Source: an uncultured Planctomycetales bacterium
GTDB taxonomy: Bacteria > Omnitrophota > Gorgyraeia > Zapsychrales > JANLHA01
Direction of reading: 5' to 3'
Length of the DNA stretch: 64,000 nucleotides
Assembly (NCBI GenBank): GCA_964450385.1
Contig: CAYVEC010000009.1
Location: 391 to 64,390 of the forward strand
Part shown: one piece after another, positions 1 through 64,000 of the stretch
Numbering within the stretch: the first letter of the stretch is position 1
How the letters are laid out: every line of letters starts with the position of its first letter
Notes under the pieces: generated by a model
What the model was told of the DNA's origin: nothing
The model's database searches: none
What the model saw: only the letters and a program-made list of their open reading frames with translations
Translations under genes and position numbers: made by a program

Positions 1-158
1 AGCTCATCCATGCGGGTCTGTTTGGCAGGGATGTCAAAGAAACCCCCTGAGTTGACCCAGTTTTTCGCTAAAGGCCCGGCATTTTTCCTTAATATCAGAA
101 TACATATTAGAACTTTCTCATCACTTTTTTCCAAAGAGGGTCATTATAACACACCTTG

Positions 159-1664
159 TTAGGCCGTCAACACGCTCGACCCGGGGTCGGCCGGATCTTT
201 TCTGATCCGCTGGATCGTCTGCTGAAGATCGAAAAAATTCTCCTCATTCGCCAGTACCAACAAAATATCCCCCCCCTCGATCACAGTCGGTCCCGAAGGA
301 ACGATGAACCGCCCTTCGCGGGAGATCAGAACAATGAGGCACCGGTCAGACAGGCCGAGATCACTGATCCGTTTCCCCACGGCCTCGGCATTATAAGGAA
401 CAATGATGTCTTTCAGGTCCGCGTCCATGGCAGCGGTCTTTTCAAACTCCAAAGGATATTTGACACGGTCTGCGAACGGCTCGTCAAGCCTGAGCATCCG
501 CGAGACGACCGGGATCGAGGCCCCCTGGATGAAGACCGAAGAAATAACCACAAAAAAGGCAATGTTGAAGATCGTGTCCGCCTGCGGGATGCCGGCCATG
601 AACGGAAAGGTCGCTAAAATGATCGGCACCGCTCCGCGGAGCCCGACCCAGGCGACCATCGCCTTTTTGCGCGGTTCCAGGCGGAACGGCGCGAGGCACA
701 GCCACACGCTTAACGGACGCGCCACCAGCATCAGGCACAAGGTCAAGAGCAGCCCCGCCCCCATGAACGGCACAATCCTCGACGGAAAAACAAGGAGCCC
801 GAGCATAACGAACATCATGATCTGCATGAGCCAGGCGATCCCGTCATGAAAGCGCATGATCATTTTTTTGTTCGGAAACTCGGCCTGCCCGAGCATCAGC
901 CCCACGAGATACACCGCAAGGAACCCGTTCCCCTTCACAAAAAAGGCCAGGGCATACGTCATGAGCACAAAGGCAATCATAATGACCGGATACAGCCCTT
1001 CATAATCGAGTTTAAACCGATTCATAAAAAATGTGATGAACCGCGCCATAAGATACCCGGTCAGGGCCCCAATCCCCATATCCAAAAAAAATCTCACGAC
1101 AAGACCCGCCGGATCCGTGCCCTGCTCGGTCAGCATCGAGATCAATCCCACAGTCAAAAAGACGGCCATCGGATCGTTGCTCCCGGATTCCAATTCAAGC
1201 AGGGGTTTTAAGGGCGGTTTCAGGCTGATCCGTTTCGAGCGAAGGGTGCTGAAGACCGCGGCCGCGTCCGTAGACGAGACAATCGACCCGAGGAGCAGTC
1301 CCTCAAGAAGGGAACACTTCAGGATCGCGACCGCACAGGCCCCGGTGATCACAGCCGTCAGAAGAACACCGATGGTTGAGAGCATGACACCCGGCCAAAC
1401 AACGGGCCGAGTCTCACGCCAATCGGTATCGATCCCTCCTGAAAAAATGATAAAAATCAGGGCCAGGATCCCGAATGATTTCGCGAGCTGCATATTATCA
1501 AAATTGATCGCGCCGATCCCCTCGGAACCAGCGATCATCCCGACCCCGAGGAACAAGAGCAGAACCGGCATCGCGAACCGGTCCGAGATCCGGCTCGAGA
1601 CAACGCTCACAAATATCAAGATTGACACATAAAGCAAAATACTCTCAAGGGTTACCATGCCCAT
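159..1664 (-). CDS. K+/H+ (monovalent cation:proton) antiporter, CPA1 family with C-terminal RCK/TrkA-C domain (NhaP2/CvrA-like)
   Basis: 501-aa ORF. Multi-TM N-terminal region is followed by a soluble C-terminal domain with the TrkA-C-like motif (ISDLGLSDRCLIVLISREGRFIVPSGPTVIEGGDILLVL). Confidence 0.7.
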   Translation of the reverse strand: MGMVTLESILLYVSILIFVSVVSSRISDRFAMPVLLLFLGVGMIAGSEGIGAINFDNMQLAKSFGILALIFIIFSGGIDTDWRETRPVVWPGVMLSTIGVLLTAVITGACAVAILKCSLLEGLLLGSIVSSTDAAAVFSTLRSKRISLKPPLKPLLELESGSNDPMAVFLTVGLISMLTEQGTDPAGLVVRFFLDMGIGALTGYLMARFITFFMNRFKLDYEGLYPVIMIAFVLMTYALAFFVKGNGFLAVYLVGLMLGQAEFPNKKMIMRFHDGIAWLMQIMMFVMLGLLVFPSRIVPFMGAGLLLTLCLMLVARPLSVWLCLAPFRLEPRKKAMVAWVGLRGAVPIILATFPFMAGIPQADTIFNIAFFVVISSVFIQGASIPVVSRMLRLDEPFADRVKYPLEFEKTAAMDADLKDIIVPYNAEAVGKRISDLGLSDRCLIVLISREGRFIVPSGPTVIEGGDILLVLANEENFFDLQQTIQRIRKDPADPGSSVLTA

Positions 1665-1703
1665 CCTTCCTGTGACACCGTCTTGCCGCCACGAGGGGCG
1701 CGC

Positions 1704-2786
1704 CTAATCAGCGACCCGGCGGATTCCCTTCATCTCAAGATCAAATTCACTCCGGCTGTCGGCCCGCATCCGCGCGTCCTCTTCCGTCACGAGCCCGGCC
1801 TTAACGAGCTGAACCAGCGCCTGCTTAAACGACTGCATCCCGAAAAGATCCCCCTCATCAATGAACTGCTGGATCTCATTCACCTTTCCCTCGCGGATAA
1901 GGCGCGCCACGGTCGGGGTGACGACCATGGTCTCACACGCCGGGATCCGGCCTGACCCATCGCTCCGCGGCAGGAGGCGCAGGGCCACGACGGCCTTTAA
2001 GACCGCGGACAGCTGAAGAAAAATCTCTTCATGCTGATAGGGCGGAAAGAAATTCACAATCCGAGTGAGCGTCTGCACCGCGTTGATCGTGTGAAAGGTG
2101 CTCACCACAAACGCCCCGAGTTCAGTCGCCGTGATCGCAGCGCGCATTGTGTCAACATCGCGGATATTACCGATATAGATGATGTCGGGGCTCTGCTGGG
2201 TGACGTGCTTCAAGGCGTCGGCATAGGAAAGCACATCGCTGTCCAATTCTCGCTGATTGATCACGCTCTTTTTGTGTGTAAAAAGGAACTCAATCGGGTC
2301 CTCGATCGTAACGATATGTTTCTGCTGGGTCTCATTGATCAGGTCGAGCATTGAGGCGATCGTCGTAGACTTGCCGCTCCCCGCCGGGCCGCACAACAGG
2401 ACCATCCCCGAACACTCCTCGCAGAGCTTGGTCAGCACCTCCGCGGGAAGATTCAATTCCAGAAAATTTCGCGTCTCGCCGCGGACATGACGGGCCACAA
2501 GTGCCGGCGTTCCGCGCTGAATAAAGACATTCACCCGGAAGCGGCCGAGCCCATCAACGACATGGATGAAGTCCGCCCCCATATTCTCCTGGAGCTGTTT
2601 CTTTTTGCGTTCATCGGTCAAGAGACGCTGAACGATCTTCCACATATCATCCGCAGAAAGGGTCTCCTCGGTCAGCCGTTCGATCTTCCCGTTGACCCGG
2701 ACACACGGGGTCGAATGCACCGAGAGGAACATGTCCGATGCCTGACGCTGCACCATCGACTGCAGCCATTTCTGAATATCCATCAT
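1704..2786 (-). CDS. pilT: Type IV pilus retraction ATPase PilT (twitching motility)
   Basis: 360 aa with Walker A (LLCGPAGSGKST), Asp box and His box typical of the PilT/PilU secretion-ATPase family. Confidence 0.8.
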   Translation of the reverse strand: MMDIQKWLQSMVQRQASDMFLSVHSTPCVRVNGKIERLTEETLSADDMWKIVQRLLTDERKKKQLQENMGADFIHVVDGLGRFRVNVFIQRGTPALVARHVRGETRNFLELNLPAEVLTKLCEECSGMVLLCGPAGSGKSTTIASMLDLINETQQKHIVTIEDPIEFLFTHKKSVINQRELDSDVLSYADALKHVTQQSPDIIYIGNIRDVDTMRAAITATELGAFVVSTFHTINAVQTLTRIVNFFPPYQHEEIFLQLSAVLKAVVALRLLPRSDGSGRIPACETMVVTPTVARLIREGKVNEIQQFIDEGDLFGMQSFKQALVQLVKAGLVTEEDARMRADSRSEFDLEMKGIRRVAD

Positions 2787-2831
2787 TCACCTTTCTGTTG
2801 TCACGCCCCGCACACGGGCCCCGTCACCGGA

Positions 2832-3155
2832 TCACCTCAAATGGCCCGGCCTCATTCGCTCGGCAATGCGCCGCTCCGTCATCAACAACGTCATTTTGCG
2901 CCCGTCGTCACGACCGGCATACCGTCCGACGGACCCATCCGACTTGATCACCCGGTGGCACGGGATGATCAACGGGAACGGATTCTTCCGCAGGGCCGTT
3001 CCCACGGCCCGCGCCGCCCCCGGGCAGCCAATCTGCCGAGCTACCCAGCTGTAACTGCGGGTCTCACCCAACGGGATCCGGGCCACGGCCTCAAGGACCC
3101 GCCACTGAAAATCCGTTAACCCTTCGCCAGGGAACGCCCGCTCGTGTTTAGCCAC
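2832..3155 (-). CDS. ogt: Methylated-DNA--protein-cysteine methyltransferase (short form, C-terminal domain only)
   Basis: 107 aa carrying the active-site motif IPCHRVI and a helix-turn-helix DNA-binding region. Confidence 0.75.
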   Translation of the reverse strand: MAKHERAFPGEGLTDFQWRVLEAVARIPLGETRSYSWVARQIGCPGAARAVGTALRKNPFPLIIPCHRVIKSDGSVGRYAGRDDGRKMTLLMTERRIAERMRPGHLR

Positions 3156-4455
3156 GGCCCATCCTCCGCCTCATCCCCTGCCTCTTCTGAACCCCGACGA
3201 ACGCGCGTCCCCGGAGGACCCGGTGGTACGCGACCGCGAACCGATGGGCCTCGTCGCGACACCGCTGAAGGAGCTGCAGCCCGAGCGACCGCGCCGGCAA
3301 CACAACCGGCGCCGCCCGGCCCGGAACAAAGATCTCTTCATGCTGTTTGGCCAGAGAGACGACCGGGATCTCGGCCCCCACATCCTCGAGGGCTTCAACG
3401 GCCGAGGCGAGCTGCCCCTTACCTCCATCGATGACGATCAGATCAGGAAAAACCTTGCGTTCACGCTTCAGGCGGCCATACCGGCGGCGCACAACCTCAG
3501 CGATCATCCGCACATCATCGATCCCGTCGATCGTCCGGATCTTATACCGCCGATACTGCGCCTTATCCGGACGCCCGTTCAAGAACGATACCATGGCCCC
3601 GACACTGTGGTCCCCCATCATCGTTGAAATATCAAAGGTCTCGATCCGCCGCGGGGGATAGACCAACCCCAACAAGCGCTGAAGCTGCTCGGCCTCTTTA
3701 AAATAATTCAGATCCGCGTCAGCCCCCTCCCCTCCGGAGGACGAGAAAAGGGCCCCGAGGGCCCGGAGCTGATCACGATACTTTGCTGCCGCCTCATAGT
3801 CCCGACTCTGCGACGCCCGTTCCATCTGCCGCTCAAGAAGCCGCGAGAGCCGATCCCTCTTCCCTTCGAGAATCCAGCGGATGTGCCGGATATTCCGCTG
3901 ATACTCCGCCCGGGTCTGAACCCCGATGCACGGGGCCCCGCACAGCCCCAGATGAAAATCAAGACAGGCCCGGTCGGGAATCGGATCGCAGGAACGAAAC
4001 GGAAAAATCCGACGGAGGATCCCCAGGGCCTCGCGGATCAGGCGCGGGCTCGTGTAGGGTCCATAATAAAACGACGAACCGGCGCGCGTCCGGGGACGAA
4101 CGATCATGGCGCGCGGGAACTCCTCGCCCGTCACCTCAATCAAGGGATACATCTTATCGTCACGGAGGCTGATGTTGTAATACGGCTGATGCCGCTTGAT
4201 CAGATTCGCCTCCAAAATAAGAGCCTCCGCCTCGCTGTCCGTGACCACGTGATCGATCTGACGGACGCGATGGACCAAAGATTCAGTTTTTGTCGTCTGG
4301 CCGCGGGACCGAAAATACGACCGAACCCGCTGGCGAAGGTCAACGGCCTTGCCGACATAAATCACGGTGCCGGCCTCATCCCGCATCAGATAGACCCCGC
4401 TCTGACGCGGCAGCCCGCTCGCTCGGATTTTAAGCGCCTCGACTGAATCGACCAC
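3148..4455 (-). CDS. uvrC: Excinuclease ABC subunit C, lacking the C-terminal (HhH)2 domain
   Basis: N-terminal GIY-YIG motif (GVYLMRDEAGTVIYVGKAVDLRQRV), a UvrBC-interaction region and an RNase H-like domain (DLIVIDGGKGQL). The ORF stops where the HhH domain normally begins, and its stop overlaps the ogt start by 8 nt. Confidence 0.75.
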   Translation of the reverse strand: MVDSVEALKIRASGLPRQSGVYLMRDEAGTVIYVGKAVDLRQRVRSYFRSRGQTTKTESLVHRVRQIDHVVTDSEAEALILEANLIKRHQPYYNISLRDDKMYPLIEVTGEEFPRAMIVRPRTRAGSSFYYGPYTSPRLIREALGILRRIFPFRSCDPIPDRACLDFHLGLCGAPCIGVQTRAEYQRNIRHIRWILEGKRDRLSRLLERQMERASQSRDYEAAAKYRDQLRALGALFSSSGGEGADADLNYFKEAEQLQRLLGLVYPPRRIETFDISTMMGDHSVGAMVSFLNGRPDKAQYRRYKIRTIDGIDDVRMIAEVVRRRYGRLKRERKVFPDLIVIDGGKGQLASAVEALEDVGAEIPVVSLAKQHEEIFVPGRAAPVVLPARSLGLQLLQRCRDEAHRFAVAYHRVLRGRAFVGVQKRQGMRRRMGRG

Positions 4456-6016
4456 GAACCCACCTCCCCAGATCCCGCGCCTGCGGCACCCTGACGATCC
4501 GGCAGACGATCAGATACACGACCGCGCCGCAGAGTCCAGCCGCGATCAGCCCCGGCCACGCGGCCCATGCGCCAAGCCCGCGCCAGACCACGGCCACCAC
4601 GGCGGAGGCCGCGACCGAAGCCGCCATCGCCCTCAGAAAAAAAACGCCCAGCCCCTCTGTCACCCCCGGCAGCCGACGGGCCATGATCACCGACAGGGCC
4701 ACAAAATTACCCCAGGACACAATGGAACTCGCGAGCGCGATCCCAGCGATCCGCATCGGCCACATGAGGATCAGATTCAAAATAAGATTCGATACAACAC
4801 AGACCGCGGCAATAACGACCGGTGTTCGCGTATCTTGCTGAGCATGAAATGCAGAGACCAGCACCTTGACGCCCCCGAAGGCCGCAAGCCCGATCATATA
4901 AAACACTACGGCCTGTGTCGTGATCGCCGTGGAATACGTGTCAAACGCCCCCCGCTCAAACAGAAGCCGTATCACGGGTTCCGCCAAGACCATGGTCATC
5001 GTCGAAATCGGGAGCATCACAAAAAAAATGTTTTCCAGAGAAAAAAGGATCGTCTCCCCCATCGCCCGGTGATTCCGTTCGGCCGACAAGGCTGACAGCG
5101 TCGGAAGGGCCGCGGATGCAAGGGCCACGCCGAACAGACCCATCGGCAGCTGGATAATACGATTGGCATAATAGATCGCGGAAATCCCGCCGGCCCCCAC
5201 AACCGAGGCCAGCGACGCGCAGACCGTGTCAACCACAACCCCAAGCTGATACACCCCGGCGCCGATCATGCGCGGCACAAGAAGCCGGCCCATCTGAACG
5301 ATCGCGGGATGGCCGGTCGGAAGCGGCCGCTGACAAGCGAACCCGAGTCGGAATAACGGCGGCATCTGAACCATCATCTGGGCGATACCGCCCACAAGGA
5401 TCCCAGCGGCGACTCCGTAGACGGGTTCCCGCATGGCCTGAAACGCCCATACGGCGCTCACGATCATCGAGAGATTGAGAAGACACGGGCTAAAGGCTGG
5501 GACCGTGAAGCGGCGGAAGGTGTACAGGATCCCCATGGTATACGCCGTCAGCCCGATAAAAATCGCGTACGGAAACAGCATCCGGGTCAGCGACACCGTG
5601 AGAGCGAACTGATCCGGTCGCCCGGCAAATCCCGGGGCCATGATCCGAATGATCCCGGGGGCAAACACCATGCCGAGGACCGTAAGCGCCCCCAAGACCA
5701 ACGATGCCACAAGGAGCAGACGGCTCACAAGCGACCAAAAGCGTTCCGGCTCTTCGTGTTGACGATATTCCGCAAGGACAGGGACCACCGAAGAATTCAC
5801 CGCGCCTTCGCCCACAAAGTCACGGAGGAGATTCGGGATCCGAAAGGCCACAAACAAGGCATCGGCCTGCACCCCGGTCCCCAAGAAACGGGCCAGGACC
5901 ACATCACGAACAAACCCGAGGACCCGGGACGCCAGGGTCCCCATCGAAATGACCGATGTCGACTGGAGAAGGACCGAGCGCGAATTCAGCCCCCCGTCTG
6001 TTTTTTCATTTGACAT
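4430..6016 (-). CDS. murJ: Lipid II flippase MurJ/MviN
   Basis: 528 aa, ~14 TM segments, N-terminal signature (ISMGTLASRVLGFVRDVVLARFLG). Confidence 0.8.
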   Translation of the reverse strand: MSNEKTDGGLNSRSVLLQSTSVISMGTLASRVLGFVRDVVLARFLGTGVQADALFVAFRIPNLLRDFVGEGAVNSSVVPVLAEYRQHEEPERFWSLVSRLLLVASLVLGALTVLGMVFAPGIIRIMAPGFAGRPDQFALTVSLTRMLFPYAIFIGLTAYTMGILYTFRRFTVPAFSPCLLNLSMIVSAVWAFQAMREPVYGVAAGILVGGIAQMMVQMPPLFRLGFACQRPLPTGHPAIVQMGRLLVPRMIGAGVYQLGVVVDTVCASLASVVGAGGISAIYYANRIIQLPMGLFGVALASAALPTLSALSAERNHRAMGETILFSLENIFFVMLPISTMTMVLAEPVIRLLFERGAFDTYSTAITTQAVVFYMIGLAAFGGVKVLVSAFHAQQDTRTPVVIAAVCVVSNLILNLILMWPMRIAGIALASSIVSWGNFVALSVIMARRLPGVTEGLGVFFLRAMAASVAASAVVAVVWRGLGAWAAWPGLIAAGLCGAVVYLIVCRIVRVPQARDLGRWVRGRFSRGA

Positions 6017-6068
6017 CCCAAAACCCTTCTGCTATATTATTGCCCTTTACGAGAAAGGAGCGAGTGCT

Positions 6069-6332
6069 GTGCCACAAAGACGATCCGGTATAAAAGAATT
6101 ACGGAAAAATGAAAAAAACCGTTTGCATAACCTTGATATCAAGACCGATCTAAAAAAGACCGTTAAGTCCTTTAAGACGAATGTCGCTGCCAAAAATAAG
6201 ACCGAGGCAACGAAGGCCCTTAACGAAGTCTATAAAAAGATCGATAAAGCTGCCAAGCGCAATCTGATCCATAAAAATACCGCCGCGCGACGAAAATCCC
6301 TTTTTTCCCGTCAGCTCAGTTCCCTCGAATAA
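6069..6332 (+). CDS. rpsT: 30S ribosomal protein S20
   Basis: GTG start preceded by AAAGGAG at 6054-6060. The product (VPQRRSGIKELRKNEKNRLHN...KAAKRNLIHKNTAARRKS) matches the S20 family. The upstream part of the listed ORF overlaps murJ and is not coding. Confidence 0.8.
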   Translation: MPQRRSGIKELRKNEKNRLHNLDIKTDLKKTVKSFKTNVAAKNKTEATKALNEVYKKIDKAAKRNLIHKNTAARRKSLFSRQLSSLE

Positions 6333-6333
6333 T

Positions 6334-6996
6334 TCATGATGCCATGAGGGCTGAGAGTTTCGTGACGAGGACCTCTAAGGCATATTCTGATTGAATCTTC
6401 GTGCGTTTCATCCAAACATCGGCCTCCTGTAAATACTGGAGGCCTTTTTCAAAAGCCGCCGACGAAACCCGGCCGCGCGCCTTATTCCCCCAGAACCAAA
6501 CGATCCCGCCCATCAACAGGAGCGGCCGGTCTCCGCGCTCAAGAAGCGCTCGCAATGAGGCGACCGCGCCTGCGGCCTGACCTCGAGCGACGCAGGTCGT
6601 GACATCGAAAACATTCCCCTTCACCTCAACCGCATCGCCCTGGATTGTCACATGGGCAGCCAACTTTTTGACCGCCGCGGCTGACCGGCCCCACGCGTCC
6701 GACTCCACGACAACCGCGGTCGCCGCTTGGTCGAGTTGAAGGAACTCCGCGAGGATCTCGAGGGCCTGGGCGTCAAGCTTGTGCGCCTCAAAAAGGACCA
6801 CGAGCCGTTGGGCGGCCAAGGCCGGCAGCTGGATCAGGGTCTCTTTTAATTCTTTAGCGGATAATTTATGACCATAGAGGGCGCTGTAATCAAACTCGCG
6901 GGCGTCGGGCCCGGGCAGAAGCGCGTCCCTAAGTGCCCGGATCTCCCGGCTCTTTTTTTGATGATCAGTTCCTAAAAGGAGATAGTGCATGCTCAA
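6334..6996 (-). CDS. holA: DNA polymerase III delta subunit (short)
   Basis: N-terminal YLLLG.D motif and the conserved position downstream of lptE in the leuS-lptE-holA neighbourhood. At 220 aa it is shorter than canonical HolA. Confidence 0.55.
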   Translation of the reverse strand: MSMHYLLLGTDHQKKSREIRALRDALLPGPDAREFDYSALYGHKLSAKELKETLIQLPALAAQRLVVLFEAHKLDAQALEILAEFLQLDQAATAVVVESDAWGRSAAAVKKLAAHVTIQGDAVEVKGNVFDVTTCVARGQAAGAVASLRALLERGDRPLLLMGGIVWFWGNKARGRVSSAAFEKGLQYLQEADVWMKRTKIQSEYALEVLVTKLSALMAS

Positions 6997-7031
6997 ATCG
7001 CCATGTGTCCGCGTCTACGGGCCGCAGGCCG

Positions 7032-7562
7032 TTACCAGTTCTCGATGGTCTTTTCCACGATGCGTTTCGCCAGGTCCTTGACCGCTTTGTCAACCGCGTC
7101 ATCCTCGCTACTGACCTGGGGGCCCTGAGTAAAATAATCCGCCTCACCCACAAATCGACCGGACTCCCAGAGCATCTGCTCCCCATGTCGGTCATAGACA
7201 GAAATGCTCACCGCGATCTGAATGCGATATTCCTCAGCATCATCACTGTCATCGCGCCTCAGGACGAATCGGCGATAATCAATGAGCTCCGCCTTCAACA
7301 CCAGATCCGCGGTGTCCGGCTCCGCCTCGAGCCGGAGGTTCCCGTCAAATAGAAAACGGTTGACCACCGCTTCATGGGCCTTCACCTCAAGGAGCGGAAC
7401 ATAGACATAGTCGCCGCCGATACTCGTAAAATCGATGCTGTTCTTAAAAGATTCCACATGGACGGTCTTGAGATGCGACGGGAGCGCTGACTTTGCCGTA
7501 TACCCGCACCCGAGCACCGATGCTGCCGCGACCACGGCGACCAACCGAAGGATCTGTTTCAT
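7032..7562 (-). CDS. lptE: LPS-assembly lipoprotein LptE
   Basis: Start reassigned to MKQILRLVAVVAAASVLGCGY (lipobox LGC), where the ATG overlaps the bamD stop in an ATGA arrangement. Gene order leuS...lptE-holA is conserved. RBS-like GGGGA lies upstream. Confidence 0.6.
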   Translation of the reverse strand: MKQILRLVAVVAAASVLGCGYTAKSALPSHLKTVHVESFKNSIDFTSIGGDYVYVPLLEVKAHEAVVNRFLFDGNLRLEAEPDTADLVLKAELIDYRRFVLRRDDSDDAEEYRIQIAVSISVYDRHGEQMLWESGRFVGEADYFTQGPQVSSEDDAVDKAVKDLAKRIVEKTIENW

Positions 7563-8503
7563 TTCGTTTCCCCTAGCTGTTGTAACCGCTCCAAGGCCTT
7601 TGACGCCCACGGCGTCTCTTTAAAATCGGAAATGATGATATTGTAATAAATCTTCGCGGACTCATATTGCCCGTGCTTATCATAAAACTCGGCGATGAGA
7701 AAATTGTTTTCCGCCTCTTTCTGCCGAAGCTGCTCGACCCGAACCGTGGCCTCTTGGGAGAGTTCGGCATCGGGATATTCGCGGGCAAAGCCTTCGAACT
7801 GATCGATGGCCGCCTGGGTGATCTGCTGATCATAGGCTGCGCCAGCGGAACGCTCGGCGTCAACAAGGGCCACCTGATACCGGGCCGACGTGGCCCAGTC
7901 GCTCGCGGGATAGTCATTGATCGTTTTTTCAAAGGCATCGCGCGCCTCCTGCCAGAGCCCCTGCCCCTTCAGGAACAGCCCGATCTTATACTGGGCGGGT
8001 GCGGCGAACTCGCCATACGGGGCGTTCTTGATCACCGTCTCAAATACCTCTGTGATGTTGGCCGGATTGGCGCGGAGCTTCGCCCAGATCCCGTCAGGCC
8101 GATTCTTCCCGTCGAGCATCTCACATCCGATCTTGTATTGCGCCTCAACGATCTCGGCCGAACGTGTTGTAAACGGATATTTCTTGATGACCTGCTGATA
8201 GGCCTGAAAGGCTTTATAGAGCTCTCCCTGCTCGTTTAAAAAACGGCCGATATAAAACTGCGCCTCCGCGGCCTCGCGGGCCTCTGGATAATGGCGGATC
8301 AGTTTTTGCATCTCTTGAACGGCCTTCGCGAAATCACCGGTCTGGGCCGCCTCAAGCCCGGCTTCGAGCTGCTTTTGGGGAGTGGGCTTCACATCATATT
8401 TTGGATTGACCCAGCGGCCGCTCTCAGGGGTCCATACCCAAAAGGCCATGGCCGGCCGAGCCCACATCGTCAAAAACAGCATAAAAATGAAAATTTTTCT
8501 CAT
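7559..8503 (-). CDS. bamD: Outer membrane protein assembly factor BamD (TPR lipoprotein)
   Basis: Start reassigned to MRKIFIFMLF with a GAGGGG RBS upstream. TPR-rich product with the YfiO/BamD-like repeat pattern. Confidence 0.7.
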   Translation of the reverse strand: MRKIFIFMLFLTMWARPAMAFWVWTPESGRWVNPKYDVKPTPQKQLEAGLEAAQTGDFAKAVQEMQKLIRHYPEAREAAEAQFYIGRFLNEQGELYKAFQAYQQVIKKYPFTTRSAEIVEAQYKIGCEMLDGKNRPDGIWAKLRANPANITEVFETVIKNAPYGEFAAPAQYKIGLFLKGQGLWQEARDAFEKTINDYPASDWATSARYQVALVDAERSAGAAYDQQITQAAIDQFEGFAREYPDAELSQEATVRVEQLRQKEAENNFLIAEFYDKHGQYESAKIYYNIIISDFKETPWASKALERLQQLGETK

Positions 8504-8546
8504 ATTCCCCTCTGATATATTAGTATTAGTAATTTTTAGCACTTTA

Positions 8547-10088
8547 TCATAGGCCCCTGTGTTTGTCAATCCAGCATCGGCGAAGAATCACCGCCCCCGC
8601 GATGAGAACCAAATAATAGATCACGACGAGCGGGACCGTGGGCGGAGGGATGACCCAGCAGGCCCCAGGCGCATAACGAAAAACGACCGCGCTTGCGATA
8701 AGCAGCCTCAACGCGGCCTGAATATTGACCGCGACCAAGGCCGCGGCGGCCGGACACAGGATCCCCACTGCAAGGAGAAGAAAGCCGCTCGCGATCAAAA
8801 AACCCGTGAGCGGGACCACGATCATGTTCGCCGCAAGGGCCCACCATGTGATGTGATGAAACCAGTACGCGACAAGCCCCGCGACACCGAGCCAGGCGGA
8901 AAGGTCGACCGCGACTGACTGGATCATCCGGTCCCCGAACGATTCCCGTTCGACCGGGAAGATCCGCCGGAGCCCGGCCTCGATCACCGCGAAAAGGACC
9001 ATGATCCCGCCAACCGCGGCGAACGATAATTGAAATCCAAGATCGGCGATATACCCGGGGTTCACACTGAGCGTGACCCACCCGGCCACGGCCAGGACGT
9101 GAAGACCGAGACGCGGCCGCTCCACGAGAAATGAGACAAAGAACATCGCGGCCATCACACAGGCCCGTAGCACGGACGGGCGCTCTCCGATGAGGGCCGC
9201 ATACCCGAGGAGGGCCGCCATGGTCACGATGCTCCGCGCCCTCATCCCCCCTGGAAAAAAACCAGCCAAAATGAAAAAGATCCCGGTGGCAATCCCGATA
9301 TGAAGGCCGCTGATCGCAAGGACATGCGAGATCCCGACCCGCTGGAACAGGTCGCGGAGATCCGACGAGAGACGCCCTCGGTCACCAAAGAGCAGGGCGC
9401 GCATCACCCCGCTGTCAAAACCCGGAAGATACCGGTCAAAGATCCCCAAACACCTATACCGGACCGATCGAAGAAACCGGCGCGGCGTCATCGGAATCGC
9501 CCTCTGTTCAATCGGATCCCGTCGAGAGACCGTGAGGACAAAGGCCACCCCCTGACGCGCCAAATACTCGTCATATGAACTCGTCCCATCGCGGTCAAGA
9601 CTGGAAAGCCTCTCCCAGCGACCACGGCACCGCACACGGTCCCCGTCCTTCAATTCCGATTGCCCATAGGCCTGGACAAGGACCCGTCCGCTCACCGGCA
9701 GGGTCTCCCCATCAAACCCGATCCGCGCCGCCTGGACAAAAAAGGACTGACGCGACCAGGCCGTTCCCCGGCGGATATCGCCCGCGATCTCGCCCTCGAT
9801 CCAGATCCGCCCCGGCGCGAGAGCTCCGTCAAACCGTCGCAGATCATCAAAGGCCGGGACCGCATGGGCCCGGGCGCAAAAGACCCCGAGCATGATGACC
9901 GCCAGGATGCAGAGGGCCGGCGACCAGGCTCGACGATAAAACACCCCCCACCCCGCGCCGAGACAGAACGCGAACGCCGAAACGGTCCAGAGCGGGATCC
10001 CCGGGCCCTGACCAACTCCGCAGCCTGTGGCAAAGGCGGCGGTCAAGATGATCACCGCATACTTATTCCGTTTCATCGCGCACCACAA
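8547..10088 (-). CDS. comEC: ComEC/Rec2 family DNA internalization channel (no metallo-beta-lactamase domain)
   Basis: 513-aa polytopic membrane protein with the competence-domain motif ISGLHIGIATG. It sits immediately downstream of comEA. Confidence 0.7.
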   Translation of the reverse strand: MWCAMKRNKYAVIILTAAFATGCGVGQGPGIPLWTVSAFAFCLGAGWGVFYRRAWSPALCILAVIMLGVFCARAHAVPAFDDLRRFDGALAPGRIWIEGEIAGDIRRGTAWSRQSFFVQAARIGFDGETLPVSGRVLVQAYGQSELKDGDRVRCRGRWERLSSLDRDGTSSYDEYLARQGVAFVLTVSRRDPIEQRAIPMTPRRFLRSVRYRCLGIFDRYLPGFDSGVMRALLFGDRGRLSSDLRDLFQRVGISHVLAISGLHIGIATGIFFILAGFFPGGMRARSIVTMAALLGYAALIGERPSVLRACVMAAMFFVSFLVERPRLGLHVLAVAGWVTLSVNPGYIADLGFQLSFAAVGGIMVLFAVIEAGLRRIFPVERESFGDRMIQSVAVDLSAWLGVAGLVAYWFHHITWWALAANMIVVPLTGFLIASGFLLLAVGILCPAAAALVAVNIQAALRLLIASAVVFRYAPGACWVIPPPTVPLVVIYYLVLIAGAVILRRCWIDKHRGL

Positions 10089-10413
10089 CCCGGTACCGGA
10101 TCATGTTAAAAACCCGATCGCTGATCCCGTAGATATCACGAAGCTCCGACGGGTCACGAAACCCGCCATGGATCGTCCGATACCGGACCATGCGTTCAGC
10201 AAGCCGGGGACCGATAAAAGGAAGCGTGGCCAGGGTCGCGGCATCGGCGGTATTCAGATCAACTTTCGGAAACATCCACGCGAGGGTCTCATCATCAAGA
10301 CAGGCCCGAGCCTGAGGCGAGACCTTCATCAGCCCCTTGGCAACGGCCGCGCACCATAGGGAAAAGAACAGGAACATGACGACACGCCGCTCCTCACGCG
10401 TCAATAGGATCAT
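10063..10413 (-). CDS. comEA: ComEA-like helix-hairpin-helix DNA-binding competence protein
   Basis: N-terminal TM segment plus the HhH motif (VDLNTADAATLATLPFIGPRLAERMVRYR). Overlaps the comEC start. Confidence 0.7.
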   Translation of the reverse strand: MILLTREERRVVMFLFFSLWCAAVAKGLMKVSPQARACLDDETLAWMFPKVDLNTADAATLATLPFIGPRLAERMVRYRTIHGGFRDPSELRDIYGISDRVFNMIRYRVVVRDETE

Positions 10414-10593
10414 CGCGCCTCCTCTGCTGGGGATCGTTCCGGGGACGAGTCCGCGGCCCTTTCGCTCGTCTCCTCATCAAAAGAGAGACGTCTTCACCGC
10501 GGGCGCACGCAAACAGCCTCAGGGCCGCAGCCTCGGCCTCAAAGGACATTCATGATGAGGGGATTCAGTAAGGGATGATCTTTGCCCGCCGAT

Positions 10594-13065
10594 CTACACT
10601 ACGATCGAGACGAGGCGGTTGGGGACAACAATCCATTTTTGGATCTCGCGGCCGCTGATATAGCTCGCGACCTTGGGATCCGCCAGGATGATCGTTTTCA
10701 GTTCGTCATCCGAGGCCCCGGCCGGGACCTCAAATTTTCCGCGGACCTTTCCATTGACCTGGACCACAACGACCGCCGTGTCCCGGGTCAAGGCGGCCGC
10801 GTCGCAGACAGGCCATGCCGCCTTGGACACAGACTCGCACTCGCCCATCCGATGCCAGAGCTCCTCTCCGAGATGCGGCGCGATCGGCGCGAGCATGATG
10901 AGGAGGGCCTTCATCGCCTCATTAACCAGGGCCTGTTGCTGAGGCCCGGTCACGGTGTAGCGCTCGATATGATTCGTCAAGATCATGAGCTGCGAGATCG
11001 CGGTATTAAACTTTAGCCCGTCGGAAAAATCAGCCGTGACCTTCTGGATCGACGCGTGGACCTCACGATAGAGCGCTCGATCCTTCTCATCAAACCCCTC
11101 CGGGTCCGCGGCCCCGGCCGCAGGCCGATACCGATCCGAGACAAGGTTATACACGCGGCTGAGGAACTTCCAGGCCCCGTCGATCCCCCCCTCGTTCCAC
11201 TCGAGCTGGTCCTCGGGCGGAGCGGCAAAGAGAATAAAAAGCCGCAGGGTGTCCGCGCCGTAACGCTCGATGACCGCGCCGGGATCAACGACATTCCCGC
11301 GCGATTTGGACATCACCTCTCCTTCCTTGAGCACCATGCCCTGGGTCAGGAGACGGTCAAAAGGCTCATCGATCGTGGTCAGGCCGATGTCGCGCAAAAA
11401 TTTCGTAAAAAAGCGTGAATACAACAAATGAAGAATGGCGTGCTCAATCCCGCCGATATACTGGTCGACCGGCATCCAATAGGCGGCCTCCGCCGGATCG
11501 AACGGCCGCGCGGCGTCATGGGCCGAACAATACCGCAGAAAATACCATGATGAATCAAAGAAGGTGGCCATCGTGTCGGTCTCCCGACGGGCCGGTTCGC
11601 CGCAGATCGGACAGACCGTCTGAACGAACGCCGCAGACCGCGCCAGAGGGCTCCCCCCCTGACCCGTGATCTGGACATCCCGGGGAAGTTCAACCGGAAG
11701 CTGGTCTTCAGGGACAGGCACCGTGCCGCAGATATCGCAATAGATCATCGGGATTGGAGTCCCCCAATATCGCTGACGGGAGATCAGCCAGTCGCGGAGC
11801 CGCCAATGGACCGTGACCCGGCCCATGCCTTCGGCCTCCATCCATCGGGCAATCGCCTCTTTCGCCGCCTCATTGTCCGTTCCGTTAAATCGGCCCGAAT
11901 TGACAAGGGTCCCGCGATCAACGTACGCCGCGTCCATATCCCGGGGCGCAAGGCCCGGACGGGACGGATCGTCGATCACGACCCTCATGGCCAACCCATG
12001 CTCGCGCGCAAAAAGAAAATCCCGCTGATCATGCGTCGGCACCGCCATGATCGCGCCGGTCCCGTATTCCATAAGCACATAATCCGCGATCCAGATCGGA
12101 ACGGCCTCGCCGTTCACGGGATTGACCGCATAACACCCGCTAAAGACCCCCTCTTTTTCCTGATCACCCGAGACGCGGACGGACCGGCTCATCTGCCGAG
12201 CCTTTTGAATAAAGGCGCGAACGGTGGGCTCTTCGGGAAGCCCCCGGACCAACCGGTCGATCAAGGGATGCTCAGGGGCAAGGACAACATAGGTCGCGCC
12301 GAAGATCGTATCCGGCCGCGTTGTAAAGACGGGAATCGTCTCTCCCGTCTTTTTTTCCTTAAACAAGATCTCGACCCCATAGCTCTTGCCGATCCAATTC
12401 TCCTGCATCGCGCGCACCCGGCCCGGCCAATTCACGAGCCGGCCCAGGTCTTCAAGGAGCTCGTCGGCATATTCCGTGATCTTGAGATACCACTGCTCAA
12501 GGTCCTTCTGAACGACCTCGTTCTTGCAACGCCAGCATCGGTGATCGATGACCTCTTCATTCGCCAGTGTCGTCTCACAGCTCGGGCACCAATTCACAGG
12601 AGAGGCCTTTTTGTAGGCCAGCCCCCGCTCGGCCATTTTCAGGAAGATCCACTGATTCCACCGATAATATTCGGCATCGCAGGTCGCGATCTCACGGCCC
12701 CAATCATAGGAGAACCCCATCCGGATAAAATCCTGATGCATCTGATCGATACACCGGCGGGTCCATCCTTCCGGGTCCGTTCCATTCTTGATGGCCGCAT
12801 TCTCTGCCGGCTGACCAAAGGCGTCATAACCGATCGGATGAAGGACATTGAACCCCTGCATCCGTTTGAACCGGGCCACGACGTCCGCAATGGTATAATT
12901 CCGCACATGGCCCATATGGATGCGGCCCGACGGATATGGAAACATCTCCAGACAATAATATTTTGGTCGCGATGAATCCGCCTTAACAGAGAACGTCCCC
13001 TGCTCCTGCCAATACCGCTGCCAGGCCTCCTCGATCCGATGAATTTCATGGGTTGTGTACGCCAT
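10594..13065 (-). CDS. leuS: Leucine--tRNA ligase
   Basis: 823 aa with the HMGH motif ([13 protein letters not shown]), KMSKS motif (VMSKSRGN) and CP1 editing domain. Confidence 0.9.
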
Positions 13066-13137
13066 CCCCTGCCTCTCACCCTCAACGATAAAATTTCAAC
13101 TGATACCACGACGGCCCCTCACTCTCCGGGCCGCCGA

Positions 13138-13755
13138 TCAAAATAACAAATTCTGTTCCTGAGGAAGCCGGAACCTCGGCTTCTGCACACCGAATTCCCT
13201 AAGCACGTCCACGAACATCCCGAGCCCCTGACCCTCAGCGACCGTGAGCAACCGGCATAGGATCGCGGCCGTCAGTTCCACATCAGCCATCGCCCGATGG
13301 GTGACGCCGACCTTCACCCCGAGCGCCTTGGCCACGTTGTGGAGCCGATAGCTCGCCAATTGCGGCAAAAAATATTTTGCCATCTTAATCGTATCAACGA
13401 CCGGGGTCCCCTCACCGAGCTGACGACCGGCCAGCGAGAGCTCATGGCAGATAAAATCCAAATCAAATTTAGGATTCTGCCCACAGAGACATGCCCCGCC
13501 GATAAAATCAACAAAACGCGGCAAGACCTCTCGTGCCGGCGGCTCAGACATGACCATCTCAGGGGTAATATGGTGCACCTGCTGGGCCGAGGCCGGGATA
13601 TCGCGCAAGGGATTCACGAATGATTCAAAATGGTCCACGATCGTGAGCCCCCGAACGCGGGCCGCCGCGATCTCAATGATCCGGTCTCCTTCCAGAGCGG
13701 AAAGCCCCGTTGTCTCAACGTCTACCACCACAAATTCAACGTCCCGTGCCTTCAC
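13138..13755 (-). CDS. DEDDh 3'-5' exonuclease, DnaQ/PolIII epsilon-like
   Basis: Exo I motif (VVVDVETTGL), Exo II motif (GQNPKFDLDFI) and Exo III H-x4-D motif (THRAMADVELTAAI). Confidence 0.65.
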   Translation of the reverse strand: MKARDVEFVVVDVETTGLSALEGDRIIEIAAARVRGLTIVDHFESFVNPLRDIPASAQQVHHITPEMVMSEPPAREVLPRFVDFIGGACLCGQNPKFDLDFICHELSLAGRQLGEGTPVVDTIKMAKYFLPQLASYRLHNVAKALGVKVGVTHRAMADVELTAAILCRLLTVAEGQGLGMFVDVLREFGVQKPRFRLPQEQNLLF

Positions 13756-13906
13756 GCCCCCGCCTCACCGTATTGATGCCCCCGCTGACAAAAATATGGT
13801 GCATCATACACCCATAATCAGATTTTGTCAAAAACCGAAGAGTTGCTTTTTGCCAGGTTTAGTACTATGATGTGCTATATTTTAATAACCATCAAAACCG
13901 TTCATC

Positions 13907-14107
13907 ATGACGATCCAACTCAACGGAGAACCTGTCTCGTTCGAGACGCGTCTGTCGCTGGCCGACTGCATCGGCCGTCACTGCGCCCGGCCCGAACACG
14001 TGATCGCAGAACTCAACGGGGCCATTATCCCGCGGGACCGATGGGCCGACACGCATCTTAAGGACGGCGACGCGCTTGAGCTCGTGACCCTCGTGGGAGG
14101 CGGTTAA
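13907..14107 (+). CDS. thiS: Sulfur carrier protein ThiS
   Basis: 66 aa ending in GG, immediately upstream of thiG. Confidence 0.75.
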
Positions 14108-14114
14108 ACCAACA

Positions 14115-14927
14115 ATGACGACGCCTCACGAACAACCGCTCCTTGATGATCCGCTTGAGATCGGAGGCCGGCATTTCACGTCCCGCTTTCTCCTGGGGAC
14201 CGGAAAATTCGAAAGCAAGACCGCCCTGACCGAAAGCATCGCCGCCTCCGGGGCCGAGATCGTGACCGTGGCCCTGCGGCGGATCAATCTCCGCGAACAC
14301 GAAGAGAACATCCTCACCCACATCCCCCGCGACCGAGTCCTCCTTGTGAACACCTCAGGGGCGCGCACGGCCAATGAGGCGGTACGGATCGCGCGGATCG
14401 CCCGCGAGGCCGGTTATGGAAACTGGGTCAAGATCGAGGTCATCAACGACTCAAAATACCTGCTCCCAGACAATGCCGAGACGATCCGGGCCACCGAGAT
14501 ACTTGCCGGCGAAGGATTCGTCGTTCTGCCGTATATGTTCCCGGAACTCGCCGCTGCCCGCGCCCTTGTCGCGGCCGGCGCGGCAACCGTGATGCCGCTC
14601 GCGGCACCGATCGGTTCGAACCAGGGGCTCCAAGCGCGCGCCTTCATCAAAATTCTGATTGATGAGATCCCGGTCCCTGTGATCGTTGACGCGGGGATCG
14701 GGGCCCCGTCACAGGCAGCCGAGGCCATGGAACTCGGAGCGGCCGCGGTCCTCGCAAATACCGCGATCGCGACCGCCAGCAACGCGCCGGAGATGGCCCG
14801 AGCCTTTGCCGAGGCGATCCGGGCCGGACGACGCGCCTTCCGAAGCGGCCTGCCCACATCGCAGGCGACGGCCGAGGCGTCATCACCCCTGACCGGATTT
14901 CTCTATAATACCGGGCCGCGGCCATGA
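14115..14927 (+). CDS. thiG: Thiazole synthase ThiG
   Basis: 270-aa TIM-barrel product with the conserved lysine region ([12 protein letters not shown]) and C-terminal G-rich loops, in a thiS-thiG-thiH operon. Confidence 0.85.
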
Positions 14928-15943
14928 CGTATTCGCTTCAACAGATCCAGGACCTTCTGAACGATCCCCGGCCCGCGACCACTGAGGCCCTGGCCCAGGA
15001 GGCCGCGCGCCTGACGCGACAATATTTCGGCCGCACGATCGGGCTCTACGCGCCCATCTACATTTCAAATTACTGCTCAAGCCAATGCGTCTACTGCGGA
15101 TTCCATTCCCATAACCGGATCCACCGCCAAAAGCTTACCCCAGCCGAGATCGACAGCGAGATGAAAAAGATTTCAGAAATGGGCATTGAAAGCATCCTCA
15201 TCCTCACCGGCGAATCCTATGAGATGACCCCCGTTGAGTACCTCGAAGACGCGGTCAGAACCGCCCAGCGGTATTTTCCAAGTATCGCCCTCGAGATCCA
15301 TCCCCTCGATACCGATAACTATCGGCGGCTCTTCCGGGCCGGCGCCGACGGCGTCACCCTGTATCAAGAGACCTACGACCGCCGCCGCTACGCCGAGGTC
15401 CACCTCGCCGGACGCAAACGCGACTACGATTACCGCTATGAGGCGCCCGTGCGCATCGCTGAGGCCGGATTCCGTCAGATCTCGCTCGGCGTGCTCCTCG
15501 GACTTGCTGACATCGCCGAAGACCTCCACGCCCTCTTTCGCTATCTTCGAATGATGGAACAGCGGTTCCCTGCGGTCGAGTACAGCCTCTCCTTCCCCCG
15601 TCTGCGGGAGATCAAAGGCCGCGCCTTCACCCCCTCAACCGTTGACGACACGACCTTCATCCGGATCATCTGCCTGGCGCGCACCGCCTTCCCCAGGATC
15701 GGGATCAACCTCTCGACCCGAGAACCCGCGGCCCTCCGCGACCACGCCCTTGAGCTCGGAGTCACCCGCATCTCCGCCGGATCTAATACCGCGGTCGGCG
15801 GATATGATCTCGCCCCAACCGATGAGCAGGAACCGCAATTCGACGTCATGGACCATCGGTCCCTTCAAGACATCATCGCACTTCTCAAACGCCGTCGCTT
15901 CGACCCGGTCCTGAGCGACTGGCGCTCGATCTCGAATGAATAA
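14924..15943 (+). CDS. thiH: 2-iminoacetate synthase ThiH (radical SAM)
   Basis: CxxxCxxC radical-SAM motif ([11 protein letters not shown]). The rest aligns with ThiH (LTGE...YQETYD...SFPRLR). Start overlaps the thiG stop by 4 nt. Confidence 0.8.
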
Positions 15944-16005
15944 AATTCACCCTTTTTGAATCGGCTTTTTCAGATATAATAAAAACAAAAAACCTAGGAC
16001 TCCCC

Positions 16006-16227
16006 ATGCACGCAAAAAATCTCTCGTCGCTTGAATCGCTGTCCCTGGCCTGCCACCTCACCGGACTCCTGAACACGTTCCTCGGCCTGGTCACAAGTTT
16101 TCTTCTCCTCCTTAGGGGAGACATACGACATGTGCCCTTTGGAATTTATATCTTTATTACAGGGTACGCCATGGTCAAGATCTCCCAGAAGATCTCGGGG
16201 ATCATCATCGCGGAATCATCCCACTAA
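16006..16227 (+). CDS. Hypothetical small membrane protein
   Basis: 73-aa ORF with two hydrophobic segments between thiH and thiF. Evidence is weak. Confidence 0.2.
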   Translation: MHAKNLSSLESLSLACHLTGLLNTFLGLVTSFLLLLRGDIRHVPFGIYIFITGYAMVKISQKISGIIIAESSH

Positions 16228-16253
16228 ACAACCGACATCATCTCGATTCAGCC

Positions 16254-16874
16254 ATGAACACATTCGAACAAGGCCTTCTGACCTATCTAACGGCAGCCCA
16301 GCTCGGGCTTATCCAATCGCACCATATCGGCATCGGCGGGGCCGGCGGACTGGGCTCGAACGTCGCGCTCCTCCTGGCCCGAAGCGGATTCAACCGGTTT
16401 ACGCTCATCGACTCAGATACCGTTGAGGCCTCAAACCTAAACCGCCAAACATACATCATCCAAGATATCGGCCGGGACAAGGTGACCTGCCTCGCCGAAC
16501 AGATGCTCCTCATCAATCCGGATATTCAGTGCACGGCGATCCGCGGCCGCTGGCGTCCGGATCCTGCGCCGGATCCTCTCGCCGGGGTTACGATCGCCGT
16601 CGAGGCGTTTGATGATGCCGCGGGTAAGGCTGGATTCATTGATTTTTACGCACCGCGGGTCCGCCGGGTGGTCTCGGGGAGCGGGCTTGCCGGCAACGAT
16701 CCGGCCGCGCCCCTCACCGTCTCCACATTGGGGAATGTCTCAATCGTCGGCTACGGCAGTCCGCCGGCCTCGCGCGACAACCCGCCCCTCGCCCCGCGCG
16801 TCGCGGGCTGCGCGAGCCGAATGGCTGAAGTTATCCTGGAATTTGCGTTGCTCGGGCCCGCCGCCTCGCCGTGA
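16254..16874 (+). CDS. thiF: ThiF/MoeB-family E1-like adenylyltransferase
   Basis: Rossmann nucleotide motif (IGIGGAGGLGSNVALLLARSG) and operon context after thiSGH. Confidence 0.65.
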   Translation: MNTFEQGLLTYLTAAQLGLIQSHHIGIGGAGGLGSNVALLLARSGFNRFTLIDSDTVEASNLNRQTYIIQDIGRDKVTCLAEQMLLINPDIQCTAIRGRWRPDPAPDPLAGVTIAVEAFDDAAGKAGFIDFYAPRVRRVVSGSGLAGNDPAAPLTVSTLGNVSIVGYGSPPASRDNPPLAPRVAGCASRMAEVILEFALLGPAASP

Positions 16875-17574
16875 ACGCGAGGACCGCAAGATAGACCCAA
16901 GACGATACAATGTAGACGGTCGTGGCGACCATCCACCGCGGATGCTCAAGAAGATAATTCTGTAAATGCGCGACATTAAACGCGGTTCCCAGACCTAGCG
17001 CGAGAAAATACTGAATAACATAAATCCTCACCGGGGCCGCCAGGGCAGAAAGACAGAAATATCGCGGAAGGGAAATGCGACTCAATCCGTACCCAAGGTC
17101 CAAGACCCGGAACGAGACGTAGGGATAAAACTTCATAAAAAAGATCGTGGCCGAACGCGTGCTCGAGACCCGCGCGTCGAGCTCTCGCATCCGCCCCCGC
17201 AGGCGCTGTTCAACAAAGGCGCGTCCCATCTTCCGGCTGAACCCGAACATCGTGAGGAGATTCATCATCTCGCCGATATACACCAAGAGGGCGCTCCATT
17301 CAGCCCCAAAGACAAGGGCCGAGACAACGCGCAGGACATCCTTGGGCCCAATCCACATAAAAAAAGTCCCAACAACATACACGAGAATGAAAATGGAGCT
17401 CGCGAGGACCGGCGAGCGCTCGACCAACAACACCCGCCAATGATTAGGCTCATCAAGCCCGGGAATCGCGCGTCCCCCAATCAAAAAGACGGCCATCAAC
17501 ACAACAAAGGCAATAAACTTCAGCGTTTCTCGAGATCCGCGCATCAAGGGCTCCAAATTCGAATGGCTATTCAC
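16831..17574 (-). CDS. DedA/TVP38-TMEM64 family membrane protein
   Basis: 247 aa, polytopic, with a glycine-rich DedA-type re-entrant signature. Confidence 0.5.
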
Positions 17575-18502
17575 GGTACGGCGCGAACAGGTCCGTACTC
17601 AGATACCGTTCGCCCGTTGAACAGACAAAGGTCACGATCCGCTTTCCCTTAAACTCCGGCCGCCCGGCGACGCGCACAGCCGCGGCCGCATTCGCCCCGG
17701 ATGATATCCCTGCCAGAATCCCCTCCTCACGCATGAGCCTCCGGGCAAACGTCAAGGCATCCTCGGCTGACACAGAAAGGATCTCGTCAAGGATCTCCCG
17801 ATGGCAATTCGCCGGCACAAAACCCGCGCCGATCCCCTGAATCTTGTGCGGGCCCGGTTTGCCGCCGGATAAGACCGGAGAATCCACCGGCTCGACCGCC
17901 ACAACATAAAGACCAGGATTCTTCGCCTTCAAGGCCTCACCGACACCCGTGACCGTTCCCCCGGTCCCGACCCCGGCAACCACGGCATCAACGCGGCCGT
18001 CAAGGTCGTTCCAGATCTCTTGGGCCGTGGTCCGACGGTGAACGTCAGGATTCGCCTCATTCTCGAATTGCTGGAGCATAAAAACGTTCGGGTCCGTGGC
18101 CGCAAGCTCCGCGGCCCGCGCCACCGCGCCCTTCATCCCCTCAGCACCGGGCGTCAGAACGAGCTCGACGCCCAATCCCCGCAGCAAGGCCCGACGCTCA
18201 AGGCTCATTGTCTCCGGCATGAAGATCTTCAATCGATACCCCTTCACCGCCGCGACGATCGCAAGTCCGATGCCGGTATTGCCCGAAGTTGGTTCAACTA
18301 ACAGCGTGCGTCCTGCCTGGATCCGGCCGTCGCGCTCCGCCGCTTCGATCATGCTCAGGGCGATCCGGTCCTTCACCGACCCGCCGGGATTGTGGGACTC
18401 AAGCTTAACAAAGACCTCGGCCACGCACCCCTCAGTCACCTTATTCAACCGCACGAGCGGAGTCCGACCGATGACCTCCAAAATTGATTGTGCCACAACC
18501 AT
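17567..18502 (-). CDS. cysK: Cysteine synthase (O-acetylserine sulfhydrylase)
   Basis: Start reassigned to [19 protein letters not shown] with an AGGAGGA RBS 5 nt upstream. PLP-lysine region and the TSGNTG loop are present. Confidence 0.85.
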
Positions 18503-18545
18503 CGAATCCTCCTTGGTTCCATACCGCCCCATCTTACGCTCCACT

Positions 18546-20528
18546 CTACATCCGGGCCGCGCGGCGTTCAAGACTCTTTTTTCTCAGATAGACCATCAAG
18601 ATCGAGATCGCGGCCGGCGTCACCCCCGAGATCCGATGGGCCTGGCCGAGCGTCCTCGGGCCAAAGGCCGCGAGCTTCTGCTGGATCTCGATCGACAACC
18701 CCGGGACGCGCGAATAATCGATTTCCGGCGGAAGAACAATATTTTCAATATGCCGAAACCTCTCAATATCCCGCAGTTGACGCTGAATAAATCCCTCATA
18801 CTTGATCTCATATTCAACCTGCTCAATCATACACCGCTCGCTTGAGCCCAGCCCCGCCCCTAAATCCCGAAGAAATTCATAATCCACCTCCGGCCGCTTG
18901 AGGATATCCGCGAGCGAGACAAGCGATGTCAGCCGCCTGCTGTGGCGCGACTCAAGCAGTCGGCTCACCTGCTGGCCCTCCTCAGACGATGGGTAAATCA
19001 TCGTCGAACGGAGACGCGCGATCTCGGTCTGAATCGCGCGGTACTTTGCCTCCACGCGGCCGAGCTCATTTTCAGAAACAAGACCGAAGGCCCGGGCATA
19101 CGGGGCCATCCGGAGATCCGCGTTATCCTCACGAACGATCAAACGATATTCCACCCGTGAGGTGAACATCCGATACGGCTCCTCGGTCCCTTTCGTCGTC
19201 AGGTCATCGATCAGAACTCCGATATACGATTCATCCCGGCCGAGAACAAAAAACGGCTTCCCCTGAACCACGAGGGCCGCGTTGATCCCCGCAACGATCC
19301 CCTGGGCCGCGGCCTCTTCATATCCCGTGGTCCCGTTCACCTGCCCGGCCAAGAACAATCCCTGGATCTGTTTTGTCCCAAGGTCTGCCCGGATCTGCGT
19401 CGGCGGAATCGCCCCGTGCTCGATCGAATAACCCGGCCGGACCATCTCGGCCTGTTCGAGGCCGGGGATCGACCGGACCATCTCAAGCTGAACATCCTCG
19501 GGCAGCCCCGTTGAGATCCCGTTTGGATAATACTCCTCTGTATCCAGGCCCTCGGGCTCCAGGAAAACATGATGGGTGAGCTTATCCGGAAATTTTTTTA
19601 ATTTGTCCTCGATCGACGGGCAATACCGCACACCAGTCGCATGGATCTGGCCCGAATACATCGGAGAAAGATGAAAGTTCGCCCGAATGATCTCGTGGGT
19701 CCGCTCTGACGTCTGGGTAATAAAGCAGGGCCGACGGAGCACCTCATCCGGAAGACGCGCGGTTCGGAACGAAAACGGCACCGGATGGGGGTCAGAGTGC
19801 TGGACCTGCATCCGGGAAAAATCGATCGTGCGCCCGTCAAGCCGCGGCGGAGTCCCGGTCTTAAAATAAACGACCTCGAGTCCGAGCTCGGCAAGGTTGT
19901 CTGTCAGTCTCACCGAGGCCCGTTCCCCAATACGGCCACCCTCGATGATTTTCGGTCCGATATGCATCCGTCCCCGAAGAAATGTCCCGGCAGCCAGGAC
20001 AACCGTCCTCGCCGCGACAGCAGCACCTTCCTCGATCCGGACACCAGAAACACGGCCGTTCTTGACGATGATCTCGTCGACCATGGCCTCGATCACCTGG
20101 AGCCGTTCCTGCCGATCAACGACCCTCTGCATGTATTCCTTATACCGACGGCGATCGGATTGGCACCGCGATGAACGGACCGCCTGACCCTTCGAAGAAT
20201 TAAGCTGGCGAAACTGGAGCCCCGTCGCATCGGCGGCCAGCGCCATCTCGCCGCCTAAGGCATCGATCTCTTTGACGAGCTGCCCCTTCCCGACACCTCC
20301 GATCGCCGGATTACAGCTCATCTCTCCGATCGTTCGACGATCCAGGACGATCATCGCGGTCGCGCACCCCATCCGCGCGGCCGCGAGCGCTGCCTCAATA
20401 CCGGCATGACCCCCGCCGATCACTATGACATCAAACTCGCGCACGGAATCCCACCTCTGCCCCTGCACAGGCGTTCTTTTATTGTTTATTTTTTCGATGA
20501 CGGGAAAGAATGAAGAACGAATTGACAA
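18546..20528 (-). CDS. mnmG: tRNA uridine 5-carboxymethylaminomethyl modification enzyme MnmG (GidA)
   Basis: 660 aa with the FAD motif ([12 protein letters not shown]) and a typical MnmG C-terminal domain. The true start may be a GTG near 20441 (VREFDVIV). Confidence 0.9.
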
Positions 20529-20676
20529 CCGAAAAGAGAAGGAAAAAAACCGCCAGGAGATTCAGATCCTCATATTCAAAGTTGGTGAATGTCGTTGACA
20601 AGACAAAAACGATCGTTAACATCCACATCAGATACATGATGATCCTGACGAATCTGCCCATCACACATCCCCCCAC
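20479..20676 (-). CDS. Hypothetical small membrane protein
   Basis: 65 aa with two TM helices in an AT-rich stretch upstream of mnmG. Weak call. Confidence 0.2.
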   Translation of the reverse strand: MGGCVMGRFVRIIMYLMWMLTIVFVLSTTFTNFEYEDLNLLAVFFLLFSVVNSFFILSRHRKNKQ

Positions 20677-20717
20677 ACCCTTCCTCAGCCATCGCGCACA
20701 TGCCTACTCTACTGATA

Positions 20718-20738
20718 AAATCCGATTTTGTCAATACG
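20718..20738. promoter_or_regulatory. Near-perfect 10-1-10 inverted repeat TGATAAAATC-C-GATTTTGTCA, candidate operator
   Basis: Read directly from the sequence, with one mismatch between arms. It lies between the LacI-family gene stop and the mnmG promoter region. Confidence 0.3.
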
Positions 20739-20755
20739 GCCCCAGCCGACGGGGC

Positions 20756-21775
20756 TCAGGCCCGTGATGGGTCGATCTGAGCGCAAGAATCACGGATCAC
20801 CAGCTCAGGAACCAGGACCTTTTGGAAGGGTTGTTTCTCTTTGCCGACAACAAGACTGTTTAAAACGCGGACGGCCTCCTCGGCCATCTGAAAGAGCGGC
20901 TGATGAACCGTGGTGAGGGCCACCGACCCGTAGAGGGCCCCGGGATTATCGTCAAACCCCACCACGGAGATGTCCTGAGGGACCCGCAAACCATGCTCCG
21001 TGATGACGGCGATCGCCTCAAGGGCCATATCATCCGAGGCTGCAAAGATCGCCGTCGGCCGCTTTGCGAGCTCAAGGAATTTTTCAGTGGCCAGCCGCGC
21101 GCTCCGCCGGGAATAATCGCCCTCCTGACAAAAATCAGCCGAGCAATCGATCCCGGCCTCAAGGGCCGCGGCGCGAAACCCCTCAAGCCGATGCCGGCCC
21201 GATTGGGTCTGCAGGTTTCCGGTGATCGTCGCAATCCGCCGATGCCCGAGCCCTAAGAGATAATTCGCGACGATGCTTCCTCCCGCCACATTATCGATCC
21301 CGATGTAATTGATCGACGGGTCCTCTTCAACAATATTGTTGATCACCATGCACGGCACGCCCGCGGCCAACGCGGCCTTGATCTGCCGGCGGTTCTCGAT
21401 GATGTCGGCAAAGACAACCCCGCCGACGCTCCGGGTGTTCAGATCATTAAACCCGTTGGTGATATGAAAAACAAGGTCAAGCCGAAGGGTCTCACAGGCA
21501 TGACCGACCCCGCGGATCAATTCAACCGCGTAATACGAATAAAAAATGCCCGGATAGCCGGGCATTACGAATCCGATCGAATTGTTAAGTCCCCGGGCGA
21601 GCCGCTGGGCGCTCGCATCAGGCTCATAGTGCAAGGCTGCGATGGCCTCTTCAACACGGGCCTGATTCTTCGGACTCACCGTCGATACATGATTGATGAC
21701 GCGTGAGACCGTCGTGATCGACACGCCGGCCCGCTTGGCCACATCCTCAATGCTCACCTTGCGCCGTGTGTTCAT
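20756..21775 (-). CDS. LacI-family transcriptional regulator
   Basis: N-terminal HTH (VSIEDVAKRAGVSITTVSRVINH) followed by a periplasmic-binding-protein-like sugar-binding domain. Confidence 0.8.
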   Translation of the reverse strand: MNTRRKVSIEDVAKRAGVSITTVSRVINHVSTVSPKNQARVEEAIAALHYEPDASAQRLARGLNNSIGFVMPGYPGIFYSYYAVELIRGVGHACETLRLDLVFHITNGFNDLNTRSVGGVVFADIIENRRQIKAALAAGVPCMVINNIVEEDPSINYIGIDNVAGGSIVANYLLGLGHRRIATITGNLQTQSGRHRLEGFRAAALEAGIDCSADFCQEGDYSRRSARLATEKFLELAKRPTAIFAASDDMALEAIAVITEHGLRVPQDISVVGFDDNPGALYGSVALTTVHQPLFQMAEEAVRVLNSLVVGKEKQPFQKVLVPELVIRDSCAQIDPSRA

Positions 21776-21791
21776 CCAGGCTCCCTAAAGG

Positions 21792-23042
21792 TTATCGAAC
21801 CGCGTCACCGACCTGAATATCGGCAACCTTGCTAATAATATCCGCGGCCGCAATATCCTTACGAATCTGGATGACCTCTAGGCCGGCCACATATTCCGCC
21901 CCGCGATAGACGTTCAGGGTGTCCCCGAGCTTGATCCCCGATCCCTCACCGACATCGATGATCACGAAATTGTTCTGCTGATTCACCGAAAGGACATTCC
22001 CGTCGAGCCCAGGGGCCGCGGATGCGCCGTCCTTGGCAGCCGCGCCTGACGAGACAACGATCGGGGTCAGCTCGACCTTGTTCGCCCTGGCCTCAGGCTT
22101 CATGGCCTCATTGATGCTCTTCTTCAAATCCCAGATCTCATCGATCCGCCCCTGGATCACGTTCTCGGTCTCAAGAAGCCTCTTTTCAATCGACTTCTTC
22201 TCATCCTGGATCCGGACAATGCTCTTTTCAAGGGCGATCTTCGTCGAGGTCAACTGCTTCATCTGCTCGCGCAGGATATCGTTCTCCTCATTGATCTTGA
22301 TCATCCGGTCGTTAAGAAATTTCTTGTCGTTCTGGGCCCGGGCAAGTTCCAGGGACAGGCTGTCCGAAAGGTCCTTGCCGTATTTGATCTGACGCTGAAT
22401 CTCATCCTTCTCATTGGCCAGTTTGCTGATCTCGAGCTGAAGGTCCGAATTTTTCTTCTTAAGTTCCGTGACCGACACCGCCCCGTCGGCAATCTGGGTC
22501 TTAAGCTTCTCGACCTCGAGCTCAAGGGCCGCCTTATCCTTCAGGACCTGGGCCCAAAAGACATCGTCCGAAGCATCCGCCATGCCCGGCGCCTTCTTGG
22601 CCCCCTCGGCAGGCTGATCGGCTGGCACCTCGGGTTCAATATATTTATAGACGATCGTTTCCTTCGGCTGCTCAGCGATCTTGGCCAAGAGTCCCTCACG
22701 CTCCTGCGTTAAATTATTCACCCGCTGCTGCCACTCGTCCCTCTCGCGGGTCAGGGCCTCGACCTGCTTCTTGATCCCCTCTACATCGATCGACTCGAAT
22801 GCCTTCAGGCGCTCCGCAAGCTCATTCTTTGCTGTTTCAACAACGGCGAGCTGTTCCTGGGCCTGTTTCGTGTTCTCGATATACGTTTTTTCGCGTTGAT
22901 AGAACTGATCGATCTGCGACGAGAGGTCAGCAGCCTTTCGGTCCGCCCCCTGTTTCCCCGCGGCCATCACAAAGGCAAAGGCCAGGGACAGCACGATCAT
23001 GCCGACCAAGACGATAATAGTTATTTTCGCGGTTTTGGACAT
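21792..23042 (-). CDS. Membrane-anchored coiled-coil protein with a C-terminal beta-rich domain
   Basis: Start reassigned to MSKTAKITIIVLVG with a GGAGA RBS upstream. It has one N-terminal TM helix, about 300 aa of heptad-rich coiled coil, and a C-terminal small beta domain (FVIIDVGEGSGIKLGDTLNVYRG...IQVGDAVR). Confidence 0.5.
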   Translation of the reverse strand: MSKTAKITIIVLVGMIVLSLAFAFVMAAGKQGADRKAADLSSQIDQFYQREKTYIENTKQAQEQLAVVETAKNELAERLKAFESIDVEGIKKQVEALTRERDEWQQRVNNLTQEREGLLAKIAEQPKETIVYKYIEPEVPADQPAEGAKKAPGMADASDDVFWAQVLKDKAALELEVEKLKTQIADGAVSVTELKKKNSDLQLEISKLANEKDEIQRQIKYGKDLSDSLSLELARAQNDKKFLNDRMIKINEENDILREQMKQLTSTKIALEKSIVRIQDEKKSIEKRLLETENVIQGRIDEIWDLKKSINEAMKPEARANKVELTPIVVSSGAAAKDGASAAPGLDGNVLSVNQQNNFVIIDVGEGSGIKLGDTLNVYRGAEYVAGLEVIQIRKDIAAADIISKVADIQVGDAVR

Positions 23043-23292
23043 GGCCCAATAATCTCCTTTTAATCGAAAGAACCCGTTCCCTGTTCTTTTCGTGATCCTC
23101 GTCGGAAAGCGATCGCGCAAGACGCGCATCTTCATCAACAGAGTAAGCTACTATGACTATAACAAAGTGAGTTTGACAATACAAGAAAAAAAGCAATAAA
23201 TTGATGGGGCAGAAAGTTTTGCGTTCATGCGGAGGGCGGCAATCCGGCCGTGCTTGCTCACAACGACACGGCCGGGAACGCCACCATAGAAA

Positions 23293-23949
23293 TTATTCGT
23301 AGCGAATATCGTCCAGATAAAACGTGCAGCCGCTCGGATTCACCTTAGCGTTGGTGGTCCAGGAGAATCCGCCGCTGATATATGAAAGGTCCTTGCCGCG
23401 AAGGTCGATGGTGTACTCGCGCCACTCCTTAGTGAGGATAACCGGGCCGATCATCGCCGAATCCGTGTCCGGGAAATCACCGCTGACCCCGCCGATCGAG
23501 ATCTCCTCGATCCGCTCGCCGCCCTGTTCCCCCCTGGCCCAGAACGTCAGCTTCTGGGCGCCTGTCAGGTCGAACCCGCCTTTTCGCGAACCCCAATTAT
23601 TCGCCGGATTCAGCCAAAAGATCCCGGCCCACCCCGCGTCATTTTGAGAGCATTCCGTATCATACACAATCTTGATACACGAACTCCCCTCATAACACCC
23701 GGCCTGCCAGACATCCGAGATCGTCAGACAATTCCCGTTCGGCATAAAACCCGATGGGACAAAATGATTTTCCCGCGTTCCCTTGTCCTTGAACACCAAA
23801 AATGGATTAAACGACGACCCCTGGTCCTCGGCCTCAACCGTGGCATTCACCGCCGGAGCTGCCGCCTTCTCTGAACGGCCGCACCCAGCCACCATAATCA
23901 CGCACCACACCATAACAACCCCTAATCGAATCTTCATGCGCTCCCCCAT
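23293..23949 (-). CDS. Secreted lipoprotein with a CBM-like beta-sandwich domain
   Basis: Lipobox (VAGCG). W- and G-rich pattern (WAGIFWLNPANNWG...LTFWARGEQGGE...YTIDLRG...FYLDDIRYE) typical of carbohydrate-binding jelly-roll modules. Confidence 0.45.
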   Translation of the reverse strand: MGERMKIRLGVVMVWCVIMVAGCGRSEKAAAPAVNATVEAEDQGSSFNPFLVFKDKGTRENHFVPSGFMPNGNCLTISDVWQAGCYEGSSCIKIVYDTECSQNDAGWAGIFWLNPANNWGSRKGGFDLTGAQKLTFWARGEQGGERIEEISIGGVSGDFPDTDSAMIGPVILTKEWREYTIDLRGKDLSYISGGFSWTTNAKVNPSGCTFYLDDIRYE

Positions 23950-24067
23950 CCCTTGTTAACCCGGCTAACGTGACACCTTCCCCCCTGCCACGGTTCTCAT
24001 GACAGGGTCCCCAGGCGTTGCCGCCTGAGGACCCGTCCTTGATCTTTTGGCCCGATCACGACCTCAC

Positions 24068-24919
24068 TTACTGGGCCATCTCTGCTAATTTATTTTCCGC
24101 TGCTTCGGAAGGCTTCCAGAACCAACCATTGGTATCCCAACATTGCGCAAAATAAAACTCATCAACAAGCTTCTTGTAGGCGTCCGCGGCCTTGACCGGA
24201 TCACCCGCCTTGCTGTAGGCCTCACCAAGAACGAACAACGAGGTCCCGACATCATTAAGTGCCCAATACGTAAAAATCTTTTCATTGGACTCCCACGGGA
24301 ATTCCGTCAACGAGGCCTGCATCTCTTTGGCCTTTTCTTCATACAGCTCTAAGGCCTTCGCAACATACGCCTTAACCGCTGCGAGATCATCCGCGGCCAA
24401 AGCCTGCCAGGCCTTCGTCACTAACGTCGATGAGCGATAATCGCCGAAATCAATCGTTGAGCCGCCCGCGATCATCTGGACCTTTTCCTTCGCGGCCTCG
24501 GCAGGTTTCCAAAACCAGCCGCCCGCGTCCCAACATTGACCATAGGTGAATTCATTGGTCACCTTTTGGTACGCGACCTTGGCCTGCTCCATCATGCCCG
24601 CGGCACGATAGGCCTCACCCTGAATGTAATATGCGGTCGCCACATCATTGAGCGCCCAATAGGCAAAGACCTCATCATTGGTGCCGGTAGCATACCCCTG
24701 AAGCCCCTCCTGCATCTTTTTGGCCTGCGCCTCGTAGAGCTCAAAACACTTATTGGTATACGCCAAGACTCCGTCCATATCGTTAGCGGCCAAGGCCTGC
24801 CAGGCTTTGCTCACCAAGGTGGCTGAACGATAATCGCCAAAATTATAGGCATGGACTGTTGAACACGCCATGAACAACCCTGCGGCTGCGATCATGGTCC
24901 CCACTACGAACTTCTTCAT
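24068..24919 (-). CDS. Lipoprotein made of two tandem ~130-aa alpha-helical repeats
   Basis: Start MKKFVVGTMIAAAGLFMACS with a strong GGGAGG RBS. The two halves are clearly homologous (FGDYRS.TLV.KAWQALAA...YWALNDV.T...QGEAY..AG....A..AY.K...EF....CWD..GWFWKP.EAA). Confidence 0.55.
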   Translation of the reverse strand: MKKFVVGTMIAAAGLFMACSTVHAYNFGDYRSATLVSKAWQALAANDMDGVLAYTNKCFELYEAQAKKMQEGLQGYATGTNDEVFAYWALNDVATAYYIQGEAYRAAGMMEQAKVAYQKVTNEFTYGQCWDAGGWFWKPAEAAKEKVQMIAGGSTIDFGDYRSSTLVTKAWQALAADDLAAVKAYVAKALELYEEKAKEMQASLTEFPWESNEKIFTYWALNDVGTSLFVLGEAYSKAGDPVKAADAYKKLVDEFYFAQCWDTNGWFWKPSEAAENKLAEMAQ

Positions 24920-25021
24920 ACGACTTCCTCCCTTCATGGATTGCAAATGATTGCCCTTAGAAAGACTGATACGACTGTTGAGATAGTATAACATTTATAT
25001 AGCCCTTTTGACAAGGTGGCG

Positions 25022-27553
25022 CTATTTTGATCCCCGTTCCTTGATCATTTTAAGGCTCCCCGCCATGAGCGCCCCAACGACAAGAATCCCAAGCCCCAGG
25101 GCAAGGGGTTTGCCCTGGCCATTGCGCCTCTCCCCCCGCCACATCTCCTCATAGGCAAAATACGACTCCCGCAACTGCCGCAGAAACGGGCTCTTCTTGC
25201 CATTGCCCTGGCCGATGAGGCCGAACCATTCCTCATAATAAAACCCACCGGGAAAGGGCCCGATCGCATCCGACTTCCGGTCATGATAAAACGGTTCGTA
25301 ATTTTTCCACCACTCATCCATCCATTCAAAAACCACACCCCCCAGGGCGTTCCCCACCCCATCGGACGTGCCGGCAAGGTTCGACTGAATATCAAGCCAA
25401 TTGCCCCGATGATACAAGGCCTGGGCATGCTCGCCTTCACTCAGGGTCATGTGACGGGCGTAGGCCGGAGCGCCGAATTCCGTAATGAACGCCGGTTTCC
25501 CCGTCGCGTCCTGAACCTGCTCCCAAAACGCGCCGAACCCATAATCCCCGCGATACACATTCGCGGCAAAGATATCGATATCCGGGGTGTGCCGGGCAAA
25601 GACATCGAGATACAGGGTGTCCCCATTACAGAGGGCCACGGGATGGTTCGGATCGATCTCCTTGATCATCCGCGCCACGTCATTCGCGAATTTAAAATAG
25701 GCCTCCGGCTTCTTATCGGCATTCGAGGCCACCCCATAATTGTTCTCGTTGCCCAAGAGCCACAAAAGAATGTAGGGCTCATCTTTGAATTCATTCACCA
25801 TCCTCCGGACCGAGGCCTTCATATTTTCCTGGTGTTCGGGATTCTCATAGTCGGTCCCCTCAAACCAAGACGCCCCGGACCCCAAGGTATATTTCCCCAG
25901 AAAATCCCCGAGAATGACCATCGTCCCATGCTCCTCATACATCTTCCGGAGGATCGCCTTGTCCGGGAACATCGGCTGATGATATTCACGGATCGTATTG
26001 ACCCCCAGGTCCTTCATTAATCGGAAATCCCCGACGGCAGGCTCATCCGGATCCTGCTCATTGTTCCGGTTCTTGTCCACCCAGGCGTCATACGGGCCAT
26101 CGGCAAGCCCATTATTATTCGTGTCCTCGCGCATCCACGATACAAGCGTCCCCTTGTCCGGACTCTGGCCGACCTTGGTCGGAGCGTACGTCATGCCGCG
26201 GATGACAAAAGGCTCGTCATTCACGAGGAGCTGCCAATGACCATTCTGATACTGAACGAGCCGCACGCGCCCCTTGCCTAACGCCCGCTTCACCCGGCCG
26301 AAACGGACCTTTTTCTTAAAGGCGGCACCGATCTGCGCCCGCCAAACATCCCATCCGGTTTTTTTATAGATGACCCCAGGATAGGTGCTGATCTCATCAT
26401 TGCTGATGTCATTGTCAAACCCGTTCTTCACCTGACACCGCATCCACTTCACCCCGAGCCCGAGTTCAGGATAAAAACGGACAATGTGTTTAATCTTGCC
26501 GATCGCCGCTTGGGCCGGATACCAGGGCGTATGCCAATTGGTCCAGGCGACCGTTTTGGGGAAATGGATCACGATCGCATGATAGGCCTTAAGGGCCTCA
26601 TGAATCATCCCGGCCTTTTCAAAGGTCATCCCGATATAAAAAAGACGCACCCCCCAGGGCTCCTTGGCGACAGCCCACTTAAAAAAGGCCGCCTCAAGGT
26701 CATCGGTAAAAATAAAATCCCAGTGCGACCCTTCGAGCCGCCCCTCGTCAAGGGCCTTTTTATACGCCGGATTCTTCAGGACCGATGAGGTGTCAGGATA
26801 GATCCCTTCGCCAACGGCATTTTTCAACCCAACCGGATCCGTAATGTGATAGACATATTGGTCCGTCCCCACGTTCTCGAAGGTCCCATACCGTCGATAA
26901 TCAATCACCTGCTCTGTCCCGGGATGCTCACGATTCGGGAGCAGACGGATCCGCGTCGGGCTCACATCCTCGACATGCTCCGTCACCTCGCCGAGGATCA
27001 CATTAATGCTGTCCTGGCTCTTCTCAGCGATCGACCAAAACCACCCCCGAGGGTCCCAGGCCCGCGCGTACGGGTACTCAGCGATCAGTTTGCGAAAGGC
27101 ATCGACGGCCTCTTCGGTCCGGCCATAATTCATCAGGGCCTCGGCCTGAACGAAAAAGATCGTCGCGAGGTCATTGAGGATCTGGTATTCCGCGTGCTGT
27201 GCCGTCGGAGGGAAATCCGTGAGCCCGGCCTGAAGCTCCTGCGCCTTGCTGCCGTAGAGCATCCGAGCCTCCTCGACCAATTGTTTAAGTTCGTCGAGTT
27301 TTCCCTGAGCCGATAACGCCCAGGCCTGGCGGACCAGTTCCGACGTCTCTTTGCCCGCGACCTGACCGCGCCCCTGCGTGACCACGACCGGAGCCGCATC
27401 GCCCCTCACCGTCTGAGACACCGTCTCCTCCGCCGAGCCCGACACGGGGCCAAGCGCCGCTCCGCCAAAAAGCAGAATCACTGCCGATAAAAAAATCGTA
27501 ACTCCCCTCACGCCGCCCCCCTTTTCATTATCCTTTAACAGCTCCGGCCGCAA
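25022..27553 (-). CDS. GH2-like (clan GH-A) glycoside hydrolase with an N-terminal helical-repeat region and a C-terminal TM anchor
   Basis: Acid/base motif LWLLGNENNYG (compare WSLGNES in GH2) and nucleophile motif AFITEFGAP (compare ITEYG). N-terminal signal peptide and two copies of the helical module found in the neighbouring lipoprotein. C-terminal hydrophobic segment LALGLGILVVGALMAGSL followed by a K/R-rich tail. Confidence 0.6.
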   Translation of the reverse strand: MRPELLKDNEKGGGVRGVTIFLSAVILLFGGAALGPVSGSAEETVSQTVRGDAAPVVVTQGRGQVAGKETSELVRQAWALSAQGKLDELKQLVEEARMLYGSKAQELQAGLTDFPPTAQHAEYQILNDLATIFFVQAEALMNYGRTEEAVDAFRKLIAEYPYARAWDPRGWFWSIAEKSQDSINVILGEVTEHVEDVSPTRIRLLPNREHPGTEQVIDYRRYGTFENVGTDQYVYHITDPVGLKNAVGEGIYPDTSSVLKNPAYKKALDEGRLEGSHWDFIFTDDLEAAFFKWAVAKEPWGVRLFYIGMTFEKAGMIHEALKAYHAIVIHFPKTVAWTNWHTPWYPAQAAIGKIKHIVRFYPELGLGVKWMRCQVKNGFDNDISNDEISTYPGVIYKKTGWDVWRAQIGAAFKKKVRFGRVKRALGKGRVRLVQYQNGHWQLLVNDEPFVIRGMTYAPTKVGQSPDKGTLVSWMREDTNNNGLADGPYDAWVDKNRNNEQDPDEPAVGDFRLMKDLGVNTIREYHQPMFPDKAILRKMYEEHGTMVILGDFLGKYTLGSGASWFEGTDYENPEHQENMKASVRRMVNEFKDEPYILLWLLGNENNYGVASNADKKPEAYFKFANDVARMIKEIDPNHPVALCNGDTLYLDVFARHTPDIDIFAANVYRGDYGFGAFWEQVQDATGKPAFITEFGAPAYARHMTLSEGEHAQALYHRGNWLDIQSNLAGTSDGVGNALGGVVFEWMDEWWKNYEPFYHDRKSDAIGPFPGGFYYEEWFGLIGQGNGKKSPFLRQLRESYFAYEEMWRGERRNGQGKPLALGLGILVVGALMAGSLKMIKERGSK

Positions 27554-28421
27554 GACCCCTAATGATATGTTTCTGAATGAACAGATAGATCAGAATGATC
27601 GGCACCGCCGCCATCGTGAGCCCCGCCATCAGAATCGGATATTCCACATTGTGCACGTCCGCAAACACCATGACCCCCCGCTGGAGGGGCATGATCGTCG
27701 GTTTGCCGGGAATATCATTCAACAACAGCATCGCCAAAACGTACTCATTCCATACATTAAGCGCGTTATAAATAATGACGACCGCGATCGCAGGCCGGGC
27801 CAGCGGCAGCGCCACATGCCGCCAGATCCCCATCTTGTTACATCCATCGATCCGCGCCGCGTCCTCGAGGTCCTGCGGCATCTGATCAAAGAACGTCTTC
27901 AACAAAATAATGCTCAACGAGAGCCCGACATTGATCATGCACAGGACATACCCGGTCTGCCGGACCCAGGGATGATGCGAATTAATAAACCCCATCTTCG
28001 TCATCAACACCGTTAGGGGGACGAAGCTCCCCGGCAGCGGGATCATCATCGCCAGAACAAAAAGAATGAAAAAAACATTCTTCCCCGGAAAGTCAAGCCG
28101 CGAGAACGCATACGCCGCCCACGAGGCGATGATCACGATCCCAATGACGACAGTCGTCGTATAAATCACACTGTTCCATAAATACTGTCCAAACTGCCCC
28201 TGAGTCCAGGCCCGAACATAATTCTCCGCGTGGATAGTCCGGGGAATCAGAGACTGGTCTGTAAAGATCCTCTCCTGGGTCATCAACGATGACCGCACCA
28301 TCCAGAAGAGCGGGAACAGGCACGTCAGGGTCACGGCGATCAAGACAGCCTGAACCAGCGCCGAGCTCACCATTCTCTGTGTTCGATATCGATTCAATCC
28401 CGCCTCCCCGCTCCGGCGCAA
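27528..28421 (-). CDS. Carbohydrate ABC transporter permease (MalG-like)
   Basis: Six TM helices and the EAA loop motif (DAARIDGCNKMGIWRHVALPLARPAI). Confidence 0.8.
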   Translation of the reverse strand: MRRSGEAGLNRYRTQRMVSSALVQAVLIAVTLTCLFPLFWMVRSSLMTQERIFTDQSLIPRTIHAENYVRAWTQGQFGQYLWNSVIYTTTVVIGIVIIASWAAYAFSRLDFPGKNVFFILFVLAMMIPLPGSFVPLTVLMTKMGFINSHHPWVRQTGYVLCMINVGLSLSIILLKTFFDQMPQDLEDAARIDGCNKMGIWRHVALPLARPAIAVVIIYNALNVWNEYVLAMLLLNDIPGKPTIMPLQRGVMVFADVHNVEYPILMAGLTMAAVPIILIYLFIQKHIIRGLAAGAVKG

Positions 28422-28440
28422 AAACGCAAGCCCCCAGCGG

Positions 28441-29463
28441 TCACGCCTTCCTCATGCGGCGCTCAACGCGTTTTAAGACCCCTGACATCGCGATCAGGAT
28501 CGCACCAAAAACAATCCCCATGGCGCAGGCATATCCATATTCCCGTGTTCCGGTCATCGCCGCCAGGATCCGCGTCCCTGGAACCTCCGTGTGATATCCT
28601 GGCCCGCCGTTGGTCATCGATAGAATCAGGACAAAGGCCTGCATCGATCCGAGGATCGTCAGGATCACCACGACCACGATAACCGGCATCATGATCGGAA
28701 CCGTCACGTGGACGAACGTTCGCCACCAATCCGCCCCGTCGACCTCAGCCGCCTCATAGAGCTGGCGGTCGATCGTCTGAAGCCCGGCCAGGAACATGAT
28801 GAACCCCCACCCGAATCCTTTCCAACTGTGCACGATCGCGATACAGGCCAAGGCCGTCCTCGGATTCGACAGCCAATTCGTGATCAAATGATCCCAGCCG
28901 ACCGCGTGGAGCCAATGATTCAGCAGACCGTAATATTCCCCATTCTGCATGCCGCCCTCAAGGATCCATTTCCAAATGAACCCGACCACGACCTCTGAGA
29001 GCACGGGTGGAATAAAAAAAATCACGCGATAAAAATTCTTCCCCCGGATCTCGCGGTCACAGGCCAGGGCGAGCATAAAGGCCAAGGCGTTCTGGAACGT
29101 CAGCGCGACGAGGGTAATAAAAACAGCGTGCCCGACCGACTGCCACCAGATCAGGTCCGCGCTCAGGCGAAGTCGCCCTGACCATAGGGCCGTCCACCAC
29201 TGGCCGGCCGACTGCCACCACGACCCGGCCCCCCAACCCTCCGCGGGGATAACGCTCAGGAGGTCCGAAAAATTCCTGAGGCCCACAAACGGCCGCAGAC
29301 CGCTGATCCCATTCCACTCGCGGAGCGACAGATTAAACGTCTCATAAAAGGGGTAAATGTAAAAGATCGTAAAGATCACAACCGCCGGGACGATAAAAAG
29401 AAAACTCGTGAACCGCCCCCAGCGGTGACTCACCACGTCTCGTTCAATCTCACGTTCTCTCAT
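28441..29463 (-). CDS. Carbohydrate ABC transporter permease (MalF-like)
   Basis: EAA motif (EAAEVDGADWWRTFVHVTVPIMMP) in a polytopic protein. Confidence 0.8.
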   Translation of the reverse strand: MREREIERDVVSHRWGRFTSFLFIVPAVVIFTIFYIYPFYETFNLSLREWNGISGLRPFVGLRNFSDLLSVIPAEGWGAGSWWQSAGQWWTALWSGRLRLSADLIWWQSVGHAVFITLVALTFQNALAFMLALACDREIRGKNFYRVIFFIPPVLSEVVVGFIWKWILEGGMQNGEYYGLLNHWLHAVGWDHLITNWLSNPRTALACIAIVHSWKGFGWGFIMFLAGLQTIDRQLYEAAEVDGADWWRTFVHVTVPIMMPVIVVVVILTILGSMQAFVLILSMTNGGPGYHTEVPGTRILAAMTGTREYGYACAMGIVFGAILIAMSGVLKRVERRMRKA

Positions 29464-29491
29464 CAGGCGTCCCTTCCCTGTTCCGTCCCCC

Positions 29492-30784
29492 TTAAGGGAC
29501 CCGTCTCCGGGCGCGCTCCATCTGCCGGGCCTTGACCTGCTGAACCTCCGCAGCCACCGCCTCGGGCGTCTTCTCCCCGATAATGATCGACTGGATGCCC
29601 TTTAAGAATTTTTCGCTCACCACGGCGTCCTCATCCAGCTCCCAGATCGATGGGTGCGTGGTCCATGCGAGTCCCCGGCCGAATTCCATGAGCTCAGCCG
29701 GCAGCGAGGCGACCGCGTTCTTATTCGCCGGGAGATTTTTCGTCGTCTCCGCCAAAAATGCCTGCTGTTCCGTTGCGGTCAACCATTTCAAAAAATCGAT
29801 CGCCTTCTCTCGTCGGAATGATGCGGCATTCACGCGGAAGGCTCCACCCTCTGCCCCCCAGATCAAGAGCCGATGCCGAAGCGTGATCGGCGGAGGGATC
29901 ATGACCCCATATGACAGATTCGGATTCATTCCATGATACACATTAATGCACCACGACCCATTAAAGGCAAAAGCCGCCCGCTCAAGGGCAAAATCCTGCT
30001 CGGCAAGCTTATTTGACTTCGTGACAATCCCCTCGGCAAGGACCCCTCGTCGAGAAAGAGTATCAAAGATCCCGAGGACCTGCACCCAGTCCGGATCGGT
30101 ATACGGCACCTCGCCGCGAAAGGTCGCCATGATCTTTTCCTCACCCATGATATTGAAGGCGTAATTCGAGGCGAAACACCCGGCGAGCCAGAGTTCGGCC
30201 CACCCCGAGACAAACGGCGTGATCCCACGGGCCTTGAGAAGATCGGCCGCGGCCAAGAACTCATTAAAGGTCTCGGGAACCTTCTTGACCCCTGCCTCAG
30301 CCAAAAGACGCTTGTTATAAACGAGCTGAATATTCATCATGTCGACGGGGACACCGTATATCCCCTCGTCGACACCGTAGGAATTGCCCCGGCCGAAACG
30401 ATTCCCTTCGAGCGCCTTCGTAAAAAAGACCCCTTCCCACGCCTTATCATCGGCCTCAAAATCAGACCGAAGATTCGCCACAAACCCGGCCTTGATGAAG
30501 TCGGCCACAACCTTTTTATTATCTAAAATACCGTAAATATCTGGGAGGATCCGGGCCTGAGCAGCTGCGACGATCTTTTGCGAATAGACGGAAGGAGAAA
30601 AGAACTGAAAATCGATCCAGATCCCGGTTTCGTCGTAATATCGTTCCGCGAGCTCCAAAAAGGCATTGTGGCGATCGGTCATCCAATGCCACACCGTCAC
30701 CGCGTTGATGTCACCCTGCCCCTTACCGCATCCGGTCAGGGCAAGACACATCACCACGATCACGAGACACACTTTCTTGAGCAC
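29492..30784 (-). CDS. Extracellular solute-binding lipoprotein of a sugar ABC transporter
   Basis: Lipobox (LALTGCGK) and family-1 solute-binding-protein fold features. First gene of the transporter operon. Confidence 0.8.
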   Translation of the reverse strand: MLKKVCLVIVVMCLALTGCGKGQGDINAVTVWHWMTDRHNAFLELAERYYDETGIWIDFQFFSPSVYSQKIVAAAQARILPDIYGILDNKKVVADFIKAGFVANLRSDFEADDKAWEGVFFTKALEGNRFGRGNSYGVDEGIYGVPVDMMNIQLVYNKRLLAEAGVKKVPETFNEFLAAADLLKARGITPFVSGWAELWLAGCFASNYAFNIMGEEKIMATFRGEVPYTDPDWVQVLGIFDTLSRRGVLAEGIVTKSNKLAEQDFALERAAFAFNGSWCINVYHGMNPNLSYGVMIPPPITLRHRLLIWGAEGGAFRVNAASFRREKAIDFLKWLTATEQQAFLAETTKNLPANKNAVASLPAELMEFGRGLAWTTHPSIWELDEDAVVSEKFLKGIQSIIIGEKTPEAVAAEVQQVKARQMERARRRVP

Positions 30785-30968
30785 ACAATCTCCTGGGGTT
30801 GAGAACCAGAACAGCCGCTTCTCTAAAGAATAATAAGAGGTCGTATTTTAACATGGGCCCGAGGGGTTGTAAATATCTTATTCGAGGAAAAAAGGGATGC
30901 CGAGAGATCTGGTAGACATGTAACTATTTGAAATAAATGGAGTTGCAGAAAGACGCGAGAAGAAAATG

Positions 30969-31319
30969 TTAGACATCGTCACCGGCAACCAATTTAAAAA
31001 TCCGCTGGGTCTGCATAAAATTGACACGGTGAAATTCCATTCCCACATCCCACAAATCCGCCGACTTGGATTTCATCCAGACCACCCGCCCATTCAAGTT
31101 AAGGGGACTCAGACCGTCAGGAAGATCAACCTGAAGGGAGACGCTGTCATGAAGGAACATCCGCTGATGCGTGGTGAATCGCACCCCCTGGGCCGAGGCG
31201 TCGCGGAGAAAAACATCTTTCCCATACTCTTCCCTAGAATGCTTAAACTTGACAGGGAACCGGGCAGGGAACCGTTCAAACAGCCGCTTGTCTTTAACGT
31301 TCGCTTCTCGTTGCATCAT
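30969..31319 (-). CDS. Stand-alone PilZ-domain protein (c-di-GMP receptor candidate)
   Basis: RxxxR motif (KRLFERFPARFPV) and DxSxxG motif (RDASAQGVRF). Confidence 0.6.
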   Translation of the reverse strand: MMQREANVKDKRLFERFPARFPVKFKHSREEYGKDVFLRDASAQGVRFTTHQRMFLHDSVSLQVDLPDGLSPLNLNGRVVWMKSKSADLWDVGMEFHRVNFMQTQRIFKLVAGDDV

Positions 31320-31654
31320 GGAGTTTCCTCAAAATAATTTTTAAGACGGGTTTTTGAGCCCGGATACAAAATGCGCAGAAATTTGACGCCGACACGGAAG
31401 AGACCAGAAAGCCCTTCGCGCCGGACCCAGGCAACCTCGCCGAGAACAAGCGACGGCTCTCCGCCGACATTCAGATCGACCTCAACTGCGATCTGTCTCC
31501 GGATCGGGATCCGCTTGCGCGAGACAAGCCCGATCCCGCCCTGGCTGATATCAATCGTGCAGAGATCGCTAAAAACGCCCCGGTCAGGCGCGTCAACCGG
31601 AACGCGGCACGCATGACGAAGCGACCTGCGATGATTTATAACATGTTTATTCAT
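31316..31654 (-). CDS. Stand-alone PilZ-domain protein (c-di-GMP receptor candidate)
   Basis: RxxxR motif (RRSLRHACRVPV) and DxSxGG motif (DISQGGIGL). Overlaps the downstream PilZ gene by 4 nt. Confidence 0.6.
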   Translation of the reverse strand: MNKHVINHRRSLRHACRVPVDAPDRGVFSDLCTIDISQGGIGLVSRKRIPIRRQIAVEVDLNVGGEPSLVLGEVAWVRREGLSGLFRVGVKFLRILYPGSKTRLKNYFEETP

Positions 31655-31816
31655 AATAAGTTGTGTATTTTTTATTAATCCGTATTTATTCTATACCCAC
31701 AAATCGAAAAATCAACACTTTTGTCATTTTGTTTTATAAAAAATTTTTCTTTATTCGCAAGATGTTCATATGTAGAATGCTTTTACTAATAATGACCCCC
31801 CACAGAAGGACCTCGT

Positions 31817-32098
31817 ATGACGAACGATCGCGAATCAGAACAAATTCAAAATATCTACAAAGAACGCGGCTACCAAAAACAAACCTTCAAAGAATACATG
31901 GACGCCAAAAAGCAGGCCCAAAAGCCAAAGGCCCCGCTCCCTCTGCCGGTGAAGATCATTTTATACACACCGCTCATCATCATCGCGTGCGCCGGGCTCG
32001 TCTTCATCCCGTTCGTCATTTATCTCATCTTCGCATCGCCGGAGGTGAAGACCGACAAGCCAGTGAACACCACCGCATCATCCGTCTATAAAAAATAG
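31817..32098 (+). CDS. Hypothetical small single-TM protein
   Basis: 93 aa with a central TM helix, preceded by an AT-rich promoter region. Confidence 0.3.
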   Translation: MTNDRESEQIQNIYKERGYQKQTFKEYMDAKKQAQKPKAPLPLPVKIILYTPLIIIACAGLVFIPFVIYLIFASPEVKTDKPVNTTASSVYKK

Positions 32099-32110
32099 GG
32101 CCCGCTCACC

Positions 32111-32842
32111 ATGCTGAATATCGACATCATCGCGATCACCCTCCTTACGCTCTATTTCGTCGGCGGATGGCATTTTGCCCTCTTCCGGAGCCTCATTGGG
32201 CCGGGATCGTTTCTCCTGTCGTACACGATCGCGGTCATCAATTACGACCTCATGTCAAACCCCATCATCGCGACCATCGTCTGCGTGACTGGGACCGTCG
32301 GGCTCACGATCGCGCTCAACATCCTTTTTATCGCCGCCCAGATGTCCGTCGATAAAAAATACCGCAACTACACACTCTGGATAAACCGCCTCGCCGGCGG
32401 GCTGATCAGCGTCGCGTGGAACGGGCTCCTCACGGTCATGGCCGTCATCATCTTCATGATCCTTCCCGACAACGGAGGCCCCGTCAGCAAAATCCAGACA
32501 GAGATCAACACCTCATGGTCCTACGGATACGCCAACGCTTTTATTGTTCCCCGGGTCCCGAAGCTCAACACCCTCGCCCTCGGGCTCCTCGTCTTCAAAG
32601 ACCCGAGCCATTTCGCGGCGGTCGCGGACACGAATGAATATCACGATTTCTTTAACAATCCCCGTCTCCAGGCGATCCTCACCGACAACGAGACCCTCGA
32701 TCAGATCGAACAACGCGACATCCTGCGGCTCATGAAGAACCCCAAGGTCCATGCCGCGATCAACGATACCGGGCTTATCAACAGCACCTCGAGGCTCATT
32801 CTTCTGATGTACCATCGTCAGAAGGAGAGCCCTTCCTCGTAA
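32111..32842 (+). CDS. CvpA-family membrane protein
   Basis: Four TM segments in the N-terminal half and a soluble C-terminal extension. Family call from overall pattern only. Confidence 0.5.
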   Translation: MLNIDIIAITLLTLYFVGGWHFALFRSLIGPGSFLLSYTIAVINYDLMSNPIIATIVCVTGTVGLTIALNILFIAAQMSVDKKYRNYTLWINRLAGGLISVAWNGLLTVMAVIIFMILPDNGGPVSKIQTEINTSWSYGYANAFIVPRVPKLNTLALGLLVFKDPSHFAAVADTNEYHDFFNNPRLQAILTDNETLDQIEQRDILRLMKNPKVHAAINDTGLINSTSRLILLMYHRQKESPSS

Positions 32843-32853
32843 TCTCACAGGGA

Positions 32854-34260
32854 TTATTTGCCGATACAGAACTGAGAAAAAATAGCCTCGATGAGATCGT
32901 CGTCGGCGTGGCGGCCGGTGATCGCATCGAGATGATCGATCGCCTGACGAATATGTTCGGCGATGAATTCAAGGGAGAGCCCTCGGCCCATATCGGATCG
33001 GGCCTGCGAGACCGCGGCCAGGGCCTGACGCAAGGCCTCGATGTGGCGAATATTCGTGACCTGAACCTTATGCGATTCCAGAGTCTGGCCCTGAAGAACG
33101 CGCTCGACCAAACACCGCCTCAGATCATCAAGCCCCTGACCGTGAAGGAGGTCGGTCGAGACCACAGGAACGCCGGGGATCCGTTCATGAACCGCGCTGC
33201 GGTCAAGGGCACACGGCAGATCCACTTTATTCACGACCACAACGGCTCTCTGCCCCCGCACCTCATCCATTAAGGCGGCATCGTCGCCCGAGATCGGCCG
33301 GCTTGCGTCTAAAACCAGGACCGTGAGGTCCGCGTGACGGATATGCTCACGGCTCCGCTGGACCGCCGCCTCCTCGATCACATCACGGGGTTGCAAGATA
33401 CCGGCGGTGTCGACTGCATGGAACACGATCCCCTCGATCTGAAGGATCTCCTCAACCGCATCACGAGTGGTCCCCTCGATCGGAGACACGATCGCCCGCT
33501 CATGACAGAGCAGGGCGTTCAATAACGACGATTTCCCGACATTCGGCTTCCCGCAGATCACAAGGCGGACCCCCTCGCGGAGGACCCTCCCCTGGTCCGC
33601 ATGCTCGAGAAGAGCATTCATATCGCGGATCGCATCACGACAGACATCCCCGATCCGTCCGGTGAGGCCATCCTCGTCGGCCTCACCCGGAAAATTCAAG
33701 GCGCCCTCAGCCAGGACATACCCTTCCATGAGACGGTCCCGTGTGCTCGCCAACTGGCGTGTCAGATTCCCGCGAAGCTGATCTTCAGAGACCCGAAGGG
33801 CGGCAGATGTCTGGGCCCGGATCACATCAAGCACGGCCTCGGCCTGAGCGAGATCGATCCGGCCGTGCAAAAACGCCCGCTTGGTAAATTCACCAGGGCC
33901 CGCGAGCCGCGCGCCTTTCTCCAACACAAGCGAGAGGACCGCCTGAACAACCGCGGCCCCGCCGTGACAGCTGATCTCGACGACATCTTCACACGTGTAA
34001 CTCCTCGGCGCGCGCATCACAGTCAGGAGGACCTCGTCGATCAGTTGGGCACCGTGATCATCGCGCCTCACCACATGACCATAATGAACGGTATGGGATC
34101 CAAATTCCGCCGGTCTCGCCTTGGGCTGGGCTGGGGTAAAAATCTCATCGGTGATCGCGAGGGCCTCGGGGCCGCTCATCCGAACAATCCCGATCCCCCC
34201 CAATCCTATCGGGGTTGAGATCGCCGCGATCGTATCCGCCAAACTCGTCACCTTCGACAC
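32854..34260 (-). CDS. mnmE: tRNA modification GTPase MnmE (TrmE)
   Basis: N-terminal domain, G domain (GKPNVGKSSLLNAL) and the C-terminal CIGK motif. Confidence 0.9.
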   Translation of the reverse strand: MSKVTSLADTIAAISTPIGLGGIGIVRMSGPEALAITDEIFTPAQPKARPAEFGSHTVHYGHVVRRDDHGAQLIDEVLLTVMRAPRSYTCEDVVEISCHGGAAVVQAVLSLVLEKGARLAGPGEFTKRAFLHGRIDLAQAEAVLDVIRAQTSAALRVSEDQLRGNLTRQLASTRDRLMEGYVLAEGALNFPGEADEDGLTGRIGDVCRDAIRDMNALLEHADQGRVLREGVRLVICGKPNVGKSSLLNALLCHERAIVSPIEGTTRDAVEEILQIEGIVFHAVDTAGILQPRDVIEEAAVQRSREHIRHADLTVLVLDASRPISGDDAALMDEVRGQRAVVVVNKVDLPCALDRSAVHERIPGVPVVSTDLLHGQGLDDLRRCLVERVLQGQTLESHKVQVTNIRHIEALRQALAAVSQARSDMGRGLSLEFIAEHIRQAIDHLDAITGRHADDDLIEAIFSQFCIGK

Positions 34261-35600
34261 AGCGCCTCCCTTGCCTGGGCCACCGCAAACAGGGATCCCG
34301 TGACCGCCACAACCTGGTCCACCCCGGCCTCACGGACCGCCCGATGAAGGGCCTCTTGAAAATTCCCCGCGTGCTCGACCGCGTGACAATCCGTGAACAG
34401 GCCCGAACAATCGATCTCGTCCCAGCGCAGCGCCCGGCGATGATCGGCCGAGACAAGGGTGATCCGGCCGGCGGCCTGATCGATCTGCCGCGCGATCCCC
34501 GAAACATCTTTGTCCTTCGACAAACCCAACAAAATGTGCGCCTTCCGATCAGGAAAGACCGCATTCAGCGTCGAAAGAAATCCTTTAATGGAATCAACCG
34601 TGTGCGCTCCATCGACAACGACCATCGGATCACGCGACAAGATCTCGAATCGTCCGGGCCAAAACGCCCCAGCCAGTCCCGCAGCCGCATGCGACGGCGT
34701 AACGCTAAAGCCAAACTCATTAAGACGGCCCGTGACGCACAGAGCCATCGCAGCGTTATCGGCCTGAACGCGGCCGAGAAGGGAAAGGCGATAACGATAG
34801 GCGTGTCCGGCATAGCGCATCTCAACGGTCATTCCGTCCAGGTCTAGATGAACCGCATCAACGGTCACATCGCGCGGGACGCTGACGATCTGAACGCCTT
34901 GGGCCCATGCCATCTCTTCGATCACCGAGGCTGCCTCGCGTTTCTGTTCTGCGACGACCGCATATCGGCAACACGATTTAATGATCCCCGCCTTTTCTTT
35001 CGCGATCGCACCCAAGGTGTGCCCCAAAATATTCTGGTGCTCCCAACTGATCGGCGTGATCGCGCAGATCAAGGGCTCAACGACATTCGTGGCGTCAAGC
35101 CTGCCGCCGAGACCCGTCTCAAGGACCACGACATCGGTCATCTGTTCAAGAAAATAAATCAAGGCCACCGCGGTGAGCAATTCGAAATACGTCACGTCGA
35201 TGTGGGCGCGGCGCTCAAGGACCGCCTTGATCCGACGGACAATATCCACAAAAGCCGCCTCAGGGATCTCATCAGGGAAGAGATCCACCGGCGAGGACGA
35301 TGAAGAAGCCGAGGTGAGGACGCGGATCCGTTCACGGACGCCGTGCAGGTGCGGGGACGTGAACAGCCCGACCCGATACCCGGCGCATCTCAGGATCTCA
35401 GCGGCAAAGGCGCATGTGGACCCCTTGCCTTTCGTGCCGGCAAGATGAATGCATTTGAGCTGACGCTGGGGATCGCCAAAGGCGTGCAGAAGTTCTCGCA
35501 GGCCATCAAGCCGAAAATCGTCAGCAGAAAGACCGTCGAGGGCATGCTCATAATTCGCCAACTGCTCAAGATAACCGCTGATGTCCGAGGGAATAGCCAT
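34248..35600 (-). CDS. folC: Bifunctional folylpolyglutamate synthase / dihydrofolate synthase
   Basis: P-loop (HLAGTKGKGST) and the Mur-ligase fold pattern. Confidence 0.8.
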   Translation of the reverse strand: MAIPSDISGYLEQLANYEHALDGLSADDFRLDGLRELLHAFGDPQRQLKCIHLAGTKGKGSTCAFAAEILRCAGYRVGLFTSPHLHGVRERIRVLTSASSSSSPVDLFPDEIPEAAFVDIVRRIKAVLERRAHIDVTYFELLTAVALIYFLEQMTDVVVLETGLGGRLDATNVVEPLICAITPISWEHQNILGHTLGAIAKEKAGIIKSCCRYAVVAEQKREAASVIEEMAWAQGVQIVSVPRDVTVDAVHLDLDGMTVEMRYAGHAYRYRLSLLGRVQADNAAMALCVTGRLNEFGFSVTPSHAAAGLAGAFWPGRFEILSRDPMVVVDGAHTVDSIKGFLSTLNAVFPDRKAHILLGLSKDKDVSGIARQIDQAAGRITLVSADHRRALRWDEIDCSGLFTDCHAVEHAGNFQEALHRAVREAGVDQVVAVTGSLFAVAQAREALCRR

Positions 35601-35635
35601 GGATCACCCCGCGCCTCCGACGTCTTCCAAGACGA

Positions 35636-37195
35636 TCAATGTTTGAAGTGACGGCACCCGGTCATGACCATCACGATCCCGTGCTTATCCGCCTCAGCAA
35701 TCACGGCGTCATCGGCCACCGAACCGCCGGTCTGAATAATACCGGCGACGCCTGCCCGAGCCGCGGCCTGAACATTGTCGACATGAGGCAAAAAAGCGTC
35801 CGAGACCATCAGCGCCCCGCGGGCCGCCTTGCCGGCCTTGTCGATCGCAATCTGGGCGCTCCCGACCCGGCTCGTCTGCCCGCAGCCAACACCGACGACG
35901 CGCCGCCCCTTCACGAGAATCACCGCATTCGAACGGATATGTTTGACCACCTTCCACCCAAATAAAAGGCTCTCGCACTGAGCGGCGGTCATCCGTTTTC
36001 TCGAGACCACGCGCAGCTCGTCCTTCGTGATTCCCTTCGTGTCGCGCTGCTGGATCAACATCCCCCCGTCGACCTGGCGCATATTATGAGGGGCCCCATC
36101 TCCACGATTCGTCTTCAGTTCGATGACCCGAAAATTCTGTTTCTGGCTCAAGAGTTTCAGCGCCGCCCGATCATATCCAGGCGCGATCACGCACTCCATG
36201 AACCCGCTCGCGGCAATCGCCTCAGCAGTAGCCACGTCAACTTTTTTATTGAATCCTATAATCCCGCCGAAGGCCGCCAGGGGATCCGTCCGATGCGCCG
36301 CCGTGTAGGCCTTGACCAAGGTCTCATCCTCGGCCACACCCGTCGGATTATTATGCTTAATAATGACCGCGGCCGGGTCCTGAAAATCCCGGACAACCTC
36401 AAGGGCTGCCTGGAGATCCAAAAAATTATTAAACGACAGCTCCTTGCCGTTCAACTGCTTCATCGCCGCCAGCCCATGGGTCGAATCGGAATCATAACGA
36501 TAAAACGCAGCCTGCTGATGCGGATTCTCGCCATAGCGGAGGTCCCGCTCCTTAATCAGGCAGACCTGGACCTCGCGGGGGAACTCAGTGAACGCCTTCT
36601 CACTCCGACGAGATTTTAAAAAATGATAGATCATCGTGTCATACGATGAGGTGTGTTCGAAGGTCTCAACGGCAAGGCCCATGAGGATCGAATCCGAGAG
36701 CATCCCGCTATTGGCCTGAAGCTCATCGAGGACCGCGCGATATCGTTGCGGGTTACAGACAACGGCCACGCTCCTGAAATTCTTCGCCGCGGCGCGGAGC
36801 ATCGTCGGCCCGCCGATGTCGATATTTTCGATCGCCTCGTCGAAATCCACGTTCTTTTTCGACGTCACCCGCTCAAAAGGATAAAGATTGACCACGACCA
36901 TGTCGATGAGGCCGATCCCATGGTCCTTGAGGGCCTGAAGATGGGACGGATCATCACGAAGGGCCAGAAGCCCGGCATGGATCTTCGGATGCAGGGTTTT
37001 CACCCGCCCGGCCAGGATCTCCGGAGAGCCGGTATAATCCGCGACCTCAACGACCTCGATCCCGGCCTGGGCCAGCGCCTTCGCCGTTCCGCCGGTAGAT
37101 AGGATCTCCACACCCAACCCCTTCAGACCGCGCGCGAAATCAACGATTCCGGTCTTATCAGACACGCTGATCAACACACGATTGACCTTGATCAT
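35636..37195 (-). CDS. purH: Bifunctional AICAR transformylase / IMP cyclohydrolase
   Basis: 519 aa with an MGS-like N-terminal domain (VLISVSDKTGIVDFARGL) and an AICARFT domain. Confidence 0.9.
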   Translation of the reverse strand: MIKVNRVLISVSDKTGIVDFARGLKGLGVEILSTGGTAKALAQAGIEVVEVADYTGSPEILAGRVKTLHPKIHAGLLALRDDPSHLQALKDHGIGLIDMVVVNLYPFERVTSKKNVDFDEAIENIDIGGPTMLRAAAKNFRSVAVVCNPQRYRAVLDELQANSGMLSDSILMGLAVETFEHTSSYDTMIYHFLKSRRSEKAFTEFPREVQVCLIKERDLRYGENPHQQAAFYRYDSDSTHGLAAMKQLNGKELSFNNFLDLQAALEVVRDFQDPAAVIIKHNNPTGVAEDETLVKAYTAAHRTDPLAAFGGIIGFNKKVDVATAEAIAASGFMECVIAPGYDRAALKLLSQKQNFRVIELKTNRGDGAPHNMRQVDGGMLIQQRDTKGITKDELRVVSRKRMTAAQCESLLFGWKVVKHIRSNAVILVKGRRVVGVGCGQTSRVGSAQIAIDKAGKAARGALMVSDAFLPHVDNVQAAARAGVAGIIQTGGSVADDAVIAEADKHGIVMVMTGCRHFKH

Positions 37196-37241
37196 CTCCC
37201 GCCTTTCTGTAACACCCCTCTCCCTGCCACCAAGAACAAAT

Positions 37242-37270
37242 CCCCTCTTCCGTAATCAATGGAATAGGGG
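37242..37270 (-). terminator. Candidate intrinsic terminator downstream of rpsU
   Basis: Stem arms CCCCTCTTCC / GGAATAGGGG with one mismatch and a 9-nt loop, followed on the minus strand by a T-rich tract (ATTTGTTCTT). Confidence 0.35.
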
Positions 37271-37307
37271 ATTTGACATGCCGTTACCCGTTCATGAAGA
37301 GCCCGGA

Positions 37308-37460
37308 TCAACCATGCTTTTTTCGTTTTCTCTCCGAGGGTTTTGTATAGTAGCGGCGCTCTTTGAGCTCGACAAGAAACCCCTCTTTCTGACAGAGTTT
37401 CTTGAATTGGCGCATCGCCTTTTCAAAACCGCCTCGGTCGTTGACCTTGACTTCAACCAT
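37308..37460 (-). CDS. rpsU: 30S ribosomal protein S21
   Basis: 50-aa ORF (MVEVKVNDRGGFEKAMRQFKKLCQKEGFLVELKERRYYTKPSERKRKKHG), below the ORF-track length cutoff, matching the S21 family. Confidence 0.75.
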   Translation of the reverse strand: MVEVKVNDRGGFEKAMRQFKKLCQKEGFLVELKERRYYTKPSERKRKKHG

Positions 37461-37665
37461 AAATGTTCTCACCCGCCCTTCTTATGTAATCATCCTGATT
37501 AAAAATAGGTTTTTATTATAATATAGCTTCCTAAAAAGTAAAGGGCCACGAGCCCGATCGCCTTGAAAGGCGTTTATCCTACCACAGGTCCTTCGACCCG
37601 TCAATCGGGATTTTAGCGTGGTAATCCCAAAACAAATCTAACCCAACCGATTGGAAGAACTAAAG

Positions 37666-38328
37666 TTACCGCTTATTCGAAACGCCACGCTGCTGACAGA
37701 TATGGGCCAACGGGCAGCGCGAGCACAAGGGCGATATGGGGCGGCAGACGTTCTGACCCCACATCACGAGCATCGCATTATAATCATTCCAGTACTGCGC
37801 CGGAAGTCTGCGGCGAAGGGCCTGCTCAGTCTCCTCGGGGCTGCGCGTGCGCACATAGCCGAAACGGTTTGAGATCCGATGAACATGGGTATCGACACAC
37901 ATCGCGGGTTTGCCAAAACCCTCGATCAGGACCAGATTTGCTGTCTTTCGACCTACCCCTTTCATCATCAAGAGGGTCTCGATCTCGTCGGGCACCCGGC
38001 CATCAAAACGGGACAGAATATCCTCGCAGATCCCGATGATCGTCCGCGCCTTAGTCTTATAAAAACCCACCGGATAGATCGCGGTCGCGATCGTTTCCGC
38101 CGGAAGCCGCACCATGGCCTCCGGGGTATCGGCCAGGGCAAAAAGACGTTGAGCCGCCGGAAGCGTGGTCTCATCCTTTGTCCGGAGGCTCAGGATGCAC
38201 GAGATCAGGACCAAAAAAGGGCTGCGATACCGCTTGCCGACGAGCGTCACCGAAGGATCTGGGAGCGCCGCCAGGGCGGTCTTTAAAATTCTGATCACCA
38301 CATGAATATTCTGATTATTCACAGCCAT
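37666..38328 (-). CDS. nth: Endonuclease III
   Basis: HhH-GPD motif, catalytic Lys/Asp region and C-terminal 4Fe-4S motif (C-x6-C-x2-C-x5-C: CRPISPLCSRCPLAHIC). Confidence 0.85.
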   Translation of the reverse strand: MAVNNQNIHVVIRILKTALAALPDPSVTLVGKRYRSPFLVLISCILSLRTKDETTLPAAQRLFALADTPEAMVRLPAETIATAIYPVGFYKTKARTIIGICEDILSRFDGRVPDEIETLLMMKGVGRKTANLVLIEGFGKPAMCVDTHVHRISNRFGYVRTRSPEETEQALRRRLPAQYWNDYNAMLVMWGQNVCRPISPLCSRCPLAHICQQRGVSNKR

Positions 38329-38350
38329 CGGATGCCCCCGAGAAGAATGA

Positions 38351-39043
38351 CTAGGACGTCAGATGAATCCCGATATGAGAGACTAGGACGCGACCCGCGA
38401 CCACGGGGCCCTGACCGCGCGCCAAACCCGTCTTCGGCTGCTGGAAGGTAACGGTCCAATCCGCCTTGACACAGGCCCCCCAGACGCGGCCCGTCGTCGC
38501 ATCGAGCCCAGATGGGACATCCAGGGCAACGACCCGGCGGGCGTTCGAATTGATCGCCTCAATCACATCCACAAAAGGGGCTTCGAGCGGCCGCGACAAC
38601 CCAATACCGAAGAGGGCGTCAACCACAAGGTCTGCCGACGATATCTGCCGCCGAACAACGTCCGACACCTCACCAACACATCCGCACGGGATCTTCGACC
38701 GCTGAACCATCTCTGCGTTCACCCGGGCATCGCCCTTGAGCTGGCTGACCGGCGCGACACACAAGACCTCGACGAGGATCCCATGAAGATAAAGGTGCCG
38801 CGCGACAACATATCCATCCCCACCGTTGTTCCCCGGCCCGCAAACGACAATGACACGGGGGTCCTGACGCCGCCGAAGGATCCGGATGATATGTTCTGCG
38901 GCGCCGCGGCCCGCGTTCTCCATCAAGACGATCGACGGGATGCCGAATTCCCTGCTCGCACGGCGATCCAGGGCCTGCATCGCCCGCGCGGACAGAGGAC
39001 GCCCTGCTCCCGGCCGCACGACCCGCATCTTATCCCGCCTCAT
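38351..39043 (-). CDS. NAD(P)H-hydrate epimerase (YjeF N-terminal domain only)
   Basis: YjeF-N signature (VCGPGNNGGDG). No C-terminal dehydratase domain. Confidence 0.7.
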   Translation of the reverse strand: MRRDKMRVVRPGAGRPLSARAMQALDRRASREFGIPSIVLMENAGRGAAEHIIRILRRRQDPRVIVVCGPGNNGGDGYVVARHLYLHGILVEVLCVAPVSQLKGDARVNAEMVQRSKIPCGCVGEVSDVVRRQISSADLVVDALFGIGLSRPLEAPFVDVIEAINSNARRVVALDVPSGLDATTGRVWGACVKADWTVTFQQPKTGLARGQGPVVAGRVLVSHIGIHLTS

Positions 39044-39992
39044 AACCCATCTCCATCAATAGCCGGTCATCATCCCGCCATCCCCGACGGGTCTTCACAT
39101 GAAGGTCCAAAAAGACCTGACGCCCGAGCAGGGGTTCGAGTTCCGCGCGGGCCGCCGTGCCCACGCGCTTCAAATTCTCACCCTTGCGGCCGATCACGAT
39201 CTTCTTCTGCGACTCACGTTCAACCACGATCACCGCCTCGATCCGAAAGGTGTTGCCGCGCACCGCGCGGAACCGTTCGACCACGACCGCAACAGCATGC
39301 GGGACCTCTTCTTTAAGGATTCCATATAATTTTTCTCGAATAACGTCCGCGATCGCCATCTTCTTCGGCATATCGCTCACGGCATCCTCAGGATACAAAA
39401 AGGGGCCCGTCGGCAAATAAGAAAAGATCGCCTCATAAAGCTCATCGAGATGGATCCCGGTCTTCCCCGACAGAGGAAGGATCGTAAAACGCTCCATCTG
39501 GTCCGCCGAGCACCCTCTGACCTGCTCCCAGAGCTTGATATAATCCGAAAGATATCGGGCGTTCTTATCCACCTTGTTGAGGCCAAGGATGACCGGTACG
39601 TTAAGACTGTTGAGACGTTCCACAAGGCGTTCCTCATCAAGCCCGACGCGGTCCATCGTATCAACGAGATGAACGATACAGTCAACCCCGTGCATGCTGT
39701 GTTCCGTGGATTTAAGCATATACGCGTGGAGCCGGTCATCCCCATGATGAAACCCCGGCGTATCGATAAAGACGATCTGGCCGCGCTCGTCGGTATAAAC
39801 GCCCCGGATCTGCTGACGCGTGGTCTGGGGGATGTTCGAGACGATGGCGATCTTGCTGCCAACGAGACGATTCAGCAGGGTGGATTTCCCGACGTTCGGC
39901 CGGCCGATAATCGAGGCCATCCCGCTCTTCCGCTCGGCAGTCCCTGCCCCGGGATCCTTCCGTTTAGCCATCACCTCTCCTCCGATAGACAA
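39030..39992 (-). CDS. era: GTPase Era
   Basis: G1 motif (GRPNVGKST), G3/G4 motifs and a C-terminal KH domain. Confidence 0.9.
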   Translation of the reverse strand: MSIGGEVMAKRKDPGAGTAERKSGMASIIGRPNVGKSTLLNRLVGSKIAIVSNIPQTTRQQIRGVYTDERGQIVFIDTPGFHHGDDRLHAYMLKSTEHSMHGVDCIVHLVDTMDRVGLDEERLVERLNSLNVPVILGLNKVDKNARYLSDYIKLWEQVRGCSADQMERFTILPLSGKTGIHLDELYEAIFSYLPTGPFLYPEDAVSDMPKKMAIADVIREKLYGILKEEVPHAVAVVVERFRAVRGNTFRIEAVIVVERESQKKIVIGRKGENLKRVGTAARAELEPLLGRQVFLDLHVKTRRGWRDDDRLLMEMGYEAG

Positions 39993-40227
39993 CCACTGTT
40001 AACGCCACACAACTAAATAAGACCAAATTGATAATATTAAACGTCCGCCAGACAACGTCCTCGGAGCGGAACCCCGACGGCGCCATGAGGACAATACAGC
40101 TCCAGACCCCGAGCGCCCACGAGAGGCTGATATCCGCTGACGATCTGCGCCGAATGATCCGCACAATGAGCGGGATGTTCCACAGCGGCAAGACGATCGC
40201 CGCAACCAGGCCGAGCGTTTCCCACAT
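39964..40227 (-). CDS. SemiSWEET / PQ-loop (MtN3) family mini sugar transporter
   Basis: Start reassigned to MWETLGL with an AAGGGGGG RBS. The 87-aa, 3-TM product aligns along its length with bacterial SemiSWEETs: PLIVRIIRRRSSADIS corresponds to PQVLRVVMTKQTRDIS. Confidence 0.6.
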   Translation of the reverse strand: MWETLGLVAAIVLPLWNIPLIVRIIRRRSSADISLSWALGVWSCIVLMAPSGFRSEDVVWRTFNIINLVLFSCVALTVVVYRRRGDG

Positions 40228-40237
40228 ACGTCCCCCC

Positions 40238-41146
40238 TTATCCCGACGGACTAATGAACCGCTCGAGGACCGCGCGCCGCGCGTCAACATCGGCCATGGT
40301 CATCCGCGATGTCCGCGCAGCGCCGAACCCCTCGACATTGAACGAGGCGCACGTCGTCGCGTAAAGACAGGCCTTTCGGAACACCGCCTCGCTCAACCGG
40401 CCGGCCCGCGCCAGATACCCCATGAGCCCGCCGGCAAAGGTGTCTCCCGCCCCGGTCGGATCAACGACCCGCTCCACAGGATACGCCGGAAACGAGAACA
40501 CGAAATCATCTGAATAAAAAACGACCCCGTGCTCGCCCTTTTTCACCACAATGAACCGCGGCCCCATACGCCGAAGCGCGCGGGCAGCCCGGATACAGTT
40601 CGTTTCACCGGTGAGCAGGGCAGCCTCGCCGTCATTCGCCACAAAGAGGTCCACTTTTTTCATAAGCCGCGTCACGTCCGCACGCATGGTGTTAATCCAG
40701 AGATTCATGCTGTCAAGACCCACAAATTTAGGCTTGCGCATCCGGGCAAGGAGCGTCTCCTGACCGAGCGGGTCTCCGTTCGCCAAAAAGACATACGGGA
40801 TCCTCCGCTGCGCCTCGGTCACCTGGGGCTCAAAACCGGCCAGGACCCCTAATTCCGTCCCACGTGTAATCGCACAATTCCAATTCGAGGCGTCATACTC
40901 CCCGGTCCAATGAAAGGTCTGTCCCGACCGACGCTGAAGCGACGAACAGTCAACACCGCGACGCTCAAAAAGACGGATATATTTCACAGGGAAGTCCTCA
41001 CCTACCACCCCAACGACATGGGCCGGACCGAAGAGCGAGGCGCTCATCAAAAAATGCGAGGCCGATCCCCCGAGCATATCTTTTCGGACCCCTCCGGTCG
41101 TCGCGACATCATCCAAGGCCACTGTCCCCATCACCAACAGACTCAT
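40238..41146 (-). CDS. PfkB-family carbohydrate/nucleoside kinase
   Basis: Ribokinase-family signature (DPTGAGDTFAGG) and an N-terminal GG motif. Confidence 0.75.
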   Translation of the reverse strand: MSLLVMGTVALDDVATTGGVRKDMLGGSASHFLMSASLFGPAHVVGVVGEDFPVKYIRLFERRGVDCSSLQRRSGQTFHWTGEYDASNWNCAITRGTELGVLAGFEPQVTEAQRRIPYVFLANGDPLGQETLLARMRKPKFVGLDSMNLWINTMRADVTRLMKKVDLFVANDGEAALLTGETNCIRAARALRRMGPRFIVVKKGEHGVVFYSDDFVFSFPAYPVERVVDPTGAGDTFAGGLMGYLARAGRLSEAVFRKACLYATTCASFNVEGFGAARTSRMTMADVDARRAVLERFISPSG

Positions 41147-41248
41147 AAATCCTCCTCCTATTCATTGAAGAGTAAACCGCTTCCCAGCACCTCTTTGAGC
41201 GAGGCATTATAGCGGAGAACCTCCCGCGGCGCAAACAAAACGCCCGGC

Positions 41249-41665
41249 CTATTCGCCAATAATCTTGACAAGGACCCGTTTCCGCCGCCGACCGTCAAAT
41301 TCCCCATAAAAGATCTGCTCCCAGGGGCCAAAATCCAAACGGCCCTCCGTGACCGCGACCACGACCTCACGCCCCATGATCTGTCGCTTCATATGACCGT
41401 CAGCATTATCTTCACCGGTATTATGACGGTATTGCGACACGGGCGCATGAGGGGCTAAGCCCTCGAGCCAATCGTCAAAATCCGCGAGCAGGCCCGCCTC
41501 ATCATCATTAATGAAAACGCTCGCGGTAATATGCATGGCGTTCACCAGACACAGCCCCTCCCGAACCCCGCTTTCGGCAAGGCATCGAAGGACCTCCGGC
41601 GTGATGTTGACGTAATCCCGCCGATGCGGGGTCGTGAACCAGAGTTCTTTCCGAAAGGTTTTCAC
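41249..41665 (-). CDS. YjbQ/UPF0047 family protein (secondary thiamine-phosphate synthase)
   Basis: 138 aa with the UPF0047 pattern ([12 protein letters not shown]...[28 protein letters not shown]). Confidence 0.7.
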
Positions 41666-41680
41666 GGCTGCGCCCCAGAC

Positions 41681-43447
41681 CTATTGAACACCGATAAAGA
41701 CAGGCAATACCGATTTTTCCATAACAAAAAGTTGATCGAGCTGCTTTCTTAACTCGGGATCCTGCACAACATCCCCATACTTGTTTAACACCTCACGGGC
41801 ATCATCTTCCCGACCCGCAAGACGTAGGGCCTGGATCAAATAGCCGACCGCCGCATACCCGGGCTTGATCTGACAGGCATTCGTCAGATCGATGATCGCC
41901 TGATCGATATCTTTTTTAGTCAAGGCTAATCGTCCAGCCTGAATGTGTGTCGCAACAATGCCAGGGAAATCCTCAATTGACAAACGATATCGTGACTCTG
42001 CGGCATCCCTCTCACCTCTGGCCTCATGAGCCATGCCGATCGCAAAATCCAATCTCGGATCAACAATGCCCCGACCTTCTGCTTCTGCAGCGTATTTCAA
42101 AACCTCATCCGGGTTGCTGCCCAACTTACTAATACTCAATGCAGCATATAAATACCCTCGACCGTTCCGAGGAAAGTCTCGAATCATGTGCCGAGCAGAA
42201 ACATAATTATTTCTCGTCATTCCTGTTCCAACAAAGGAAAATCCGGCACAAAGCACAAGAACAAACAAAAACAATCGTTCTGCTAAAAGCATCCGACGAC
42301 GAGAAAAAAAACCGTCAAGCCTGTCCAGCAGATACACCCCAACGACAATCAGCCCCACTAAAGGAAGATAAATAAAACGATGGGCAAAAGGAGAGACAAG
42401 GGTGATCACATTTGAGACGGGGGCATAAAAAATGAGGGCCCATATCACCCCAAAAAACATCGACCGGCATTCGAGCATTTTTTTGAAATAAAAAATACCA
42501 GCCCCTAAAATAGCGAGACCAACAACAAGATCCATATTCGTCAAAATCGTATCCACATCTTCGGCAAAAACAGGGGGAAGATACTTAACAGACCACGGAA
42601 AACAAACCACCTTAAAATAATAGCCAGCAATATGGATAATAACCAAGGCGCGCGATAATCGGTCCTGCCCCAACGGATAAAGATAGCGCAAAGCCGAGTT
42701 CGGCAAAACGTAAAAGTAAACAAACAAATAAGATGACAGGATGGCCACATACCCAATGTATTCAAACTTAAATAACTTTATTCTTCTTGACGGGCCATCG
42801 GCCAACAACCAGTCATAAATAAGCACAAATAGCGGCAGGCCTATGGCCGCCTCCTTTGAAAAGACGGCTAAGAAATAAAAAAGCCAAGATAAGCACAACA
42901 TTATCATTCCCTTGCCTCGTCGATAAGAATCGTACGTTAAAAAAGACGCGAGAACGAGACAGGTTGCCAAAAGATCAGCCCGAAACCCTACTGCACAAAC
43001 CGCCTCAACCTGAATCGGATGAACGCCAAAAAGAAGCGCCGACCAAAAGGCCAGGTCTGGCTTAAGTGAAAATACGAGCACGGCGAGACGGTACACGAGA
43101 AAAACATTGAATAAATGAAAAAGAAGATTCGTTAAATGAAACCCAAAGGCGTCCTTCTTCCAGATAGCCGTATCCAAAAAATACGTCAACGATAATACCG
43201 GCCGGTAGGCCACCGAGCCCGTAATATCAGTCTCCTCATTAAAAACCCTTTCCCAATTAGATCCATACTGATTTGTAAATAGAAGCGGGATATTAGAAAG
43301 TGATTCATAAAATGAATTATTCCCGATAATCATCGTATCATCACCAACAACGCCGTTAAACAGGCTCGGCAAAAAAACAACCGCAACCACAATCAAGGCA
43401 ACCCAAATGCTTTTTTTCATGATCACCTTCCCCTGGTTAAAAAACAC
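41681..43447 (-). CDS. GT-C-like polytopic membrane protein with C-terminal TPR repeats (TMTC/PMT_2-DUF1736-like)
   Basis: Acidic motif in the first loop (GDDTMIIGNNSFYE), a YRPVLSLTYFLD motif resembling the YRPL motif of TMTC/DUF1736 proteins, more than 10 TM helices, and C-terminal TPRs. Confidence 0.45.
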   Translation of the reverse strand: MFFNQGKVIMKKSIWVALIVVAVVFLPSLFNGVVGDDTMIIGNNSFYESLSNIPLLFTNQYGSNWERVFNEETDITGSVAYRPVLSLTYFLDTAIWKKDAFGFHLTNLLFHLFNVFLVYRLAVLVFSLKPDLAFWSALLFGVHPIQVEAVCAVGFRADLLATCLVLASFLTYDSYRRGKGMIMLCLSWLFYFLAVFSKEAAIGLPLFVLIYDWLLADGPSRRIKLFKFEYIGYVAILSSYLFVYFYVLPNSALRYLYPLGQDRLSRALVIIHIAGYYFKVVCFPWSVKYLPPVFAEDVDTILTNMDLVVGLAILGAGIFYFKKMLECRSMFFGVIWALIFYAPVSNVITLVSPFAHRFIYLPLVGLIVVGVYLLDRLDGFFSRRRMLLAERLFLFVLVLCAGFSFVGTGMTRNNYVSARHMIRDFPRNGRGYLYAALSISKLGSNPDEVLKYAAEAEGRGIVDPRLDFAIGMAHEARGERDAAESRYRLSIEDFPGIVATHIQAGRLALTKKDIDQAIIDLTNACQIKPGYAAVGYLIQALRLAGREDDAREVLNKYGDVVQDPELRKQLDQLFVMEKSVLPVFIGVQ

Positions 43448-46331
43448 TGTTCACGCGCAGCCAAAATCTAAGGTCATCTTCCGCGTCCCGGACCGGGCGG
43501 GCCGCATCAAGCTGAATCACCGCCTTTTCCAGGAACCCGAGAAGATCAACATGAAACCTCAGCCCGATCCCAATATCTTTCTTTAACGCGGTTTCCGACA
43601 TCGAATCAAACCACGCCTGGCCTGCTTCAGCAAAAATCACCCCGTCAATCCGGCGAAGCCCCACCAAACGGTCAACGGCATAGACGCTCATCTCATTGAT
43701 CAGGGGATATCGGCATTCAATGACACCAAGCGCGGCATTCGCTCCCCGAAGGGACTTGCGCTCATATCCCCTGAGGCCCTCGGCACCCCCGAGCTGAAAA
43801 AGGTCCTTATCATCCGGATACCCGGCGCCGATCTTCGCCCGGAGGGCCACCGTCCCCTGCCTCATCATACGGTGATACCCATGGATGTCAACCCCGCCCC
43901 GCGAAAAATAACTTCCCGCGCCGAACACGTGCCCGGCCTGTTCGGCAACGGCTGTGAGCCGATGCCCCTCCCGGGGATCCGGATACGGGCCCGAACGATT
44001 CCGGTGAAAGGCCATCCCAACAATGGATTCGTGGTCCCGACGGTATTCAATATTCCGAAGGTCTGACGCACCCATGAGCCCCTCATCATATTCATCGGGC
44101 CGCTGATTGTCGACCACATACAGGGTCAAATGGTCCTGGACGTCCAACATCCCATAGGCCGCCGGCCACAGGTCCTGGCGGACATACATCTTCGTGCTGA
44201 TCATATCATCAGGCCCGCCGGTAACGTCCTTGACCCGCCGCCATTCCCCGCCAACATGGGTCGGTGAGGTCCAGAAATTTTTATATTGGAACCCGACCCG
44301 TGATGTGAAGAGCTCGTTCCCGATGTCATAATCGTTGCCGGCATAAAGATAATACTGATACGGCTTTTGCCAGCCCGCTTTTAGCCCCACCCCTTCGTTG
44401 ATCTCCGGGCCGATCACGAGCTGATAGGCGTCATCCGGGACAAAGGCCGGATGATCCCAAAGCCCTAAATACAACCAGACCGGCCTCGCCCGATTCCAGC
44501 GGGGCCACACATTGTTGACCCGGTCCTGATCAAGCGTCTTCTCATCAGGGTCCAGACGCGCCCCCCGCAGTCCGCGGGCAGCCAGGTCGATCGTCGCGGG
44601 AGACGAGCCATCCCAGATAAAACGTTCGGTGCTGCCACTGGCGCCCACAGTCTCAACCTCAACCGGCGCGACAAGGTCTCCGTGCTGCGCGATCTCGAGA
44701 ACCCCTGGGGCGACCCTCCGCAGACAGGGATCATAACGACCCGAACCATAGACCCAATTGCGAAAGAACGCATCAAGGTCCCGGCCCGAGACCTTTTCAC
44801 ACAGCGCCTGAAAATCCGGGATCGACCAGTTCTGATACCGATACCTCGCCATGGCCTCGGCCAAGACAGCGCGCATCGCCGCAGACCCGATCTCGGCCTC
44901 AAGGGCCTCGATCACCCGTTCGCCCTTGCCATAAATCAGCGCGAAGATCTGGCTCGGTTCCGAATACTCATCGAGACGGCGGGCGAGCGGGCCGTCATAC
45001 CCCGCGCGGAGCCCTGCTTTATACCGATAATCGCGGAATCGGCGGAAACTCGGCCGCGGCAGGAGCGGTTCGATCCCTGACAGCCATCGCGGAAACTCGA
45101 GCACCGAGGCATCCTTGCCGTAGCGCTCTTCAATATACTGAAGGGTCAAAAACGAATTGATCCCCTCCTCGAGCCACATCTCGCGTGACGCATCGACCCC
45201 GATCATGTTGTACAGCCACTGGTGCCCGGTCTCATGCGCGATAAGAAAATCAAAATGCCGGTCAAGGATCCCCGGGAGTTTAAAGGCCCGCGTATCAATA
45301 AAAATCATATTCGCCATCTGTTCCCCGCCATAACCAAGATGGACCGCTGCCACGGAAAACTGTTCATAGGGATACGGGGCTTGAAAGATCGCCTCATAAA
45401 AATCCATCGCCGCCTCAGCCGACGCCAACGCGTCAGCCGCGCGATCCTCGTCGCCCTCAAGATAAAACACATACAGATCCGTCTTCCCCCGCCGCACGGA
45501 GAGGTGCTGATACTCTGGACTCGCGCTAAAGGCAAACGCCCGGATCGGCAGAGACGTCGTGATGATCACGCGTTTCTGCCCGCCCGAGGTCTCCTCCCGG
45601 GAACGGACACCCGAATGCGCGACCTGATAATCTTCCGGCACGGTCAACGTCACATCATAAGAGGCCGCGTCCGAATAAAAGGGCCGATGGAACGGATAAA
45701 ATAACCCCTTGTCCCATCCGCTCGCCGCCTGAGCCGCGACGATCGGATACCAATACGCGGCACGCACGACCGACCCATGCCACCCGATCCGGCCATAGGC
45801 ATGCGGGACCCGAAGCCTGAATTTGACCGTCACCTCGATCTGCGCCCCAGGAGCGACCGGCCCAGGAAGGTCAACCCGAAGGAGCGTCTGGTCCGCGCCC
45901 TCAACGGTCCACGGGACCTCATCCCCCGACGCCTCATCAACAACCGCATCAATATAAAAATCTCCGGTGTCAAAACCCTCAGGGTACGGATCGATTTTAA
46001 AATATCCAGCGTATTGAAAGAGCAGACGCTGTTCAGCAGACGTGTAACGGCGGTTCGGATAGATATGAAAATACACGTGATCGATCGGTCCCCCTTGACG
46101 ATTGACCACAACAACACGCTCAACGGCAGAGATCGTCTTGGTCACGGGGTCCCATGCAGCAGAAATATCATAGTGGTGATATGCCTCAGCGCTGACTAAA
46201 CGGACAGAACCGATCAACACGGCCGCGGCCAGCGCCACGACACAGCCGGTCCGGGAGATCAGATCATTCCGTTGCCACATTCTCATGCGACATCGGGCCC
46301 TGCGGCTGACGGAGTTTGGAGAGATATTCAC
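43437..46331 (-). CDS. M1-family zinc aminopeptidase domain fused to a C-terminal Omp85/surface-antigen-D15-like beta-barrel
   Basis: Signal peptide. HExxH-x18-E zinc motif (HETGHQWLYNMIGVDASREMWLEEGINSF). The C-terminal 250 aa show an Omp85-like pattern (FQLGGAEGLRGYERKSLRGANAALGVIECRYPL) and the protein ends with an aromatic residue (...RFWLRVNSVF). Confidence 0.6.
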   Translation of the reverse strand: MNISPNSVSRRARCRMRMWQRNDLISRTGCVVALAAAVLIGSVRLVSAEAYHHYDISAAWDPVTKTISAVERVVVVNRQGGPIDHVYFHIYPNRRYTSAEQRLLFQYAGYFKIDPYPEGFDTGDFYIDAVVDEASGDEVPWTVEGADQTLLRVDLPGPVAPGAQIEVTVKFRLRVPHAYGRIGWHGSVVRAAYWYPIVAAQAASGWDKGLFYPFHRPFYSDAASYDVTLTVPEDYQVAHSGVRSREETSGGQKRVIITTSLPIRAFAFSASPEYQHLSVRRGKTDLYVFYLEGDEDRAADALASAEAAMDFYEAIFQAPYPYEQFSVAAVHLGYGGEQMANMIFIDTRAFKLPGILDRHFDFLIAHETGHQWLYNMIGVDASREMWLEEGINSFLTLQYIEERYGKDASVLEFPRWLSGIEPLLPRPSFRRFRDYRYKAGLRAGYDGPLARRLDEYSEPSQIFALIYGKGERVIEALEAEIGSAAMRAVLAEAMARYRYQNWSIPDFQALCEKVSGRDLDAFFRNWVYGSGRYDPCLRRVAPGVLEIAQHGDLVAPVEVETVGASGSTERFIWDGSSPATIDLAARGLRGARLDPDEKTLDQDRVNNVWPRWNRARPVWLYLGLWDHPAFVPDDAYQLVIGPEINEGVGLKAGWQKPYQYYLYAGNDYDIGNELFTSRVGFQYKNFWTSPTHVGGEWRRVKDVTGGPDDMISTKMYVRQDLWPAAYGMLDVQDHLTLYVVDNQRPDEYDEGLMGASDLRNIEYRRDHESIVGMAFHRNRSGPYPDPREGHRLTAVAEQAGHVFGAGSYFSRGGVDIHGYHRMMRQGTVALRAKIGAGYPDDKDLFQLGGAEGLRGYERKSLRGANAALGVIECRYPLINEMSVYAVDRLVGLRRIDGVIFAEAGQAWFDSMSETALKKDIGIGLRFHVDLLGFLEKAVIQLDAARPVRDAEDDLRFWLRVNSVF

Positions 46332-46674
46332 GAAAACGCCTATCGGCTAAGAGATTCGTCAAATCGCGGTCCTGGAGCAGGAACTCAAAATCCTGATACC
46401 CTTTCTCGATCGCCATCTGCATCGCCTCAAAGGCCTGGTCCGTTTTCTTCAACAAGGCGTAACTGCAGGCAAGATTATAGAGGACGACCGGATCGTCGGG
46501 ATAGAGCGAAGCGAGACGCTGATCGATGATAAGCCCGTCCTCAAACCGGCCGGCCTTGGTATATGTATCACCAAGCGCGGAGAGGGCCTCACGGAATTGC
46601 GGCCGATTCCGGACGACTCCTTCGAAAAAACCGATCTCGAATTCAAGATCCCTCGTAACTTTTTTTGCCATCAC
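46264..46674 (-). CDS. TPR-repeat protein
   Basis: 136 aa with TPR-like repeats (ALSALGDTYTKAGRFEDGL...LYNLACSYALLKKTDQAFEAMQMAIEKGY). Confidence 0.5.
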   Translation of the reverse strand: MMAKKVTRDLEFEIGFFEGVVRNRPQFREALSALGDTYTKAGRFEDGLIIDQRLASLYPDDPVVLYNLACSYALLKKTDQAFEAMQMAIEKGYQDFEFLLQDRDLTNLLADRRFREYLSKLRQPQGPMSHENVATE

Positions 46675-46694
46675 CCTCTCCGTTCCGGCGCCCC

Positions 46695-47855
46695 TCAGGA
46701 CTCGGACAGATATTCCTTGATGCGCCGCACGGCCTCTTTTAAATTCTCATAGCTCGTCGCGTACGCCATCCGGACATAATGCTCCAGGCCCTGGCCAAAG
46801 GCCGTGCCCGGAACGATCGCCACCTTTTTCTTATTTAATAAATCCTGCGCAAACGTCAGCGCGTCTTTCCCCGTGGATTCGATCGAAGGAAACACATAAA
46901 AAGCCCCTTGCGGAAGGTGACACGACAACCCCATCTCGTTTAAGGCGTCAACCATAAAACGCCGACGGCGCATATATTCCCTGCGCATCTCCTGGACCGC
47001 CTTGGCCCCTCGGTGCATCGCCTCAACCGCCGCCATCTGACCCGTGATCGGCGCACACATGATCGTATACTGATGGATCTTGGTCATGGCGGCAACGATA
47101 TCTTTCGGGCCGCAGACCCAGCCGATCCGAGATCCGGTCATCGCATACCCCTTAGAAAATCCGTTCAAATAGATCGTCCGTTCTTTCATCCCCGGCAGGG
47201 TGACAAGAGGAACATGATCAAAATCAAATGACAGCTCATCATAGACCTCATCGCTGATCACAAGAAGATCGTGCTGCTTAATCACCTTGATCAAAGCCAT
47301 GAGCTCCCGGCGGGTATAGGACGCCCCTGTCGGATTACACGGATAATTGATCAGGATCGCCTTGATCCCGCCTCCACGGCAGGCCTCATCGATCTGCTCA
47401 GGCTGCAGACGAAATCCATGAGCCATCGACGTTCGAATAACGACAGGCGCCCCTCCGGCAAGCGTCGCCATGGGCGCGTACGAAACATAGCAGGGTTCCG
47501 CGATTAGGACCTTTTCGCCAGGATTGAGAATAGCCCGCATCGCGAGATCAATCCCTTCGCTCACCCCCACGGTGATCAGCATCTGCTCTTCGACGTCATA
47601 GGTCACCCCATACCGATGCTTGAGAAAAGCCGCGATCTCCCGCCTGAGCTCGATGAGCCCTTTGTTGGAGGTGTAGGAGGTGTAGCCCTGTTCCAAGGAA
47701 AAGATCGCCTTCTCCCGGATATGCCACGGGGTGACAAAGTCAGGCTCGCCGACCCCAAGGGAGACGACGTCCTTCATCCCCAAGACCAGGTCAAAAAATT
47801 TTCTAATGCCTGAGGGCGGCAGATCCCTCACGACACGTGAGATGCGTTCAGTCAT
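46695..47855 (-). CDS. Class I/II PLP-dependent aminotransferase (AspC family)
   Basis: PLP-lysine motif (GFSKGYAMTGSRIGW) and fold-type I pattern. Confidence 0.85.
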   Translation of the reverse strand: MTERISRVVRDLPPSGIRKFFDLVLGMKDVVSLGVGEPDFVTPWHIREKAIFSLEQGYTSYTSNKGLIELRREIAAFLKHRYGVTYDVEEQMLITVGVSEGIDLAMRAILNPGEKVLIAEPCYVSYAPMATLAGGAPVVIRTSMAHGFRLQPEQIDEACRGGGIKAILINYPCNPTGASYTRRELMALIKVIKQHDLLVISDEVYDELSFDFDHVPLVTLPGMKERTIYLNGFSKGYAMTGSRIGWVCGPKDIVAAMTKIHQYTIMCAPITGQMAAVEAMHRGAKAVQEMRREYMRRRRFMVDALNEMGLSCHLPQGAFYVFPSIESTGKDALTFAQDLLNKKKVAIVPGTAFGQGLEHYVRMAYATSYENLKEAVRRIKEYLSES

Positions 47856-47867
47856 AGACGTCCTTTA

Positions 47868-48353
47868 TTACAACGAAATATTCAATCGGCGCTGCCGATC
47901 GCGCCTAACGAAAATGTGCCCATCCTCTTTGTATTTCTTTAACAGAAAATGCGTCGTCGTGCTCCGCACATTCGGCATCGGCGACAGCTTGGATGCCACA
48001 AAATCAGCGACGGTTTGGATCGACTCACCCTCGATGATCACAAGCAGGTCATACGCCCCCGAAACAAGATAGCACGTCGTCACTTCCGGAAAACTATAGA
48101 CCCGCTCAGCGACATAATCGAAACCGACATCCTTCTGCGGCGTGATGCTCACCTCGATCAGGGCCAAAACAAAAGGCGCGGCGTCCTTTAATAAGGACCG
48201 GTTGATCAGTGTTTTGTATTTGGCGATCGTCCCGTTCTTCTCATAATTCTTGATCGCCTTCTTGACCCCGGCGACATCGCGGCCCGTCATCTTCGCGATC
48301 TCCTCCGGCGTGGTCCGAGCGTCACGGATCAAAATCTCCAAGATCTCATCCAT
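47868..48353 (-). CDS. Lrp/AsnC-family transcriptional regulator
   Basis: N-terminal HTH (ARTTPEEIAKMTGRDVAGVKKAIKNYEKNG) and a C-terminal RAM domain. Adjacent to the aminotransferase. Confidence 0.8.
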   Translation of the reverse strand: MDEILEILIRDARTTPEEIAKMTGRDVAGVKKAIKNYEKNGTIAKYKTLINRSLLKDAAPFVLALIEVSITPQKDVGFDYVAERVYSFPEVTTCYLVSGAYDLLVIIEGESIQTVADFVASKLSPMPNVRSTTTHFLLKKYKEDGHIFVRRDRQRRLNISL

Positions 48354-48502
48354 ACCCCTCTCCTCCTATGAAAAATTTCGTCCGGGCCGCCCTCATCAGC
48401 GGCCACCCATGATCAAATCCCCTATGCCGTCATCCGATCGACACGGCAGCTGAACACCCGTTATCCCCAGGGAAACCGTCGGCCCAAACCCATGGAAGGC
48501 TA

Positions 48503-49525
48503 TTATAAGAGCTCGTCGATCCGGCTGCGCAGCTGCTGATTCTCTTTGTCCAGGCGCATGATCTCGTCCATCATCTGACGCTTCTTCTGAACAACCCCGC
48601 TCGTCTCCTGAACAGAGATCTTGATCGCCTCAAGCTCAGCCTCAAGCTTCGCCACCTGGGCCTCCAGGGCCCGCTGCTCCTGAACAATATCATCGGGAAC
48701 AACCTCAGCGGACGCCGCCAAAGAATCCCGCTCTTTACTTAATACCTCATTCCTCCGGAGCTGCTGGGCCTTTTGCTGTTCGAGACGCGCGATTTGGGCC
48801 TCAAGCTCCTTGTTTTTCGCAGCGACCGATTCAGCCTCTTTGACCAGGTTTCGATTATCCGCCTTCATCGTATTGATCTTGGCGTCCAGCTCCTGCTCTT
48901 TCTGCTGATAGCCCTTCAGTTCTTTTTTAAGCTGATCGATCTCGTCATCCTGACCGCGCTCAAGTTCCTGACGGGAAATGTCCTGCAATTTCAATTCAAG
49001 GGAGAGCTCGCGCTTCTGGACCTCAAGCTCTGACAACTGCGTCTGCCAGAGTTCGGTCTTCTTCTTCTCGCTCTCGAGCTGCTGGATCATCCGCAGCTTT
49101 TCATTCTCAAGATCCCCGACCGTCTTTCGCGCCTGCTCAATATCCGCCTTGATCTTATCGATCACCTGGAGCTGGTCCTGACGGAACGTCTCCATCTTTT
49201 TATTCTCGCGCTCCTGAAGGTCCAGTTCATCCTTGACCTTCATCACATCTGTTTGGATCCCGCTCAGCTGTTCACGGAGCAATTGATATTCGGTGTTGAG
49301 CCGTTTGTTTTCTTCAAGCAGGTGACTAGTCTCAGCCTTGGCCTCATCGATCGCGGTCTGCCATTCAGTAAAACTCAAAGACTTTACTTCTGAAGGGGTT
49401 ATGTCGCTCATCGCAGGCGCGGCCGAGACCGCCTGGGCAAGCCCGAGGAACAACACCGCCATAAAGACCCATGAGATTGTATGTTTCATAGGCCTCATTA
49501 TAATAATAGATACGGCGGCTGGCAA
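48503..49525 (-). CDS. Secreted/periplasmic long coiled-coil protein
   Basis: Signal peptide (WVFMAVLFLGLAQAVSA) followed by about 280 aa rich in E, K, Q and L heptads. Confidence 0.4.
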   Translation of the reverse strand: MPAAVSIIIMRPMKHTISWVFMAVLFLGLAQAVSAAPAMSDITPSEVKSLSFTEWQTAIDEAKAETSHLLEENKRLNTEYQLLREQLSGIQTDVMKVKDELDLQERENKKMETFRQDQLQVIDKIKADIEQARKTVGDLENEKLRMIQQLESEKKKTELWQTQLSELEVQKRELSLELKLQDISRQELERGQDDEIDQLKKELKGYQQKEQELDAKINTMKADNRNLVKEAESVAAKNKELEAQIARLEQQKAQQLRRNEVLSKERDSLAASAEVVPDDIVQEQRALEAQVAKLEAELEAIKISVQETSGVVQKKRQMMDEIMRLDKENQQLRSRIDELL

Positions 49526-49533
49526 ATGGAAAC

Positions 49534-50997
49534 TTAAGAATTTCGCCGAGAAGGACCCGTCTTTTTCGTCACGGTATAGACCGGGACCCGGACGGAAGGC
49601 CGGAACGATTCCTTGGCGCGCCTGAGGTCCGGATCGTCCATGTCATCCATCGTGTTCACCGTGTCATAGGCGGCCCAGCACGGGTCCTGACAAAACTGAC
49701 GAAAAATATACGTGGCCAATTCCGGGAAATCCGGGTCCGCGACCTCCAGCATGACACAGAATGTCCGTTCGGTCAGCGGATAACCGGCCGTATACGCCCT
49801 GACCACGCCGTCCACAGTCACGACCGCGGCGATCACGCCGAGGGCCTCGGCTGAGGCCAGGACATTCGCGTGGACCCCCCGATTCTCCCCGATCATCGCG
49901 GTAAGATCATCACGCCGCGGCGCCCCGGCCTTTCGCGCCGCCCAGCGCGCATAGACCTCGCAGCACCCCCCGAAATGCTCCGGTCGATAACGCTCATAAC
50001 GCGGGGCGTAGCGCGAGACGGCCTGATTATACTCCCCCCGACGGGATTTATAGGCACCCCCTTCAAGGGCGGCAATATCCGCGCGCCGGTAACAATACTC
50101 TTCACCCTTCTTGTAGATCTCAAAATCCTCGGCTGGGAACAGGGGACGGTGCGCCTCGGTGACGTGTTCCACCCGCGAAAACTGCGGCGCGGCGTTCACA
50201 CGGTCCATCTTCTCAAAACACGCCTCAACGGTCTCGCGGTCAGCCCCATCTCCGAGCGGGGGAAAATACAAAAACGTCCCCAGCTCAGAATGGGCAAAGA
50301 CACACGTGCTCCCCCGGATCCGTTCGACCTGAAAACCGAAGAAATCCTCCCACGCCGCCATCCCGGCAAACGAATACGCCGACACCTCCCGGGCCTCCTG
50401 CCCAAGGGCATCCGTACAGGGACCTCGAAGACTCAGTACCGACGAGGCGGTCCCAGGAGGCACGACGCCAGGGAACGGCTGAATGTAAACCAGCTCATCG
50501 TCAAAGGCGCTGTAATCATGGAACAGCCCTGGATTCCGGCGGATGAATTTTGTGACCTCGAGCGAGGAGAGATCGCGGATGAGCTCCTCGCAATATGCAT
50601 TCATGGGCCGTGTGCCCCAGTGTTCCTGAACATACGGACAGCTCAGATGCGCCGCGAGCCACCCCGCCCCCTCATGCCAGGCAAAGACAAACGGGTACAG
50701 AGCGCATTCAAAGGGCCGGACCGGATAGACGCCGCAGGTGTTATCCCCGTCGCAGAGATGGAGACAGCGGAACCCCTCGCCCGACGCCTCGGTCTTGAGG
50801 AACCCCGCCGGGTCGATCTGCGCCCGCGGGGCCTGCGATGCCCCGCCGGTGTCAAGATTCGGCTTTTCTTCCTGGGCCACAAAGGGCCGCCAGAGACCTC
50901 CCGGATCCGGGAACCGGCAGCACCCCTTACAGGCGATACAGACCTCTGACGGAACAAGTTTTTTAAAGGCAGTGTTTAAATTCATTCTCCGAGACAC
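49534..50997 (-). CDS. Fusion protein: YkgJ-type Cys-cluster (CxxCxxCC) domain plus DUF2156 (aminoacyl-phosphatidylglycerol synthase C-terminal-like) domain
   Basis: N-terminal CIACKGCCRF motif and later cysteine pairs typical of UPF0153/YkgJ. The C-terminal half resembles the LPG-synthase C-terminal domain (DUF2156) family. Confidence 0.45.
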   Translation of the reverse strand: MSRRMNLNTAFKKLVPSEVCIACKGCCRFPDPGGLWRPFVAQEEKPNLDTGGASQAPRAQIDPAGFLKTEASGEGFRCLHLCDGDNTCGVYPVRPFECALYPFVFAWHEGAGWLAAHLSCPYVQEHWGTRPMNAYCEELIRDLSSLEVTKFIRRNPGLFHDYSAFDDELVYIQPFPGVVPPGTASSVLSLRGPCTDALGQEAREVSAYSFAGMAAWEDFFGFQVERIRGSTCVFAHSELGTFLYFPPLGDGADRETVEACFEKMDRVNAAPQFSRVEHVTEAHRPLFPAEDFEIYKKGEEYCYRRADIAALEGGAYKSRRGEYNQAVSRYAPRYERYRPEHFGGCCEVYARWAARKAGAPRRDDLTAMIGENRGVHANVLASAEALGVIAAVVTVDGVVRAYTAGYPLTERTFCVMLEVADPDFPELATYIFRQFCQDPCWAAYDTVNTMDDMDDPDLRRAKESFRPSVRVPVYTVTKKTGPSRRNS

Positions 50998-51398
50998 TGA
51001 ATGACAAGGTCGCGCTCGCGCGGTCGGTTATCAAAATCGATAAAAATGATCTGCTGCCAGGTGCCGAGGACCAACCGCCTCGCCGAGAACGGGATCGTGA
51101 CCGACGGGCCGATGATCGAGGCGCGCAGATGGGCATGACCGTTGCCGTCGCCCCACGCCTGATCGTGATGATACGCCCACCGAGGAATGAGCCGGTCCAT
51201 GACCTCCGCGATATCCGCGACAAGCCCGGGCTCAAACTCGCAGGTCGTGACCGCGGCCGTTGAACCGACCGCGCTCACCGTGACAATCCCGTCCCTGAAC
51301 CCGGCCTTCATCACGGCCGCGGACACGGCCGTCGTCACATCAACGACTTCGGCATCGCCGCGTGTGGATATCGTCATCCGCTCTGTCACAACCGGCAT
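50982..51398 (-). CDS. YjbQ/UPF0047 family protein (second paralog)
   Basis: 138 aa, clearly homologous to the ORF at 41249..41665 (ISTRGDAEVVDVT...HLRASIIGPSVTIPF...GTWQQIIFIDFD). Confidence 0.7.
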   Translation of the reverse strand: MPVVTERMTISTRGDAEVVDVTTAVSAAVMKAGFRDGIVTVSAVGSTAAVTTCEFEPGLVADIAEVMDRLIPRWAYHHDQAWGDGNGHAHLRASIIGPSVTIPFSARRLVLGTWQQIIFIDFDNRPRERDLVIQCLGE

Positions 51399-51431
51399 GC
51401 CTTCCCCCTCCCAGATCCCTTTCCCTCCGGC

Positions 51432-51752
51432 TTAACGCACCCGGGCGCCGAGCGGGACCTCGCCGTCGGGAACAAGTACGACTGGTCCCCGATCACCCGA
51501 TGCCGCAAGGAGCATGCCCTGCGATTCCTGGCCCCGGATCACCGCCGGTTCGAGATTATTAATCACAATAATGCGTTTGCCTACGAGGTCCTCGGGCCGA
51601 TAGCTCAGGCGGATCCCAGCGACGAGCTGTTTAATCCCGCTCCCGGTATCGATCTTGAGCACATACAATTTGTCCGCGTTCGGATGATCCTGAACCTCAA
51701 CAATCTGTGCCACGATCAATTCGAGCGCCCCAAAATCCTGAATCGTCACCAT
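51432..51752 (-). CDS. csaA: tRNA-binding protein CsaA / Trbp111-like (EMAP OB-fold)
   Basis: 106 aa with the pattern VAQIVEVQDHPNADKLYVLKIDTGSG...QLVAGI, typical of the MetRS-C/CsaA OB-fold. Confidence 0.75.
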   Translation of the reverse strand: MVTIQDFGALELIVAQIVEVQDHPNADKLYVLKIDTGSGIKQLVAGIRLSYRPEDLVGKRIIVINNLEPAVIRGQESQGMLLAASGDRGPVVLVPDGEVPLGARVR

Positions 51753-51831
51753 CCCCGGCTCCTGTCCGTTGTCATCAATAAAAGAACGGCCCTATTGTAA
51801 CACAGCGCCCGATGATTACCAAATCCCGCTC

Positions 51832-51859
51832 TTGAAAAAGCCGCGGTTGCCATTATAAT
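51832..51859 (+). promoter_or_regulatory. Sigma70-like promoter TTGAAA-N16-TATAAT immediately upstream of the 51866 ORF
   Basis: Hexamers read directly from the sequence. The -10 box ends only 6 nt before the ATG, which suggests a leaderless or very short-leader mRNA. Confidence 0.4.
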
Positions 51860-51865
51860 GACGCT

Positions 51866-53452
51866 ATGACCATAAAAACACGACTCATCCTTCTCTTATT
51901 TATAGCCGGCATCATGATCCACCTACCCTTTTGGAACTACCATCACTTTATTTCCACCGGAGATACGGGCAGGGACCTTTATGTTTTTTCACGCACAGCC
52001 TTAGGCGACGTCCCTTATCGTGACTACTGGTGGTGCTATGGCCCTCTCATGCCTTATATCTACGGAACGATCATGCGGATCTTCGGTTTCTCGCTTAATG
52101 TCATTTTAATAACACAACATTTTTTTTATATTCTCAGCGGCCTTTTCTTTTTCGCGGCCTTGTCCTTCATCATACCGCCGTCCCTCGCGGCGGTTGGGTG
52201 CCTTTGGTTTTGGGCCTCTTTCCCAGGATTTTTTTATACGTACAATCACAGCGCCGGAATTCTTCTGCTCATAATGATCATGTATTTCTTCTTTAATTAC
52301 ATTAACTCAAAAACACTGCGTCACCCCTGGATCACCCTCCCTCTGTGTTTTATTCTTGCAATGATTAAAATTAACTCAGGCCTCGCGGCATTATGCGGAA
52401 TTATATTGGCATTTGTCCTTATTAATATGACCGCACCAAATCACTCGTGGCGAGAAGATAAAAAATTTTTCTGGGTAGCAGGGCTGGTAGTCGTTGGTAT
52501 TATTGGAACATACGGTCTTTTTCTTATAGGTATGCCGATATATGAAATCCGCCAATGCATTCCGTTTATCACATCAGACCAGCCGCATGCTCAAGAGCTT
52601 CGCCAAACCATTTATGTCCTCATTCAAGGCATCACTATCATTGCCTACGACTCCTGGTCCAACCGTATTTTTTCCTTTGTATTGATCCTGAGCCTCATCC
52701 GCGTTCTTTACCGGCCTCCCTCCTCGTTTGATCAGCAAAAAAAGCAATTTTTCTATTATTCATGTTACCTAATAATTTTTATTCTTTTTAACCTGCATGA
52801 GTACCTGCTTTCAGGAATCGTCTATCGATTATTCTGGCCCGTTCCCTTTGCAATGGCCTTAACCCTCGTCTTAATTTTTCTACTGTCAGGATCTTCCAAG
52901 CTGACACGTATGACGCTTACTGGCGCCCTGCTCTGCTATTCTGGATCCATGTTCCTTAACAACTATTCTTTGGTCCAAAAAAATTTCGGCGATCGAAAAA
53001 TAATTTCATTCAATCATTCCCAATCTATCATTACTAACGAACTAGACTGGATCGAAACTGTTAACAAAACAACAAAAAAACTTAGAACCATCCTGAAAAA
53101 AGACGAACTCTTCTTCGCCCTGCCCTATGACCCCCTCTACTATGCCCTAATAGGCACGCGAAGCCCAACGCGTCAGCTGATGCTTTTAGAACACATGAAC
53201 ATCCCGACGGAGCAGGATCAGCGCATTATCAAAGATCTGGAAAAAAACCACGTTAATGTCGTCCTAATATCGAACCGTTCCGAATCTAAAAATCCGGGAA
53301 TTGGAGTCTTCGGCATTGATTACTGCCCGCTCTTGGCCGACTATATCAAACGCGAATTTGTTGTAATTGCAGAGTATGGAGACTGGAAAAGCATTCCAGG
53401 CTGGACCCGGAATCATGCGACACGAATCCTACAGCGAAAAAATCCTCTCTAA
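51866..53452 (+). CDS. Polytopic membrane protein, GT-C-like putative glycosyltransferase, in a low-GC island
   Basis: 528 aa with more than 12 TM helices, an acidic first-loop motif (STGDTGRDLY) and aromatic-rich loops. The gene is visibly AT-richer than its flanks. Confidence 0.45.
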   Translation: MTIKTRLILLLFIAGIMIHLPFWNYHHFISTGDTGRDLYVFSRTALGDVPYRDYWWCYGPLMPYIYGTIMRIFGFSLNVILITQHFFYILSGLFFFAALSFIIPPSLAAVGCLWFWASFPGFFYTYNHSAGILLLIMIMYFFFNYINSKTLRHPWITLPLCFILAMIKINSGLAALCGIILAFVLINMTAPNHSWREDKKFFWVAGLVVVGIIGTYGLFLIGMPIYEIRQCIPFITSDQPHAQELRQTIYVLIQGITIIAYDSWSNRIFSFVLILSLIRVLYRPPSSFDQQKKQFFYYSCYLIIFILFNLHEYLLSGIVYRLFWPVPFAMALTLVLIFLLSGSSKLTRMTLTGALLCYSGSMFLNNYSLVQKNFGDRKIISFNHSQSIITNELDWIETVNKTTKKLRTILKKDELFFALPYDPLYYALIGTRSPTRQLMLLEHMNIPTEQDQRIIKDLEKNHVNVVLISNRSESKNPGIGVFGIDYCPLLADYIKREFVVIAEYGDWKSIPGWTRNHATRILQRKNPL

Positions 53453-53472
53453 ATTTTTCAGGCAAACTTGCC

Positions 53473-53931
53473 TTACCGCACCATCGCCTTGGCCCGTTCG
53501 ATCTTAACGTCGCCCCCACAATGCGTCGCGGTGATCCCATATGGCGGAAAATCCCGTTGGCCCAAATTAAAACGCCCGACCTCGATTGCGAGATCCGTGC
53601 ACGCAAGAAAATCTCGTTTCGCGTCGGTCAAGAGCTCGGTAATTTTTGGCGGGAGGCCTTCCGGAACAGCGGTCATGTGGAGATCAAGGATCGCCTGTTG
53701 ACAGAGCCGAACCGACGCGCCCGGATTATACTCCGGTTCACGGTTCGCTTCAAAGCAGGCGGGAAAAACGCGATCGATGTCCGTCTCAAAACGCATGATC
53801 GCGAGACTCTGTTCATGTGGTGTGAGCCGAATTTCTCCACGCTGAGGCCCGCCGCAACCGACCGCAACCAGCATAGCCGCCGCGACGCATCCCCACACCC
53901 GTCCTACCTGTCGATGTCGTTGAGCGTCCAT
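53473..53931 (-). CDS. Hypothetical lipoprotein
   Basis: Signal peptide plus lipobox (LVAVGCGG). Confidence 0.35.
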   Translation of the reverse strand: MDAQRHRQVGRVWGCVAAAMLVAVGCGGPQRGEIRLTPHEQSLAIMRFETDIDRVFPACFEANREPEYNPGASVRLCQQAILDLHMTAVPEGLPPKITELLTDAKRDFLACTDLAIEVGRFNLGQRDFPPYGITATHCGGDVKIERAKAMVR

Positions 53932-54121
53932 CCGAAGACCCCCGATTCTCGAGCGAGATTGCCGCCGGAGCCTCGTCGGCTAAAACACGCCGATCAAAAA
54001 CACTACGCCTTATTTTTATCTTTCCATCCCGGACGTGTCTTCCCATGCGTCCCACGATAGATTTTTCCCTTGCGGGTCCTCTTATCCCCTTTACCCATTC
54101 GAACCTCCTATGACACACATG

Positions 54122-55495
54122 TTATACTGGTCTCGGCAGCCCCGACAACGAGGCCTCTAACGAACGCCGTAATTCGTCTTCGGGCAGCGCGTAACTGCTC
54201 AATTCCCCCTTCAAAAATCGGTCATACCCCAACAGGTCCATCATCCCATGCCCGCTGTAGCAGAACAGGATCACCTTCTCCTGCCCCGCCTCGCGCGCCC
54301 GGATCGCCTCGTCGATGGCGCCCGCGATCGCGTGGCTCGTTTCAGGCGCGCAGACCGCCCCCTCGGTCCGCGCCCAGAGCATCGCGGCCTCATAGCTCGT
54401 GATCTGATCATACGCGCGCGGCTCCATCAGCCCCTCGCGTACCGCTTGACTGACGAGGGGAGACATCCCATGATAACGCAACCCGCCGGCGTGGATAGGC
54501 GCCGGAACAAAATTGTGGCCCAGGGTGTGCATCGCGAGAAGCGGCGTCTGCCCGGACTTATCACCGAAATCATAGGTGAACGGACCGCGCGTCAGCGTCG
54601 GACACGCCGTGGGCTCGACCGGAACGATGGAGATCCGCGCCCCGTTCATTTTATCGCACACAAAAGGGAACGAGATCCCGGCAAAATTGCTCCCTCCCCC
54701 GGCGCAGCCGATCACCACGTCCGGCAGACGCTCGCCGATCAGGGCGAGCTGTTTTTTGGCCTCAAGCCCGATGATCGTCTGATGGAGCATGACATGATTC
54801 AGAACGCTCCCGAGCGAGTACTTCGTCGATCCGGTCGGGTCCTCAAGGGCCTGCTCGATCGCCTCGCTGATCGCGATCCCAAGGCTCCCGGGCGTGTCGG
54901 GCATCTCGGCCAGGACCTGCCGGCCGGTCGCCGTCTCCTGGCTCGGGCTCGCCACACAGGTCCCGCCCCAGATATTCATCATGATCCGCCGGAGCGGCTT
55001 CTGGTCAAAACTGATCCGCACCATAAAAACCTTGCATTCAAGCCCGACGAGATTGCAGGCAAAGGCGAGAGCACAGCCCCACTGGCCCGCGCCCGTCTCC
55101 GTCGTCAACCGCCGCGTCCCGAACTGTTTGTTATACCACGCCTGAGGAACCGCGGTATTCGGCTTGTGGCTCCCGGCGGGGCTCACGCTTTCATCCTTAT
55201 AATAGATCCGCGCCGGGGTCTTCAGGTGCTCCTCAAGATACCGAGCCCGCCGAAGCGGCGCCGGCCGCCACCGATAGAGAATCGACAGGATCTCCTCAGG
55301 GATATCGATCCACCGGGCCGACGACATTTCCTGCTCTAAGAGATTGGTGGGAAAGATCCGCGCCATTTGCGCCGGCGTGACCGGCTTCCCGTCAGGCCCG
55401 AGAGGCGGCAGCATGGGCCCTTTTAAATCCGCCGCGAGGTTATACCACTGCCGCGGGATGTCCTTCTCCTGTAATGTGATCTTAATGTCCTTCAT
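54122..55495 (-). CDS. TrpB2-type tryptophan synthase beta-like PLP enzyme (stand-alone)
   Basis: 457 aa (long-form TrpB2) with PLP-lysine region ([10 protein letters not shown]) and glycine loop ([11 protein letters not shown]). No trpA adjacent. Confidence 0.8.
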
Positions 55496-55537
55496 CGTCC
55501 ACCCTTCTGTTCATCTGTCGCACACGATCCCGGTCCC

Positions 55538-56188
55538 CTACCGGGGAAGACCGACCGGCTGAGTCAGGATCACTTTTCGCGTCTCGTTGAGCCCCATTTT
55601 CGCGGCCAGGGCCGCATGATCAAACCAGCCGATCGCCACGGTCGCAAGCCCCTCGGAGGCACAAAACAAATAAACATTCTGGCTCACATATCCCGTATCC
55701 ACAGCGATATAAAAATCACGGAGCCCCGCATCCTGTTTCATCCTCGAGGTCTCGGCGGCAAAGATCAAAACGACCGGGGCCTCGGCCACAAAATCCTGCT
55801 GACCGCACAAGGGCCGAACATCTTCCGCCAGGACCGTTTCAAGCGTATTCTCGCGGGGGTTATATCGATACACGGCCTCTGCGGTCGCCGCGTAGATCTC
55901 GATCTCCTGGGCGTTACCGGCCGTCGGGGCCGTGCGCTTGCCGTCGGGACGGTTGACGCCGGCGGCTGCCCATAAAAGATCCGACACAGTCTGAAGCGTG
56001 AGCGCCTCCTGCCGGAATTCCCGCCTCGACTGCCGCTGGCCCAATGCCTGCATGAGCGGCACGCCTGCCGATGTCTGCGGCGCCGGCAGTTCCGTGATCA
56101 CCTCCTGCGCCGACGCGGCCGTGACGGCCATCATCAGCATCACGGCACAGATCACATATCGTCCCTGTCCCATCACGATCCTCCTCAT
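55538..56188 (-). CDS. Nitroreductase-family flavoprotein with an N-terminal signal / Tat-like peptide
   Basis: N-terminal MRRIVMGQGRYVICAVMLMMAVTAASAQE followed by a nitroreductase-fold pattern. Confidence 0.55.
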   Translation of the reverse strand: MRRIVMGQGRYVICAVMLMMAVTAASAQEVITELPAPQTSAGVPLMQALGQRQSRREFRQEALTLQTVSDLLWAAAGVNRPDGKRTAPTAGNAQEIEIYAATAEAVYRYNPRENTLETVLAEDVRPLCGQQDFVAEAPVVLIFAAETSRMKQDAGLRDFYIAVDTGYVSQNVYLFCASEGLATVAIGWFDHAALAAKMGLNETRKVILTQPVGLPR

Positions 56189-56226
56189 GTCTTTTTAAAA
56201 CACAAAATGATACCATCCCAAACGCC

Positions 56227-56760
56227 TCAGCGCCACTCCCGGATTTCATCGAGGGTCTTACGGCATTTATCCCTCGCGGATGGATTCATCGGATACCCGA
56301 GGCTCAGCATAACGTCAACCCTCGTGCGCCGCGGCCACCCGAATATCTTTTTTACGGCCCGGCCGTTAAACCACCCGAGCCAGCAGGTGCCCAACCCTTC
56401 TTCCGCCGCCTGAAGGGTAAAATGATCACAGGCGATTCCAAGGTCCATCAAACTGAATTCAACCCCGCGCAGGGTCGCCCCAAGCCGTGCGGTATAGACG
56501 GATGCCTCGCGCACAACCACGACGAGAACCGGAGCGGTCCGAGCAAACGCGTTCATCCCGAAGACCCCGGAAAACGCGGCCTCGGCAAGACGCGCCCGTG
56601 TCGCAGGATCGGCAACCACGATGAACCGCCACGGCTGAGAATTACAGGCCGAGGGCGCGAGCCGTGCCGCCTCAAGACACCGCTCGATCTTCTCGCGCTC
56701 AACCGGTTTGGGCAAATACGCCCGGCAGCTCGACCGCTGCCGCACAAGATCTAAGAACAT
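56227..56760 (-). CDS. Nitroreductase-family protein
   Basis: FMN-binding N-terminal motif (RSSCRAY...APSACNSQPW) typical of the NfsB/FRase fold. Confidence 0.7.
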   Translation of the reverse strand: MFLDLVRQRSSCRAYLPKPVEREKIERCLEAARLAPSACNSQPWRFIVVADPATRARLAEAAFSGVFGMNAFARTAPVLVVVVREASVYTARLGATLRGVEFSLMDLGIACDHFTLQAAEEGLGTCWLGWFNGRAVKKIFGWPRRTRVDVMLSLGYPMNPSARDKCRKTLDEIREWR

Positions 56761-57101
56761 CTCCGCTCCCGCTCCTTAAAAACGATCCACCGATTTGTCA
56801 ACGCCCGATCCACGAGCCCATCGGTCCACCCGCGGACCCGGCGATACATCCTCCAGCCCCAAGGCATCCCGTCGACAAAGCCCAGCATCACCATCATGAC
56901 GCAGCCCCCGCCGATCGCCGCGTCCCAAGCCATTCGTGTGGTCGGCCAGATCCATGAGGCGCACAAAAAAGAGCCGCGCCTGCCCAGACCACGATCACCC
57001 ACGGGCGCCACTCGGTCGTAAAAGGATATTCGGATTCTGTCAGCTTCTCGCTCCCCACGGCTAAGGTCCCCGTAATTCGCGCACAACATCAACCGCCTCA
57101 T
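56751..57101 (-). CDS. Hypothetical protein
   Basis: 116-aa ORF with one hydrophobic segment, filling the gap between the response regulator and the nitroreductase. Weak call. Confidence 0.15.
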   Translation of the reverse strand: MRRLMLCANYGDLSRGEREADRIRISFYDRVAPVGDRGLGRRGSFLCASWIWPTTRMAWDAAIGGGCVMMVMLGFVDGMPWGWRMYRRVRGWTDGLVDRALTNRWIVFKERERRCS

Positions 57102-57705
57102 CGATCCCTCGATTCACCTCGCGCACAAGCTCGCGGGCGAACGCGGTAATCTCGGCATCCGACCGATCCCGATACAAGCCCTCGTCATAACTGAGGAGAA
57201 AATTCTCGCATTTATTCCGAACAACCCCGAGCAGGTTCAACAGCCGATGCGCCGTCTCCCGATCAAGGGCCTGACAAGAGCATTCAGGAAGCACGCCTGG
57301 GCCGCGATCCGCCTGTTCAGACGGCAAATGAGCCGGATGCGTCAGCCGTTCAAGAACACCCCGAAGTTTTTCCAATTTAAGCGGCTTGATAAAATATTCC
57401 GCCACCCCCAGCCGGTAGATCCCTTCGATCTCGGCCGCGGACAAGAGCTGCCCTGTGATCACGACCACCGGGGTCACCTCACCCTTCCCCCGCAGGGTCC
57501 TTAAGACCTCCTGGCCGTTCATGTCCTCAAGGGAAAAATCCAGGACCACCACGTCCGGGCGTTCGACCTCGATGATGACAAGGGCCCGCTGCCCGCTCGC
57601 CGTGGTCAGGACACGAAAGCCGTGACGGGTCAAATACGACTGGAGCACCGAGGCGGTCTCGATCTCGTCCTCCGCGATCAAAATAGTCGGGGCCTCATGA
57701 CTCAT
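57061..57705 (-). CDS. Response regulator (REC domain plus a C-terminal domain of unknown function)
   Basis: Start reassigned to MSHEAPTILIAEDE. The phospho-acceptor Asp lies in VVVLDFSLEDMNG, and the conserved T/K are present (VVVITGQ...KPLK). Confidence 0.7.
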   Translation of the reverse strand: MSHEAPTILIAEDEIETASVLQSYLTRHGFRVLTTASGQRALVIIEVERPDVVVLDFSLEDMNGQEVLRTLRGKGEVTPVVVITGQLLSAAEIEGIYRLGVAEYFIKPLKLEKLRGVLERLTHPAHLPSEQADRGPGVLPECSCQALDRETAHRLLNLLGVVRNKCENFLLSYDEGLYRDRSDAEITAFARELVREVNRGIDEAVDVVRELRGP

Positions 57706-57780
57706 GGAAATCAGTATAACAAAAAATTTTTTGAATAAGGATTTTTTTAAATGGTTCTGCCGGCAGGTCCCGGACACGGC

Positions 57781-58014
57781 CTAGAGCCGGTCCTCAAATA
57801 ACGTGACCTCGGGCAGATCACCGGCCGGATCTTCGGAAGGCAGACAATCAACCACCTGACCTTCACGTACCACAAGGTCAAAGACCTCACGCGGCCGGTC
57901 TTGCTCAAGAAGATCAATGACCTGACGGATGACCCGTTTCTTTGTCAACCGCACCATCACCCGAAGGTTCTGGATCTCCGTATTATTCAAGACAAGCAGG
58001 ATCTTCACAGGCAT
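57781..58014 (-). CDS. Small protein, possibly a KaiB-like thioredoxin-fold partner of the response regulator
   Basis: 77 aa. The N-terminal KILLVLNNTEIQNLRVMVRLTKKRV loosely resembles KaiB ([24 protein letters not shown]). Confidence 0.3.
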   Translation of the reverse strand: MPVKILLVLNNTEIQNLRVMVRLTKKRVIRQVIDLLEQDRPREVFDLVVREGQVVDCLPSEDPAGDLPEVTLFEDRL

Positions 58015-58362
58015 CTCCGTTTCTGGCCGAAATCGACTCGAGCCAAAACATATCCCACGTCTGCCATGTGTTTCGATTTATTTATGAAGAACAGGGGCTA
58101 AAAGAATTACCATGTGGGGATGTATACGCTGTGTTGCCTTTTCTGCTAAAAAGATACCACCAAATATGACAAAAAACAATCTAGGTAAAATAATTTTGTC
58201 GTATTTAAAAAACCTTATAATTCTTTTATTTTCAATTATTTAAGACTTTGCTCTCATTTTAAAAAATTATTTTTTTATAAAATATGACAAAATAAGTCTA
58301 AAAGTGCCCTGCTTTGGCTTGACATTGAGTCAAAAATGCTCTACCTTTATAGTAAGGGGACA

Positions 58363-58932
58363 ATGATGAAATTATATGAAAAAATCCGAAAGGTCCGCGA
58401 GGATCTCGGGCTTACCCTCCAGGATGTCTATGACCGAGGGGTGGCGGTTTTTGGCGCCGACAAGGCGATCAGCTACCGAACCCTGCAGCGAATCGAACAG
58501 GGACAGCTCGCCAAGTTTTCCTCAGTCCTCAAGATCTGCTGCGCCCTGGGCGTGACCCTGGAAGAGCTCATCCGCGATACCGAGCTCCAGGACCGCATGC
58601 TCATCCGTCAGGATGAACGGGTCGATGAGTACACCTATAACGACCAGGTCCGGGCCAGCATTACAAGCAGTCCGAACCGGAGCTTCCTTGCCCTCGAAAT
58701 GACCCTGGACCCGGGCGGGTCAACGGGCCTGGAGCAGAGCCCCAAAAACAAGCCTTTTGAAAAATGGGTCTACGTGGTGGAGGGCGAGCTCACCTGCCGG
58801 ATCGGCGATGAGTGTTTTGTCCTCACAAAAAAAGATGCGGTGTCCTTCGACAGCAGCATCCCGCACCGCCTCGAGAACGCCTCGCCCAAAAAGTGCGTCT
58901 GCGTCCTCATTCAAAATCCCAAACATTTTTAA
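58363..58932 (+). CDS. XRE-family HTH plus cupin-domain transcriptional regulator
   Basis: Start at ATGATG (58363) with an AGGGGA RBS. HTH region (LQDVYDRGVAVFGADKAISYRTLQRIEQG) and a C-terminal cupin domain (WVYVVEGELTCRIGDECFVLTKKDAVSFDSSIPHRLEN). Confidence 0.75.
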   Translation: MMKLYEKIRKVREDLGLTLQDVYDRGVAVFGADKAISYRTLQRIEQGQLAKFSSVLKICCALGVTLEELIRDTELQDRMLIRQDERVDEYTYNDQVRASITSSPNRSFLALEMTLDPGGSTGLEQSPKNKPFEKWVYVVEGELTCRIGDECFVLTKKDAVSFDSSIPHRLENASPKKCVCVLIQNPKHF

Positions 58933-59711
58933 CCGCGCCCGGCACGGGGCGCCTTGTATTTTCCGATACTAATGAGAACGGCCTTGAGCTTTTCATTCAA
59001 CGCGGCAAGGGAGACGGGTTTTTCAAGATAATCCGCGGCGCCCATGGCCACCGCCTGGCTCACGACCTCGGCGCTCGTCCACGCGCTGATCACCACGATC
59101 CGTGAAAGAGGGCTGATCCGGCGCATCTCGCGGATCACCTCCATCCCGCCGAGCCCCGGCATCTTAATATCAAGGAGGATCACATCCGGCGGGCAGTCGC
59201 GAGCGCTCACGAGGGCCGTCTCGCCGTCAGAGGCCTGATTGAGCACGCACTCATAGCGCGGCGAAATGAATTCTTGGACCGTGGACCGAAAGGCCGCATC
59301 GTCATCCACAATGAGGATCACCGGCATCTCGCCCCTGCCGCCTTGGTTCAACAAAGCCCCGATCTTCTCAACAACGACATCGCGAAGGTAATTCCGGCTG
59401 AAAGGCTTCCGGATCCATTCATCCGCCCCGGCGAGCGCCGACGACGACCGCGCCGCCTCTTCCGATTCGGCCGTGATCATGATAACGACCGCCCCCAGAT
59501 CTCCCGCCTTGATCCGTCGGATGAGATCGATCCCGTCACCGTCGGGCATCGCGCGATCGACAAAAATGATCCGCGGACGCTCCTCCCCTGCCATCCTGAG
59601 CGCGCTCTCGGCATCCTCGGCGGTCAACACCGAAAAACCGATATACGTGAACGTAGTTCGGATCGCGTCACACACGCCCGATTCCCGGCCGACGACCAAA
59701 ATCTTGATCAT
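58929..59711 (-). CDS. Response regulator with two tandem REC domains and no output domain
   Basis: REC1 Asp in IIFVDRAMPDGDG, REC2 Asp in VILLDIKMPGLGG. Overlaps the XRE gene end by 4 nt on the opposite strand. Confidence 0.7.
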   Translation of the reverse strand: MIKILVVGRESGVCDAIRTTFTYIGFSVLTAEDAESALRMAGEERPRIIFVDRAMPDGDGIDLIRRIKAGDLGAVVIMITAESEEAARSSSALAGADEWIRKPFSRNYLRDVVVEKIGALLNQGGRGEMPVILIVDDDAAFRSTVQEFISPRYECVLNQASDGETALVSARDCPPDVILLDIKMPGLGGMEVIREMRRISPLSRIVVISAWTSAEVVSQAVAMGAADYLEKPVSLAALNEKLKAVLISIGKYKAPRAGRG

Positions 59712-59752
59712 CTCACAACCCCCTCATCCCTAGCCCATCCACATCCCATCGC

Positions 59753-61540
59753 TCACGTACCCGGTGTATCGTTCTGCCGATCATGGTACTTCGTGTGAAG
59801 AAGATGATGGCTTTTCGGCCCGCACGGGCCTTCGGTCAAGAACTCGTCATAGAGTTTCTTGATCGAGGGATTCTCATGCGACTTGCGGATCGCCTTGCCT
59901 TCGTCTTCCTTATAAATGGCATTGATCCTGGCCTCGCGCACCGAATCATCCGTGAACCTCGGCTGACCTCCGCCGCCGATACATCCGCCGGGGCAGGTCA
60001 TGACCTCGACAAAATGATACGACGCCTCCCCGGCCTTGATGCGGTCAAGCAGGGCCGCCGCGTTTGAAAGGCTATGCGCGACCGCCACCCGCATCTCAAC
60101 GCCTTCCAAAAACGACCAGGCCGGTAACGCCCCTTCGATCTTCAGACTCGCCTCTTTCATCCCCTTCAGCCCAGCGAGAGGACGCACATGGAGATTCTCC
60201 ATCGGCAGCGGCCGGCCCGTGACGATTTCATAAACGGTACGGATCGCAGCCTCCATGACCCCACCGGTATTAGCAAAGATATCCGCCGCCCCGGATGAAC
60301 GCCCCAAGGGATCGTCCATGGTCCCGTCGGGAAGACGCTCAAAATTGATCCCAGCGGCCTGGATCATCCGCCCGAGCTCGCGGGTCGTAAGGACATAATC
60401 CACATCCCGGAATCCGCTGCTCGTCATTTCCGGCCGCGCCGCCTCAAACTTTTTAGCGGTGCACGGCATGACCGAGACCACGACCATACGCGCGGGATCG
60501 ATCCCCTTTTGCTGCGCGTAAAACGTCTTGGCAAGGGCACCGAACATCTGCTGCGGCGACTTGCACGACGAGAGGTTCGGAAGGAATTCCGGATAAAAAT
60601 GCTCGGTGAATTTAATCCACCCCGGCGAACAGCTTGACAACTGTGGCAGGGCCACCGGCTGATGATCGACCAGCGCGCGCTTGAGACGAAGCAGGAGCTC
60701 CGTTCCCTCCTCAAGGATGGTGAGGTCCGCGGTGAAATTCGTATCAAAAACCGCGTCAAATCCCATCTGCCTGAGGGCCGTGACCATCTTGCCGGTCACG
60801 AGGGTGCCCGGCGGCAGTCCAAAACACTCCCCCAGGGCCGCGCGGATCGCCGGCGCCGTCTGCACAACAACGAATTTTTCCGGGTCGTCAAGCGCGGCGA
60901 GGACCTGCTTCTCATGGCTGCGCTCGATGATCGCGCCCACCGGACAAACCGCGGCGCACTGCCCGCACTGGACACACGCGACCTCATCAAGTCCTAGCGC
61001 AAAGGCCGGACCGATCACGGTATCATACCCGCGGTTCTGAGGAAAGAGAACCCCGACGCGCTGAACCTCATTGCAAACAGTGACGCACCGCCGGCATTTA
61101 ATACATTTTCCCGAATCCCGCACCAGGGCCGGAGACGAATCATCGACGATCCGCTCAGGCCGCTCACCCCCATACCGCGGCTCACGGATCCCAAGCTCAT
61201 TCGCCAAGGCCTTGAGTTCGCAGTCTTCACTACGGTCGCAGTATTGACAATCGCCCTCATGCTCGCTCAGAAGCATCTCAACGACCATGGTCCGCGCGTC
61301 GCGCACCCGCTTGCTGTTGGTGTGGATGACCATCCCTTCGCTCACCGGGGTCGAACACGAGGCCGCCAAATTCCGCCCGCCCTCAACCTCAACAACACAG
61401 ACCCGGCACGCCCCAAGCGGAGGCTTCCCCTGCAAAAAACAGAGCGTCGGAATCTCGATACCGACCTGCCGGGCTGCGTCCAGGATCATCGTTCCAGGAG
61501 GGACCTCAACCGTCTGCTGATTGATGATTACCTTGGTCAT
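59753..61540 (-). CDS. hydA: [FeFe]-hydrogenase catalytic subunit (M3-type, HydA)
   Basis: N-terminal 2Fe-2S ferredoxin motif, a His-ligated 4Fe-4S ([14 protein letters not shown]), two 4Fe-4S ferredoxin motifs ([22 protein letters not shown]), and H-cluster motifs L2 ([11 protein letters not shown]) and L3 ([16 protein letters not shown]). L1 is non-canonical, SSCSPGW instead of TSCCPxW. Confidence 0.85.
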
Positions 61541-64000
61541 GATTCATCTCCCCCTTTCGCAGACGGGCACTTGCCGTAATCGCACCGCAGGCACCGCCGG
61601 GCCTGACGCCGGGCCACGGCCTCATTCCAAGACTGTTCGACCTCATCAAAATTGTGGCGGCGCCGGCCAACGTCCAAGAGCTGCATCTTTTCGCGCGGAT
61701 ATGGAACCGGGTCCGCGTCAGGGTCAAAATCCGTTTTGACCTCCTGTGCCTCCCGCCAAAAGGCGTGTTCCGCACCGGTAAAATACCGGTCGATCCCGAC
61801 CGCGGCGCGTTCCCCCGAGGCGATCGCCATCACGACCGACGACGGCCCCATCATCGCGTCCCCTCCGGCAAAGACCCCTTCGATCGAGGTCTGACCGTAG
61901 ACCGGATCGGCCTCGATAAACTTTCGGGAGGAAAGACGGATATCCGTTCCTCGGCTCAGGGTCTCCGTCCGGATCGCCTGCCCGATCGCGATGATCACCT
62001 GATCCACCGGAACATCGATCATGTCTTCCGGATTCGCCGTCGGACGGCGGCGCCCGGTCTGGTCAAAATCCCCAAGCCGCATCCGGACACAACGGAGATT
62101 CGAGACCCGGCCCTCAGCGTCTTTTTGAATCTCAACGGGATGGGTGAGCGGCTGGATCCGAACCCCTTCATGGACCGCCTCCTCCACCTCCTCGGCATAG
62201 GCCGGCATCTCATTCTGGCTCCGTCGGTACATCACCGTCACCTCTTCGGCCCCGAGCCGCAAGGCGCTGCGCGCGGCATCAATGGCAGCATTCCCTCCGC
62301 CGATGACCACAACGCGGCGGCCCACCGGAACAGACCCGCGGATATTATACGTGCGTAAAAATTCCAAGGCATCAACAACGCCCTGGGCATCCTCCCCGTC
62401 AACACCAAGGCGCGTGCTCTCCGGAGCCCCGACACCGATAAAGACCGCCTCATAACCCTGGGCCTTCAGGTCCTCGATCGTAAAATCCCGCCCGAGGGCC
62501 TTGCCGGTCTCGATATCAACGCCAAGCCGCTCGATCATCCGGATCTCGCGCGCCAAAGTTTCGCGCGGCAGACGGTAGGCCGGAATCGTCTGAACGAGCA
62601 TCCCGCCGGGCCGAGACTCCTTCTCAAAGACCTTGGGCCGATACCCAAGCCGCGCCAAAAAATACGCGCATGCGAGCCCGGCCGGACCCGCGCCCACGAT
62701 CGCGATCCGCCGCCCCGCGTTCTTTTCGTCCTGACGGACCTCGGGAAGCTGGACCACGACCTCCTGGTCCACCATGAACCGTTTGACCCCGCGGATCGAG
62801 ACCGCAGCATCCAGGGTCGCCCGACGGCATTTATCCTCACAGGTATGAAAACAGACACGCGCGCAGACAGCAGCAAAGGGATTCCGCTCACGATGGAGCT
62901 TGAGGGCCTCGGCGTAGCGCTGTTCTCCGGTGAGCCCGACGAATCCCGGGACATCAACCCCTGCCGGACAGGCGCTCTGACACGGCGCGCGGACGAGGTC
63001 CGGACACACCCCGGCCTCGCAATGCTTGTCCCGGATATGCTGTTCGTATTCTTTCAAAAAATACCGCAGCGTGGACCGGACAGGGTTCGCGGAGGTATAG
63101 CCGAGCCCGCAGAGCGAGGCATCCTTGATCTGCATCCCGAGCTGGAACAGGCGTTCAATGTCCTCCGGCTCCCCCTTGTCCTGACAGATCTTCTCCAAGA
63201 TCTCAAGCATCCGCTTCGACCCGACGCGGCACGGCACGCATTTGCCGCACGACTCCTCCTGAACAAACTCCAGAAAGAACCGCGCCACGTCGACCATGCA
63301 GGCATCATCGTCAATCACAATGAGTCCACCCGAGCCCATGATCGCGCCGAGCTCAACCAGGGTGTCATAATCAAGCGGGACGTTGAGGTGCTCGCGAGGA
63401 ATGCACCCCCCCGACGGGCCTCCGATCTGGGCCGCCTTGAAGGATTTACCGTTTTTAACGCCTCCGCCGATATCAAAAACAAGCTCGCCAAGCGGCGTCC
63501 CGATCGGGACCTCAACAAGCCCAGAATTATTCACCGCACCGGCGAGGGCAAAGACCTTGGTCCCTTTACTTTTCTCACTCCCCATCAAGGCGTACCATTC
63601 AGGCCCGTTCAAGATAATCGCCGGGACATTGACATAGGTCTCAACATTATTGAGCAGACTCGGCCGTCCCCACAGACCAGACTGCGCCGGAAACGGCGGA
63701 CGGGGCCGCGGTTCACCGCGCCTCCCCTCGAGCGAGGCCATGAGCGCCGTCTCCTCCCCGCAGACAAAGGCCCCGGACCCCATACGGATATCGAGATCAA
63801 AGGCGAATCCAGAACCCAGAATGTTCTCACCAAGAAGCCCGGCGGTCCGCGCCTGCTCGATCGCGGCCGTGAGCCGCGAGACCGCGAGCGGATATTCTGC
63901 ACGGACATACACATACCCCTGCCGCGCGCCGATCGCAAAGGCTGCGATCGTCATCCCCTCAATGACGCTGTGAGGATCACCTTCAAGAACGCTCCGGTTC
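61537..64000 (-). CDS. NuoF-like NAD(P)H/FMN/4Fe-4S subunit fused to a GltD-like FAD/NAD(P)H oxidoreductase domain (5' end beyond the window)
   Basis: The reading frame stays open past 63954 to the window edge (..[19 protein letters not shown], a NuoF motif). FMN/NADH regions and the 4Fe-4S motif (CGKCVPCR) are followed by extra Cys clusters and two Rossmann GxGxxG motifs ([36 protein letters not shown]) as in glutamate synthase small subunits. Overlaps the hydA start by 4 nt. Confidence 0.8.

Follow-up and report, generated by a model that had tools for sequence, protein, structure and literature searches.

A TPR-derived module repeated in a secreted protein and an exported glycoside hydrolase of a sugar-uptake operon of Candidatus Omnitrophota

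Two adjacent genes of an uncultured bacterium of the Omnitrophota (contig CAYVEC010000009.1) carry copies of one repeated segment, and the question raised by this locus is what the repeated unit is and what it does beside a glycoside hydrolase. The window analysed is the whole stretch of 64,000 nucleotides. The original prediction described a previously unrecognised alpha-helical module in four copies, distributed over a lipoprotein and a GH2-like enzyme. The coordinates of the features are given in Table 1.

Table 1. Features of the module locus in the window; residue numbers of the hydrolase refer to the 843-aa ORF
Feature	Coordinates	Strand	Basis
Solute-binding protein, CUT1-type sugar ABC importer	29492-30784	-	PF01547/PF13416, E ~5e-27
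Two permeases	28441-29463 and 27528-28421	-	BPD_transp_1 in syntenic loci
Exported TPR-glycoside hydrolase gene	25022..27511	-	ORF, RBS, orthologs
G1, full module, hydrolase residues 67-186	26996..27355	-	profile i-E 2e-52, positions 2-122
G1-G2 insert, ~100 residues (187-285), mixed alpha/beta	26699..26995	-	pLDDT 82-97
G2, half module, hydrolase residues 286-360	26474..26698	-	profile i-E 2e-4
Beta-sandwich domain before barrel, residues 366-455	26189..26458	-	AF2 model
Clan GH-A (beta/alpha)8 catalytic domain, residues 456-806	25136..26188	-	PF02836, PDB matches, AF2
C-terminal hydrophobic helix, residues 817-841, optional membrane anchor	25031..25105	-	AF2 model
Two-module TPR-derived protein gene, 283 aa	24068..24919	-	ORF, RBS, homologs
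Signal peptide MKKFVVGTMIAAAGLFMACSTVHA of the two-module protein	24848..24919	-	predicted cleavage between VHA and YN, signal peptidase I type
L1, full module, 130 aa	24458..24847	-	profile i-E 8e-52
L2, full module, 129 aa	24071..24457	-	profile i-E 2e-51
True lipoprotein, 218 aa	23293-23949	-	conserved L-x-G-C lipobox
Membrane-anchored coiled-coil protein, 448 aa	21792-23138	-	synteny
LacI-family regulator	20756-21775	-	synteny
Cassette flanks	27528..30784 (upstream genes), 20756..23949 (downstream genes)	-

The repeats are real and far above chance by BLASTP, Smith-Waterman and profile search. In pairwise BLASTP, L1 and L2 are 54% identical over 126 aa (E 9e-43), which confirms that the 283-aa protein is an internal tandem duplication, and G1 aligns with them at 33-39% identity over 116-122 aa (E 8e-23 and 5e-26). 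Full copies gave Smith-Waterman z-scores of 31-58 (500 shuffles) and profile i-E values of about 1e-52. For G2 the match is limited to the last ~55 residues, at the C-terminal end of the module (profile positions 65-119 of 123); its identity is 30-33%, and its z-scores against shuffles are 8.7-9.7 to L1/L2 and 3.7 to G1. Three modules in the window are complete and one is a half module, all in two adjacent genes, so that the count of four holds for three complete copies and has to be reduced for the last; no further copy was found in the window by profile.

L1, L2 and G1 all show the same helix/hairpin/helix pattern in confident AF2 models. Two TPR-like helix pairs come first, then a short beta-hairpin rich in Trp (QCWDxxGWFW), and a helix caps the unit, which spans ~123-130 residues and usually begins with the motif FGD[YF]xS. 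In the two-module protein (pLDDT 89.5, nearly all helix pairs), L1 comprises helices 32-44, 48-71, 81-85, 88-106 and 110-123, a hairpin at 129-137 and a helix at 139-152, and L2 comprises helices 163-175, 179-202, 212-215, 219-237 and 241-254, a hairpin and a helix at 270-282. G2 retains a short helix, one TPR pair (300-313, 317-330), the Trp-rich hairpin and a capping helix (346-360). The discrete TPR-like helical module proposed from the sequence is thus borne out by the models and by Foldseek, in which the top 50 PDB matches are all TPR or TPR-like proteins, with weak scores (E >= 4e-3, TM <= 0.32).

The canonical TPR corresponds only to the second helix pair of each module. The 34-residue helix-turn-helix of the TPR consensus has small residues at positions 8, 20 and 27 and large hydrophobic residues at positions 4, 7, 11 and 24, and the TPR fold stacks antiparallel helix pairs into a right-handed array. 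A residue-by-residue alignment to designed consensus TPRs was obtained, and consensus-TPR chains are matched by the module profile at positions 65-100. The two-module protein scores 40.3 bits with TPR_6 (PF13174; cut-off 26.3, E 3.6e-10) and 27.4 bits with TPR_2 (PF07719; cut-off 27), one stretch per module. As in canonical TPR proteins (PF13174, PF07719, PF00515), each module thus has one bona fide 34-aa TPR, the only part recognised by Pfam, NCBIfam and PDB sequences. Unlike them, it has a fixed order of atypical long helix pair, short helix, TPR, Trp-rich beta-hairpin and cap, it is autonomous as a single domain, and TPR models leave ~70% of its length unmatched. In profile comparison, TPR sequences match only positions 65-100, and positions 1-64 and 100-123 gave no match.

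How widely is this unit distributed? Among 1.84 billion proteins the module profile matched 1743 clusters (50% identity), with one to seven copies in carrier proteins of 133-1998 aa and matches running end to end (positions 2-121 of 123). In 214 near-full instances, taken from clusters less than 50% identical to each other, the conserved positions are W11, A37 (100%), L59-N60 (99%)-D61-V62-x-T64, A82, W99-D100, G103 and W106. The motif YWALNDV...GEAY...CWD..GWFWKP.EAA was correctly read and is the signature of the family. Signal peptides are present on nearly all small module proteins as well as on both window proteins. All named cluster members and the best 80 of 306 genome loci belong to Omnitrophota. 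No model of Pfam-A (2025 copy) or NCBIfam (June 2026) spans the whole module in the window proteins or in 15 other carriers, and public records speak only of a "tetratricopeptide repeat protein" or "hypothetical" protein, so that the module was indeed unrecognised in these sources: the three full copies resemble each other significantly, and neither collection holds a dedicated annotated family for them. PF26410, found in precomputed lists, was rejected as the module family, being GH5_mannosidase and sitting on the catalytic barrel. With very little doubt, the repeated module represents a distinct family of extracytoplasmic domains within the TPR superfamily, so far without a name and essentially confined to Candidatus Omnitrophota. 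It is not specific to this type of locus, as had been supposed: stand-alone proteins with one or two modules lie beside phosphate-transport (Pst/Pho), sdhCAB-like and RHS genes, and modules also occur within giant multidomain proteins.

The ORF of the two-module protein reaches 24994; its likely start was set at ATG 24919 because of the position of the RBS GGGAGGAAG, 5 nt upstream. At least 1503 homologs were found, the best of them 61-72% identical. The original label of lipoprotein was not upheld, because the Cys of the signal peptide occurs only in a minority of 47 ortholog N-termini, all of which have an AxA-like site of signal peptidase I type before YNFGDY; judged from these sequences, the protein is most probably just secreted in the ordinary way. 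E78 of L1, which occupies position 9 of the TPR and lies on the concave side, is invariant in the cassette copies.

The hydrolase ORF extends to TTG 27553 (843 aa). Its likely start was placed instead at GTG 27511 (829 aa) because of the position of the preceding RBS AAAGGGGGG; the protein then begins MRGVTIFLSAV..., and its signal peptide resembles those of the orthologs, which are 58-72% identical. The AF2 model (pLDDT 81) suggests that the N-terminal modules are packed with the enzyme into one body, with a pTM of 0.78 and a pLDDT of 82-97 through the insert and G2. The insert, which gave no family match, has many invariant residues in 54 orthologs; of 80 genome loci, 63 have both it and the catalytic domain. 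The beta-sandwich has modelled strands at 366-376, 387-397, 421-425, 430-435, 440-444 and 451-455. The C-terminal hydrophobic helix occurs in only two of the 54 orthologs, the other 52 being without any membrane anchor.

In the barrel, the putative acid/base E603 (GNENN, codon 25745-25747) would follow strand 4 and the putative nucleophile E692 (FITEFG, codon 25478-25480) strand 7, as in clan GH-A; N602, E603 and E692 are invariant in the 54 orthologs. The AF2 barrel and the invariant NE and E motifs are those of this clan, to which all top structural matches belong (GH158, GH2, GH72, GH5). GH2 enzymes combine a PF02837 sugar-binding domain, a PF00703 Ig-like domain and a PF02836 barrel. Membership in GH2 was rejected since the PF02836 match is only partial (profile 39-215 of 302, E 3e-11) and the Pfam search found neither PF02837 nor PF00703 in the hydrolase; NCBIfam GH2 equivalogs gave 17-28 bits against cut-offs of 544-2000. 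The description "GH2-like" is therefore loosely right for the barrel and wrong for the N-terminal domains, and GH158 is nearer. GH158 is the best PDB match both by sequence (9oro, E 1e-11, weak, over 133 residues) and by fold (9p26, E 9e-13, TM 0.58 on target), with only 17-20% identity in the structural match and with GH2 beta-glucuronidases and GH72 transglycosylases scoring almost as well. The GH158 endo-beta-1,3-glucanases of known structure (BuGH158, PDB 6pal; GH158(Pro), PDB 9oro/9p26; PMC7157763, PMC13195107) have the same NE and E catalytic residues of clan GH-A as the hydrolase, but have no N-terminal TPR modules. Within clan GH-A, the barrel of the hydrolase stands closer to GH158 than to GH2.

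The two module genes are part of a phylum-wide, very conserved sugar-uptake operon, in the order solute-binding protein (SBP), two permeases, TPR-hydrolase, TPR protein, lipoprotein, coiled-coil protein and LacI. Synteny was counted in species loci, the best 80 of 306 genome loci. The full array is present in 42 of the 80 and the upstream order of SBP and permeases in 42-53; the hydrolase lies directly upstream of the TPR protein in 57 of 65 loci, the lipoprotein directly downstream of it in 65 of 72, and the coiled-coil protein is kept in 58 of 67 and LacI in 58. The free TPR protein carries two or three modules; its median identity is 62%, compared with 71% for the catalytic domain and 58% for the SBP. 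The 218-aa lipoprotein had no Pfam or PDB match. In many genomes a GH94 gene, cellobiose-phosphorylase-like (E 6e-143), adjoins the cassette; it is absent from the window itself. Clues to the substrate conflict: the hydrolase fold is nearest to beta-1,3-glucanases (GH158, GH72), whereas the linked GH94 looks like a cellobiose or chitobiose phosphorylase, and not like a laminaribiose phosphorylase.

Three known systems were compared with the locus. SusD-like proteins are much larger single-domain lipoproteins, whose TPR-like surface binds glycans. As with SusD/RagB, a helical TPR-containing accessory protein lies beside a glycanase in a glycan-utilisation locus, and the original prediction had drawn this analogy. 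It did not survive comparison: Pfam gave no SusD/RagB match at E <= 1, no SusD is among the top 50 Foldseek PDB matches, and an ABC importer takes the place of a SusC-type TonB-dependent transporter, of which there is none at the locus in the window or in the 80 species loci; moreover the protein here is not a lipoprotein and is built of much smaller modular repeats. With CpoB/YbgF (periplasmic, Tol-Pal) the module proteins share export and TPR_6-type TPRs (TIGR02795, E 0.0015; PDB 6g5s, E 0.0015, both weak); membership was rejected, TIGR02795 reaching 19.1 bits against a cut-off of 90.1 over one repeat only, with no tol-pal genes adjacent in the window. The exopolysaccharide TPR scaffolds PgaA, PelB, BcsC and AlgK offer the best functional analogy, in that an exported TPR-type module would work with a glycoside hydrolase. 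The TPR domain of PgaA is an established scaffold docking a periplasmic glycan-processing enzyme: it binds the polymer and PgaB, and modulates PgaB activity (PMC9384988). By this analogy the modules here may also contact glycan. In those systems a polymer is exported and the TPR is joined to an outer-membrane porin, the operon also encoding a GT2 synthase and enzymes that modify the polymer, whereas the operon here is an importer (SBP, permeases, LacI, often GH94), with no porin or glycosyltransferase in the cassette of the window or of syntenic loci, and no sequence relation of these proteins to the module was detected beyond the TPR.

What, then, do the modules do? That they are an ordinary array of 34-aa TPRs, the larger unit being an appearance left by recent duplication in this lineage, is very improbable indeed. 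TPR_6, TPR_2 and TPR_1 matches pass or approach their cut-offs, Foldseek retrieves TPR proteins only, and L1 and L2 are a tandem duplication; but the repeat period is 123-130 aa instead of 34, the unit contains a beta-hairpin, and TPR models match one helix pair, leaving both flanks unmatched. Of 146 representative proteins, at least 96 have just one complete copy, which, together with the 214 end-to-end instances from clusters <50% identical, indicates that the module is old and autonomous. A general cell-envelope retention domain, in the manner of LysM, SLH, SPOR or PG_binding_1, would bind peptidoglycan, an outer-membrane glycolipid or the S-layer, and keep exported proteins on the very small Omnitrophota cell. 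Constant export, one to seven tandem copies and varied fusions and contexts are typical of wall-binding domains; the invariant polar and aromatic residues are identical in all contexts, the usually anchorless hydrolase would profit from such a device, and the weak best sequence matches are of the envelope-associated TPR_6/CpoB type. We nevertheless consider this role quite unlikely, since no known wall-binding domain is similar, the CpoB/YbgF score is far below its cut-off, and a mere anchor poorly explains a stand-alone protein of two or three modules, 61-72% identical between species, in a catabolic operon.

The main rival, rather doubtful in our judgement, is that the module binds glycan directly, in effect as a helical carbohydrate-binding domain of a new kind. 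The beta-glycan substrate or its oligosaccharide products would lodge at the Trp-rich hairpin and on the concave side of the TPR, which would target the hydrolase in cis, and the free protein would capture glycan in the periplasm or at the surface. The operon takes up sugar, and the surface of the PgaA TPR domain binds glycan (PMC9384988). Modules are repeatedly fused to carbohydrate-active domains: GH2_C/GH72-like barrels in P0315 (adjoined by a GH5 cellulase gene) and P0347, the chitobiase C-terminal domain CHB_HEX_C_1 in P0261, and a GT2 cellulose-synthase-like domain in P0300, a distant member outside the sugar cassette. These fusions and the GH5 neighbour suit glycan binding equally well, and to that extent speak against a scaffold, as does the hairpin, in which three or four aromatics lie beside conserved Asp/Asn/Glu, a mixture that is typical where sugars are bound; N60, D61, D100 and the cassette-invariant Glu resemble such chemistry too. 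Against glycan binding, no similarity to SusD or any known CBM was found by Pfam, Foldseek or profile comparison, accessory binders usually diverge faster than this TPR protein does, and the separate conserved beta-rich lipoprotein of the cassette could do the binding. The residues invariant in all contexts lie mainly at canonical TPR packing positions (small, 8/20/27 type; aromatic, 4 type), with no obvious common ligand site in the alignments. Because of these packing positions, and because modules also stand in non-glycan loci, a scaffold is favoured over a specific lectin; the near parity in conservation of the cassette TPR protein and the catalytic domain is expected if its protein partners are fixed. 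Tethering or scaffolding is thus ranked somewhat above glycan binding.

We therefore favour, tentatively and as a possible rather than a probable reading, a protein-docking scaffold for the exported glycanase of a beta-linked oligosaccharide uptake cassette. Under LacI control, the clan GH-A glycanase would cut polysaccharide outside the cytoplasm; its beta-linked oligosaccharide products would be imported through the SBP and the two permeases and, in many genomes, be cleaved by the neighbouring GH94. The modules would be scaffolds that serve for docking and not for catalysis: on the enzyme, G1 and G2 together with the insert would make up a rigid body at the N-terminus, on which the free two- or three-module protein would dock, possibly also contacting the lipoprotein and the coiled-coil protein. 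The scaffold may also touch the glycan chain, as the PgaA TPR domain does (PMC9384988), although the evidence does not require it. The glycanase of these Omnitrophota would thereby be kept in a complex beside the importer.

The ~125-residue, TPR-derived module occurs as L1 and L2 in the small two-module protein and as G1 and G2 in the hydrolase (table). L1 and L2 share 54% identity (E 9e-43), and each of them shares 33-39% with G1 (E 8e-23 and 5e-26); in Smith-Waterman alignments the pairs of L1, L2 and G1 reach z-scores of 31-58 relative to shuffled sequences. The alignment of G2 is confined to the last ~55 residues of the module, with z-scores of 8.7-9.7 against L1/L2 and only 3.7 against G1. 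With A3, a profile built from 39 module sequences, L1, L2 and G1 match at i-E ~1e-52 over positions 2-122, and the match of G2 (i-E 2e-4) is limited to positions 65-119; no further copy was detected by this profile among the 493 ORFs of the window. Because G2 matches only the last part of the module, the window holds three full modules and one half module. Thus the original prediction of four similar copies holds for three homologous full copies (E 9e-43 to 8e-23), and the fourth is weaker and of half length; the diagnostic motif it quoted is accurate. A 342-aa ORF (7562-8587, minus strand) was matched weakly, in several stretches, by positions 55-96 of the module profile only (full E 2.7e-5); it was rejected as a module copy, being an ordinary TPR protein that matches the TPR part only.

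Positions of genes (window coordinates) and of modules (residues of the ORFs)
Feature	Position	Strand	Remarks
LacI regulator	20756-21775	-	
Membrane-anchored coiled-coil protein	21792-23138	-	448 aa
Lipoprotein	23293-23949	-	218 aa
Two-module protein ORF	24068-24994	-	308 aa
Hydrolase ORF	25022-27553	-	843 aa; adjoins two-module protein ORF
Permease 2	27528-28421	-	
Permease 1	28441-29463	-	
Sugar solute-binding protein (SBP)	29492-30784	-	
L1	residues 50-179 of two-module protein		full module
L2	residues 180-308 of two-module protein		full module
G1	residues 67-186 of hydrolase		full module

The genes of the two-module protein and the hydrolase lie within one minus-strand operon. Their likely starts are ATG 24919, with the RBS GGGAGGAAG upstream (283 aa), and GTG 27511, with the RBS AAAGGGGGG upstream (829 aa); residue numbers refer to the 308-aa and 843-aa ORFs. 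GC skew is negative in all 2-kb bins of the window (1-64000, cumulative -4.4) and nearly all genes inspected between 18.5 and 37 kb are on the minus strand, which together fit a single replication arm.

The structure of the two-module protein was predicted with AlphaFold2 using 47 orthologs (pLDDT 89.5, pTM 0.78). Each module consists, in this order, of helices of 13 and 24 residues, a short helix, a pair of helices of 19 and 14 residues, a short two-stranded hairpin at QCWDxxGWFW and a 14-residue capping helix. In the hydrolase model (pLDDT 81, pTM 0.78) G1 has the pattern of L1 and L2, and in G2 a short helix and a single helix pair precede the hairpin and cap. Pfam recognizes one TPR per module, solely the 19+14 helix pair (TPR_6 E 3.6e-10, TPR_2, TPR_1). 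Against PDB sequences only positions 65-100 of the module profile match, all to TPR or designed consensus TPR chains, and a Foldseek search of the PDB with the two-module model gave only generic TPR proteins among its top 50 matches, weakly (best E 4e-3, TM <= 0.32), with no SusD among them. These Pfam, PDB and Foldseek matches place the module in the TPR superfamily, as anticipated from its TPR-like helical appearance. The module had also been supposed previously unrecognised, and the searches bear this out: an NCBIfam search of the module proteins gave nothing above cut-off, no Pfam model spans the module in the 15 carriers scanned, and about 70% of its length, hairpin included, lies outside every model searched (Pfam, NCBIfam, PDB). 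PF26410, considered as an existing family, is GH5_mannosidase, a weak match on the barrel in precomputed lists. A conserved C29-C98 disulfide was likewise discarded, as the common cysteines do not co-vary (Fisher p 0.43, 214 instances). The module was tested against SusD/RagB, CpoB and exopolysaccharide TPR-porin scaffolds and belongs to none of them. Neither module nor cassette is described in the literature searched, and two Omnitrophota preprints mention TPR and GH2 domains in generic terms only. We regard the module as a new lineage-restricted domain family inside the very well-known TPR superfamily, with a function that we infer.

The analogy with SusD proposed for the two-module protein had to be abandoned: neither sequence nor fold matches SusD, SusC is missing from the locus, and the protein is most likely not a lipoprotein. 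In its 47 orthologs the cleavage site is of SPase I type and a Cys is not conserved, so lipidation was rejected as the rule for the family. The window copy has an atypical LFMAC sequence and might itself be lipidated.

Concerning the hydrolase, which carries a signal peptide, its C-terminal half is a clan GH-A barrel in which N602-E603 (GNENN) and E692 (FITEFG) are invariant among 54 orthologs. The nearest solved proteins by sequence are GH158 (9oro E 1e-11, 6pal E 3e-8), ahead of GH2 enzymes; by fold, GH158 (E ~1e-12) again comes first, followed by GH2 beta-glucuronidases and GH72 transglycosylases, with identities of 14-20% throughout. The hydrolase lacks the N-terminal domains of GH2, and its scores against NCBIfam GH2 models are far under the cut-offs. 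"GH2-like" is only loosely correct: GH2 is among the relatives of the barrel, but GH2 membership was rejected. A hydrophobic helix followed by basic residues (25031-25105, minus strand) forms a C-terminal membrane anchor; such a helix was found in 2 of the 54 orthologs, the window copy and one other (P0139).

Neighbouring genes give ambiguous clues to the substrate. The fold is closest to beta-1,3-glucan enzymes. A GH94 often linked to the cassette matches cellobiose phosphorylases over its full length (E 6e-143, PDB 3qde), then chitobiose phosphorylase, and laminaribiose phosphorylase much more weakly. The SBP is closest to oligosaccharide binders, for maltose and chito-oligosaccharide. These likenesses suggest that the cassette is an uptake system for beta-linked oligosaccharides, the exact glycan being ambiguous. 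The GH94 gene lies between PilZ genes and the SBP gene in several genomes (L001 4169-6586; L004 4143-6833; L005 4821-7292). It is absent from the window, L002 and L003, so the phosphorolytic step would be encoded elsewhere or missing in some lineages.

When 1.84 billion cluster representatives were searched with A3, 1743 proteins matched at E <= 1e-3, 795 at <= 1e-10 and 148 at <= 1e-30, almost all end to end (positions 2-121); the module is thus a family and more than a local duplication. Among the best 146 of the 1743, a single full copy is present in 96 proteins, two in 36 and three to five in 12, and the maximum is seven matched stretches in one protein. A signal peptide opens almost all of the 65 small single-module proteins. 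The signature drawn from 214 near-full instances is A10-W11, A37 (100%), L59-N60 (99%)-D61-V62-x-T64, A82, Q97-x-W99-D100, G103 and W106; most members start with an FGD[YF]xS motif, which G1 lacks. Domains joined to the module in larger carriers are GH2_C/GH72-like barrels, GT2 cellulose-synthase-like, chitobiase C-terminal, RHS repeats and Ig-like. One 1202-aa carrier (P0300; L006 1930-5538) combines two module copies with a GT2 cellulose-synthase-like domain, which ties the module to polysaccharide synthesis as well as degradation.

For both proteins, the best-matching homologs belong to Candidatus Omnitrophota MAGs, with the record names "tetratricopeptide repeat protein", "GH2 TIM barrel-domain protein" or "hypothetical" only. 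A scan in which each GTDB species was represented by one genome confirmed 306 loci, of which the best 80 are all Omnitrophota, some under an automated "uncultured Planctomycetales" label. Omnitrophota-type cassette proteins (P0034/P0123, L007, L009, L015 and others) are also labelled "Candidatus Bathyarchaeia archaeon" or "uncultured Planctomycetales bacterium"; these labels are probably binning or automated-taxonomy errors. The module could be used as a phylum marker.

Five contigs inspected singly share the gene order MnmE, two PilZ genes, sometimes GH94, SBP, two permeases, TPR-hydrolase, TPR protein, ~220-aa protein, ~440-aa protein, LacI and MnmG. This order, with the cassette wedged between mnmE and mnmG, is constant in most of the 80 species genomes. 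Among these best 80 loci, the hydrolase barrel immediately precedes the TPR protein in 57 of the 65 with enough flank, the lipoprotein immediately follows it in 65/72, the coiled-coil protein is present in 58/67, and the SBP-to-MnmG array is complete in 42. The barrel has a median identity to the window of 71%, the TPR protein of 62% and the SBP of 58%. Some species have a three-module protein (P0009) in the same slot, so copy number is evolutionarily labile. The module had been thought specific to this locus type, and it is not: a paralog occurs without the cassette in seven loci (four adjoin an sdhCAB-like cluster, one follows RHS genes), and a single-module protein adjoins a Pst/Pho locus. 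In L039, L065, L069 and L077 the stand-alone two-module paralog (284-286 aa, signal peptide, AYDFG start) is upstream of Sir2-type deacetylase-like and sdhC/sdhA/sdhB-like genes, identified by N-terminal sequences only.

The 218-aa protein, whose L-x-G-C lipobox is conserved, is a true lipoprotein. Its beta-rich domain spans ~165 residues; four cysteines are conserved, and a CBM-like motif, FYLDxIxYE, lies at the C-terminus. Neither Pfam nor the PDB gave a match, and NCBIfam none that was significant, five diverse orthologs included; the protein may be the glycan-binding component of the cassette. The 448-aa protein, made up of a membrane helix at the N-terminus, ~300 residues of coiled coil and a small C-terminal beta domain (faint FlgT_C match), is long enough to span a periplasm; it diverges fast (median 39% identity). 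Directly upstream of the SBP gene are two tandem small ORFs of 116 and 112 aa (30969-31654, minus strand). Two genes at the same slot in L002, L004 and L005 are annotated PF07238 PilZ (c-di-GMP receptor type), a hint of c-di-GMP control of the locus; the window ORFs correspond to these genes by position, and homologs in L007-L086 are mostly beyond the 6-kb flanks.

The module is an exported autonomous TPR-derived domain. One of its carriers is an apparently active glycanase, likewise exported, and the other a free protein co-transcribed with it; the gene pair has been kept together across the phylum. We tentatively favour a role as docking scaffold. The residues invariant across contexts coincide with canonical packing positions of TPRs and do not outline an evident common ligand site, the module recurs in non-glycan neighbourhoods, and the cassette copy is conserved like a part with fixed partners. 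High pTM, and high pLDDT through the insert and G2, argue in the same direction and suggest that the N-terminal modules are integrated with the enzyme body. Docking of periplasmic glycan-processing enzymes by TPRs is established, and the PgaA TPR domain binds polymer as well (PMC9384988).

Direct glycan binding by the module, the main rival, would agree with its repeated fusion to carbohydrate-active domains and with a hairpin and concave face rich in Trp/Asp/Asn/Glu; we consider it somewhat unlikely, given the packing positions of the invariant residues and the non-glycan neighbourhoods that favour docking. Copy-number variation and promiscuous fusions would fit a general role in envelope retention, which seems distinctly unlikely to us. 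That these are just ordinary 34-aa TPRs is contradicted on three counts: the period is 123 aa, the unit includes the hairpin, and many proteins have a single copy.

A more speculative and, in our opinion, very unlikely extension of the docking role is that the cassette is an Omnitrophota-specific envelope-spanning machine for glycan capture and import, replacing the SusCD/TonB systems that these bacteria lack. The outer-membrane lipoprotein, through its unclassified beta-rich domain, would capture polymer and the membrane-anchored ~300-residue coiled-coil stalk would span the periplasm; the modules of the glycanase, together with those of the free 2-3-module protein, would form a hub docking the enzyme to the stalk and threading glycan towards the ABC importer. 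Elsewhere in the phylum, giant proteins included, the module would be reused as a general cell-surface docking element.

Nothing in these findings overturns expectations. Defining the module provides a searchable family of ~1700 clusters suitable for Pfam or InterPro, and a marker for mislabelled Omnitrophota sequences in public records. Should it prove to bind glycans, it would represent a new family of helical carbohydrate-binding modules; should it prove a docking element, it would help explain the assembly of Omnitrophota surface proteins. How the Omnitrophota, a widespread and mostly uncultured phylum of very small bacteria, feed is debated, and a predatory or parasitic lifestyle has been proposed for them (10.1101/2023.11.21.568195, 10.64898/2026.06.07.730766). 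The cassette is among their most conserved sugar-acquisition loci, and three of its proteins (TPR-module protein, lipoprotein and coiled-coil protein) have no informative family assignment; it may thus inform how these bacteria feed, and the module offers a route to their diet and to the organisation of an exported glycanase without Sus-/TonB-type systems.

Follow-up and report, generated by a model that had tools for sequence, protein, structure and literature searches.

To our knowledge, all Omp85 proteins studied to date insert or translocate proteins, with the exception of PlpD, whose function was revised in 2024. Type Vd proteins are defined by one POTRA domain that separates the passenger from the barrel. 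For the archetype of this class, the paradigm was overturned by Hanson et al. (2024), who reported that the patatin domain of PlpD stays in the periplasm and that PlpD has no insertase function (PMC11116518). Heinz and Lithgow (2014) described ten Omp85 subfamilies, including Metallo (PF00149), WD40 and noNterm, with a part in periplasmic proteolysis or quality control put forward as one possibility for the non-POTRA subfamilies (PMC4104836). In E. coli, BepA, a zinc peptidase of the periplasm, docks beneath BamA and functions in outer-membrane-protein quality control (PMC8423444, PMC13478230). How does a zinc peptidase that is covalently joined to an Omp85 barrel compare with these systems?

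The window, which is the whole 64,000-nucleotide stretch of DNA analyzed here, contains a gene for such a fusion (43437..46286) on the minus strand, as are all other genes and domains for which coordinates are given below. In the encoded protein, a signal peptide is followed by domains I to III of an M1 peptidase, a 42-residue junction and a 16-strand Omp85 barrel; the peptidase accounts for the N-terminal two-thirds and the barrel for the C-terminal third. The presence of an M1 peptidase and an Omp85 barrel in one ORF, first noticed in a preliminary description of the locus, was borne out by profile scores above the cut-offs (65.4 and 36.5 bits) and by a 16-strand model. That description assigned 964 residues to the product, in line with the longest ORF (43437..46331), whose upstream end is the GTG at 46331. 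However, a database protein with 100% identity (P0001) has 949 residues, and translation therefore most likely starts at ATG 46286 (Met16 of the 964-residue ORF) and proceeds to the TAA stop codon (43437-43439) to yield a 949-residue product. The Sec-type signal peptide (MRMWQRNDLISRTGCVVALAAAVLIGSVRLVSA; residues 1-33; 46188..46286) lacks a lipobox and would be cleaved after VSA. The AlphaFold model of the protein (pLDDT 90.5, pTM 0.90) forms a helix at residues 8-30 within this segment, and an N-terminal hydrophobic segment is found in nearly all full-length homologues listed. The HETGH-x18-E (WLEEG), LRGY and C-terminal NSVF elements that had been read from the sequence were confirmed by translation.

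The peptidase module belongs to peptidase family M1, as indicated by its M1 fold and by a Peptidase_M1 (PF01433) match of 65.4 bits (E 7e-18, cut-off 27.7) at ORF residues 302-526 in the 964-aa numbering. It is composed of the N-terminal beta domain I (residues 37-275; 45462..46178), the thermolysin-like catalytic domain (residues 280-511; 44754..45449) and a small all-beta domain equivalent to M1 domain III (residues 520-578; 44553..44729), which has six strands in the model. PDB M1 structures with domain III were aligned over 497-535 residues, compared with 429 residues for LTA4H, which is devoid of domain III. Long M1 enzymes also have a helical domain IV, which is missing here, and the junction and the membrane barrel are found in its stead. 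The PepN equivalog models scored below their cut-offs (TIGR02412, 53 bits versus 591; TIGR02414, 25 versus 718), and a Pfam profile search of the whole protein found no patatin match.

Like the classical M1 enzymes, such as PepN, ERAP1, tricorn factor F3, LTA4 hydrolase and the two-domain D. radiodurans M1 protein (PDB 6a8z), the fusion protein exhibits the HExxH-x18-E zinc-binding signature (HETGH-x18-E, with the last Glu in WLEEG; H351, E352, H355 and E374; 45165..45236) and the catalytic tyrosine in an invariant YxKG motif (YGKG; residues 452-455; 44922..44933). H351, E352, H355, E374 and Y452 are invariant in all 70 homologues compared (39-56% identity to the window protein), whereas the commonest-residue frequency averages just 0.68 over the catalytic domain. 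Such invariance of the zinc ligands, the general-base Glu and the catalytic Tyr is the pattern expected from purifying selection on catalysis. The protein differs from the classical aminopeptidases in its signal peptide, its predicted outer-membrane anchoring and its exopeptidase motif. The GxMEN motif of the aminopeptidase subgroup of family M1 is replaced by an invariant, non-canonical GGEQM (residues 320-324; 45315..45329), and phmmer alignments to PSA and F3 place Gln323 opposite the GAMEN Glu. The Glu residue of GxMEN binds the free N-terminus of the substrate. More distant clades contain G-N-E, with Glu occupying the column of the GAMEN Glu. Because GAMEN is replaced by GGEQM, the label "aminopeptidase" is uncertain, and the activity, judged from the sequence, may differ from that of a classical aminopeptidase or be weak. 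The "complete M1 catalytic signature" claimed earlier thus holds for the zinc site and the catalytic Tyr but not for GxMEN.

The Omp85-type barrel covers about 330 residues in the model (residues 621-949 of the 949-aa form; 43440..44426), rather than the ~250 first estimated. It matches the Omp85 family PF01103 with 36.5 bits (E 5e-9, cut-off 24) at ORF residues 663-925 in the 964-aa numbering, and the C-terminal 299 residues alone, a check that the preliminary description had proposed, score 38.6 bits. The 16-strand fold is nearest to those of BamA, TamA and Sam50 and has long loops 4 and 6, as do the closed BamA and TamA barrels. Loop 6, between strands 11 and 12, contains LRGY (43764..43775), which represents the Omp85 (V/I)RG(Y/F) signature, and strand 13 contains FAEAG (43620..43634; family consensus FFDAG), which represents the FxDxG motif; both motifs are conserved throughout all clades. 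The protein terminates in NSVF (43440..43451), and the terminal Phe, which constitutes the beta-signal, is present in 70/70 homologues. The protein is not identifiable as a BamA or TamA orthologue, given that it has neither the 3-5 POTRA domains nor a BamA equivalog match, with the BamA models far below their cut-offs (TIGR03303, 16.3 bits versus 297; NF058613, 20.5 versus 1050). No canonical BamA was found within the 64-kb window.

The enzyme and the barrel are connected by a conserved 42-residue junction (DPxxxxLDxDRxNNxWPR...; residues 579-620; 44427..44552), the motif of which is common to all three M1-Omp85 clades in the clade alignment. The top-residue frequency of the junction columns averages 0.71, and 33% of the columns reach 0.9 or more. 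In the model, the junction forms short helices and a single short strand, and a long or pore-spanning helix is absent. No POTRA domain, a search for which had also been suggested, was matched in the whole protein at E<=1, and residues 520-640 gave zero Pfam matches at E<=10. The predicted model contains no beta-alpha-alpha-beta-beta element in this region, which is all-beta with short helices. The absence of POTRA places the protein with the non-POTRA Omp85 subfamilies, which likewise combine Omp85 barrels with non-POTRA N-terminal modules. However, none of the ten subfamilies contains an M1 peptidase, and the junction motif and the clades of the M1 fusion are particular to it. Omnitrophota had barely been sequenced by 2014.

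On which side of the outer membrane does the peptidase reside? In Omp85 proteins generally, loop 6 is extracellular and lies between strands 11 and 12. Given that the LRGY loop is found between strands 11 and 12, strand 1 is predicted to begin on the periplasmic side. Furthermore, the full-length model was aligned with POTRA-containing PDB chains over 300-326 residues (8us1_A, 326; 9n2d_A, 321; 9ccg_D, 310; 9hj3_A, 303; 7e4h_A, 300), whereas the barrel-only model was aligned with the same chains over 255-270 residues. With barrel-only PDB chains, both models align about equally (234-268 versus 237-275). Because the longer full-length alignments were obtained only with POTRA-containing chains, the 38-61 residues preceding strand 1 appear to occupy the membrane-proximal POTRA site. 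The pre-barrel module is thus modeled on the periplasmic side at the POTRA position by a predictor that is blind to membranes and secretion. The periplasmic turns are more conserved (~0.66) than the extracellular loops other than L5 and L6 (~0.53), a contrast that is expected of any outer-membrane protein and is therefore no evidence for orientation. Pairing of a mini-strand in periplasmic turn 6 (residues 868-870) with the junction strand (residues 598-602) was considered and dismissed, given that the mini-strand persists in the barrel-only model.

The search for the same fusion in relatives, recommended at the outset, was productive. The full-length single-ORF fusion recurs in more than 100 protein clusters, and matches were found in 106 species genomes, almost all of which are labelled Omnitrophota. 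Of the 80 loci retained from these genomes, most contain the full-length or nearly full-length fusion, and the few partial matches are located at contig ends. This recurrence as a single full-length ORF across genomes excludes a frameshift, a pair of separate genes or an assembly artefact. A related clade retains the M1 fold and the barrel and has lost HExxH and the catalytic Tyr. The next barrel relatives are proteins that combine Peptidase_MA_2, PD40 and Omp85 in one chain; their barrels are also fused to MA-clan peptidases, and they probably correspond to the WD40 class of Heinz and Lithgow. The two matches of a barrel-only word search were rejected as stand-alone barrel relatives: P0121, on a contig of 2.3 kb, starts within the M1 domain and is very probably truncated, and P0122 is cut by the contig end, 46 nt from the contig start. 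No published description of an M1-Omp85 fusion was found in the full-text papers searched, in which the sole article to name all of its components proved unrelated, and the fusion appears to be an undescribed Omp85 architecture.

The M1-Omp85 gene is located in a conserved, housekeeping-type neighborhood in at least 106 species genomes. Its start (ATG 46286) is overlapped by 23 nt by a small TPR gene (46264..46674), which encodes a 136-residue protein with a TPR end-of-group domain and without a signal peptide. The TPR gene, whose overlap had prompted the suggestion of a partner, is indeed a conserved and often translationally coupled upstream neighbor, detected in 55 of 86 sequences (85 loci and the window). 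However, none of the 55 TPR homologues has a signal peptide, and these proteins are therefore cytoplasmic and cannot partner the mature outer-membrane protein. Further upstream, a class I/II aminotransferase (46695..47855) and an AsnC/Lrp-type regulator (47868..48353), both conserved neighbors, form a run in the same orientation (46695..48353) with intergenic gaps of 12 and 20 nt. In 24 of 85 loci, a Ste24-type M48 protease with membrane helices is encoded upstream in the same gene run. The downstream gene for a 588-residue membrane/TPR protein was rejected as a conserved partner because it is present in this genome only; it is unrelated to the 657-residue upstream gene of other loci. A jackhmmer link between a 340-residue secreted coiled-coil protein and the 657-residue PilZ protein is probably an artefact of coiled-coil composition. 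A promoter and terminator scan of 39.9-51.5 kb returned counts equal to the shuffled expectation.

On balance, we consider it somewhat more likely than not that the protein is an active M1 peptidase that is carried by an Omp85 barrel without POTRA and faces the periplasm. The precursor would be exported by Sec via the signal peptide, and the BAM machinery would insert the barrel through the C-terminal Phe signal. The peptidase would remain in the periplasm, held rigidly just beneath the outer membrane and not acting as a self-secreted passenger, and its substrates would be peptides or the exposed ends of polypeptides on the inner side of this membrane. Envelope protein processing or quality control would be its likeliest role, and trimming of imported peptides for nutrition may be a second one; the AsnC-aminotransferase neighbors fit a nutritional as well as a quality-control role. 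A periplasmic, active peptidase is supported by the two Pfam scores above curated cut-offs, the invariant catalytic residues and the AlphaFold model, by the predicted periplasmic start of strand 1 and placement of the pre-barrel residues at the POTRA site, and by the lack of a secretion-type linker, with neither POTRA nor a long helix in the junction. The housekeeping neighborhood, the Ste24-type M48 neighbor and the barrel relatives with MA-clan peptidases also favor it, and Gln at the GAMEN Glu position, which may indicate non-classical or weak activity, weighs against it. By analogy, PlpD (PMC11116518) and BepA (PMC8423444, PMC13478230) would serve as precedents for a periplasmic enzyme under a barrel. 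As in the BepA-BAM system, a zinc metallopeptidase is located beneath an Omp85 barrel on the periplasmic side, here by model. Genes for a TPR protein and an M48 peptidase, moreover, frequently precede the M1-Omp85 gene. However, BepA is a separate soluble M48/TPR protein, whereas the M48 neighbor here is of the Ste24 type with membrane helices, the TPR protein lacks a signal peptide and the quality-control role is a proposal.

The preliminary description interpreted the protein as a type Vd-like autotransporter, in which the barrel would carry the M1 peptidase across the outer membrane to generate a surface or released aminopeptidase for peptide scavenging or host interaction. We regard this interpretation as distinctly unlikely. 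What it captured is that an N-terminal enzyme, preceded by a signal peptide, is joined to a 16-strand Omp85 barrel at the C-terminus, as in PlpD/FplA (patatin-POTRA-Omp85), and the 42-residue junction is in principle long enough to span the barrel. AaaA is a surface-exposed enzyme of the M28 family whose linker spans the pore of a classical 12-strand autotransporter barrel; none of these features is found in the M1-Omp85 protein. Surface aminopeptidases on autotransporters are nevertheless known from this type Va protein of P. aeruginosa, in which an aminopeptidase-type enzyme is likewise covalently joined to an outer-membrane barrel (PMC3426542), and the order of passenger and Omp85 barrel resembles that of PlpD as originally described (PMC4104836). 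However, PlpD/FplA contain a patatin-like phospholipase and an intervening POTRA, in place of which the present protein has an M1 zinc peptidase and a DPxxxxLDxDRxNN junction. The model puts the pre-barrel segment at the periplasmic POTRA position, the junction has no pore-spanning helix, and the long loops 4 and 6 (LRGY) resemble those of the closed barrels of BamA and TamA. With its ~540 residues, a folded zinc enzyme is also unlike the beta-helical cargo that is known to pass through Omp85 barrels. Moreover, the enzyme of the archetype PlpD is itself reported to be periplasmic beside its barrel (PMC11116518), as modeled for M1-Omp85, and, contrary to the initial assumption, type Vd is not the only enzyme-Omp85 fusion, given the Metallo-, WD40- and noNterm-Omp85 subfamilies on record (PMC4104836).

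Two further observations count against the favored reading. The RGY motif of loop 6 and FxDxG would be needless for a mere anchor, and the clade that has lost its catalytic residues keeps the fusion, which suggests functions of both modules beyond tethering and cleavage. In a different alternative, the protein might be a self-contained Omp85 machine, in which an active barrel performs lateral gating or translocation as in BamA and TamA and the M1 module replaces POTRA as a periplasmic substrate platform, although we find this rather doubtful. Client insertion or triage might be coupled to proteolysis, as though BAM and BepA had been joined in cis, a notion that we hold with little confidence, and it is comparably uncertain that a non-catalytic substrate-binding platform survives in one clade. 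Both functional motifs, LRGY and FxDxG, are kept in all clades, TamA and BamA are the nearest structural neighbors of the barrel, and the M1 module is modeled at the POTRA position. In the related clade without HExxH and the catalytic Tyr, retention of the M1 fold and the barrel points to a binding or scaffold role independent of catalysis. In addition, the outgroup relatives join an MA-clan peptidase, a TolB-like PD40 propeller and an Omp85 barrel, and BepA docks on BAM in trans. However, the clients and the gate opening are conjecture, PlpD, as the sole studied enzyme-Omp85 fusion, lacks an insertase function, and the BamA-specific NCBIfam scores are 16-20 bits against cut-offs of 297-1050. 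Very improbable, in our view, is an inert or non-peptidase M1 module in this genome, with a purely structural or binding function comparable to that of TAF2 or of the relatives without HExxH. Gln at the GAMEN Glu position and the existence of catalytically dead relatives are consistent with such a domain, but none of the zinc ligands, nor the general-base Glu or the catalytic Tyr, varies in 70/70 sequences, against the domain mean of 0.68.

Annotation of M1-Omp85 as a new autotransporter class is tempting and probably wrong. The fusion would instead add a large, ancient branch to the Omp85 proteins, with a complete zinc peptidase in place of the POTRA domains. Family members occur in at least 106 species genomes, almost all of them labelled Omnitrophota, and there are relatives elsewhere that have lost the catalytic residues. 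It offers a natural test case for Omp85 barrels as general scaffolds for periplasmic enzymes and for proteolysis that is hard-wired to an Omp85 gate. If the barrel is itself an active machine, M1-Omp85 would represent a new functional class of Omp85 protein for the handling and triage of envelope proteins in Omnitrophota. For these uncultured bacteria, whose cells are often very small, the fusion points to a predicted conserved enzyme of the envelope.

M1-Omp85 belongs to both peptidase family M1 and the Omp85 superfamily. Its open reading frame (ORF; 43437..46331, minus strand, 964 aa) is real, and the two modules named in the preliminary description are both recognized by Pfam-A: Peptidase_M1 at ORF residues 302-526 (65.4 bits, E 7e-18, cut-off 27.7) and the Omp85 barrel, PF01103, at ORF residues 663-925 (36.5 bits, E 5e-9, cut-off 24). 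The last 299 residues by themselves score 38.6 bits against PF01103. NCBIfam gives weak matches only, to PepN, LTA4H, Omp85 and BamA models, all far under their cut-offs. Because a 100% identical database protein has 949 aa, translation most likely starts at ATG 46286 (Met16 of the ORF), inside the TPR gene upstream, whose final 23 nt it overlaps. Residues are numbered hereafter in this 949-aa form unless the ORF is named.

An AlphaFold2 model built from a family alignment of 70 sequences (mean pLDDT 90.5, pTM 0.90) consists of a signal-peptide helix (residues 8-30), M1 domain I (37-275), the catalytic domain (280-511), a six-strand beta domain (520-578), a junction (579-620) and 16 beta-strands (621-945). 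The structural alignment extends over 497-535 residues with M1 structures that have domain III, versus 429 with LTA4H, an M1 structure without it, which argues that the modeled six-strand domain is M1 domain III. Where long M1 enzymes have a helical domain IV, M1-Omp85 has the junction and barrel instead. The barrel carries the Omp85 signatures LRGY, in the long loop joining strands 11 and 12, and FAEAG (family consensus FFDAG), in strand 13; its last residue is Phe in 70 of 70 sequences. M1-Omp85 has no POTRA domain: Pfam finds no POTRA family in the whole protein at E<=1 and no family of any kind in residues 520-640 at E<=10, and the model contains no beta-alpha-alpha-beta-beta element.

A search for the same fusion in related genomes had been suggested, and the fusion proves to be widespread. 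Among 5.8 billion protein clusters searched, 159 relatives were found, at least 120 of them full-length (about 910-1090 aa) and every one of these carrying PF01433 and PF01103; source names, where given, are 'M1 family aminopeptidase' or 'BamA/TamA family outer membrane protein' from Candidatus Omnitrophota. With each GTDB species represented by a single genome, 106 genomes contain relatives. Nearly all are labeled Omnitrophota or are metagenome-assembled genomes (MAGs) labeled 'uncultured Planctomycetales', and one is a MAG labeled Deltaproteobacteria; one 'uncultured Planctomycetales' locus (L008) is the same contig that NCBI calls Omnitrophota. This recurrence across clusters and species genomes rules out an artefact, and the fusion is therefore not a recent accident either.

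When 1.84 billion representatives were scanned exhaustively with HMMER, using the junction and barrel (ORF residues 594-964) as the query, just 309 matches were obtained at E<=1e-3; local HMMs and Pfam divide these into four groups. The core family (910-960 aa) has GYGGEQM, HExGHQW and YGKG, and a 'long' M1-Omp85 clade (980-1075 aa) has HExCHQWW. In a catalytically dead clade (820-890 aa), the M1 fold is recognizable, HExxH and the catalytic Tyr are gone, and RGY, FxDxG, the terminal Phe and the junction motif are kept; its sole cluster with names is from Nitrospirota. Its members (clusters P0164, P0187, P0196, P0220, P0224, P0227, P0231, P0250, P0260 and P0263) look like pseudo-peptidases kept on an Omp85 barrel. 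The junction motif DPxxxxxDxxRxNN is common to these three groups, which argues for a single ancient fusion. The fourth group, further out (830-1200 aa), combines Peptidase_MA_2, a PD40 beta-propeller and Omp85. These next-closest barrels (for example, P0182, P0184, P0189, P0206 and P0209) have an N-terminal Peptidase_MA_2 domain with HExxH near residue 135, PD40/TolB-like repeats and a C-terminal Omp85 barrel; they probably correspond to what Heinz and Lithgow called 'WD40-Omp85', a class in which the peptidase domain seems to have gone unnoted. A stand-alone relative of the barrel was not found. The two apparent cases both begin inside the M1 or beta-domain region; P0122 is truncated at a contig end, and P0121 lies on a 2.3-kb contig.

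The M1 catalytic signature is complete for zinc binding, as first described, and for the catalytic Tyr: H351, E352 and H355 of HExxH, E374 and Y452 of YGKG are invariant in the 70 homologues, whose identity to the window protein is only 39-56%. Such invariance fits selection for catalysis. The position of the GxMEN exopeptidase motif is occupied by an invariant G-G-E-Q-M (residues 320-324; 45315..45329), which places M1-Omp85 outside the GxMEN aminopeptidase subgroup. The GAMEN Glu binds the free amino terminus of the substrate; phmmer alignments with puromycin-sensitive aminopeptidase and F3 put Gln323 in the column of this Glu and E322 in the Met column. In more distant clades the motif reads G-N-E, and its Glu occupies the canonical column. 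The acidic residue differs by one position within the family, with G-G-E-Q in the core and G-G-N-E or G-N-E in divergent members (P0136, P0149) and the 'long' clade, and this shift may mark a changed recognition of the substrate N-terminus. The protein is therefore an M1-fold zinc peptidase, but the classical aminopeptidase specificity implied by its earlier name is not assured.

On which side of the outer membrane does the M1 module lie? The RGY loop (L6) is extracellular in all Omp85 proteins. Since strands 11 and 12 are joined by L6, strand 1 has to begin in the periplasm, and the M1 module would lie there too, provided that the junction does not loop back through the barrel. In the model the junction comprises one short strand and a pair of short helices; nothing in it resembles a pore-spanning helix. 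The full-length and barrel-only models align over 326 and 265 residues, respectively, with 8us1_A (TamA), 321 and 270 with 9n2d_A (BamA), 310 and 260 with 9ccg_D (BamA), 303 and 255 with 9hj3_A (BamA), and 300 and 262 with 7e4h_A (Sam50), all of which have POTRA; for chains without POTRA, the lengths are 254 and 264 (4n74_A), 254 and 261 (8us4_A), 268 and 275 (8xnb_B), 255 and 258 (7btw_A), and 234 and 237 (9mgg_F). These lengths indicate that 38-61 residues before strand 1 superpose on the membrane-proximal POTRA; the segment directly preceding the barrel is thus predicted to occupy that position on the periplasmic face. The predicted placement agrees with the sole experimental precedent, PlpD, the 'type Vd' archetype, whose patatin domain is reported to remain in the periplasm; Hanson et al. 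2024 consider the passage of a folded enzyme through an Omp85 barrel unlikely (PMC11116518).

The neighborhood was compared across the window and 85 related loci (86 sequences). The gene order is secreted coiled-coil protein, AsnC/Lrp regulator, aminotransferase, small TPR protein, a Ste24-type M48 peptidase and an approximately 650-aa PilZ-domain protein (each in some lineages only, neither in the window), M1-Omp85, YjbQ, PfkB kinase, a small ORF and Era GTPase. In many Omnitrophota, the M48 gene (Peptidase_M48_N and Peptidase_M48; 24 loci, for example, L001:4892-6004 and L002:2936-4045) follows the TPR gene and precedes M1-Omp85, the start of which it frequently overlaps by 4 nt. The PilZ protein (about 30 loci, for example, L002:4038-6011) is encoded immediately upstream of M1-Omp85 in the more divergent Omnitrophota clades and has a marginal N-terminal match to this c-di-GMP-binding domain (23.6 bits, cut-off 22.5). 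The TPR gene (46264..46674, minus strand, 136 aa) had been suggested as a partner. It is a conserved neighbor, detected upstream of M1-Omp85 in 55 of 86 sequences and frequently overlapping the following gene by 4 nt, but none of the 55 TPR homologues has a signal peptide, which indicates that the protein is cytoplasmic and cannot bind the mature outer-membrane protein. A chaperone-like action on the M1-Omp85 precursor is speculative. In two assemblies, TPR is fused in frame to M1-Omp85 (P0062, 1088 aa; L039:3053-6256, a 1067-aa ORF), which would place the signal peptide internally; the fusion could be real or an error of sequencing or assembly at the overlapping stop and start.

The window also holds, 16 nt downstream of M1-Omp85, a minus-strand gene (41681..43447, 588 aa; about 580 aa from the likely start ATG 43420) whose product has numerous predicted membrane helices and, at its C-terminus, TPR repeats. 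TPR is its only Pfam match and no homologue occurs in the 85 related loci; it looks like a lineage-specific insertion in an otherwise conserved gene order. The cluster is headed by the secreted coiled-coil protein (48503..49525, minus strand, 340 aa), in which a long coiled coil comes after the signal peptide; it is conserved in 39 of 86 sequences and has no family assignment. A 487-aa protein (49534..50997, minus strand) unusually pairs a CxxCxxCC zinc/iron-chelating domain with LPG_synthase_C, the C-terminal domain of phosphatidylglycerol lysyltransferase; the pairing is seen again in this neighborhood in other Omnitrophota (L004, L005). The remainder is core chromosome: LeuRS, MnmG/MnmE, MurJ, UvrC and an [FeFe] hydrogenase, the large subunit of which has N-terminal ferredoxin-like domains. 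This hydrogenase adjoins an 805-aa NuoF-like/GltD-like flavoprotein (both within 59753..63954, minus strand), a combination that points to electron bifurcation by the hydrogenase and, in turn, to an anaerobic way of life based on fermentation. The window contains no BamA, and counts of promoters and terminators over 39.9-51.5 kb matched the shuffled expectation.

We consider it somewhat probable that M1-Omp85 has peptidase activity: an Omp85 barrel lacking POTRA would hold the M1-type zinc enzyme at its periplasmic face, where it would cleave peptides or exposed polypeptide ends right beneath the outer membrane. An inert M1 module in this genome is very improbable, given the invariant catalytic residues. 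The barrel itself may instead be functional, with the M1 module substituting for POTRA as a BAM-BepA assembly fused in cis; the retained Omp85 motifs and the catalytically dead clade speak for this unlikely alternative. Surface display or secretion of the M1 module in a type Vd-like manner, as initially proposed, is rather doubtful in view of the predicted periplasmic placement. The protein has neither the patatin domain nor the POTRA that define type Vd, likewise lacks the defining features of BamA/TamA, and is probably not a new secretion system.

For the active periplasmic peptidase, we favor a role in envelope protein processing or quality control, because BepA, which docks under BamA (PMC8423444, PMC13478230), offers an analogy, an M48 peptidase is a frequent neighbor and the barrel has other peptidase-fused relatives. 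Nutritional peptide trimming would fit the conserved AsnC and aminotransferase neighbors. Heinz and Lithgow 2014 distinguished ten Omp85/TpsB subfamilies, three of them non-POTRA (Metallo, WD40 and noNterm) and none an M1 peptidase fusion (PMC4104836), and a full-text literature search found no published description of one. Among enzyme-on-Omp85 proteins, M1-Omp85 represents an undescribed architecture, and the family merits experimental work as one that is real, ancient and conserved across Omnitrophota.

Follow-up and report, generated by a model that had tools for sequence, protein, structure and literature searches.

The hydA gene of the window (the whole 64,000-nucleotide stretch of DNA analysed here) encodes an [FeFe]-hydrogenase whose L1 motif, SSCSPGW, keeps the proton-relay cysteine of the usual pair (Cys304) and carries serine (Ser305) in place of the cubane-ligand cysteine. 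The serine variant is not new; it is a natural family trait, real and conserved, noted at L1 in Melainabacteria in 2013 (PMC3787301) and described for HydA1 of Acetobacterium woodii in 2023 (PMC10021017). We consider it very probable that HydA is the H2-activating subunit of an [FeFe]-hydrogenase of the HydABC type, multimeric and flavin-linked, from the group A6 clade that includes A. woodii HydA1, a reading that takes together a cubane held by Ser305, an intact proton relay and a nearly neutral Cys-to-Ser polymorphism.

In such an enzyme, Cys360, Cys516 and the bridging Cys520 would hold the [4Fe-4S] cluster of the H-cluster, with the Ser305 hydroxyl standing in for the fourth cysteine that is normally found. 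Cys304 would relay protons to the diiron site through the intact Glu278/Ser324/Glu281/Arg285 pathway, and the Fe-S domain at the N-terminus would hand electrons on to the neighbouring flavoprotein HydB. The replacement of Cys by Ser would be an old polymorphism of the group A6 clade, selectively maintained and nearly neutral, and would reflect no defect and no adaptation to sensing, and Cys326 would simply be the commonest residue at its position in group-A hydrogenases. That Ser305 itself binds iron, and that HydA is active, we infer by analogy.

The hydA product and its H-cluster motifs

The predicted protein (its translation in the list of open reading frames includes [37 protein letters not shown]) contains the Pfam domains Fe_hyd_lg_C (PF02906, E = 5.4e-94), Fe_hyd_SSU (PF02256, E = 1.9e-25), Fer2_4, NADH-G_4Fe-4S_3 and Fer4. 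The F-domain is made up of a [2Fe-2S] ferredoxin-like part (residues 3-76), a NuoG-type 4Fe-4S region (83-122) and two [4Fe-4S] sites (about 139-213). HydA scores 511.1 bits against the group A profile TIGR02512 (curated cutoff 405.95) and 866 bits against NF040763 ('NADH-dependent [FeFe] hydrogenase, group A6'; cutoff 765), the latter match spanning profile positions 2-571 of 571. NF040763 is also passed by relatives with the canonical cysteine pair (CC-type: L007, 885 bits, and L014, 881 bits) and by relatives that have the serine but alanine at position 326 (P0123 and P0061), and the L1 variant is therefore a polymorphism inside this family. The best solved homologue in a phmmer search of the PDB is A. 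woodii HydA1 (7q4v_A, E = 3e-182), and the nearest relatives come from Omnitrophota and Planctomycetales MAGs, the best locus in the genome collection being 85% identical. The AlphaFold check proposed in the first-pass annotation gave a confident AF2 model (pLDDT 93.7) that superposes on the Thermoanaerobacter kivui and A. woodii HydA1 structures with TM scores of 0.90-0.96 (0.92 against 8a6t_A). Two response-regulator genes (58929-59711 and 57061-57777) lie directly downstream of hydA.

Table 1. Positions in the window of hydA, hydB and the residues and motifs discussed
Feature	Position	Strand	Basis
hydA, M3-type [FeFe]-hydrogenase catalytic subunit, 595 aa	59753..61540	-	ORF list, Pfam, NCBIfam, PDB match, AF2
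F-domain	60902..61534	-	Pfam Fer2_4, NADH-G_4Fe-4S_3, Fer4_7, Fer4_Nqo3
EEGTELLLR, residues 277-285; proton-pathway E278, E281, R285 (CpI E279, E282, R286)	60686..60712	-	CpI alignment
L1 motif SSCSPGW, residues 302-308	60617..60637	-	Gap-free alignment to CpI, T. kivui HydA1, A. woodii HydA1
Cys304 codon TGT	60629-60631	-	
Ser305 codon TCG	60626..60628	-	Codon read-out of hydA
S324, proton pathway (CpI S319)	60569-60571	-	CpI alignment
Cys326 codon TGC, position of CpI Ala321	60563..60565	-	Alignment to CpI
L2 motif MPCTAKKFE, residues 358-366, canonical; Cys360 = cubane ligand	60443..60469	-	Motif MPCxxKxxE
L3 motif [16 protein letters not shown], residues 512-527, canonical	59960..60007	-	Motif ExMxCxxGCxxGGGQ
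hydB (NuoF-like flavoprotein) fused to C-terminal GltD/NfnB-like FAD/NADPH module	61537..64000	-	Pfam, PDB

The first-pass annotation had recognised an [FeFe]-hydrogenase with a non-canonical L1 by an alignment with Clostridium pasteurianum CpI, and the open reading frame, the profiles and a proper alignment all bear this out. The phmmer alignment of HydA with CpI runs without a gap from the conserved S-C to P-G-W, so that C299, C300 and A321 of CpI correspond to Cys304, Ser305 and Cys326. The earlier alignment was thus not shifted, and only the relay cysteine of the L1 pair (CpI C299) is conserved, the cubane ligand (CpI C300) having been substituted. The Ala-to-Cys change proposed in the same annotation is genuine, and Cys326 does stand at the position of CpI A321; its spacing had been misjudged, the residue lying 21 positions after the serine and 18 after the L1 tryptophan. 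L2 and L3 are canonical, as had been claimed. Within L3, Cys516 is the cubane ligand and Cys520 the bridging ligand, and C360, C516 and C520 are invariant in an alignment of 55 sequences (A1).

HydA departs from the strict group A form of L1, TSCCPxW, in that the relay cysteine is present and the ligand cysteine has become serine. A. woodii HydA1 deviates in the same way and is biochemically active, so function does not depend on strict L1 identity. Alignment of the proton pathway is unambiguous: C299, E279, S319, E282 and R286 of CpI are C304, E278, S324, E281 and R285 of HydA, and these columns are nearly invariant in A1. With every one of these residues conserved, the altered proton transfer that had been envisaged finds no support.

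Characterised homologues and distribution of the serine

Katsyv et al. (2023) reported that Cys299Tk, a cysteine ligand of the A1 cluster in the T. kivui enzyme, is replaced by Ser301Aw in A. woodii, with no evident effect on the H-cluster's vibrational (FTIR) signature (PMC10021017). The suggestion of altered cluster ligation thus has a precedent, since Ser301 is described as a ligand and Ser305 occupies the same cubane-ligand position; Ser-O to Fe ligation in A. woodii HydA1 belongs to a 3.4 Å cryo-EM model of the reduced complex (PDB 8A5E; PMC10021017), a resolution that cannot prove the bond. AwHydABC, a bifurcating enzyme, is active in both directions, with a specific activity of 4.1 U/mg, compared with 20.5 U/mg for the CC-type TkHydABC, a difference of about 5-fold (PMC10021017) that leaves room for a quantitative effect of the serine.

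A. woodii HydA1 (PDB 7Q4V, 7Q4W, 8A5E) resembles HydA in its M3 architecture, (T/S)SCSPGW and SSCKSPQ sequences, canonical L2 and L3, and fold (Foldseek TM 0.90-0.92, with 49% identity in that alignment), at 49-53% identity, so that about half the residues differ. A NuoF-like HydB adjoins in both systems, and the core of the A. woodii subunit is the best PDB match to window HydB. T. kivui HydA1 (PDB 8A6T; E = 7.5e-179, TM 0.92/0.96) shares the proton pathway, L2 and L3 but differs in having the canonical TSCCPSW L1, the Cys299 cubane ligand and alanine at position 326 (STARSPQQ). The prototypical group A enzymes CpI and Chlamydomonas CrHydA1 have the same H-domain, proton pathway and H-cluster ligands except at the Ser305 position, and unlike HydA they are monomeric and ferredoxin-dependent with all-Cys cubane ligation. 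The engineered C170S variant of CrHydA1, changed at the Ser305-equivalent position in a flexible loop, keeps its cubane and accepts the [2Fe] subcluster, and, once matured for 30 h, evolves H2 at 231 compared with 728 μmol/min/mg (Kertess et al. 2017; PMC5855289). Unlike this engineered protein, which is slow to mature and loses activity, the natural Ser enzymes evolved with serine.

Of the 120 nearest protein clusters at 90% identity, 119 have serine at the L1 ligand position. Across 37 orthologous loci, from Omnitrophota, Verrucomicrobiota, Spirochaetota, Bacteroidota and other phyla, it is encoded by five codons (TCG in 24, TCA in 6, TCT in 4, TCC in 2 and AGC in 1). A sequencing or assembly error at Ser305 has practically no probability, given this recurrence in 37 independent genomes and a codon, TCG, two substitutions from TGY, the point on which the first-pass annotation had already discounted a single-base error. 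CC-type and serine-bearing (CS-type) enzymes are interleaved in one clade at 67-70% identity, and the CC-type loci L007, L008 and L014 share the hydC-hydB::gltD-hydA operon with CS-type loci, which suggests near-neutral exchange. Most members of a large clade of wide phylogenetic breadth carry the serine, which switches with cysteine there, the Cys-Ser transition history on the tree being a crude NJ/Fitch estimate. Such switching suggests that, of the four H-cluster cysteines, this one is exchanged most readily in nature, just as it is in mutagenesis. A mild co-variation accompanies it, glycine being found at L1+2 in 87% of CS-type and 37% of CC-type sequences.

Other readings of the L1 change

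The first-pass annotation called the additional cysteine compensatory-looking, and a possible meaning is that Cys326 supplies the cubane of [4Fe-4S]H with its fourth thiolate in place of the lost L1 cysteine. Cys326 does accompany Ser305 in 119 of 120 close homologues and in A. woodii HydA1, where it is Cys322, and cryo-EM at 3.4 Å could not alone exclude another ligand; the published A. woodii model nevertheless assigns the serine (PMC10021017). Cys326 is equally typical of canonical enzymes: among representatives of 50%-identity clusters, cysteine is present at this position in 52 of the 86 CC-type and 11 of the 15 CS-type sequences (Fisher p = 0.40), it is the commonest residue there in TSCCP enzymes, and CrHydA1 has it as well (TSCCPGW...SSCKSPQ). 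In four full-length CS-type enzymes (P0061, P0123, P0165 and P0185) alanine stands there instead, with L2, L3 and the proton pathway all retained; P0061 is 71% identical to HydA, and it and P0123 are the two noted above as passing NF040763. Finally, when every alignment column was examined, no cysteine column specific to CS-type sequences was found. We have therefore rejected a compensatory Cys326, and we regard such a ligand swap as highly improbable.

Sensory [FeFe]-hydrogenases of group C (HydS-type) carry a C-terminal PAS/sensor domain and do not conserve the proton pathway. The Pfam search found no PAS or other sensor domain in HydA, whose proton pathway is fully conserved, and the sensory or group C reading was rejected on these two grounds. 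Nor does HydA belong to group B: it scores 169.5 bits against TIGR04105 (B1; cutoff 450), and its L1 is not the TSCCCP, with a third adjacent cysteine, by which group B2 is defined. More generally, a non-catalytic, sensory-like or degenerate paralogue might be proposed because L1 departs from the TSCCPxW used as a filter in some surveys (PMC6085437) and response-regulator genes adjoin hydA. We think this extremely unlikely, as L2, L3 and the relay cysteine are all kept, hydA is translationally coupled to the gene for the HydB flavoprotein, and among characterised homologues the closest is catalytic (PMC10021017). The same homologue, A. woodii HydABC, has the same motifs and is bidirectional and spectroscopically typical (PMC10021017), which also speaks against the unidirectional behaviour that had been raised as an option. 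Strict TSCCPxW filters (PMC6085437) would discard Ser-type enzymes, A. woodii HydA1 included.

A further proposal is that the serine ligand is an adaptive adjustment: by shifting the [4Fe-4S]H potential it would change the catalytic bias, for instance in favour of H2 evolution, or it would affect maturation or the behaviour with O2, and the kinetics of the clade would be functionally distinct. The CrHydA1 C170 variants do tend toward H2 evolution and insert [2Fe] more slowly (PMC5855289), serine has been maintained by selection through synonymous codon turnover, and both the lower activity of AwHydABC and the L1+2 glycine point the same way. Yet the natural Ser enzyme is bidirectional, with FTIR spectra indistinguishable from those of canonical enzymes (PMC10021017), and the interleaving of CC- and CS-types within the same operon suggests near-neutral exchange, so we consider this improbable. 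We continue to favour a nearly neutral polymorphism in a catalytic group A6 subunit. As first posed, the finding changes little, since serine at the cubane-ligand position is published in an active enzyme, and it calls for no new chemistry.

The HydB::GltD fusion

The hydB gene overlaps the start of hydA by 4 bases, and its frame is open to, and past, the end of the window. The full protein on the source contig (P0274) has 1046 residues, of which the last 820 are identical to the window translation. Pfam identifies Complex1_51K, SLBB, NADH_4Fe-4S, Fer4_20 and Pyr_redox_2. The best PDB match is A. woodii HydB (residues 1-337, E = 1e-158), and residues 337-811 match the GltD modules of Stn/NfnABC A-subunits in the PDB. 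Of the features of HydABC/Bfu enzymes, an adjacent NuoF-like HydB with an FMN/NADH site and an N3-type [4Fe-4S] cluster is present. The C-terminal 2x[4Fe-4S] ferredoxin-like domain, which is the proposed ferredoxin-binding site (PMC10021017) and part of the conserved BfuBC cofactor set (PMC9304861), is absent from window HydB: the alignment ends at residue 543 of the 599 of A. woodii HydB, P0274 contains no CxxCxxCxxxC motif, and NADH_4Fe-4S is followed directly by the Fer4_20 and Pyr_redox_2 of the GltD-like module. These features therefore fall short of placing the system in the bifurcating Bfu family. Where A. woodii HydB has this small domain, window HydB has a GltD/NfnB-like FAD/NADPH module of ~490 residues, and the physiological reaction may differ accordingly.

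The closest parallel is the Stn/Nfn-Bfu group (S. ovata StnABC; NfnABC, for example PDB 9BOV, 9N5U, 8OH5), which likewise combines NuoE-like, NuoF-like and GltD/NfnB-like NADPH-FAD modules and whose A subunits match the GltD part of window HydB over residues about 101-574 (E down to 4e-112). In those enzymes the GltD module sits on a NuoG-like subunit that has no H-cluster, whereas here it forms the C-terminus of HydB and is accompanied by a complete H-cluster subunit. A literature search found descriptions of Stn/Nfn-Bfu only and none of a HydB::GltD fusion with a true HydA, weak evidence in that many subscription papers lay outside the search.

We put forward tentatively, as a possibility on the unlikely side, that the Ser-ligated HydA belongs, as catalytic subunit, to a variant of HydABC, uncharacterised but very widespread, in which the ferredoxin-binding domain of HydB has been replaced by the NfnB/GltD-like module (2x[4Fe-4S], FAD and an NADP(H)-type site). 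H2 would then be coupled to NAD(H) at the FMN of the NuoF part (ADEGDPG-type loop) and to NADP(H) at the GltD FAD (GxGxxA), either dispensing with ferredoxin or using a second bifurcating flavin of the Nfn-like kind, and the evolutionarily labile Cys/Ser ligand could tune [4Fe-4S]H to this chain of electron transfer. The fusion, which recurs alongside HydC and HydA in about 30 genomes from at least six phyla, suggests a hydrogenase connected to the pools of both pyridine nucleotides and is, we suggest, the more promising lead.

Within 40.2-64 kb of the window (roughly 24 kb), the Pfam search revealed no hydE, hydF or hydG, and the place of HydC would fall past the end. In orthologous loci the HydC gene lies directly upstream of hydB (for example, L001 4304-4870; 2Fe-2S_thioredx, E = 8e-50), and the order hydC-hydB-hydA is kept in about 30 of them. 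In L001, this trio is flanked by Rex upstream and HydF downstream.

Serine at the cubane-ligand position

The first-pass annotation had reported a non-canonical L1 motif, an extra cysteine further along the chain and a TCG serine codon in hydA; all of these features are present in the gene and are listed in the table. The product has the large- and small-subunit domains of an [FeFe]-hydrogenase and a CpI-like F-domain (Pfam), exceeds the curated cutoff of TIGR02512 (group A, NCBIfam) and scores 866 bits against the NCBIfam model NF040763 ('NADH-dependent [FeFe] hydrogenase, group A6', cutoff 765). The AlphaFold2 model of HydA is confident (pLDDT 93.7) and matches the HydA1 structures of Thermoanaerobacter kivui and Acetobacterium woodii with TM-scores of 0.90-0.96.

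Positions of hydA, its H-cluster motifs and other genes in the window
Feature	Position	Strand	Remarks
hydA ORF	59753-61540	-	595 residues
L1, SSCSPGW	60617-60637	-	residues 302-308
Cys304	60629-60631	-	codon TGT
Ser305	60626-60628	-	codon TCG
Cys326	60563-60565	-	codon TGC
L2, MPCTAKKFE	60443-60469	-	
L3	59960-60007	-	
hydB, NuoF-like	61537 to beyond 64000	-	open frame to window end
Double-receiver response regulator without output domain	58929-59711	-	260 aa; directly downstream of hydA
HTH-cupin regulator	58336-58932	+	divergently oriented; downstream of hydA
Single-receiver protein	57061-57777	-	238 aa; downstream of hydA
Peptidase_M1 (residues 302-526) and Omp85-superfamily (663-925) ORF	43437-46331	-	964 aa

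The stretch from S-C to P-G-W aligns without indels (phmmer) to Clostridium pasteurianum CpI and to HydA1 of T. kivui and A. woodii. Cys304 falls on the proton relay (CpI C299), Ser305 on the [4Fe-4S]H ligand position (CpI C300) and Cys326 on CpI A321, while E278, E281, R285 and S324 correspond to the CpI proton-pathway residues E279, E282, R286 and S319 and are nearly invariant in an alignment of 55 sequences. Since the relay cysteine and the pathway residues are kept and the serine sits at the ligand position, cluster ligation is altered and proton transfer is not; of the two effects originally envisaged, only the former stands.

The serine-for-cysteine variant is not new: a homologue that has been characterised is known to carry it. 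The best solved homologue, A. woodii HydA1 (7Q4V, E = 3e-182), shares with the query both the L1 variant and the downstream cysteine (SSCKSPQ). [quoted passage not shown] 2023, PMC10021017). TSCSPGW was pointed out in Melainabacteria hydrogenases in 2013 (PMC3787301). Mutagenesis of Chlamydomonas CrHydA1 located the ligand at the equivalent site, C170, in a flexible loop; the C170S variant still holds the cubane, is slow to take up the [2Fe] subcluster and goes on evolving substantial H2 (PMC5855289). HytA homologues without a strict L1 TSCCPxW were dropped from a large survey of enzymes of the bifurcating type (PMC6085437); applied to HydA, a similar filter would leave out the Ser-ligated clade and with it A. 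woodii HydA1, which has been validated biochemically.

Cys326, the distribution of Ser305 and competing explanations

A transfer of the ligand role to Cys326 is quite improbable, as this cysteine is not specific to CS-type enzymes (Cys-Ser in L1) and CS-type enzymes with alanine at 326 are intact. Among H-domains of 50%-identity cluster representatives from an exhaustive HMMER search, cysteine occupies position 326 in 52 of 86 canonical CC-type (Cys-Cys) and 11 of 15 CS-type domains (Fisher p = 0.40), and no column of the alignment holds a CS-type-specific cysteine. The residue that had looked compensatory therefore shows no covariation and is typical of canonical enzymes too: CrHydA1, a canonical model enzyme, has both TSCCPGW and SSCKSPQ, and CpI, to which the first-pass annotation compared the protein, has a residue here that only a minority of sequences show. 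Four full-length CS-type proteins with alanine at 326 (P0061, 71% identical; P0123; P0165; P0185) have L2, L3 and the proton pathway preserved, and P0061 and P0123 pass NF040763. On these comparative grounds, we reject the putative compensatory role of Cys326.

Sequencing error, to which we give practically no weight, has the distribution of the serine against it. Among the 120 clusters (90% identity) closest to the query, which are 70-100% identical, 119 carry the CS motif with Cys326 and one has CS with alanine. A codon survey of 44 related hydA genes (43 loci, from a collection with one genome per species) found serine at position 305 in 37, encoded by TCG (24), TCA (6), TCT (4), TCC (2) and AGC (1), and cysteine in seven; every variant tested passed NF040763. 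A crude NJ tree built from 129 H-domains puts the query in a clade where 14 of 17 members are CS, with CC sequences scattered within. By these comparisons Ser305 is an old feature that selection has maintained; it is no error, and cysteine and serine are interchangeable inside the clade. A sensory or degenerate paralogue is very improbable; the sensory-like behaviour proposed at first was not borne out, and we regard HydA as a cluster-ligation variant whose homologue belongs to the active and bidirectional A. woodii HydABC. That the serine is an adaptive tuning of catalytic bias is unlikely, though we give this somewhat more weight. We consider it very probable that HydA serves a HydABC-type complex as its catalytic subunit, predicted to be active, with a Ser-ligated cubane and an intact proton path. 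The ligands of the cubane would be Cys360, Cys516, Cys520 (the bridging one) and, by analogy with the A. woodii model, the oxygen of Ser305; protons would be delivered via Cys304 and the intact pathway, and electrons would pass from the F-domain clusters to HydB.

Three of the seven Cys-type genes (L007, L008 and L014, from Verrucomicrobiota and Kiritimatiellaeota) share the operon type of the query and belong to the same NCBIfam family, with an overall identity of just 67-70%. Within this set the cubane-ligand position toggles between cysteine (TGC/TGT) in these three and serine (five codons) in L001-L006 and others. The pattern suggests repeated or reversible natural Cys-Ser exchange at an H-cluster ligand position.

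The HydB::GltD fusion and neighbouring genes

The hydA gene overlaps the end of hydB by 4 bases. The full HydB on the same contig (P0274, 1046 aa) has no HydB-type ferredoxin domain (ferredoxin-binding 2x[4Fe-4S]) after its NuoF [4Fe-4S] domain; the usual C-terminal domain is replaced by a GltD/NfnB-like module (Fer4_20 and Pyr_redox_2, with an FAD motif and a second motif) of the 2x[4Fe-4S], FAD and NADP(H) type. The second motif matches GxGxxA, which Kremp et al. (PMC7483475) read as a sign of NADP(H) binding. The best structural relative of the first part is A. woodii HydB, and those of the second are the GltD modules of Stn/NfnABC A subunits. Ferredoxin has been proposed to bind at the C-terminal domain of HydB, which also belongs to the conserved Bfu core; as this domain is absent here, it is not established that the enzyme is a member of the bifurcating Bfu family. 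It would be reasonable to guess that the hydrogenase works with NAD(H) as well as NADP(H).

About 30 loci, spread over at least six phyla, have the operon hydC-hydB::gltD (about 1045 aa)-hydA (hosts in Omnitrophota, Spirochaetota, Verrucomicrobiota, Kiritimatiellia, Bacteroidota and Thermodesulfobacteriota), with a split form in a Peptococcaceae MAG. The fusion spans at least 120 protein clusters, mostly labelled just 'NuoF', and we found no description of the arrangement in the searchable literature. Pairs of hydrogenase-type gene sets in tandem are seen in five related loci: in L028-L030 a HydB::GltD-type gene adjoins a standard hydC-hydB-hydA set, and L005 and L040 have two HydA copies each, one L040 copy being TSCSPGW with alanine at position 326.

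The locus L001 (Omnitrophota, 84% identical) has a Rex-like redox repressor upstream of the hydrogenase operon and a CMD-family protein and HydF downstream, whereas receiver and HTH-cupin genes adjoin hydA here; the regulatory context thus varies between near relatives. Elsewhere in the window, the Peptidase_M1 and Omp85-superfamily ORF looks like an unusual fusion of a protease with an outer-membrane barrel.
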